From Sphaeroforma arctica JP610 (Eukaryota), in assembly GCF_001186125.1 (NCBI RefSeq), contig NW_014040426.1:36992-69438 (forward strand): DNA of 32,447 nucleotides, written 5' to 3'. A program made the translations under genes and the position numbers. The notes under the pieces are model-generated. The model was not told where the DNA came from. It did not search any database and saw only the letters and a program-made list of their open reading frames with translations. Shown in pieces: positions 1 through 32,447 of the stretch; position 1 is the stretch's first letter, and the number at the start of each line of letters is the position of its first letter.

Positions 1-350
1 CTTGTGAGTTATGAAGGGTTTAGCATCAACCCAGAACGGCTCCAGGTACTCCTTTCACTGACTGAACCCACAACTAAATCGAAATTATGATACCATACTG
101 TGGGACGCTGGGCAGAATGTATCCCACACTTTGCCCGAATACTGGCCCAAAATTGACTAAGTTCTAAGCATAGGACTAAGCGTATCTTCATACATTCCTA
201 CATATAGAAATAACGTTCAGCAAGTGCCCGTTCGCAGTGTTTAAACACCCTGTGGTGATCATCGGGCATCTTGTGAGTTATGAAGGGTTTAGCATCAACC
301 CGGAACGGCTCCAGGCACTCCTTTCGCTGACTGAACCCACTACCAAATCC
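1..350 (+). repeat. Direct repeat of an ~81-bp RT segment (1-81 and 270-350)
   Basis: CTTGTGAGTTATGAAGGGTTTAGCATCAACCC...AAATC occurs twice, with 6 substitutions. Confidence 0.9.
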
Positions 351-1818
351 GTATATTGTTGTTACTTAAGGATGATAGCATATTCCACTAGGGTGTCCCG
401 CAGAGCAATACATTCCAGCACATTAAGTAATTACTTTGAGACTGCACAGGACTTGTGGAGCCAGCCCCGCAGAACATATAATTATGTTTGTAGACACATG
501 TAAAGACGTAGGTGTGGGAGTTGTGCTCGTCGTTCATAGAGATGGGAAGTATCTTCCTATCACATCCTTTTGTTCTCATTCGACCAGGCCCAACGGATAT
601 ACCACATAACTGATAAGGAGGCATTAGCCCACGTAAATGGGTTTCGCAAAATAATATACGCATCTTGCGCCGCTCGCTACTACCGATTAAGGTGTTCACT
701 GATCACCAGCCCCTTCTTGCGCTTCTGAGCTAACCGCGGAGCTCGTTTGGGGATGATGTACGTGGTCGTCGAATGGGGTACATTTTACATATACCCTTTA
801 TTAACGTTCGGGGAGATACAATGGTGATTTGGGGATTTAATTCACCGTGGACTCTCCTCTCTGCAGTAGATTTAAAGGCACATGCAGAGCGAGCATGCTG
901 CACCCTTGTACGTCCTTGTTGGCCGGATACAGAATGGTTGCTTATGCTGTGTGACTTGCCGGCTGATGAAACCCTTGGTGATTACTCGCGCAGCGGGCGT
1001 CTTCAATCGCTATGATCGGGCTCCTGAAGGATCACCATCATTTGTGACTCTAGTGTGTCATCCTGGCCCTTGGCTATTCTATGTCAGCTCCAGTGGGATG
1101 CATTTGCTCAGGTAACCCCAACTAGAGAGGATCCACTGGTGCTTACCCAGCCTATGGTATCACCTGGGTCAACGCCACTCTGCGATTTCTTTCATTGCGG
1201 TACATACACCACCACCACCTACATTTGTACCGGTACTAGATAGATCTCTCTAGAAAGCCGAATTCGTCTTTCTCGCTGGTAAACCACGGCGACAAGTGTG
1301 TTCACCTAGTTTGGCGCTAGGCACTGCTATGGTCGATGACATGCCGGATGCTATCTTAGCTCGGATGCTGCAGTCCCGGTCCCTGGTGGAGGTTCGCTGC
1401 ATTCTCCGGTCATAGGTGAAGGTGTTTCTGTTCATTCTCCCACCAGTTAGCCCTCCATTCTGTCCGTATTTCGGAAAGGTCCTATTGCGTCCCTCGTCCG
1501 GTTGACCTTTGGCACGTCTTCCGCGCGCATTATGGGGCGTGATGCTGACTGGCAAGCAAGTTGTCCGGGCACTTCAGTACGTGCACGCCTTCTTCCCAGA
1601 CCCGTTTTTGATACTACTTAGTGTACGATATGCTTGGGTGGGGGGTCTGAGAACACAAATTTGCATGATTTGATTAGCCGGGTTTGTGAACCCTGTCAGT
1701 GATGGGATCGTCCCCCACCGGAGACCTCGGCCCTCCTGCAATAACCAGAACGTACGGCCTTAATCTCAGCAAAATGGAGCCTCGATTTTGTTGAGATAAC
1801 TGCTGCGCCAGGAGGTGA
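1..1818 (+). mobile_element. Degenerate Ty3/Gypsy pol fragment (RT thumb/connection, RNase H, integrase remnants)
   Basis: GHLVSYEGFSINPERLQALLSLTEPTTKS (264-350) fits the Gypsy RT C-terminal LGH.VS..G...P motif. IKVFTDHQPLLALLS (686-730) is the Gypsy RNase H TDHxPL motif. Weaker integrase-like pieces follow. Many stops and frameshifts. Purine-rich AGGAGGTGAA at 1810-1819 may be a PPT. Confidence 0.7.
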
Positions 1819-1819
1819 A

Positions 1820-2187
1820 TGCTCAGTATTAGTGACAGTAAATTGTCAGTGTCCGTATTTCAGCCGGCCATGAAGACTTTGCGAGGTGTAACCAAGTTTG
1901 TTCGTACTACGTTGTTTGGTTCAGTCATTCAATTGATTTACTACAATTTTTGTAATTGTTCTCTTCGTTATCTGGTTTCTTCTTCTCCTCTTTTCTATAT
2001 ACTTGGCGCTTTGTTGGTGCCGATAGCCAGTATAGTCAGTCAGTCAGCCATTCAGCTATTAGGTTTTCGATCAGTCAGCTAGTCATCCCAGAGTCTTCCA
2101 GGGCAGTGAGGCTCTACTGCCATCTATGCATGAATAAGTCTATTCAAATGTATAAGTGTAGTTATGTGTACCATTGGCTGGGTGACA
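1820..2187 (+). repeat. Possible 3' LTR of the plus-strand Gypsy relic
   Basis: Starts with TG right after a PPT-like purine run, ends ...GTGACA, non-coding and T-rich. No second copy in the window. Confidence 0.3.
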
Positions 2188-2251
2188 ATTAAATAGATTC
2201 TGAGTTTAAAAAACCATCTAGCGCATCATGCCACGCTACGCATTTATATGT

Positions 2252-2398
2252 TGTCAAATACACAGAGATAACAGTATCTCAACGTACTCCCCTCGAAGCG
2301 GATATTTCTATAACCATAAACCCTAAACCTGGGTTTATGTCGTGTCCAAAATAAACCTCAAATAACCTTAAATAAACCCTATTGAGTATATCTGACCA
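2252..2398 (-). repeat. Candidate 3' LTR of the minus-strand Gypsy region (far boundary uncertain)
   Basis: On the minus strand TGGTCAGATA directly follows a poly-G tract. Candidate end ...TATTTGACA is an imperfect inverted repeat of the start. It does not match the LTR at 10891-11067. Confidence 0.3.
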
Positions 2399-2418
2399 CC
2401 CCCCCCCCCCCCCCCCCT
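2399..2418 (-). promoter_or_regulatory. Polypurine tract (PPT)
   Basis: A followed by 19 G on the minus strand, ~235 bp downstream of the pol stop at 2654 and immediately followed by TG. Confidence 0.6.
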
Positions 2419-2653
2419 AACGCTGAAGCACGTACCGTGTGCCAGCTTTCAAGAACGAAAATCTATTCACTACCCATAGGACGCTAGTTTAGCCTCCACG
2501 AACAAGAGGGATCCACTGGCATTTACACTCAGAGAGTTAGAGCAGTGGTTGACTTCTAAATTTAGAGAGCTAGAGGGCTCGGTTATGGACAACCACACGA
2601 GCGAGGCCTGTAAAGCAGAAGCAAAATGACAATAAATATGTATCTGTAAAATT

Positions 2654-3185
2654 TTAAGCCGCATCACGCCGGCGCTTGCGTGAACGTGTTTGCATATCCT
2701 TATGGTACGCGACGATGCCATTGGTATCTTCGAACGATTCTTCTGTCTCTCAGGGCGGGTCTCCTTCTCGCCACCATACGAGGTACTCCGTTTTTCCCAC
2801 TTCATCATTAGCGTGATGCTTAATGATGTGTCGGAACGCCGATCCGCCGTCGCGTCATAAACTCTCATCGAGGGGTGGATCTGTGCTACAGTGGACTAAA
2901 GCGACCTTTAAACTCCGGTCGGGCGGAACCATCCCTACGCGACAGATCGTACCCCTGGCCAGTACAGCCTTTTACTACATAAGGTTTGAATAAGGGGCGC
3001 ATTGCCTTGGATGTACGGCCCTCCGATTTGACCATGACCACATCGTCCTTCTCGAAGTGTACTAAGTCGTACGCATGGAGACGATTGAAATTCTTCGCCA
3101 GAGTGTCCGTGTATTTCATCGTCAATCTATATAGCGTGGGTAGAGACGATCAAGTCGTTGCGCCCATGTCTCATTCGTTATTCGT
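2654..3185 (-). pseudogene. Second integrase C-terminal module: GPY/F (SH3-like) domain plus chromodomain 2
   Basis: YTDTLAKNFNRLH...FEKDDVVMVKSEGRTSKAMRPLFKPYVV (ORF 2886-3125). After a frameshift: FRHIIKHHANDEVGKTEYLVWWREGDPP*ETEESFEDTNGIVAY (2836-2705), then RSRKRRR and TAA at 2656-2654. The chromodomain frame is not in the ORF track. Confidence 0.8.
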
Positions 3186-4160
3186 CCAGGTACGCTCTCC
3201 ATCTGTCCAATGCAGTAGGTACTCCTGGGATCCATCACCTCGGATGGACGACCTGTGGTCGACTATCGAGGGGACCTGAGTCTCCTCGGTTGGGGGTACG
3301 TGATTGTTGGAAGTGAATGCTTCCGGAGCGTTGGCCTTTTTTATGAGTCCAATTAGCTCATCACTGACCGATTTAGGATATTCGGGGGCTGTAGTCCCAT
3401 CAAGGTTACAGACAAAATACCCGTTGCCCTCTCTACATACTATTTTGTACTGTCCGCCATATGGTGCTGTCATCTTGTTCATTTCACCTTGATAGCGGAC
3501 CATGACAGTGTCCCTTTCCTAGAAGTGTATGTACTTCTTTGGTATTTTCGGTTGTATGCTGTGCGCATCTTCTCTTGGTATTGCGCAGCATTGCTGTCTA
3601 GTTGTGGCATAATGGCTTCTTCTATATGGTGCAATCGCTCTTCCTAAGATTTTGTTGTAACTGGGTGCGTTCACTGGTGTGTTGTAGACCGTGAGTTGAT
3701 TCTGTCTGCGACCAAAGTACACATTAAATCTCGGTGATTTGTGTCTTCTTAATGTGCGTAGATTGTGGCCCATCTGTACGAAGGGAAATCGTGAACACCA
3801 GTCATCTAAATTTTGTTCAACGAATTTACGTAACGGTGGTACGAGGTGCTTTAGGTTGGTACGGCCGAGAGACTAAGTGTTGTGTTGACACTTGTTCAAG
3901 GACTTTTGAAAATCTGTCATTAACATAACTATTTGTGGGAACCCATGTTCGCACATGTTTGGTACCAGCGTACGTGCTATAGTAGCCGCTGATTTGTCCA
4001 TATTGGGTGTAGTATGACATATGATGAGTGCACATCTAGCCATACTAATACATACGTGTGTTCTCTGTTTGAGTCCAGTAGTAGCCCAATGATGTTCACT
4101 TGGACTCTGTCGCCGGGAAATGCGACTTTGATTGATTGTAAGGGATGAGATCCCTTTTGT
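3186..4160 (-). pseudogene. DDE integrase core, GPY/F domain and chromodomain 1 (disrupted; HHCC zinc finger not seen)
   Basis: HPLQSIKVAFPGDRVQVNIIGLLLDSNREHTYVLVWLDVHSSYVILHPI (same frame as the MTase); DKSAATIARTL...EHGFPQIV; SRPYQPKA; NVYFGR; VMVRYQGEMNKMTAPYGGQYKIV; chromodomain QVPSIVDHRSSIRGDGSQEYLLHWTDGERTW (3278-3186). Confidence 0.85.
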
Positions 4161-4168
4161 GTATCCTA

Positions 4169-4504
4169 TTTGAAGTACGTATTGTTTGTGTTTTCCACTA
4201 GCATCGGGTCTTCTTCTAGTAAAGACAAGAATTTTGGAAACCACGTTGCATTGGGGTAGTATGGTACACATATCGCGATGCTGCTTGCCTCTTCAATGAC
4301 TCTGTCAAGGACATCAGGTATGAGTTACCATGGTGGGTTCGCCCATTCATTCACTTCCTGCGCCCACTTCTGTAGGAGCGCATTCTGTTCTTTGGTATAG
4401 TATTTTTCTGTGTGTGCATTGTGTGCCGATGCAAACAGATCTACTGAAAATTTCCCAAACCTTCTTTCAGCTTCTTTGTAGAATCTGGGGTGTATCATCC
4501 AGTC
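4169..4504 (-). pseudogene. Dam-like DNA N6-adenine methyltransferase domain within pol (phage Dam / DIRS-MT type)
   Basis: DWMIHPRFYKEAERRFGKFSVDLFASAHNAHTEKYYTKEQNALLQKWAQEVNEWANPPW*LIPDVLDRVIEEASSIAICVPYYPNATWFPKFLSLLEEDP. SAM-binding DLFA (~4430-4441), catalytic NPPW (4339-4328), in-frame TAA at 4327-4325. Confidence 0.88.
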
Positions 4505-4627
4505 TATAGCGGATATGGTAATGGGCATTTTGGATTCCAAGGTGGTGTACTCTTGGCTATTATGTGTTGTTTTGTTCGCGTCTTGTAGTATCTCTGACGT
4601 TTTAGTATTAAATGTGTCTTCGTGTAG

Positions 4628-4960
4628 ACGCGACGACATATATGCCATCTGGCTGTTTTTACCCGGAACATGTATGATGGAGAAGTGGTGGTATAATGTT
4701 TGTGCTATCCATTTGGCTAGCATTGGATGTAACGTCTGTTGACTGTTCATTTGCGTGAGCGCTTTATGATCTGTCCACAGTGTTATGACCCCTCCTTTGA
4801 TGTATTCGGCAGTATACTAGTGCTATTAGTTCTTTAGTGTTTGTGCCATAGCGTTGTTGTGCTGGATTCAAGCTTTTGGAAAAGTAGAGAATGTCTCTCC
4901 TGACTCAATCGATGACTTGAAATAAACATCCTCCTATACCATAGTCACTAGCATCGTTCA
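4628..4960 (-). pseudogene. Ty3/Gypsy-type RNase H
   Basis: NDASDYGIGGCLFQVID*VRRDILYFSKSLNPAQQRYGTNTKELIALVY, then (frameshift) ITLWTDHKALTQM...LAKW...FSIIHVPGKNSQMAYMSSRL. Confidence 0.9.
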
Positions 4961-4999
4961 TGTTTGAAACGGTACCCCATCAACAGGGTATGCTAGCGT

Positions 5000-5860
5000 C
5001 GCCGAACACGCGATGGCTTCTTTGAGTTCTTCCCACTTCTCTTTGAGGTCCGGAGTCAATAACATGGATATGTTCTGGTTTATTTTCCTTTTCATTAGGA
5101 TCCGGTAGTGTTTAGTTGAGTGGGCAACGCATATAGTTTGTGAGTCCCACCGCTTTGTGCAGATCTCCTTTCATTCTGGGTAGTGGCCAGTCCAGCATCC
5201 TTTTCTGTTTTTCAGGATCCGCTTTGAGTCTCTGTGTGGTGACTTACATACCTAGAATGTTGACCATTTTGACCGCGAAGGCACATTTGTTGTGATTGAG
5301 TCGGAAGTTTGCTCCATTTAGTCGCTTGATTACTTCACGAACTGTCTTGCGGTGTTCTTCCTCTGTAAGACTCGCAATGACTATGTCATTTACATACACT
5401 TGCACTCCTTTGATGTCTATGAGCAATTCTGCCATGACTCTCTGGAATTGTGCTGTGAGTGAGTGTAGGCCAAACGGCGCTGACTTGAATGAGCATTGCG
5501 CTCCTTTCCACGAGAATGTGAAGAAGTGTTGGCTTTCTTGCTCTACTAGGAAATGGTGGAACCCTCCCGCGAGATCTAACTTTGAGAAGAATTGTGCTCC
5601 TTGTAGGTTGTGGAGTACTTCCTTTATTTTTGGCAGCACGAATTTATCTTGTTCATATTGGTAATTGATCTCGCGTAAGTTTAAACATGTTCTTACTTTC
5701 TTGAGGAGACCTGTTTAGTCATGTTCACCTGTCGATAACAAAGGTAGATTCACCGATATCGGTGTATTTCGTTTGTATATGTGACCATCTGTAAGCCACC
5801 TTTGTACATTTTCATCCGTTTGCGGAATATACTTGTGAGGTACAAAGTTGACTTTAACGT
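5000..5860 (-). pseudogene. Reverse transcriptase (Ty3/Gypsy), inactivated
   Basis: KVRTCLNLREIN, LPKIKEVLHNLQGAQFFSKLDLAGGFHH, FKSAPFGL...FQRVM, YVND (5396-5385, in place of YVDD), RLNHNKCAFAVKMVNILG. Confidence 0.95.
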
Positions 5861-6059
5861 GCCTCATTTGTGTGACATTAATGTCATTTTTGAAGGTCCT
5901 GTGACTGTAGAGCCCGGTAGGTTGCAATAAATGCCAGGCGGTATGTTTGCATTGGTATCCAAGAGGTCTGCAAGTGACTCTCTGAACCCTCCTTGTTCAT
6001 GCTCAGGATCTTCTTCATGTGGCGTGGGAAGTGATTCCCATTTTGCATCTGCTAGTATA

Positions 6060-6392
6060 AGTAGATTGATTAATCCTGCTATGTATATGCTTATGTATGG
6101 TAGAATCTCCATACCGAGAAGTATTGGTGCTTTCTTTTCTGGCAAATCCAACACTTCAAAACACTTAGAGGTTTTCCTTCCTCCATAATTAATGTCATAT
6201 ACTTGGATTGACCCTGTTCTTTGTATTGTTGCATATATTTGTGCTAGTTGAATGTAGCCCGGCTGCGCTCTGACAGAGAGATATAGTTCAGTTGCTACAC
6301 TCGTGTCCATACATGAGCGTTGCGCATCAGAGTCTACTGATGCATTGTATATGTTGCCATTGATTTGTATGCCAATGTGTAATCGTTGGTCT
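6060..6392 (-). pseudogene. Retroviral-type aspartic protease
   Basis: RLHIGIQINGNIYNASVDSDAQRSCMD (DSDA at 6334-6323 for D[S/T]GA), and FEVLDL...ILLGMEIL, in frame with ORF 5864-6310. Confidence 0.85.
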
Positions 6393-6559
6393 CGTGGTGC
6401 GGGAAGTAAGGATAAGGTTGGTAATTTATTTCATATGCATTTATCAACAGCGTTTCTTCATCTGTATTTACATTGAGCCTGTCAGCCAGGTCAATCATGT
6501 TTGCTTCGGCCCACCAGTTTTTTCAGTGCTCATCGCCATCTGTGATATCTTCTACCTTG

Positions 6560-8026
6560 CCGGATGTATTGGACAATCTTGCTATTTGCACATCGTTTTT
6601 GACACGCTCCTCAGCCTGCTTGGTCTGATACGATGCCTTCATGGGACATAGACTGAAACGTTGTGGGGCTGGCATCACCTTACAATAAGGACATGCACGA
6701 TCTTCGCGAGCCCCTTTCTTCTCTTGGGGTTGTCCGATTGATTTGATTTGTTTCAGTGCACCGTTGTCTGGTTTGTGACGTTTGGTCGCGGTGGGTTTGC
6801 CGTTCTGAGACTGGCTGTGTGTGACTGCCTGCGAGTTGTCTCTTGCGCTCTCTATACAAACGATCTGTCTATACTTGGCGCTGCTCTTCCGTTTGCTTCA
6901 GTAAGAGAGTGAAACACAGTGTGTTTCATATCGGATAAGAGACCTTCACTTCCATCAGGCAGTTTATCTGCTTTGATGATGGCATCCACTTTCTCCTGTT
7001 GTTCGTAGTACGTAAATGCCTGGTATCTTGTGGCCTTGAGGATTTTCGTGTGTATAGGCTCTATGTTCGAGTTGCGGTGACGCTCTTCTAACACTTGCAT
7101 TGTTCTATGCAATCGCTCTGTGCGCACCTCTACGTTCAGTGTCTTGTTCCGCATGTTGAGAAACTTCTCTAACAGATAGATTACTGGATGGTGTCTGAGT
7201 CTATCAATAATGGTTCTATTGTGTTGTTCAGGATCCTTGTAGTGCTTGGTCATATGTGTTTCAGAGTTTCGTAACTCGATGAGCACTGCCTTGGTCTTCT
7301 TCGTTGCATCAGTGAAGTCTAATAGATATATCACTAGCGCTGGGTACTGACATCGTGGCACAGACTTGGCTAAGAATAGGTCTCTGCATTGCGTAGTAAA
7401 CTCTATAATATCTTCACAATTTCCCATTTTGAAATAACAGTCTCTGGGTAACTTCGGAAATTCTGAGGTTTTAGTAGTTTAGAAAGTGCATGTTCATTGA
7501 TCTTTCGCCTAAGCGTGAACGCATAAGTTCTAACTCAATAATTAGTTGACTGATTTGAATGAGTTTATCTTCCTCATCGTCGCCACACGGTTAAATCGTA
7601 TCTTCTTCCGAGTTCTGTATCTACTATTGGCATGCATCGTTCTGGCTGTTGGTAGCGAATGCATACTCTCATCTTGTGTAGACTTGGGATAATCACCGGT
7701 GCTCTTTGTTCCAATTTGGATACAAACTTACTAACCAGGACGTGGTTACATTGACAGATGCTCTTGTCTATCTCTAAACGCATTGCTGAAGCTTGTACGG
7801 GTACTCCCCTCGGTGTTGGCTGGCTTGAGCCACTGCCTGGGCTTGCCCCCCCTGCTGGGCTGTCCCGTGCTCCATCCGCATCAACACCACCTCCTTCACC
7901 ACCATACACGCCTGCTCTGGTTGCCGTTGGTATCTTGAGGCGCCTGTGGTGGTGTGTGGGTGTTGCAGGTTATTAGTAAAGGCGTATGCTATTTTCTGTG
8001 CGAATGTGCGCTTCACCCCCTTGCAT
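6560..8026 (-). pseudogene. Gag (capsid-like region plus degenerate zinc knuckle) directly upstream of pol
   Basis: Candidate ATG at 8026, G/S/P-rich N-terminus, helical region FPKLP...EDIIEFTTQCRDLF (ORF 6852-7427), knuckle-like CPYCKVMPAPQRFSLCP (6693-6643). Position before the protease. Confidence 0.65.
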
Positions 8027-8071
8027 TTGCTAATAACTTGTATAAAATAAATAAAATTTGAATTTGTCTTC

Positions 8072-10861
8072 CTAACTTTTATTGTGGTCTCCCTTTGCTG
8101 CATTTCCATGTGAAGTGTTTACCTTCCGGTGTGGTTCGGTGGCTTGTTGCATTCCTTCCTGTAATTGGGAGGCTTTAAATGATGTAGGGATATTCGGCAA
8201 CTCGAGTGACCTATTGCTGATCTCTGTGCCGTATCGTATCGTACTTCTGTCGTCCCAGTCGATGAGTTCGTACCGTCTTGTCAGCTAAAAAAATAAATAA
8301 CCCAGGTGGTGCCGGAGTATTTGGACGGCCGAGAAGTTCTGCGGATGTCTTCGAGATGCAGCTCGGAACGTGCGCCCGTTCACTTGTACTTGTATATAAA
8401 AACGGTTATCAAGTGTCAGCAATAGGACCTGTATGGTCATCACTGTATTGATTGTGCTAACGAGTATTAAACTCACATCTGACTCAGACACCCTCACATC
8501 TCATGCCTGCTCATGCACCGGCTCCCAACTATCGTGTAGCTGGTCTGGGGCTGGTGTGTCGTCACCATATTCCTCTGTAAGAATTGCGTCTATGTGAACT
8601 GCACCTTCTTCTGGAATGCCTTGGAATTCATTATACTGTGTGACTGTGTTCACCTGGGCCTGTTGGTTGGCCGCGAAAGGTTTGCTTGTGTTGTTACCTT
8701 GGTCTTGCCCTGGTGTAAAACTATTAGTCGGTCCCTGTGCTGGTGGCGCACCTGACTGTGGTCGGTTCTGTTCAGACTGACGGCGCGACTATCGCCTCCC
8801 CCCGGAGCTACTGCTCTGTATTGATAGCAGCTCGAAATGTGTCATGCACCAGATGGTACTCGTGACTGACAGCCAGTGCATGTCGTTGGGGTCGCTGTCT
8901 GTAGGCGTGATGACCAGTTCTGCGTTTGTAGTTGTACTACCTGCAGTATCGGGAGACTGATAGTATATGCGCGCGACTTTGGAGGTCGTCGCATTTTCCC
9001 TACCCTGGTGCTGAAGACGTGCGGTTGTGCGTTGTTGTGCCTCTTGTATATCGGGACTCAGTAGTTGCAACAATTGGTCCGTCTCCATTAACTGCCACTT
9101 CAGATGCAGTTGTAGTGTTCGTTCGTATGTGCGACCATGGAGTGCTGTCTTCAATAGCTGCAAAANNNNNNNNNNNNNNNNNNNNGGAATCGGCATCGTT
9201 ATTGCAACGCTCGCGTGCCCGTCTATGATTCTCCATGAGTTGGGTCATCTGCTCCATAACCGGTACGCTCATGTCAAGGTTATGTCCTTTGGCTGACTTG
9301 CGTATGGCCTGGTCGACTGTCACCTGAGTCTCGTGGGAACATATTTATTCTATCTGCAACATGGGTGTCCACATCTTTAACTTTTCCGTGTTATCGCGAA
9401 CATAGTCCTGTGTGGACTTTACTGCCTTAAAATGCGTCAATACTCTGTAGAACCATATTAGACTCCAGCTCTCGTCGATACCTGCTATCTGTGCATTCTT
9501 CTATGCTTCGAGGAGAGCTCCTCTCGTATCCTGTTCCATAAAATCGCTGAGATGGTATCTGTTCGATGGATATTCAGGCCATTGCTTCCGCATTGGCACT
9601 CTGCGCTTCTCTGTTGCCTTGGCTTCATATGCTCCACGTAGCGAGTTTAGTATACCCTGTAAGGCTTCTGCACGTAGCGTATCTATATCATCAAGGGCTT
9701 TGCACATCTGTTCACTCACTTGGAGGGCGCCTGCGTGAAGCTTGCGACGATTGTTCTCAATCTCCTTTAGCGTAGGTGGAGGCGCGACCACTTCCTTATC
9801 CTTCTTGGGTGGTTTGGGCGTTGGAGTAGGTAAATTATTACCGAATGTATTGTCATCGCTGGATGAAACATTGTTGTTGGACGAATCAGGGTCATGGCCT
9901 GGGCGCTGCTGCTGCTTGCATGAATATACTTACCCTTCTGGACTTCATTACCCGACGTTTCGTGTATAGATTCCTTACGACGCTGTTGTTTGCGTACCTT
10001 GGTATGCAATCGGTCGTGCATGTTCTCCAGCGCTTCCTTTCAATGCGGATTTTCCTTGGTGCGTGATTGCTGGCAGACGACATCTAGGAGGGATCCGGTC
10101 TCACTTGTAGGTATTTGATTATCTGAGTCTGGAAACTCATACCCTAGTCCGTGGTGCTTACGCTTAGGACCTGGGATACGGAATTCTGGATTATCGTCGG
10201 CTTCATCTGATGAACCCTTACCCTGCTTGGTGATACGGCGACGTGTACGTTTGCGGTTAGGTGGGCGTCGAAGTACCTCGCTACGTGTTGAGACATTATC
10301 CTCGTTGTTAGGTGGAAGTAGTATTGGACCTGATGATCGCGGTGGGTTGTTGCTCACAGTTACTTTAGCCGGTACAGGTGACTGCCGTAGTGGTTGGTCA
10401 CTATCGGTGTCAGCTGCGACGGCAGCGGCGACCGCTGGACCGAGAATGTGGGCGAGGACCCCCGAAGACGGACCTGAAGACGAGCTAGCACCCCCTACAT
10501 TGTTACAAAGGGTACTAACTTGCTCCCGGATCGCATGTATATCAGTGGTTGTTATCCGCTTATTGTCTGTAGAGACACATTCTCCTTCATGCCTGGAGGT
10601 TGCAGCACTTATGGAACCCGGTGCTGCATTCTCCTCCTGATATTCGTTGGTTGTGACATCAGGTAACTGTCCTCTGTGGGCGAGGTAGGTACGATGCAAA
10701 AGGTCCAAGTTTGCTGCATGCATCTCAGCATTTCCTTCTTCATTAGGGTTGGCTGCTGAGTTGGAACGTCGATGTTCGGTGCCACGTCGGTCGATATCGT
10801 CCTCTACATCACGTTCTGAACTGAGTTGTTGTATTCGTCGGCTATGGCGAGCGTTGGGCAT
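8072..10861 (-). pseudogene. Long disrupted gag-like ORF immediately downstream of the 5' LTR
   Basis: ATG at 10861, 30 bp inside the LTR boundary. Disordered basic N-terminus (PPNRKRTRRR, PKRKHH), helical segments (ORFs 9501-9791, 9000-9323), knuckle-like CTGC...*HISSC (8880-8827), and protease-like strand RFYIQVQVNGRTFRA (~8404-8360). Contains stops, frameshifts and a 20-N gap. Confidence 0.5.
9166..9185. other. Assembly gap (20 N)
   Basis: Run of N. Confidence 1.
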
Positions 10862-10890
10862 TGTTGAGGAGGTATAGACACCACTTAGAT

Positions 10891-11067
10891 TGTCGTGGAA
10901 ATGTATGGGCCTTAAGATGAAAGTGCACGTAGTATTTGTAGTAATACAGACACAGGTCCAGTAATTAAATACCCAATAGCTGCCTCAAGCTCTATCCCCA
11001 TACACCCGAGTCACCGACGAGTGATTCCCTTGACCTGGGCTCAGGCACCTCTACTCGCACCATGACA
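10891..11067 (-). repeat. Putative 5' LTR (177 bp)
   Basis: Bounded by an 8-bp terminal inverted repeat with 7/8 match (TGTCGTGG at 10891, CCATGACA ending 11067), TG...CA termini, internal TATTTAA on the minus strand, and followed on that strand by TGG and the ORF start. Confidence 0.6.
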
Positions 11068-11599
11068 TGATGTACTCGTGTATGCACGTACATTGTACCC
11101 GCACCCTTTGTCGCATGTGCTCACTCCTTCTGGTTTGTGAACCAACTTTGAATACTCTACAGTGTTACTCTCCGCTCCTCGCTTCCCGATATGAGAGTAA
11201 CTGCTATCGTCAATCAGCCTACGAGTACTCCCATTCCTGTACGGTGGAGCTTCGGAGCTTGTGACCTAGAGCTAAGTCACAATTTTGGTCTTGTTGTGAC
11301 TCTGTAACGACCCAGTGGTTGCTTTAGGTTCTGTATATTGATACTGTGACTTGCTGCCTATCTCCCTACTGCGATGTCCTCAAACCACACTACTCGTACT
11401 TATCCATTTCACTCCAAATGCTCGTTGTGCAAAACATGTATTTTGTGCTACACGTTGGACGATCAATATTTCTATAACTCAGAATTCACATAACGATCAC
11501 CACCAATTACAGTATGTTACTGGTATTATCATTCTGTACAATACACTTATCGATAACAGTAGACCCAATGCGTTTCTTATGCATATGCACTAAACTCGT

Positions 11600-11638
<39 letters not shown>
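11600..11638. repeat. (CA)n(TA)n microsatellite at gap edge
   Basis: Direct observation. Confidence 0.95.
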
Positions 11639-12281
11639 NNNNNNNNNNNNNNNNNNNNNNNNNNNNNNNNNNNNNNNNNNNNNNNNNNNNNNNNNNNNNN
11701 NNNNNNNNNNNNNNNNNNNNNNNNNNNNNNNNNNNNNNNNNNNNNNNNNNNNNNNNNNNNNNNNNNNNNNNNNNNNNNNNNNNNNNNNNNNNNNNNNNNN
11801 NNNNNNNNNNNNNNNNNNNNNNNNNNNNNNNNNNNNNNNNNNNNNNNNNNNNNNNNNNNNNNNNNNNNNNNNNNNNNNNNNNNNNNNNNNNNNNNNNNNN
11901 NNNNNNNNNNNNNNNNNNNNNNNNNNNNNNNNNNNNNNNNNNNNNNNNNNNNNNNNNNNNNNNNNNNNNNNNNNNNNNNNNNNNNNNNNNNNNNNNNNNN
12001 NNNNNNNNNNNNNNNNNNNNNNNNNNNNNNNNNNNNNNNNNNNNNNNNNNNNNNNNNNNNNNNNNNNNNNNNNNNNNNNNNNNNNNNNNNNNNNNNNNNN
12101 NNNNNNNNNNNNNNNNNNNNNNNNNNNNNNNNNNNNNNNNNNNNNNNNNNNNNNNNNNNNNNNNNNNNNNNNNNNNNNNNNNNNNNNNNNNNNNNNNNNN
12201 NNNNNNNNNNNNNNNNNNNNNNNNNNNNNNNNNNNNNNNNNNNNNNNNNNNNNNNNNNNNNNNNNNNNNNNNNNNNNNNNN
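11639..12281. other. Assembly gap (643 N)
   Basis: Run of N. Confidence 1.
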
Positions 12282-12438
12282 TACGTAGTGTGTTGTGTAA
12301 TTACGCATGCAGTCCGTTTGTTACTACACCGGGTTTTTGTGTGATCTTGGTTGAAGGCATGTTCATCTTTTGTTGTATACTGTACGTTTTTATTAGTTAC
12401 GCTCCTATATGCGTTACATGTTTTTATATGTAATTATT

Positions 12439-12554
<116 letters not shown>

Positions 12555-12559
12555 CTTCA

Positions 12560-14985
12560 GAGAAAGTGGTGTTCATTTTGGACTTGGAGTGTTTCTCGGT
12601 CACTATCTAAATTTTACCGCCGACACTTGGTTAATACAAAAAAATCTCAGCGAATGCTCTACTCACGCAACATTCAATTATTTCCTCCAGAATTTCCTGA
12701 GTGGTCGGCCGACGAAAAGCGATGCTCACCACCCCAGGCTCATATACCATTCCTATCGATTGGGCAACTGACTTAAGTAAAGGCACCAAATCTGTGCCAT
12801 TCATCTCACCATGTTTCCCCGATGTTGCCACTCGATCCAATGCACCGACCGCCTCGATCTCCATCCCGACCTCGTCTTCCCCGTCTGTTGCCTCTCACCC
12901 ACCAGCGTCCAACATCGTTTCTAAGGCCGTTCTTTCGTCCGCTGTCCCCTCCGTCTATTCTCAACCACCGCAACCGGCCTCAGCTCCTCCCATCGACTTG
13001 CATCATTTCCCTACCTTTCCTTCTCCCGCTCCTCGTACTGATCAGACCACCTCTCTCCTTCCGAAGTCCCCCCCGGGTGCTCCAAAATGACTGTTGCCAC
13101 CGATTTTTCTCACTTCCCCCACAATACACAGTGATTCTACCGATCACATCAATATTGTCTCCTTGACACCACCACCAACGAGCATTATTCCACCAATGCC
13201 CTCCGCCGTGCCCCTACCTCGCCTCCAACCTGGTTATGTTGAATCCCGCAACATACCGCTTCTCTCCGATATACGTCGCATTTCACAGGCTAAACCTCTG
13301 AGTACTCCCCTACTTGCTGACCGTGCTCACCTTTGTGTTCTACCACCACCCGCCCCGTCTAATTCCCGTCGCAGCCTATCTTTCCTCCAGCTTGAAGCCA
13401 TGCTTGGTTAACCGTGCGCTATATTACCCCCTAAAAGTACAACTCGTCGCCGTCGCCCAATACCACCCCATACAATACATCCTGCCCCAACGCTAATAAC
13501 TCTCCAATACACTTACTCTACTTGATGAATCACTTCAAGCATCCCGTTGACGTCCTCGCCAATCCCAGGCACAACCAGTTTTTCCTCCCGGACCACCTGA
13601 TTCTTCTGACCCCAGTATTTGTGCACTAGTTCCTACTTTAGCCCCCACGTGTCATCTTTCTGACGCCCCTGCTGATAATTTCATTTATGGTTCTGATGCT
13701 GATGATGTGCACCCCGCCGTCGCTCCATCATTCAAACACAAGACTACATTATCACTCCTGGACGCTATCAATTCCCTGGACCCTAAGCTGCCCGAGAGCG
13801 TTAAACAAGCTCAAGCACAGAAAGAATGGCCTAATTGGGAAGCTGCAATTTACAAAGAGCACGCGGTCGATGACAGGAACCAACTTGCCGATCTCATTCC
13901 TACTGCAGATGTCCCTCATGACGCTCGCATCATCCACTCCAAACACGTTTTTAACATTGAACACGACTAACATTAAGCACGACGAAAATGGCTGCTGACC
14001 AATTTCAAAGCTCGCCTCGTTGCTCAGGCGATCAACAACAGCAGGGCGATTCAATTTGGCAAACCTACGCACCAGCCGCTATCTCATGCACACTTCGTCT
14101 TTTCCTCGCGAATGCCGCTTTCAACAACCTCGACGTCTTTCACATTGACGCCGATACAGCGTAATTATATTCTCTTCTTGACACGTCGGTCTATATGTAT
14201 CCTCCGCTAGCAGCCTTGATCTGGGATATTACAAACTATTCCATGTTATCCACCTTAAACGTGGCTTATACGGGCTTAAGCAGGCTGATCGCCTGTGTAT
14301 TATAGATATCGCCACAAATTTGAAAGACCTTAATTTTATCCGCTCTTATGCCGAAGGAAGTATCTGAATCCACCGCACCCGTCGCACTATTGTTGTCCTC
14401 TATGTGGATGAAATTGTGCCTGTAGTGCCTCGCAATTCTGACGAAGAGCAATGGCTCTTCAAGGCATTAGGCAAATACTATAGTATTATAAGTTATCGGC
14501 CTCGCATCTCACCTTGTCGGTCTCCGAATTCCTCACTTGAAAAGGGAATAATTATCGACCAGCATGCCTACACTTGTTCTTTGCTCGATACGTTTCCACT
14601 CCCAATATACGCTGCCTAAATACATACCGGGCACACTGTCACACTGTAGCCCTGACACACTGGTTACCTCACCCATCACTTCAACAAAAAAGGTTTCTGC
14701 CAACTTTTCGGCGCCTTGAGTTTCGCTGCAAATCTTACCCGTCTTGACGTCTCAGTTACGCTTAGTTAAACCCACAGATGCACACAAGGTTGCACATGAA
14801 CGTATCCTTCATTATCTACACACTACTATGGATTATTCGATCATATACAAACGCTAACTTCCTAATCAAACTTTCAGTTCTGCTCTCGTCGCCTATACTG
14901 ACTCTGATTGGAGCGGCTGCCGCATGTCTAGCAGATCACAAACTGTGACACTCATCTGTTTTAAGGGCTCCTCCATAAATTGGAC
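12560..14985 (+). mobile_element. Degenerate Ty1/Copia pol fragment (post-integrase SH3-like region, P/S-rich spacer, RT, start of RNase H)
   Basis: GVFLGH...[81 protein letters not shown] (YVDE 14401-14412); AYTDSDWSGCRMSSRSQT. Integrase-before-RT order and these motifs are Copia-type. Many stops and frameshifts. Confidence 0.92.
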
Positions 14986-16453
14986 GATTCCATCATTGAA
15001 TCCAACTCAATACCCCACTTTGCCTTGAGGGCGGGTATTGAGCTCACTCATTGGGGTTACACGACAAAGTGGGGTTTACTATCTAAACTAGGTTTTATAC
15101 TTCATGACAACTAAATGTCTTGGATACGACCCAACAATATTTTCTCTTTCTCAGATCATAACTTTATTATATATTTACAACTGAAATAGTAATAAAGATT
15201 AGTTCTTCTAGTTCAACAGAGTATTGTAGTTCATTAATTTGATAGTTGAGACTGGAGACTTGAGAGTGATGAGACACTCTCTCTAGAGAGTGTGAGTCTC
15301 TCTCTTGAAAGTGAAAACTCTCTCTCTAGAGAGATGTCATTATTTTATATGGCTATGAGAGAGATATAAATATGTATGTATGAGATGGACGAAAGATACT
15401 GCAACCACATATTACAATAACAAATATATTCTGTTGGTGGTTGAGACTAGACTTGAAAACTGAGAGAAGAACGACAATTATTGATGGTTAGCAAATATAA
15501 TATCGGTGGCTTGAGATAGCTTAACACACACGCACACACACGACACGAACATACACGAATCATCCGTTTTTCTTCGAGAGTAGTTAGAACGTATATTTAA
15601 TTTTTATTGTTAATCGCAAGCAATCATTGATTGTAATTGTTGATGATTGATAAATACAATATTACTATTGATATTACTATTGATGGTTGACAAACGTAAT
15701 ATAATAAAATACTGTTGAAGGTTCGTGGACGAAAGAAGGTCATGGACGGTTGACAAATATAGTATTGCGTGATTAGTGGTTGTGGGACGACTTTTGTATA
15801 ATATTACAAAATTATATTTGAATGGTTAGAGTTGGTTTCAACCAACTCCCAACCATTCGAGTTGCGATTGTAAGATTGTGCTAACCTCATACTTGTAACG
15901 TTTTCATGATATGGATCATTCCGCCAATGAAATACTGAAAAATAGACTTGAAATGTCGTAAATTCGATCAATTAGTATTCCCGTTTTATTGGTATCCGTC
16001 GACTTTTACTACAATCGACTATTGTTTACAAGACAGCAGCTATCTTTAGATGTTCAAAATTATTTGTACCTCGTTGACATATTGCTGTAAAGAAGTCAGC
16101 AGATTCAGTTTTTTCCTGATTTGTGCTGGGTTCCAGCAGGATATCTCGTATATTAAACGAAGCTGTGTTGCACGCCACCCAATTTGCTGTTAGCATACCA
16201 CTCTCAACATAACCGCCGATACTCTGCTAGGGTACTAATTATTCAGGCACAAGCACGATATACAGTGCAGTCTGAGGCCAGCGCATGCGTACATGTTACT
16301 GTGAATGTGAAGATTTTGTAACCTGTATGAAAGTCTGAACCATTTGAAAAGCTTCTAAATTATGGCCTCGGATCCGACATGACCAAAAGATCTATTAAAT
16401 TATGGCTTCTGATCCGGCGTAAATTATAGATTATAATTAGTATAATAAAATGA

Positions 16454-16533
16454 CTAGACGGTATGTTCACCAGTCACCAAATTCACGCTGCTGTCAATCG
16501 GGGTGGCACTATCGATCGTGACCGGACTTTCAA
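16454..16533 (-). CDS. RTK exon 15 (last exon)
   Basis: Polypyrimidine tract plus CAG, phase 1: VESPVTIDSATPIDSSVNLVTGEHTV*. Confidence 0.55.
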
Positions 16534-19500
16534 CTGTGTGGATAGAAACAGGGACAAGACTATAAGCATGAGGATAACAAACAACAGAAGAGAAGTAAAA
16601 ACTACAGATGATTGCAGAGGATTTAACTGTACCAATATAAATACAATGTATCAATGTTCGATACGAAAACGTACTTCCACGCTTGCAATGGTTGTTTAGA
16701 GATAGTGATTATATGAAAGTAGCATCTGGTTCAGGAATAGAAATGTAGCATCTGGCTCAGAAAAAAAAAATTGTTCCTGAGATAGAAATATAAATCGAAT
16801 AACAGAAATTAGCATCTACACCTGATTTCGCACCACAGCAAGCACGCAATGTTGTGCACTCGCCAGTAAACCTATAGGTTATCTTGCTAAACCCACCTGA
16901 CGCTTGTTGAACCTCTACGTAAAGATCATGGGCCGTCACCTTAAGGGTTTTTTTGGCAGCTTTGCCACTCGCCGGAGAACTGTCAAGGGTATCATAATTA
17001 CTTCTATCTGCGGCATCCTGGGCATTGCTATTACTGTTATTGAGAAACGTATATGCCAGGTTTAAGATTTTCAGCAACCGTGCGTGCAATATTATAGCCC
17101 ACGAACTGTTCACTACTGATGAGAGTTGTTTCATTTGATTTTAGCTGACAGATGAGCCTAGTGAGTCGTTCAATCCCCCTGGCCAGCACTACCGTTGTGC
17201 TAAAAATGTCATATCCACAAAAAAAAAAGGGGGTAAAAATTTGATCAAACTCACCCCTTTGAAGGTTCAACACTATCGTAGTTGTTGCGTTCGTTAATAT
17301 CGATAGTCACGTCTAGTGCGTTAGGGGCGGTAAGTTCCGAATAGGCAGATGATGCGGCAGGTAATTTCTCCTTGTCTTTCGTTGATTTATGATTGAACTC
17401 GCTGACCTCATCCATATGTGAACCATCTTCCGAATTCTCATCGAATTCTTCGACGTCTTTATAGTTCGGACATTGCTATGAGCAAGAATTTAAAAACGAG
17501 AAGTTAAGTAAAAATGAATACAGTAGAGTACAGTACACAGGCATCTCCCATCACGATACATCGTTAAATTTAGTTCTTAGTACTCGGAACTTACCTCGAA
17601 GAAAAGACGATCGAAAATCTCGGCCAATTCGCTGAACTTCGGACGATCCTCTGACTGTGTTTGCCAACACCTAAGCATGGTATCATAGGCATGATCTGGA
17701 CATGTGTCTGGTTTGTTGAGTCGCAGGGATGCGTGCCTCTGGATAGCTATAAACTCTGCATTATCACAGAAGTCATACGGAATAGCACCGTCCGCGAAGA
17801 CTTCCCACACACATACAGCAAACCCCCATACATCGGAGGCCTCTGTGTACACTCCGTTTGCAGACAGTGTCTCGGGTGCCATCCACCGCACAGGTAAAAT
17901 ACCTCCTTCACTCTGCTTGACGTAGTTCTGCTGACTTCCCGCTGTTGAAAACATGTGAATCAAGTAGGCACGTATAAGTATCACCGTACTTATTTATATG
18001 ACGTCACAACAATACCAAACAAAAACGATAGCTCTTTTTCAATATATATAATATAAAAATACATATGTACATATAGATATATATATAAATGTGTGTGTAC
18101 ACGTATATAGTATATATAGCACAGACAATATATATACTTACTCATGTATTTTATACATGCTCATACACACACACATGTCTATATAAATGTAAAGATATAG
18201 AACATACAGGTATTCAGAAACACAGGATATACGAGAATATACACACATTTTATCGTAAACATGTGCAATATAAGTAGATATACATAGGTTTGTATACGCA
18301 TGTATTCATGTAAACGTATGCAATATATGTGTATATACAAAAGTTGGTATACGCACATATGCATCTAGTTCCCGCCGCATAAAAACATACCAGTAAGACG
18401 AGCCAGACCCATATCGGAAATCTTTGCGTAAGGATACCCTCCTTCGTGAGGGTTAGTTCTGAGCAGCACATTACGAGCAGCGATATCACGATGCACAACA
18501 GGAATGGTAGCCAGGTAAGCAAATCCTGCTGAAACTTCTCGCGTGAACCACAGGCGTTCGCCGATATCAATATTCTCACCCCTCTTCTGCATGTAGCCCT
18601 TCAGATCACCCAGATCCATATACTCTAGGAGCATGTAAATGGACGGTGCTTCTGTGGATGCATTGTATACGAAGTGAAGCAAATGTTAACAGGGCAGTAA
18701 TAACTATACAAATTAGATACAAAATAGTAGACTGCCTGAAACGAGCAAGATATTCGAAACTCCCGATTGGCTCTAAACCAACAAACAAACGTACCGTCCA
18801 TTCCCTCCATTTCCTCGTCCATACTGACACCAATCATTCGCACGACATTGCGATGGTCCAGGCCTTTGAGCAGCTGAGCCTCTCTGAGGAAATCGTCTGA
18901 CGCCTTCTGGAACTCAGCCTCATCGCCATTCTGCAGCAACTGTTTGATGGCACACACAACGGCGGTGCCTTCGACAAAGACCACGCCTCGGCACACTTGT
19001 CCGAAGGCTCCCTTGCCGAGAACATCCAGTAGAGCGAACTGCGGAGCGTCCGTAGAGTTAGCCATGGTATGTATATTGACTCTGTTGAGCAACATACTAG
19101 TAGGTGTATGTACACCGTTTAGCAGGACATTTGCTTGCGTGAAAATAAAAGCTGCTGTTATTCACAATGAGTTACTCTGGATTATCGAATTGTCGATCCC
19201 TTTGAGTATCAATACTTCACATCGGTTTATATACAAAATACGTTTTTGGTCTTTCATACGCACAATCAACGAATATGGACGAGGCAGAACAAAAGGCTAA
19301 TCTACAAAATGATTACGCCTTCATTCATAACCATATATACCCTGGTAACTGGACGTTGCAATGGAAACCAAAATCGGACAAAAACATCACCGCCACCGCC
19401 ACCGACATGTGGCAATTCGATTAGCTACAATTGCTACAGCAGTACAGAGTTTAAGCATGTTGGATACAACTACAAATGAAATACTACAATCTGTGTCGCA

Positions 19501-22500
19501 AATATACACTCCACACACCTGATTGCGAGGTAGCCATCCAGCCTCACGTCCAACACTGTCCAATTTAGTCTGAGCGGTTGGGTCGTTGTGATCGAGCCAT
19601 TTATACTGCTTGCGGATATCGGTGACAATCTCATCCACCGTCTTCTGTCTTTGTTGCTCAATGATGCGAGAACGACTCCAGACGAAATAGACGGCCGCGC
19701 ATACGGCCGCAAGTGCGAACAATGAGACAAGCACAATGGCTACGATTAAGCCTGTAGTATGATGATAAAAGCATTTTTTTAGACCTCTAATGTGGATACA
19801 GAAAGTTGAGGACGAACCATAAGACATGCGTATAGCTATTACGCTGCTAAAACTATCATAACATAGCCACTACATGAGGATGTCATGGCGATTGATTCCT
19901 AATCTTACGATGAATTTGAATTCTGTTTCAGGGTATGAGTCGAAATAGCTATACACTTGGATCAGTGGGCTGCAGCGGATGAGCAGGAACTTTCGAAAAA
20001 TGGTGTACAAGCCAAACCAAAGAATGCAAACTACCCTCTAGAACCCGTTGAGCAACAAGACAGTACCCCACTAGTCCTACATCATTGAAATCAGTACATA
20101 CCTGTTGACAAGGAGCTGCCCTCAGATCCCACTGCCACTGGCTCGCCATCGGCCTGCTGCACGCTAGTGACGTCGACTGGCAGTTGCCCTCCATTCGCTA
20201 GTGTATTGTCCAAGCTGGCACTCGCCGCATCCGTGAACTGCATCTCCGCATTCACACTGCCGGGTGTAAAGCCCAGATACACCACATCCCCTATGGGTAC
20301 GCCAAGACTCAATGCCGTATCTATGGCAAGCTGTTCGCCGTCTTCGTCACTCCAAGTATCAGCGTCGGCGTCTACGGTTAGCACTACGGAATTGCCCTGG
20401 CATGCCTGTCCAATTTTTCCCGACTGACAGGACGAACACACCGCATCAGAAGTGGCCGAGCATTGGGACGTAACTGTTGTGCAGAACTCGGTAGACGAGC
20501 AGCTCGTACACACACGATCCTCGCTGCAGAAGAAATATCGGACGTGAATATTGATGAGAATCCTTCACTTCGTAAAATGCACACAAAACTAGGATTAAAT
20601 CTTGCATGCCAATTTCGTATACATATAACTACAAATATGAGCTATTTTATATATATATATATATATAATACGTACATACACACACACAAATAATATATAT
20701 ATATATACGTATATATGTACATACAATACATACATATATACACACACACACTTATATATATATGTTTGTGAATTTGTAAGTATATATGCATGTATATTTT
20801 TTAAGTATATAAGCATATAAACATGCTTGCATAAATGTATGCAATATATATATAAATATATATATATATCGCTGTATATCTGTATATACATCTATAGCAC
20901 TGTATACACCTGTATCTATACCACTACATATATGTATCTGTATAGATATCTCTAAACCTGTACCTATATGTATATATAATGTACGAAAAATATTATATAA
21001 CATATAAAGAAATCATGAAGAACTTACCGTGCTTTTGGTTCAACAGACTCGTACTCGTCCGCGGCACACACCGTATAGGGTGTACACTCGCGATCACTGT
21101 TCTCGGTAGAAGCCTTGGAAATATAGCTCTCTTCGTCACATACTGTAATGGGTACACACTGTAAAGTAGGTAGAAATTGAAATTGAATGATCATGTTGAC
21201 CATAAACAGGTTCATACACAGACGACATCTCCGAGACACGCTTCAAAGCATTCAAGAGATAGTGAGATGAAATCTGGTGCTTATATCTAATGTACCACAA
21301 CCTGTATTGCAGCACGGGACAGTACAAGTATAAACAATACATATAACCCCGATATTCATTGACCTGTGCATTCAATAGTTTCTTGTCCATTTATGGCAAA
21401 CAAATCCGATATGCTTCCATCTGTGTAGTAACCAACAGTTTCGCATTCGTACATAATGCATATTTAAATAAACAGTGCTGTATAAGGCCTCCACGTCTAT
21501 CAAATTTCGACCCTGGTGCACGGGCAGGATGTCCTAATTTTAGGCCACAAAACAAGTGTCATAAGAGCATAGACATCATACCTGCTTGATGTCAGCGTCC
21601 AAATAGTAGTCCTTGGCACAGTTCAGACATTCAATGCCTTGGGAAAAGTTGTCGATTGAGAACTGGCATTTCGATGCAGTAGCTGTGAGCACGGACGTAC
21701 AACCCACGGGGATTATACACTCTTCTAGGCAATCCAGCCCAGTTTTTCCCAAAGGACAGGTACACACAGTGTTGGTGGTGACAGAGCACTCGCCGCCTTC
21801 TGCGGGTACTCCTTCATCACCACACGTGGCGCACCTAATACAGCTCTGGTCCTGCAAGCGTATGCATATGATGAGATATCAACAAACGAACGCAGGACAT
21901 GCGAAGATTTAATGAAGATGGACCAGCATAGGCAGAGAATATAGCCGTACTACAGTGTGACAAAACATTGAGTAAAACACGCCACCCCGCCTTGCAGAGA
22001 GCGAATTTGTGTCTCCGGACGATGGGATGCAGCTCCTTTTGAAGAGTATCAGTTTAGAGTAATGTGGATTTATTGTGTACAGGAAACTGAAGAGCCAGAG
22101 CCCGGCCGACTTACCTCGTTCAAGAAGAATCCTTCGTCACACGTGGTGCAGATAGCCTTGTATCCAAAATTAGTCTTATCGAACTCACAGGTGCTAGCAT
22201 CCCCCTCTGTGCAGTTTGCGGGCAACTGGCAAGGCGTATCACAGGTGGGCCCCGTGAACCCACTGTCACAGACGCATAGCGTATCCCTTGTCGCCGTACA
22301 CGTGCCGTTAGTAGCATCGCTCGCAGCCAGCCCACATGTACTGCACTCCAGGCACATCTCTCCGTTATAGAACTCACCCTCACCACAGTCACAGGAGATG
22401 GCACCCGAGTCGGTGCTTTGACACACCCCATTTGCGCCACACGAGTCCTCGATGTGCTGCTGCGCCCACTCGCACTCACACGTGTTGGCGATATTCTCAA

Positions 22501-25500
22501 TGCATATGAGTCCATCTCCTACAAACAAGGCAGTGCACGTCTTACCCGCATTGTTCATGAACGTGAGCTGATAGTCCTCAGGAACCACCTCAACCACCAC
22601 ACCCTTGACCGTCACAGCCGCCCCAGTCTTGGCCTGGTTACAACTGAAGGTGCTGTTAGTGACCGTGGCCGATTGAGATGCCCACACAGCCCCACCCTCG
22701 AGCACGGCAGAGTTCCCAACCACCTGTGAATTCTCAATGACAACATTTGAAAAAGCCGAGTAGAACGCACCCCCAGTTGTGGCAGAGTTATCAACGATAA
22801 ACGAATCACGTACAGTAATGACCTCGCCCTTCTCAAACGTCATGATGACACCCCCTGATTGACCGGCCCTGTTATTACGCGCCGTGACATTTGTCATTAC
22901 CACAGTATTGGCTCTGGCGACCCCACCATCGAACTCTGCCTCGTTGTTTTCAAACAGACAGTTTTCAATCTCAGCTTTGCCTACGGATGAGAATACGCCC
23001 GACTTTCCGGGTTGAAGGCCAGAGGGATCCTTGAGTAAATCCTCCCACTCCCACCAATCAACTAGAGCTTTATTGTTTCGGAATGTAGAGTTTCTTATGA
23101 ACATGCCTGAGTTGTAGGTATTCAAAGCGGCTGCCTCAGAGGCTATGTTGTTCTCGAACAGACATCTGTCGACAGTCAGTACACCCAGATCGGCCGTCAC
23201 AGCACCCATGATGATTCCGGTATTGTCACTCACAGTACAGTCCTCAAGAGACACGTCAGCCTGCAGAGAAGAGTTAAACTAGTGTCAGGGGCATAGAAAC
23301 GCAGACGACCACCTACACCAATGCGCATACCGCATCCTTCGCTGTAAAAGATGGTACAACACATAACAATCACAATGCAGACAAATACACATACCTGAGA
23401 GTACACAGCGGACGAGAAATCACAGAAGTTATTGGTCATGGTACAGTTGTAGAACTCAAGCGCTCCATTAGAATTACCCACGCCGGCCAACTCGACTGCC
23501 ATGTTACTGTCAAATACTGTATTGTAAAACCTTCCGACGGACGTATCGTCGTTGATGAAAAAGCAGCCTCCAACGCCACCAAAGTGATTAGTCATAACCG
23601 AATCACGTATCGTCAGATCACCACGGCTGAAAATTCCGGCCCCGAGAGAGACACCTGGAGCGTCAACTTGTGAGTTGCCATCAAGCGTCGAGTTAACAAC
23701 CTCTAACCTAACTTGTGCAAGAAGGGCACATCCGTTCTGAAACAAAATGTTCAACAATGTGACAGGGTGAGTGAGAAAACGTGAATGAATACAATGGGAC
23801 CTTAATATATTGAGAACAGTATGACATGAGAATAAAATCATTCTTAATTGATGCTCAAAAGTGTTCCAAACAGGGGCCAAGAAGACCAACGTGCGGAAGA
23901 ATATATAAATAACATGTGACCATATCTTCACACTTCCGCATCACACTACCACACTGATACGCTACGTTTCTGCAGTACGAGCTGCACTTTACATAGACAA
24001 GAGATGTTGTTCAGGAGAAGATGGAACTCCGACAAGCAAGCGAATCGCATTCGCTAATAACGTTTCTTCATATTTGTAATGTCAGCGATTGCTACCGAAC
24101 AATGCAATGTAGCACACAACAAACGACGCAACAAAGCGTGCTGCATCATTTTGGTGATTGTGATTTGCGAATAAAATGTATTGAAAATTGACGTCCCACA
24201 CACCTTGAAGCATCTATTGTTTACAAAAGTTGAGTTCTCAACTAGGTAGGTTGAGTCACCGCATAGGGCACCGCCAGAAGAAGCCTCATTGTTTTCAAAG
24301 TAACATCCAGTAACTGTGGCGTTTTCCATAGATCCCATGTATAAGCCACCGCCGAACTTTAATAATGAGCATGCATGATGTGGTGAGTATGTGTGACATC
24401 GAGCATGGAGAGTATGTGTGAAATCGAGTAAAGATCCGTAAACAATTTGTACACCACTATAGCTAATTGTATTGAGCAAATATACTATATAACTTTGTAA
24501 CCCGACACAATCAAGAGATTGGTTACAATTTGGACAACACTGCGGTAATTTGTCGAGGCTTGAATTTTAGGCACAGGGCTCGGCCCTAGTAGGCAAGTTA
24601 ATGATCATTGGAAAAATTATAAAACTCGAACTCACATACCGCAGTGGCGACGTTGTAGTTCAGAGTATTGTTGATGAAGCGACTATTTGAAACGTAGGTA
24701 GAAGCGCCATCTATCGAGATACCGGCACCAGACTGTTCGGCCGATGTACTTCCGCAATTGGTAACTGTCATATCGTTTACAGTCGAAGTTGTGGCATGTA
24801 TTTCTATCCCCCGGCCGGTACACGAATCTACTGTGAACCCCTCAAACTTAACCGAGTTGATATTTGGGCTGGTATCCGGATCTGGACCCTGTGAATAACA
24901 GCAAATGGCACGACTTGAATGTCTATGTTGCAACAAAAAGAAGCCTCACCGAAACTAAATTCCTACAATTTATATAGCCGCTGTGGACAATTGTCTGTAA
25001 GTGATAATACAGCCCGGGTACAGAGTGTCATGTGCATATACTCCAAAACGGAACCAGAGTGCGATATGCAATTCCTGGGAATGTAACATGGCAAAACGTA
25101 TTGTACGCAACTACTGAGGAAGTGAAAAACTGCAATGTCACCAAATAATCCCTTCATGAACGATAGCTTTTGTTGTAGAGGGTGATCTTTGACTGTACTG
25201 ATATGTGCATAGAATACCCTTTACAAAGGCCGTACCCTTAGCAATGAAGTGGAGCAAACCTGATTTGAAATCGAGGGTCATACTTGGGGCATACTTGGTG
25301 TGATGATACTAAACCCCACTTTATGCATATGTGAACACAATTTGGCTTACATAATTGAAGTGCTCTGCCAATTTGAATACACTGCACTTCGTGCAAAACT
25401 CAACACGCATAAGATTTACTCAACAGCCTGAAGCACTGTGCACTTGACAATTAGATTCGAAATTATGGCGAATACACATGTAGTTAGATGTCCATATGCA

Positions 25501-26046
25501 TTTATTAAGTCGAACAGCCGATGTGTTGTGGGAGATATATTTGGCAATGGTCATTGCGGTGCACGTCCGCGAGTTCACTGTCCCAAGTTGCACTTGCGCT
25601 TCAAACTAAGTTTATATGTACACCACATCATCTGTGTACACATACCGAATAAACCAACCGAGTATGAAGTAACTTGACAATGAAATGTGAAGAAGACTTA
25701 CCCTTAAATCGAAAGCCTCCATGCCCGCCAGTTCCGGATTGCACGACACAACCACATCGGCACACGCGTTTATGTCAAAGACAAGTTGTGTGGCGCTATT
25801 TTTTATCGTGTTTGCCAATGATATGGACTGCACCAATGTCATTTCAATAGGTGCATCGGCTGCAAATGTAGCCATCGCATCTTCAATTGTCTCATGGCAT
25901 GCATTGTTTGCGTATACAACACATGCCGTATTGGCTTTATTGGCAGTGCAAATATCGGCTGTAGAGGTAGTTTGAGCCAGCACAAATGTGGAGCACAAGC
26001 CTAGTACCAGAGCCAAGGTAGAAGCCTGTAAGCGAGCCCTTGTCAT
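16454..26046 (-). CDS. Receptor tyrosine kinase, 15 exons, ~1526 aa: signal peptide, parallel beta-helix repeats, EGF-like and TNFR-like Cys repeats, SEA-like module, TM, tyrosine kinase, Tyr-containing tail
   Basis: Manual GT-AG model with consistent phases: 26046-25702, 24888-24640, 24356-24204, 23736-23395, 23260-22115, 21851-21582, 21158-21028, 20523-20102, 19751-19519, 19038-18795, 18651-18391, 17941-17595, 17475-17255, 17033-16897, 16533-16454. Sum 4581 nt with no internal stop found. Kinase motifs GKGAFG, CAIK, HRDIAARN, DMG, PVRWMAPE, SDVWGF. The last two exons are less certain. Confidence 0.9.
16897..17033 (-). CDS. RTK exon 14 (tail)
   Basis: Phase-2 CAG acceptor gives NSNAQDAADRSNYDTL...LYVEVQQAS; donor G|GTGGGT. 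Confidence 0.6.
17255..17475 (-). CDS. RTK exon 13 (acidic C-terminal tail)
   Basis: TAG|QCPNYKDVEEFDE...AYSEL...NYDSVEPSK; donor GG|GTGAGT. Open frame not in the ORF track. Confidence 0.75.
17595..17941 (-). CDS. RTK exon 12 (kinase subdomains VIII-XI)
   Basis: NYVKQ, LPVRWMAPE, SDVWGFAVCVWEVF, CW...RPKF. Confidence 0.93.
18040..18360. repeat. Degenerate TA/CA/TG low-complexity tract in RTK intron
   Basis: Direct observation. Confidence 0.8.
18391..18651 (-). CDS. RTK exon 11 (kinase subdomains V-VII)
   Basis: LLEYMDLGDL, HRDIAARNVLL, KISDMGLAR. Confidence 0.93.
18795..19038 (-). CDS. RTK exon 10 (kinase subdomains I-IV)
   Basis: LGKGAFGQV, CAIK, FLREA, LDHRNVVRMIGV. Confidence 0.93.
19519..19751 (-). 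CDS. RTK exon 9 (transmembrane helix and juxtamembrane)
   Basis: LIVAIVLVSLFALAAVCAAVYFVW followed by basic SRSR; ends GWLPRNQ|GT. Confidence 0.9.
20102..20523 (-). CDS. RTK exon 8 (Cys repeat plus SEA-like membrane-proximal module)
   Basis: EDRVCTSC...CSATSDAVC...GFTPGSVNAEMQF; donor G|GTATGT, phase 1. Confidence 0.88.
20645..21005. repeat. Degenerate TA/CA low-complexity tract in RTK intron
   Basis: Direct observation. Confidence 0.85.
21028..21158 (-). CDS. RTK exon 7 (TNFR-like repeat)
   Basis: CAG|CVPITVC...STENSDRECTPYTVC...; donor CG|GTAAGT, phase 2. Confidence 0.85.
21582..21851 (-). CDS. RTK exon 6 (Cys-rich repeat)
   Basis: CAG|DQSCIRCATC...CSVTTNTVCTCPLGKTGLDC...IKQ|GTATGA. Confidence 0.88.
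22115..23260 (-). CDS. RTK exon 5 (beta-helix end, EGF-like and TNFR-like Cys repeats)
   Basis: Repeated FxNN and GGA/GGV motifs; CGANGVC...CDC; CLECSTC...CTATRDTLC; CDSGFTGPTC; donor GAG|GTAAGT. Confidence 0.92.
23395..23736 (-). CDS. RTK exon 4 (beta-helix)
   Basis: CAG|NGCALL...LGAGIFS...FDSN...SAVYSQ|GTATGT. Confidence 0.85.
24204..24356 (-). CDS. RTK exon 3 (beta-helix)
   Basis: FGGGLYM...FENNEASSGGAL...FVNNRCFK|GT. Confidence 0.85.
24640..24888 (-). CDS. RTK exon 2 (beta-helix)
   Basis: CAG|GPDPDTS...SGAGISIDG...FINN...ATA|GTATGT. Confidence 0.85.
25702..26046 (-). CDS. RTK exon 1 (signal peptide and N-terminus)
   Basis: MTRARLQASTLALVLGLCSTFVLAQ; donor AGG|GTAAGT, phase 0. Confidence 0.85.
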
Positions 26047-27104
26047 GATGATAGCAAATTCGATTTTCTGAGTTATGCAATAACGTGTGCACTTGCGTCC
26101 CTTTGATGAGGTGAATACAGGTTATAGTTACTAATTCTAACACACTTGAACTCCTATTTGCTCGCTAATTTGGCTATAGCCACTTCTTAGAAGTACACAG
26201 CTCTCGCGACTTGCCACTAATACGAAATTAGTATATATGTGTGAGTTTATGGCGACGCACATGTGTTCCTCAACGTGCGTTTGACCGGGTCGGTATACTA
26301 ATGCGAGCTTGATTGATATATCACACGCATGCGTCGCGAAAGATGTAAATACGAGTGTGAAGACTATCCGCAAATAGACCTCGTTTTTTTAATTTTTACC
26401 AGCAGAAGAGAACATAAATATATAAAATATATAAATTGAAATCGTCTTGTCGCTTTGTGTGAAATTTCAATATTTTTTAATTAAAAAAATAGAAAAAAAT
26501 GGTTTGAAAAGGTTCGAACTTCGCCTTCTATTTTTTTTTGTGTAAAAACCACAAAATATATATTTTTAAAAATCGATTCTGCCGCTAAATATTTTTTAAG
26601 TAAATATTTGTCCAACGCGAGTCTACGAAAGCGAGAGGTGGACTGGGGAGTGCAGACAGTGCTGAGTGCCGGTTGCCGATTGCCGACTTCCGAGTGTCCC
26701 GACCAATTATTTGCTTTTGTTTTTGTTTTTGTTTTTTTTTCAAAACCGATATATATGTGGAAAGTTAAAGAGGAACTCTCAGAGACTCGGGATTCAGGAG
26801 TTAGAATTTCAGAACTCTCACAGGACACAGAGTCACTCGGTCTCAGTCTCAGAGTCTCAGTCTCAGACTGTATGTGTTCGAGTGAGAATAACATATTCCA
26901 GCAACAGAAACAGAAACTCAACCAACTAAATATAATATTTAACAAATCTCACTATTGTTGGGGGGTTTTTTTATTAAATATTCGGCACTTCTCCAAGTAA
27001 AAAAATCAAAATCAGTCTCGTGTAATTTTATTTATTTATTATAAACAAATAGCTCTCAATTCTAGGTCTGGGGACTGGGGAGTGGGGCCAATGGGACTGG
27101 GACC

Positions 27105-27696
27105 GACTTTGTCTATACGACACCCGTCACTATAAAATTATTAACGCCCATCCGGTCCATTCGCAAATGTAAGGTCGATATTTATGGGCCCACGAAGGCG
27201 ACTTTGTCTCTAAGTACCGAACTATTACGCGTAGACACCACTTCGCAAAAATATATTTTTACCGATCAACGGTCAAGTATCAGCTTTCGGTAAATAATCT
27301 ACACCTATTACCTGAAATAGAATACAACGCCTCAGACTAGAGAGAGCCAATGTTGTGTTAGACCTGTGAGCGTGAATTCGTGGATCCATACTTCTGAATA
27401 TTATAAAAAATATCGGTTCATAGCCTTCTAAATTATACACAAGAAGAAAAGAAGACTGCATGTGTAAAATATGATCGTTTGGTTTGCACAATTGCACTGT
27501 AGTTCAACAATGTTGAATTTGGGTTTGTCCCGTTGTTGTAAATTCCAGGTCCAAGGGATTTTGTCCTGTTCTGTGATTTCAAATAGAACATAAATTCAAA
27601 AATCAATCACTCGGTTCATATAGATAGGAATACTAGTAGGGCTCGGGTATTAAATTTTTTAATGTGACGGGTGTCGTGTAAACATTAAACAAAGTC
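27105..27696. mobile_element. MITE-like non-coding element with terminal inverted repeats
   Basis: Left GACTTTGTCTATACGACACCCGTCAC (27105-27130). Right GTGACGGGTGTCGTGTA...ACAAAGTC (27664-27696). Perfect inverted core ACGACACCCGTCAC. Confidence 0.6.
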
Positions 27697-28476
27697 CTGT
27701 TTAAGAAAAAAGGGGGTCTGTAAGGGTCTGTGAGTCTGTAGCCTGTAGTCTGTATTCTGTGAATTAGGATAAATCAGAATTCAGCGCCTCAATATTTATT
27801 TTAAAACAATTAGAAAAATAATGCTAGTGCCTTCTAGTCGTAGAGTACTCTCAGACCTCAGTCTCTTGTTGTCTCTCACTTCTTGTGGTGTATATTGTTG
27901 AGGACTAAGTAATGAGGGCGTTGAGGGCTTGAGGCCGAGGGCAAGAAGTTTCAAAAGTCGCAAGGAGTCGATGGTACTCCAGCAGAGGGTTGCGGCACGA
28001 CAAAAAAGAATGCATTCGTCGTTCAATAGTCAAAAAAAATTCGATACAGAGGTATAAAAATAAAATAAAAACACAAATATTTTGTGAAGAAAACATTGCT
28101 TTCAAAAAAGCATGGTCCTCAGGCCTCAGTCCTCACTAATAGTTCTAGAATCTCTCTAGTGAGTCTCTACTATTGTTTATTTTTTTTAAATAGAGTATTT
28201 CGTTCGCTACATACTGAAAGTCTGCGCTAAATTTTAATATTTACGATTTTCGCTACTGTACTTGATATCCGCTTGAGAGACCCAAGCCCCAAGGGCCAAG
28301 ACCAATCACTCAAATCCTGATCCAACAGAGGACTATGAAAACTGAAACAGAAATATGCAGATTTGTTTTTGTTTTGCTTTATATTTTTACAAAATAAAAG
28401 TTGGTATTCAATTAAATTCAAGAAAATAAAACATAGTTATTTACTCTATATTTAAATAGTCAGGGACTCAGGCCTC

Positions 28477-29005
28477 AGGGGGTGTCTTTAAAAAACGGAA
28501 TCAGAAATTTTTGATTTTGAACGTTCAGAATCAGAAAAGCATAAATATATAAACTAATTAGAAGGCCGAAAAAATGTTTATTTTATGAAAATAAAATAAA
28601 ACTTTTTCTGAACGAGGACAAAATTTCGAGAACAAAAGTTGTTCTCAGAATTTAAAATAAGAATCAGGGAGTACGTATTCAAAAGCTTGTTTTACGGTAA
28701 CTGCGATTTTCAAGCCATAAACGTACTGTCGACCTTGTGAACCGTTTTTCAGTCATCGTTTCTGATTGATGGAAAAAGTGAAACCCACTACATGGTCCCT
28801 TACAGAGAAATGATGAGTCACTTTTCTCAGGAGTCAGAACTCTCTGAAATGTACGGGAACGAGTTACACCGAAAATTTGCCGAAGACCCAAATGTTCAAG
28901 AAGTGCACAGTACGAGTCATCATGCACCAATATTGTACTTTCTGTCCTTTCTGATTCTGGCTCGGTACAGAAATTTCTGATCGCGTTAAAAAAAGACACC
29001 CCCCT
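28477..29005. mobile_element. MITE-like element with long imperfect terminal inverted repeats (AGGGGGTGTCTTT...)
   Basis: Left AGGGGGTGTCTTTAAAAAACGGAATCAGAAATTT...CAGAATCAGAAA. Reverse complement of right end AGGGGGGTGTCTTTTTTTAACGCGATCAGAAATTT...CAGAATCAGAAA. A third terminus-like copy lies at 29599-29611. Confidence 0.7.
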
Positions 29006-29104
29006 TATTACTCATTAAATTCCCTTTTGTGTTATTATTCTACTTTGACTCATTGCCTAATTTAGAAGGCTATGCTTGACAGCTTGACACAAAAACAAAT
29101 TGCC

Positions 29105-29392
29105 TTCACAGTTCACAAAAAATTCTTAAATTTTTGGATTGGGTTTTTGTTTCTAAAAACAAATAGATTAAAAAAAATTACCCAACTAAGTTTAGAATCC
29201 AAACACTGGTTTTCCAACTGATATAGTTTTTCAAAAACTTCACGCCTTCACAGATGACAGTTCATAAGTTCACGGTTCACACTTCAGTGAACTTGACTGT
29301 TCACAGACTCGCAGTTCACAATTCTGAAGTTCACACTTCACCCGCTCCGTTCAGTGTTAAGTGTGAACAGTTTAAACTGTATATTGTTCACA
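29105..29392 (+). repeat. Cluster of (G/C)TTCAC motifs
   Basis: About a dozen irregularly spaced TTCAC copies plus two inverted GTGAAC. Confidence 0.7.
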
Positions 29393-30170
29393 CGCAAATA
29401 TATTCAAAAACTTTTATATTGTTTTTTAGAAACAATATTTTTTTGCTTTTTTTAAAATTTTGTAAGATAGGTATTTAACAGCACAATGAGTACATACATA
29501 AGAATGGTTTTTTTTAAAGTAAATCATAAATATAAAGAAAACCAAATTGTTTTATTTTAGAAGACTATGAACAAATATGTATATAGTAATTGCCCAAGAG
29601 GGGGGTGTCTTAATTGTCCGTGTCATAATATATGTATTTTGTTTTAAACAAAATAAAAAAGAAATATCGAACCAAAACTCTCGCTGAGGCCTGGCAACCT
29701 GGCTGCCCAGGGCACTGCTGGGCTGGCAGCCTAGCAGGCTGAAGCCCTGGAGTCTGGACTCTGGCGACTGGCGTCTGTTGGTCTGGTGCCCGGTCTGCCC
29801 CCTAATCCAGTAACTTTTTTTATTTATTTAAAAAAATATATAGCACAACACTCATAAAATCACCCTCTTTTGATCCGAAACGTACGTAACGGTATGTAAT
29901 TTTTTTTAAAAACGCGTATATTTAGCTTTGTGCAAACCGTGCGAATACGGTATTAATTCGGTCAACGGCGTGTTTCGCAATGCTACTCTGAGCTAGGCTT
30001 TCAGACTCTCAGTCTCTACTCTCTCTGAGAGTGTGTGTCTATAGTCTATACTCTATAGTGTCCTGAAAATCGCCCAATTGGGGGGTATGTTCCGCCTGAA
30101 TGGGCGATATTTGGTTTTAAAATCATTTTCTCACTATTTATTTTTTGAAAACAATGGGACATATTTTTAA

Positions 30171-30863
30171 CCATTCAGCAGCAGGATAATTGTTCTACAC
30201 CAATGTATGGCTACTCTTGTTAAATCTAAGTCTTTTTCCATTTATATATATTTATTATTAACTTTTATATATTTATATTTTAAACGTTAATTTACACACT
30301 TGATATACGCGTAACACGACTATTCTTCGTCGGTGGGGTGTGCTTCACGAACGTGTGCGAGAAAGCAGCCTTTGTGCACGCCGAGCCCACAAGTACTGTA
30401 TTCATCACCACTTCTACACAGCTTTTTGATACAGCCAGAGTATCGACAGTACTTGCGGGCGAACCTCAAACCTGTCACAACTTTGTTCACCTTCCTTGTT
30501 TTTTTTCACACTTCATTTCCTTTATCGGTGTTGTGTGTGCGCCAATACCAGATAAAGTTGAGACATGCATATACACAGTTGCGAACGTCAGTGATTCTGT
30601 TTCCCGTTTTAGAAATCATTCGCGAATACTTGATGGAGGATCCTCTGATCTACCTTCTCCTGAGAGTCCGTGTGTGTACTTTTATACAACACAGAACATG
30701 CATCAATGATGATACACATACCTAACAGTTGTGTAGTACCAACTCGCTATTCCCGCGTAAGGACTTCGAGCTTCTTGTCTACGTTTTGTGTATCTTGCTG
30801 ATGTCTGTTGCGACGATCGACTAAATTGATGTAGCTGGAATACTGTTCAACGACGTGAGGCTG
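30171..30863 (-). mobile_element. piggyBac-like DNA transposon 3' relic (transposase C-terminus and probable terminus)
   Basis: Minus strand QPHVVEQYSSYINLVDRRNRHQQD...*RVGTTQLLGMCIIIDACSVLYK (from 30863) and Cys-rich tail RKYCRYSGCIKKLCRSGDEYSTCGLGVHKGCFLAHVREAH...* (stop 30322-30320). TTAA|CCATT at 30167-30175 resembles a piggyBac end. Confidence 0.65.
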
Positions 30864-31112
30864 CCTACTTCATTGCTACAGAAGATCCTTAGATAGGAAG
30901 AGACCGAAACGTAAATCTCGGTGACCCGCAAGTCACCAGTGTAAAACTGAATGCCAAGTTCAAAAAACTCACAGACCCCACTAAAAAGTCACATAGTTTC
31001 ATACCGGACCTGGAGTTTAGATTTTTTTTTTCTCGAAAACAAAATCCCAGTGGGGAGTTTGGGGACCCACAGTCCCACGACCCACAGACCACAGTCCCAC
31101 AGCCTCCGAAAA

Positions 31113-32264
31113 ATGTCGGGCCAGGCTGAATCCCCAACTAAAGCGCTCGTCCCCAACGACTCCTTGCACAATGACCAATGGAAATTGGATGTACAAAAAT
31201 CTATCACAGACCTGTCTGCCCAGGTCAATACTCTACAGGCTAATCTCAACCAAATGTCGGGACCGGCCCTACCAACCCTGGACAAAAATGGGCCCATCTC
31301 TAAAGAGCCTCTGGCTGACGACCAATGGAAATCAACCATGCACCAAATACTCTCTGAACTCTGTGCTAAAGTGAACAACCTCGAATCCGAACTCCGAGAC
31401 CTTAAATCCCAAACCTGTGCACCTCTAAATGAATGCACACCCAACACCTTCCTGTTTGGCTCCACAAGACCGCCAGCTCCGCCAGCAAAAAAAGACCGAG
31501 GCCACAGGCGCCCGTTAGCAGCAGTGAGCCTCCCAGCTACCGCTCAAAAGTGGGCAACCCCACAAAACCGACTCCCCAAAAAAGCCCCGATCTCACCGAC
31601 CTCTCAGTCCCTACTGCAGCCGCCAGTACCCGCACACTTTCTGACGAAAGTGATGGGCCGCCCGATGCTGGACAAACTCTCCACGGAAATGGATGACATT
31701 ACTCCGGTATGGCTCTTCCTTCGGGCAATTTTTCCCAACGGCAAGCCCCCATCCTAATCAGTATTTGAAAAATACTGGCACGCCCAACCGCTCCTCAATC
31801 GCCACCACTTTGTGTTCCCAATGACGCTGTCGCCCAGATGAAACGACATGCAAAAAAAACCAGACCCCCGCTCCCAACAACATCCTGACGCTACGAAAGC
31901 AGCCTTAATCCACTATCTCCGCACCAAGCGGGAGGACCGCTGTACACGTGAACAAGCACCAAAATTTCTTGCTCGTAGCATGGATGCTTTACTGGACCCC
32001 CTTGTTAATTCCACCAAAGCATATATTCTACAATGTATCACGGACCGGCTCCAGAAGGCATATCAAGCAAAACATAATACAAACCGCTTGTCACCTAACC
32101 CACGAATCCCGACAGGCGCTAACACACAGCCAGAAAGTGCGCATCCCGGACGACCCCACGTACCAACGGTCTTCCCCGCACAGCCTCAACCTTCCACCGC
32201 AGACTCTTCGACGACAGAAACCGATATAGAAATGGCTGATATCAACAAGAATAGGGCCCAGTAG
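31113..32264 (+). pseudogene. Disrupted ORF with duplicated coiled-coil motif and Pro-rich regions; possible retroelement gag/ORF1 relic, product unknown
   Basis: ATG at 31113 (MSGQAESP). Repeat NDQWKLDVQKSITDLSAQVNTLQANL / DDQWKSTMHQILSELCAKVNNLESEL. C/A-rich coding-like composition split across ORFs 30951-31757, 31433-31696 and 31848-32264. Confidence 0.35.
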
Positions 32265-32447
32265 TATTGACCGAGGATGAACAATGTAAAACTTCGATGG
32301 AAATTACTAGGTTTCAAGCTATATTAAGCTAAAGTACAATTTAGTCAGTTAGGATTTAGCAGTGGTAGCTTGTGTAAGAATGATCGGGACTGCCTCTTGT
32401 TAAGAGCCTAAATATCCTCGATCACACAGGGCGTACCTCTAGCTGTT

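What the first reader, a model, noticed from the sequence alone, without database searches (positions are those of the whole stretch)
2654..6392. Ty3/Gypsy retrotransposon whose pol carries a Dam-like N6-adenine DNA methyltransferase between RNase H and integrase
Seen: ORF 4750-4325 runs from the Gypsy RNase H end (HVPGKN...SRL) through a ~35-aa linker into DWMIHP...VDLFASAHNA...YYTKEQNALLQKW...WANPPW. Reading through one TAA, the same frame continues LIPDVLDRV...AICVPYYPNATWFP, and after a second stop (4168-4166) into the DDE integrase core. Established: DLFA...NPP[W/Y/F] is the SAM-binding/catalytic signature of phage Dam-type adenine methyltransferases. In retroelements this domain is characteristic of DIRS-class tyrosine-recombinase elements, which lack protease and DDE integrase. 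Here the host has a protease, Gypsy RT/RNase H (TDHKAL), a DDE integrase and chromodomains. Inference: a Gypsy lineage captured a 6mA writer that would be processed and packaged with pol and could methylate its own cDNA or target site, alongside chromatin-reading chromodomains. This copy is dead. I cannot establish from sequence alone whether such a family is already described.
Basis: partly seen in the sequence, partly recalled or inferred. Interest (0 to 1): 0.88.

Follow-up and report, generated by a model that had tools for sequence, protein, structure and literature searches.

The report
Dead Gypsy retrotransposon with adenine methyltransferase
This is a broken copy of a repeated Gypsy-type jumping gene that carries a phage-like adenine methyltransferase domain between RNase H and integrase, a design that a 2026 preprint already described in the likely host group; the one addition is that intact relatives also end in a divergent chromodomain that the preprint reported as absent.

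Summary
Window 4504-4169 (minus strand) is a Dam domain (Pfam PF05869, E 1.4e-15) lying in one frame between a Gypsy RNase H and an integrase core. Intact natural homologues carry PR-RT-RH-Dam-zinc finger-integrase in one ORF, other copies in the same organism join Dam to integrase, and the RT groups with Gypsy, not DIRS. So it is not a chimera or a misassembly.

It is not new. bioRxiv 10.64898/2026.05.21.726589 describes DAM-LTRs, including an ichthyosporean lineage. The closest named relatives here are Sphaeroforma arctica and Abeoforma whisleri proteins. This scan also met the design in other genomes.

Corrections: this copy has lost about 109 codons (Dam C-terminus plus zinc finger), and its second chromodomain comes from a different element joined at 3183.

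Small addition: 12 of 14 lineage polyproteins end in a divergent chromodomain, which the preprint says the lineage lacks. The substrate is unproven. The closest solved fold is the RNA methyltransferase PCIF1.

In passing: two Copia-type polyproteins also carry Dam.

The parts
3183..8527 (-). Approximate extent of the decayed DAM-LTR copy (the part shared with many other copies)
   Evidence: Summed contig depth is far above the flanks from about 3200 to 8527 in four runs and drops to flank level beyond. Depth is not a copy number. No LTR pair was found in the window.
6523..7478 (-). Likely gag region, in two frames
   Evidence: Open frames of 208 and 124 aa upstream of the protease, inside the multi-copy stretch. 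No informative Pfam hit. The gag call is inferred from position.
5894..6412 (-). Aspartyl protease region, catalytic motif altered
   Evidence: gag-asp_proteas E 1.6e-7; 72% identical to P0003 residues 35-207.
5187..5759 (-). Reverse transcriptase core, Ty3/Gypsy type, with stops and an altered YxDD motif
   Evidence: RVT_1 E 1.3e-19; local RT profile 224 bits; groups with P0002, P0003 and P0004 on the Gypsy side of the tree.
4625..4976 (-). Gypsy RNase H (DASD ... TDHKAL ... SRL), frameshifted
   Evidence: RT_RNaseH_2 E 5e-12 and RT_RNaseH 1.2e-10 on the X read-through; motif positions. Limits are approximate.
4505..4624 (-). RNase H-Dam linker, 40 residues
   Evidence: Translation. It is less conserved than the flanking domains in intact homologues (46-77%).
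4169..4504 (-). Dam-type N6-adenine methyltransferase domain (DLFA at 4441, NPPW at 4339), with a stop right after NPPW and the C-terminal strand deleted
   Evidence: PF05869 E 1.4e-15. The intact homologue's domain folds at pLDDT 96 and matches phage N6A methyltransferases (E 3e-10) and PCIF1 (Z 10.7).
4159..4169 (-). Deletion junction of this copy: about 109 codons missing (Dam C-terminus, linker, HHCC zinc finger)
   Evidence: tblastn of P0003 stops at residue 789 and resumes at 899. Contigs in two runs join Dam to integrase with 361 other letters in place of 30.
3700..4159 (-). DDE integrase core, frameshifted and partly degraded
   Evidence: 72% and 51% identical to P0003 residues 899-951 and 952-1241. 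rve is weak here and strong in intact homologues (E 1e-12).
3183..3518 (-). Integrase C-terminal SH3/GPY-like region and the family's divergent chromodomain (about 3275-3183, truncated)
   Evidence: Chromo E 0.036. All 5 PDB hits at E<=1 are chromodomain proteins. The homologous stretch of P0006 hits HP1-beta at E 1.7e-4.
2657..3183 (-). Tail of a different Gypsy-type element: a second SH3-like region and a second chromodomain, joined on at 3183
   Evidence: 27-28% identity to the family's own tail. Flank-depth contigs 2411-3228 and 2422-3228 with 3 and 0 differences span the junction. Chromo E 0.0044. All 10 PDB hits at E<=1 are chromodomain proteins.
2399..2418 (-). Poly-G run followed by TG: likely the polypurine tract and LTR start of the second element
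   Evidence: Sequence and raised depth at 2253-2503. The function is inferred; no partner LTR was found.

Best explanation
This is a dead copy of a multi-copy Ty3/Gypsy family, likely of the ichthyosporean DAM-LTR lineage, whose Pol runs protease-RT-RNase H-Dam-zinc finger-integrase-SH3-chromodomain; in active copies the Dam domain likely travels with Pol in the particle and would N6-methylate adenines of the element's own reverse-transcription intermediates. Shown: the domain order, its repetition in intact homologues, retention of both methyltransferase motifs, the methyltransferase fold (a predicted model), the Gypsy RT, and the decay of this copy. Inferred: the domain is a bare 140-residue catalytic core with no room for a separate target-recognition domain, so it probably has little sequence specificity and depends on closeness to its substrate. 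Next to RNase H, that substrate is most simply the RNA/DNA hybrid or single-stranded cDNA. Inferred from the preprint's model: after integration, host AMT1 would maintain the seeded 6mA at ApT and keep the new copy transcribed. The divergent chromodomain may bias insertion sites, but in this subfamily it is unlikely to read methyl-lysine in the classical way. Identity as a DAM-LTR: about 0.95. Membership of the ichthyosporean lineage: about 0.85. This mechanism: about 0.45.
For: Architecture: (P0002 and P0003, 1288 aa, 68-74% identical to the window query; P0004, 995 aa, 53%). Linkage in other copies. RT: the window row sits with P0002, P0003 and P0004 (SH-aLRT 99), inside a 12-row DAM-LTR group that includes Abeoforma P0126 (91, unstarred); 21 DIRS-like rows are split off at 100. 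Dam: the window row sits with S. arctica SARC_09892, P0002 and P0003 (100/99). NPP[W/F] is present in 18 of 18 lineage rows examined and D-x-[F/M/I]-A in 17 of 18 (the 18th is truncated). Dam identity between P0003 and P0004 is 59%, equal to RT (59%) and above the two flanking linkers (46% and 29%), which is consistent with purifying selection. Fold: pLDDT 96; phage N6A methyltransferases rank first in BFVD; PCIF1 ranks first in PDB. [quoted passage not shown] The preprint reports more 6mA and more expression on DAM-LTRs than on other LTRs in S. arctica and A. whisleri.
Against: No activity has been shown. The preprint's expression of DIRS, DAM-LTR and adintovirus Dams in Dam-deficient E. coli gave no rise in 6mA. 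Iyer, Zhang and Aravind argue that DIRS1 methyltransferase domains derive from PCIF1 and are likely inactive (PMC4738411, passage). The 6mA on DAM-LTRs is correlative and could be laid down by AMT1 on transcribed copies. Motif counts are biased, because the rows were found with a profile that holds the motif. The 18 lineage rows do not form one supported clade in the Dam tree (open fork, 140 columns). The preprint says the ichthyosporean lineage lacks chromodomains, which this family does not fit. The host of the window is inferred from relatives, not shown. dN/dS could not be computed.
Confidence: 0.5

Rival explanations
1. The domain is an RNA methyltransferase of the PCIF1 kind. It would put m6A or m6Am on the element's transcript (cap-adjacent or internal) or on its primer, to aid stability, translation or packaging. 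The 6mA seen on genomic copies would then be a by-product of transcription.
For: All 4 Foldseek PDB matches at E<=0.001 are PCIF1/CAPAM. PCIF1 is first in the wide search (Z 10.7, rmsd 2.7, 130 aligned), ahead of RNA enzymes DIMT1, Erm and KsgA (Z 8.3-9.2) and T4/E. coli Dam (8.2, 8.1). No DNA methylation was seen in E. coli.
Against: Phage enzymes annotated as DNA N6-adenine methyltransferases match far better (E 3e-10, TM 0.78), and that family has no solved structure in the lists returned, so PCIF1 may lead by default. A shared fold shows no substrate. The domain lacks PCIF1's other domains.
Confidence: 0.2
2. The domain is kept as a non-catalytic module: a SAM- or nucleic-acid-binding spacer or targeting unit within Pol.
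For: Negative E. coli assay; the inactivity argument for DIRS1 domains; unchecked scan notes of other Gypsy families that keep the domain with the motif lost (leads only). In my DIRS-like rows 8 of 30 have no Asn in motif IV.
Against: In this lineage the Asn-Pro-Pro-aromatic motif is intact in 18 of 18 rows, across RT path distances of up to about 1.4 changes per site.
Confidence: 0.15
3. The domain stays fused to integrase and methylates double-stranded DNA at the insertion site, with integrase and the chromodomain supplying the targeting that the enzyme lacks.
For: It sits directly before the integrase zinc finger. It has no target-recognition domain of its own (141-residue model). A chromodomain is present across the lineage. 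Failure as a free domain in E. coli would be expected.
Against: The Dam-zinc finger linker is the least conserved stretch of Pol (29-38%). The same domain occurs in DIRS elements, which have no DDE integrase, and at other positions in Pol.
Confidence: 0.13
4. A one-off chimera or misassembly of a DIRS fragment within a Gypsy element.
For: This copy is rearranged: a deletion at 4169 and a foreign tail from 3183.
Against: Intact single-ORF homologues come from NCBI, Logan, ENA and JGI sources. Contigs of other copies bridge Dam to integrase. The same order occurs in an Abeoforma protein.
Confidence: 0.02

Closest known systems
Ichthyosporean DAM-LTR lineage (Pirum gemmata, Abeoforma whisleri, Sphaeroforma arctica) of Fernandez-Moreno et al., bioRxiv 10.64898/2026.05.21.726589 (whole main text read; figures and supplements not seen)
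   Same: Ty3/Gypsy RT, protease and DDE integrase with a PF05869 Dam domain in Pol and the NPP triplet kept. The closest named relatives are S. arctica SARC_09892 (64% identical to the window over 117 aa; listed from EukProt, the set the preprint screened) and three A. whisleri proteins.
   Different: The preprint says this lineage lacks chromodomains. Here 12 of 14 lineage polyproteins, Abeoforma P0126 included, end in a divergent chromodomain. None of those scanned reaches the preprint's E<1e-5 threshold with Pfam Chromo (best 0.0011), which would explain the miss. The main text does not give the position of Dam in this lineage; here it lies between RNase H and the zinc finger.
DIRS1-type tyrosine-recombinase retrotransposons with a C-terminal MT (Dam-like) domain (PMC5890265 and PMC4738411, passages read)
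   Same: Same Dam family, directly after RNase H. DIRS-like rows and Gypsy rows share one side of the Dam tree, apart from 20 prokaryotic/phage rows (100/100).
   Different: Here the RT is of Gypsy type, and there is a protease and a DDE integrase. Dam is internal, not C-terminal.
Chromoviruses (Ty3/Gypsy elements with an integrase C-terminal chromodomain), groups CHD_I and CHD_II (PMC3350952, passages read)
   Same: A chromodomain follows an SH3/GPY-like region at the end of integrase.
   Different: The window's subfamily keeps only the central Trp of the three-residue cage, like CHD_II, which that paper reports only from plants. Other lineage members keep an aromatic at the first cage position (7 of 13). 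The RT does not group with the chromodomain-bearing fungal, plant and fish rows of my tree.
Phage PF05869-type DNA N6-adenine methyltransferases and PCIF1/CAPAM
   Same: Same minimal Rossmann N6-adenine methyltransferase core, with motif I shortly before motif IV.
   Different: Embedded in a retroelement polyprotein; 13-25% sequence identity in the top fold matches; the substrate has not been shown.

Membership tests
Ty3/Gypsy LTR retrotransposon | Pol order PR-RT-RH-IN with a DDE integrase | tested here: met
Ty3/Gypsy LTR retrotransposon | RT groups with Gypsy, not DIRS | tested here: met
   56 Gypsy-side rows against 21 DIRS-like rows, SH-aLRT 100 (quick tree). The DIRS-like label is mine, from architecture.
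Ty3/Gypsy LTR retrotransposon | Paired LTRs, PBS, PPT and target-site duplication | tested here: inconclusive
   No LTR pair in the window. The 3' end is replaced by another element's tail, and no DNA of an intact copy was available.
DAM-LTR retrotransposon (Fernandez-Moreno et al. 2026) | PF05869 Dam domain at E<1e-5 in the Pol of an integrase-type LTR element | tested here: met
   Window E 1.4e-15; intact homologues 4e-15 to 2e-12
DAM-LTR retrotransposon (Fernandez-Moreno et al. 2026) | Dam belongs to the eukaryotic TE clade, not to a prokaryotic or viral one | tested here: met
   68 TE-side rows against 20 prokaryotic/phage rows, 100/100. The outgroup sample is small and motif-selected.
DAM-LTR retrotransposon (Fernandez-Moreno et al. 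2026) | Catalytic Asn-Pro-Pro triplet conserved | tested here: met
   18 of 18 lineage rows
DAM-LTR retrotransposon (Fernandez-Moreno et al. 2026) | Raised 6mA and expression of copies; methyltransferase activity | not testable with these tools
Ichthyosporean DAM-LTR lineage | Dam and RT related to those of S. arctica and A. whisleri elements | tested here: met
   Dam groups with SARC_09892 at 100/99. RT shares a 91-support group with Abeoforma P0126. Abeoforma proteins rank among the top Dam-profile hits. The Dam tree alone does not join the window's subfamily to the Abeoforma rows with support.
Ichthyosporean DAM-LTR lineage | Lacks chromodomains (as described in the preprint) | tested here: not met
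   Since Abeoforma P0126 itself has the domain, I read this as a gap in the published description, not as exclusion of this family.
Ichthyosporean DAM-LTR lineage | Host is an ichthyosporean | tested here: inconclusive
   Inferred from named relatives and a neighbouring receptor tyrosine kinase gene. No genome was held for the window.
DIRS retrotransposon | Tyrosine recombinase in place of a DDE integrase; no protease; DIRS-type RT | tested here: not met
   Protease and DDE integrase are present and the RT is Gypsy-type
Chromovirus-type element | Chromodomain at the integrase C-terminus | tested here: met
   HP1-beta hit at E 1.7e-4 for P0006. 11 of 12 PDB hits for the P0003 tail are chromodomain proteins. 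Profile-profile probability 98.7. All are below Pfam's curated cut-off.
Chromovirus-type element | Three-residue aromatic cage of classical (group I) chromodomains | tested here: not met
   P0002, P0003 and P0004 keep only the central Trp
EpiLTR (Dam + DNMT + chromodomain) | Cytosine methyltransferase domain | tested here: not met
   No DNMT family among the Pfam hits of intact homologues

The most novel reading that the evidence does not exclude
The ichthyosporean DAM-LTRs are in fact chromodomain-bearing elements, so pairing an adenine methyltransferase with a chromatin reader is the rule for this lineage and was missed by a score threshold. Their methyltransferase is a PCIF1-like enzyme that marks the RNA or RNA/DNA hybrid inside the particle rather than genomic DNA. 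That would explain the negative E. coli assay and would give a first defined substrate for the MT domain of retroelements. The chromodomain half alone I put at about 0.85; the probability given is for both halves.
Probability: 0.3. Interest if true: 0.6.

Novelty: already known. Interest (0 to 1): 0.27.

Why it matters
The design is striking but in print as a preprint, for the likely host group, so this copy is an extra, broken example. Two things are useful to a specialist. First, the lineage described as chromodomain-free appears to carry a divergent chromodomain, which changes how its targeting should be read. Second, the fold comparison and the lack of a target-recognition domain point to single-stranded or hybrid substrates, which the one published assay (double-stranded E. 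coli DNA) could not detect. Natural intact proteins (P0002, P0003, P0008) exist for testing this. The Copia-type Dam carriers seen in passing may be the newer lead: 'copia' does not occur in the preprint's main text, a full-text search returned no paper on it, and no scan note holds all the words.

Tried and rejected
No whole genome is held for the window, so copies could not be counted or dated and dN/dS was not run. Per-domain protein identity is a weaker stand-in.

Pattern scans of metagenome and viral contigs returned 14 and 14 loci, none above 54% identity and none a close family member. I used them only as a prokaryotic/phage outgroup; 20 distinct Dam-like segments from them entered the tree.

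A structure prediction on a 3-row alignment was poor (pLDDT 51) and was not used. The 70-row alignment gave pLDDT 96. Sequence searches of the PDB with the Dam profiles gave nothing significant for the domain (PCIF1 at E 1.4). Alignment A2 was not used. The ESM Atlas gave no result.

No RNA holder on record was listed for the stretch; this is no evidence on expression. All laid runs were contigs, so depth is not a copy number.

LTR searches within the window were negative. The upstream frames at 8500-10984 matched no Pfam family and no stored protein, so a nested-insertion model linking them to the foreign tail at 3183-2399 could be neither shown nor excluded. The donor of the Dam domain is not resolved by my tree.

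Rows left out: 3 of 80 intended RT rows had too short an RT segment (77 used). The Gypsy rows were a subset (38) of the 117 hits. Of the 150 Dam hits, 27 went to Pfam, 44 (one more short batch), and about 64 entered the Dam tree.

A search for work on DIRS-1 MT mutants found nothing relevant. The paper reader was closed, so the preprint's supplements were not seen. They may list this exact family, show the Dam position, or mention chromo-like tails or Copia elements.
Full report
What is there. The minus strand from about 8527 to 3183 holds a decayed LTR-retrotransposon coding region. Three-frame translation and Pfam give, in order, an aspartyl protease (E 1.6e-7), RVT_1 (1.3e-19), Gypsy RNase H (5e-12), Dam PF05869 (4504-4169 read with X at the stop; E 1.4e-15, 57.8 bits, cut-off 28.1), a weak rve (0.034) and two weak chromo-like stretches (0.036 and 0.0044). 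RNase H tail, linker, Dam and the start of the integrase core share one frame, broken by stops at 4327 and 4168. The copy is dead: it has at least six in-frame stops and at least six frame changes, and the protease, RT and first integrase motifs are altered.

It is a family trait. A search with the RNase H-Dam-integrase junction found 3 long proteins among 635 candidates: P0002 and P0003 (1288 aa) and P0004 (995 aa). Each has RT, RNase H, Dam, an HHCC zinc finger and rve in one ORF, and P0002 and P0003 also have the protease. Against P0003 the window lacks residues 790-898, that is the last part of Dam, a linker and the zinc finger. So Dam touches the integrase core only through a deletion in this copy. 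Contigs laid on the stretch agree. Between about 2,000 and 3,300 contigs per run fit 1500-9000, most under 95% alike. In two of four runs a contig carries Dam and integrase with 361 other letters where the window has 30. The misassembly and one-off readings fail.

The second chromodomain is foreign. At 3183 contigs of other copies leave the window's sequence (13, 11 and 4 contigs in three of four runs). From there to 2657 the window holds a second SH3-like region and chromodomain only 27-28% identical to the family's own tail, followed by a poly-G tract and TG at 2418-2398. Flank-depth contigs with 0 and 3 differences span the junction by 45 bases, so it is real DNA and belongs to this locus or a few like it. 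Intact homologues have one chromo-like domain, not two.

Phylogeny. In an RT tree of 77 rows (quick IQ-TREE, LG+G4, SH-aLRT only) the window groups with P0002, P0003 and P0004 (99), inside a 12-row Dam-bearing group (91, unstarred). The 21 DIRS-like rows are separated at 100. DIRS-like is my label for proteins with RT and a terminal Dam and no integrase. Dam-bearing Gypsy rows need 6 changes on that tree (2 forced by starred branches), which fits repeated capture without proving it. In a Dam tree of 88 rows and 140 columns the window groups with P0002, P0003 and P0008 (100/99), and all TE rows stand apart from 20 prokaryotic/phage rows (100/100). Deeper forks are open and no donor can be named. 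P0008 is NCBI 'hypothetical protein SARC_09892 [Sphaeroforma arctica JP610]', the only hit among 10 candidates, and is 64% identical to the window over 117 residues. P0126, P0127 and P0129, among the best of 4,896 profile hits, are Abeoforma whisleri proteins. A receptor tyrosine kinase gene lies nearby. The host is therefore likely an ichthyosporean close to Sphaeroforma. This is inferred.

Precedent. The first literature search returned bioRxiv 10.64898/2026.05.21.726589, which I read in full (main text; figures and supplements not seen). It reports at least four transfers of Dam from DIRS into Ty3/Gypsy elements, names an ichthyosporean lineage in Pirum, Abeoforma and S. arctica, and finds more 6mA and more expression on these elements than on other LTRs. 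It found no activity in Dam-deficient E. coli. Its screen used EukProt, one of the sources listed for P0008. The scan's own notes hold 23 findings with these words in at least 3 other genomes (unchecked AI notes, consulted after my own tests). The main claim is therefore already known.

Where my results differ from the preprint. It states that the ichthyosporean lineage lacks chromodomains. A profile of 18 retrotransposon chromodomains from outside the lineage finds a C-terminal match in 13 of 14 lineage polyproteins. 12 of the 14 score above the best of 714 shuffled or reversed decoys (4.6 bits); the two misses are truncated P0129 and P0131. Profile-profile probability is 98.7. That last figure is partly circular, since the segments were cut with the same profile. 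Independent support comes from the PDB: P0006 residues 622-680 hit HP1-beta at E 1.7e-4, and 11 of 12 hits for the P0003 tail are chromodomain proteins. None of the lineage proteins scanned passes E<1e-5 with Pfam Chromo (best 0.0011), the preprint's threshold, which likely explains the discrepancy. The central Trp of the methyl-lysine cage is kept in 13 of 13 segments and the first cage aromatic in 7 of 13, but not in the window's subfamily. That resembles group II chromodomains as defined in PMC3350952 (passages).

How it likely works. The Dam domain is about as conserved as RT between P0003 and P0004 (59% each; RNase H 66%, integrase core 73%, flanking linkers 46% and 29%). Between the closer pair P0003 and P0002 it is less conserved than RT (80% against 93%). 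NPP[W/F] is intact in 18 of 18 lineage rows (these rows were found with a motif-bearing profile). The model of the intact domain (141 residues, pLDDT 96) is a bare methyltransferase core. It matches phage DNA N6-adenine methyltransferases best among predicted viral structures (E 3e-10, TM 0.78) and PCIF1/CAPAM best among solved structures (Foldseek 7e-5; Z 10.7 against 8.2 for T4 Dam). PCIF1 prefers ssRNA, then RNA/DNA hybrid, then ssDNA, then dsDNA (PMC9178792, abstract). Iyer and colleagues place DIRS1 domains with PCIF1 and consider them likely inactive (PMC4738411, passage). From established LTR-element biology (own knowledge), Pol is packaged with the genomic RNA and cut by the protease. 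I therefore think it most likely (about 0.45-0.5) that the domain methylates adenines of the reverse-transcription intermediate, and that host AMT1 then keeps the mark on the new insertion, as the preprint proposes. RNA methylation (0.2), a non-catalytic role (0.15) and integrase-tethered methylation of the target site (0.13) remain open. No step of catalysis was shown here.

Verdict. It is a dead member of a described class in a described host group. The added value is a correction on chromodomains, a sharper substrate hypothesis, and a side lead on Copia-type Dam carriers.

Noticed in passing
Proteins P0213 (2098 aa) and P0234/P0289 (1838 aa); not in the window: Ty1/Copia-type polyproteins (Retrotran_gag_2, zf-CCHC, Pol_BBD, SH3_retrovirus, RVT_2) that carry Dam PF05869 (E 1.3e-8 and 7.4e-11), once before and once after the protease-type domain. 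Both keep DVFA and NPPW and pair at 100/100 in the Dam tree. P0234 has a full-length twin from a second source. 'Copia' is absent from the preprint's main text, and searches found no description. Hosts are unknown.
   Followed up: partly
window 1-1000, + strand: A second, far more decayed Gypsy-type remnant: an RT-thumb-like stretch at 204-392 (tblastn 5e-7), RNase H-like motifs, then the C-terminal half of a Dam-like domain at 836-970 (15 bits, E 7e-6 within the window, motif IV altered). No Pfam hit. It may be a second Dam-bearing family. An 80-base direct repeat (1-80 and 270-349, 94%) lies in it.
   Followed up: partly
Proteins P0140 (2144 aa) and P0155 (2382 aa): Polyproteins with an Exo_endo_phos domain, then Dam, then RT, RNase H and an integrase zinc finger: Dam upstream of RT together with an APE-type nuclease in a Gypsy-like layout. 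The P0140 cluster has four full-length members from two sources.
   Followed up: partly
Protein P0233 (691 aa): Integrase, a weak chromo hit, then Dam at the C-terminus: another position of Dam in Pol.
   Followed up: no
Proteins P0053, P0060 and P0044: Gypsy polyproteins with extra precomputed domains: PF00856 (SET, name recalled) plus chromo in P0053 and P0060, and several ankyrin-type families (names recalled) in P0044.
   Followed up: no
window about 26100-17577, - strand: Multi-exon receptor tyrosine kinase gene with beta-helix, EGF and TNFR-like repeats, a likely transmembrane segment and PK_Tyr_Ser-Thr (E 1e-30).
   Followed up: no
window about 13550-14900, + strand: Decayed Ty1/Copia RT remnant (RVT_2, E 9e-7 and 4e-5 in two frames).
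   Followed up: no
window 8500-10984, - strand: Open frames of 95-314 aa with no Pfam or stored-protein match, directly upstream of the element. They may be the gag of an older element into which this copy inserted.
   Followed up: partly
window 11640-12280 and about 9165-9185: Assembly gaps (runs of N), the larger one beside AT microsatellites.
   Followed up: no
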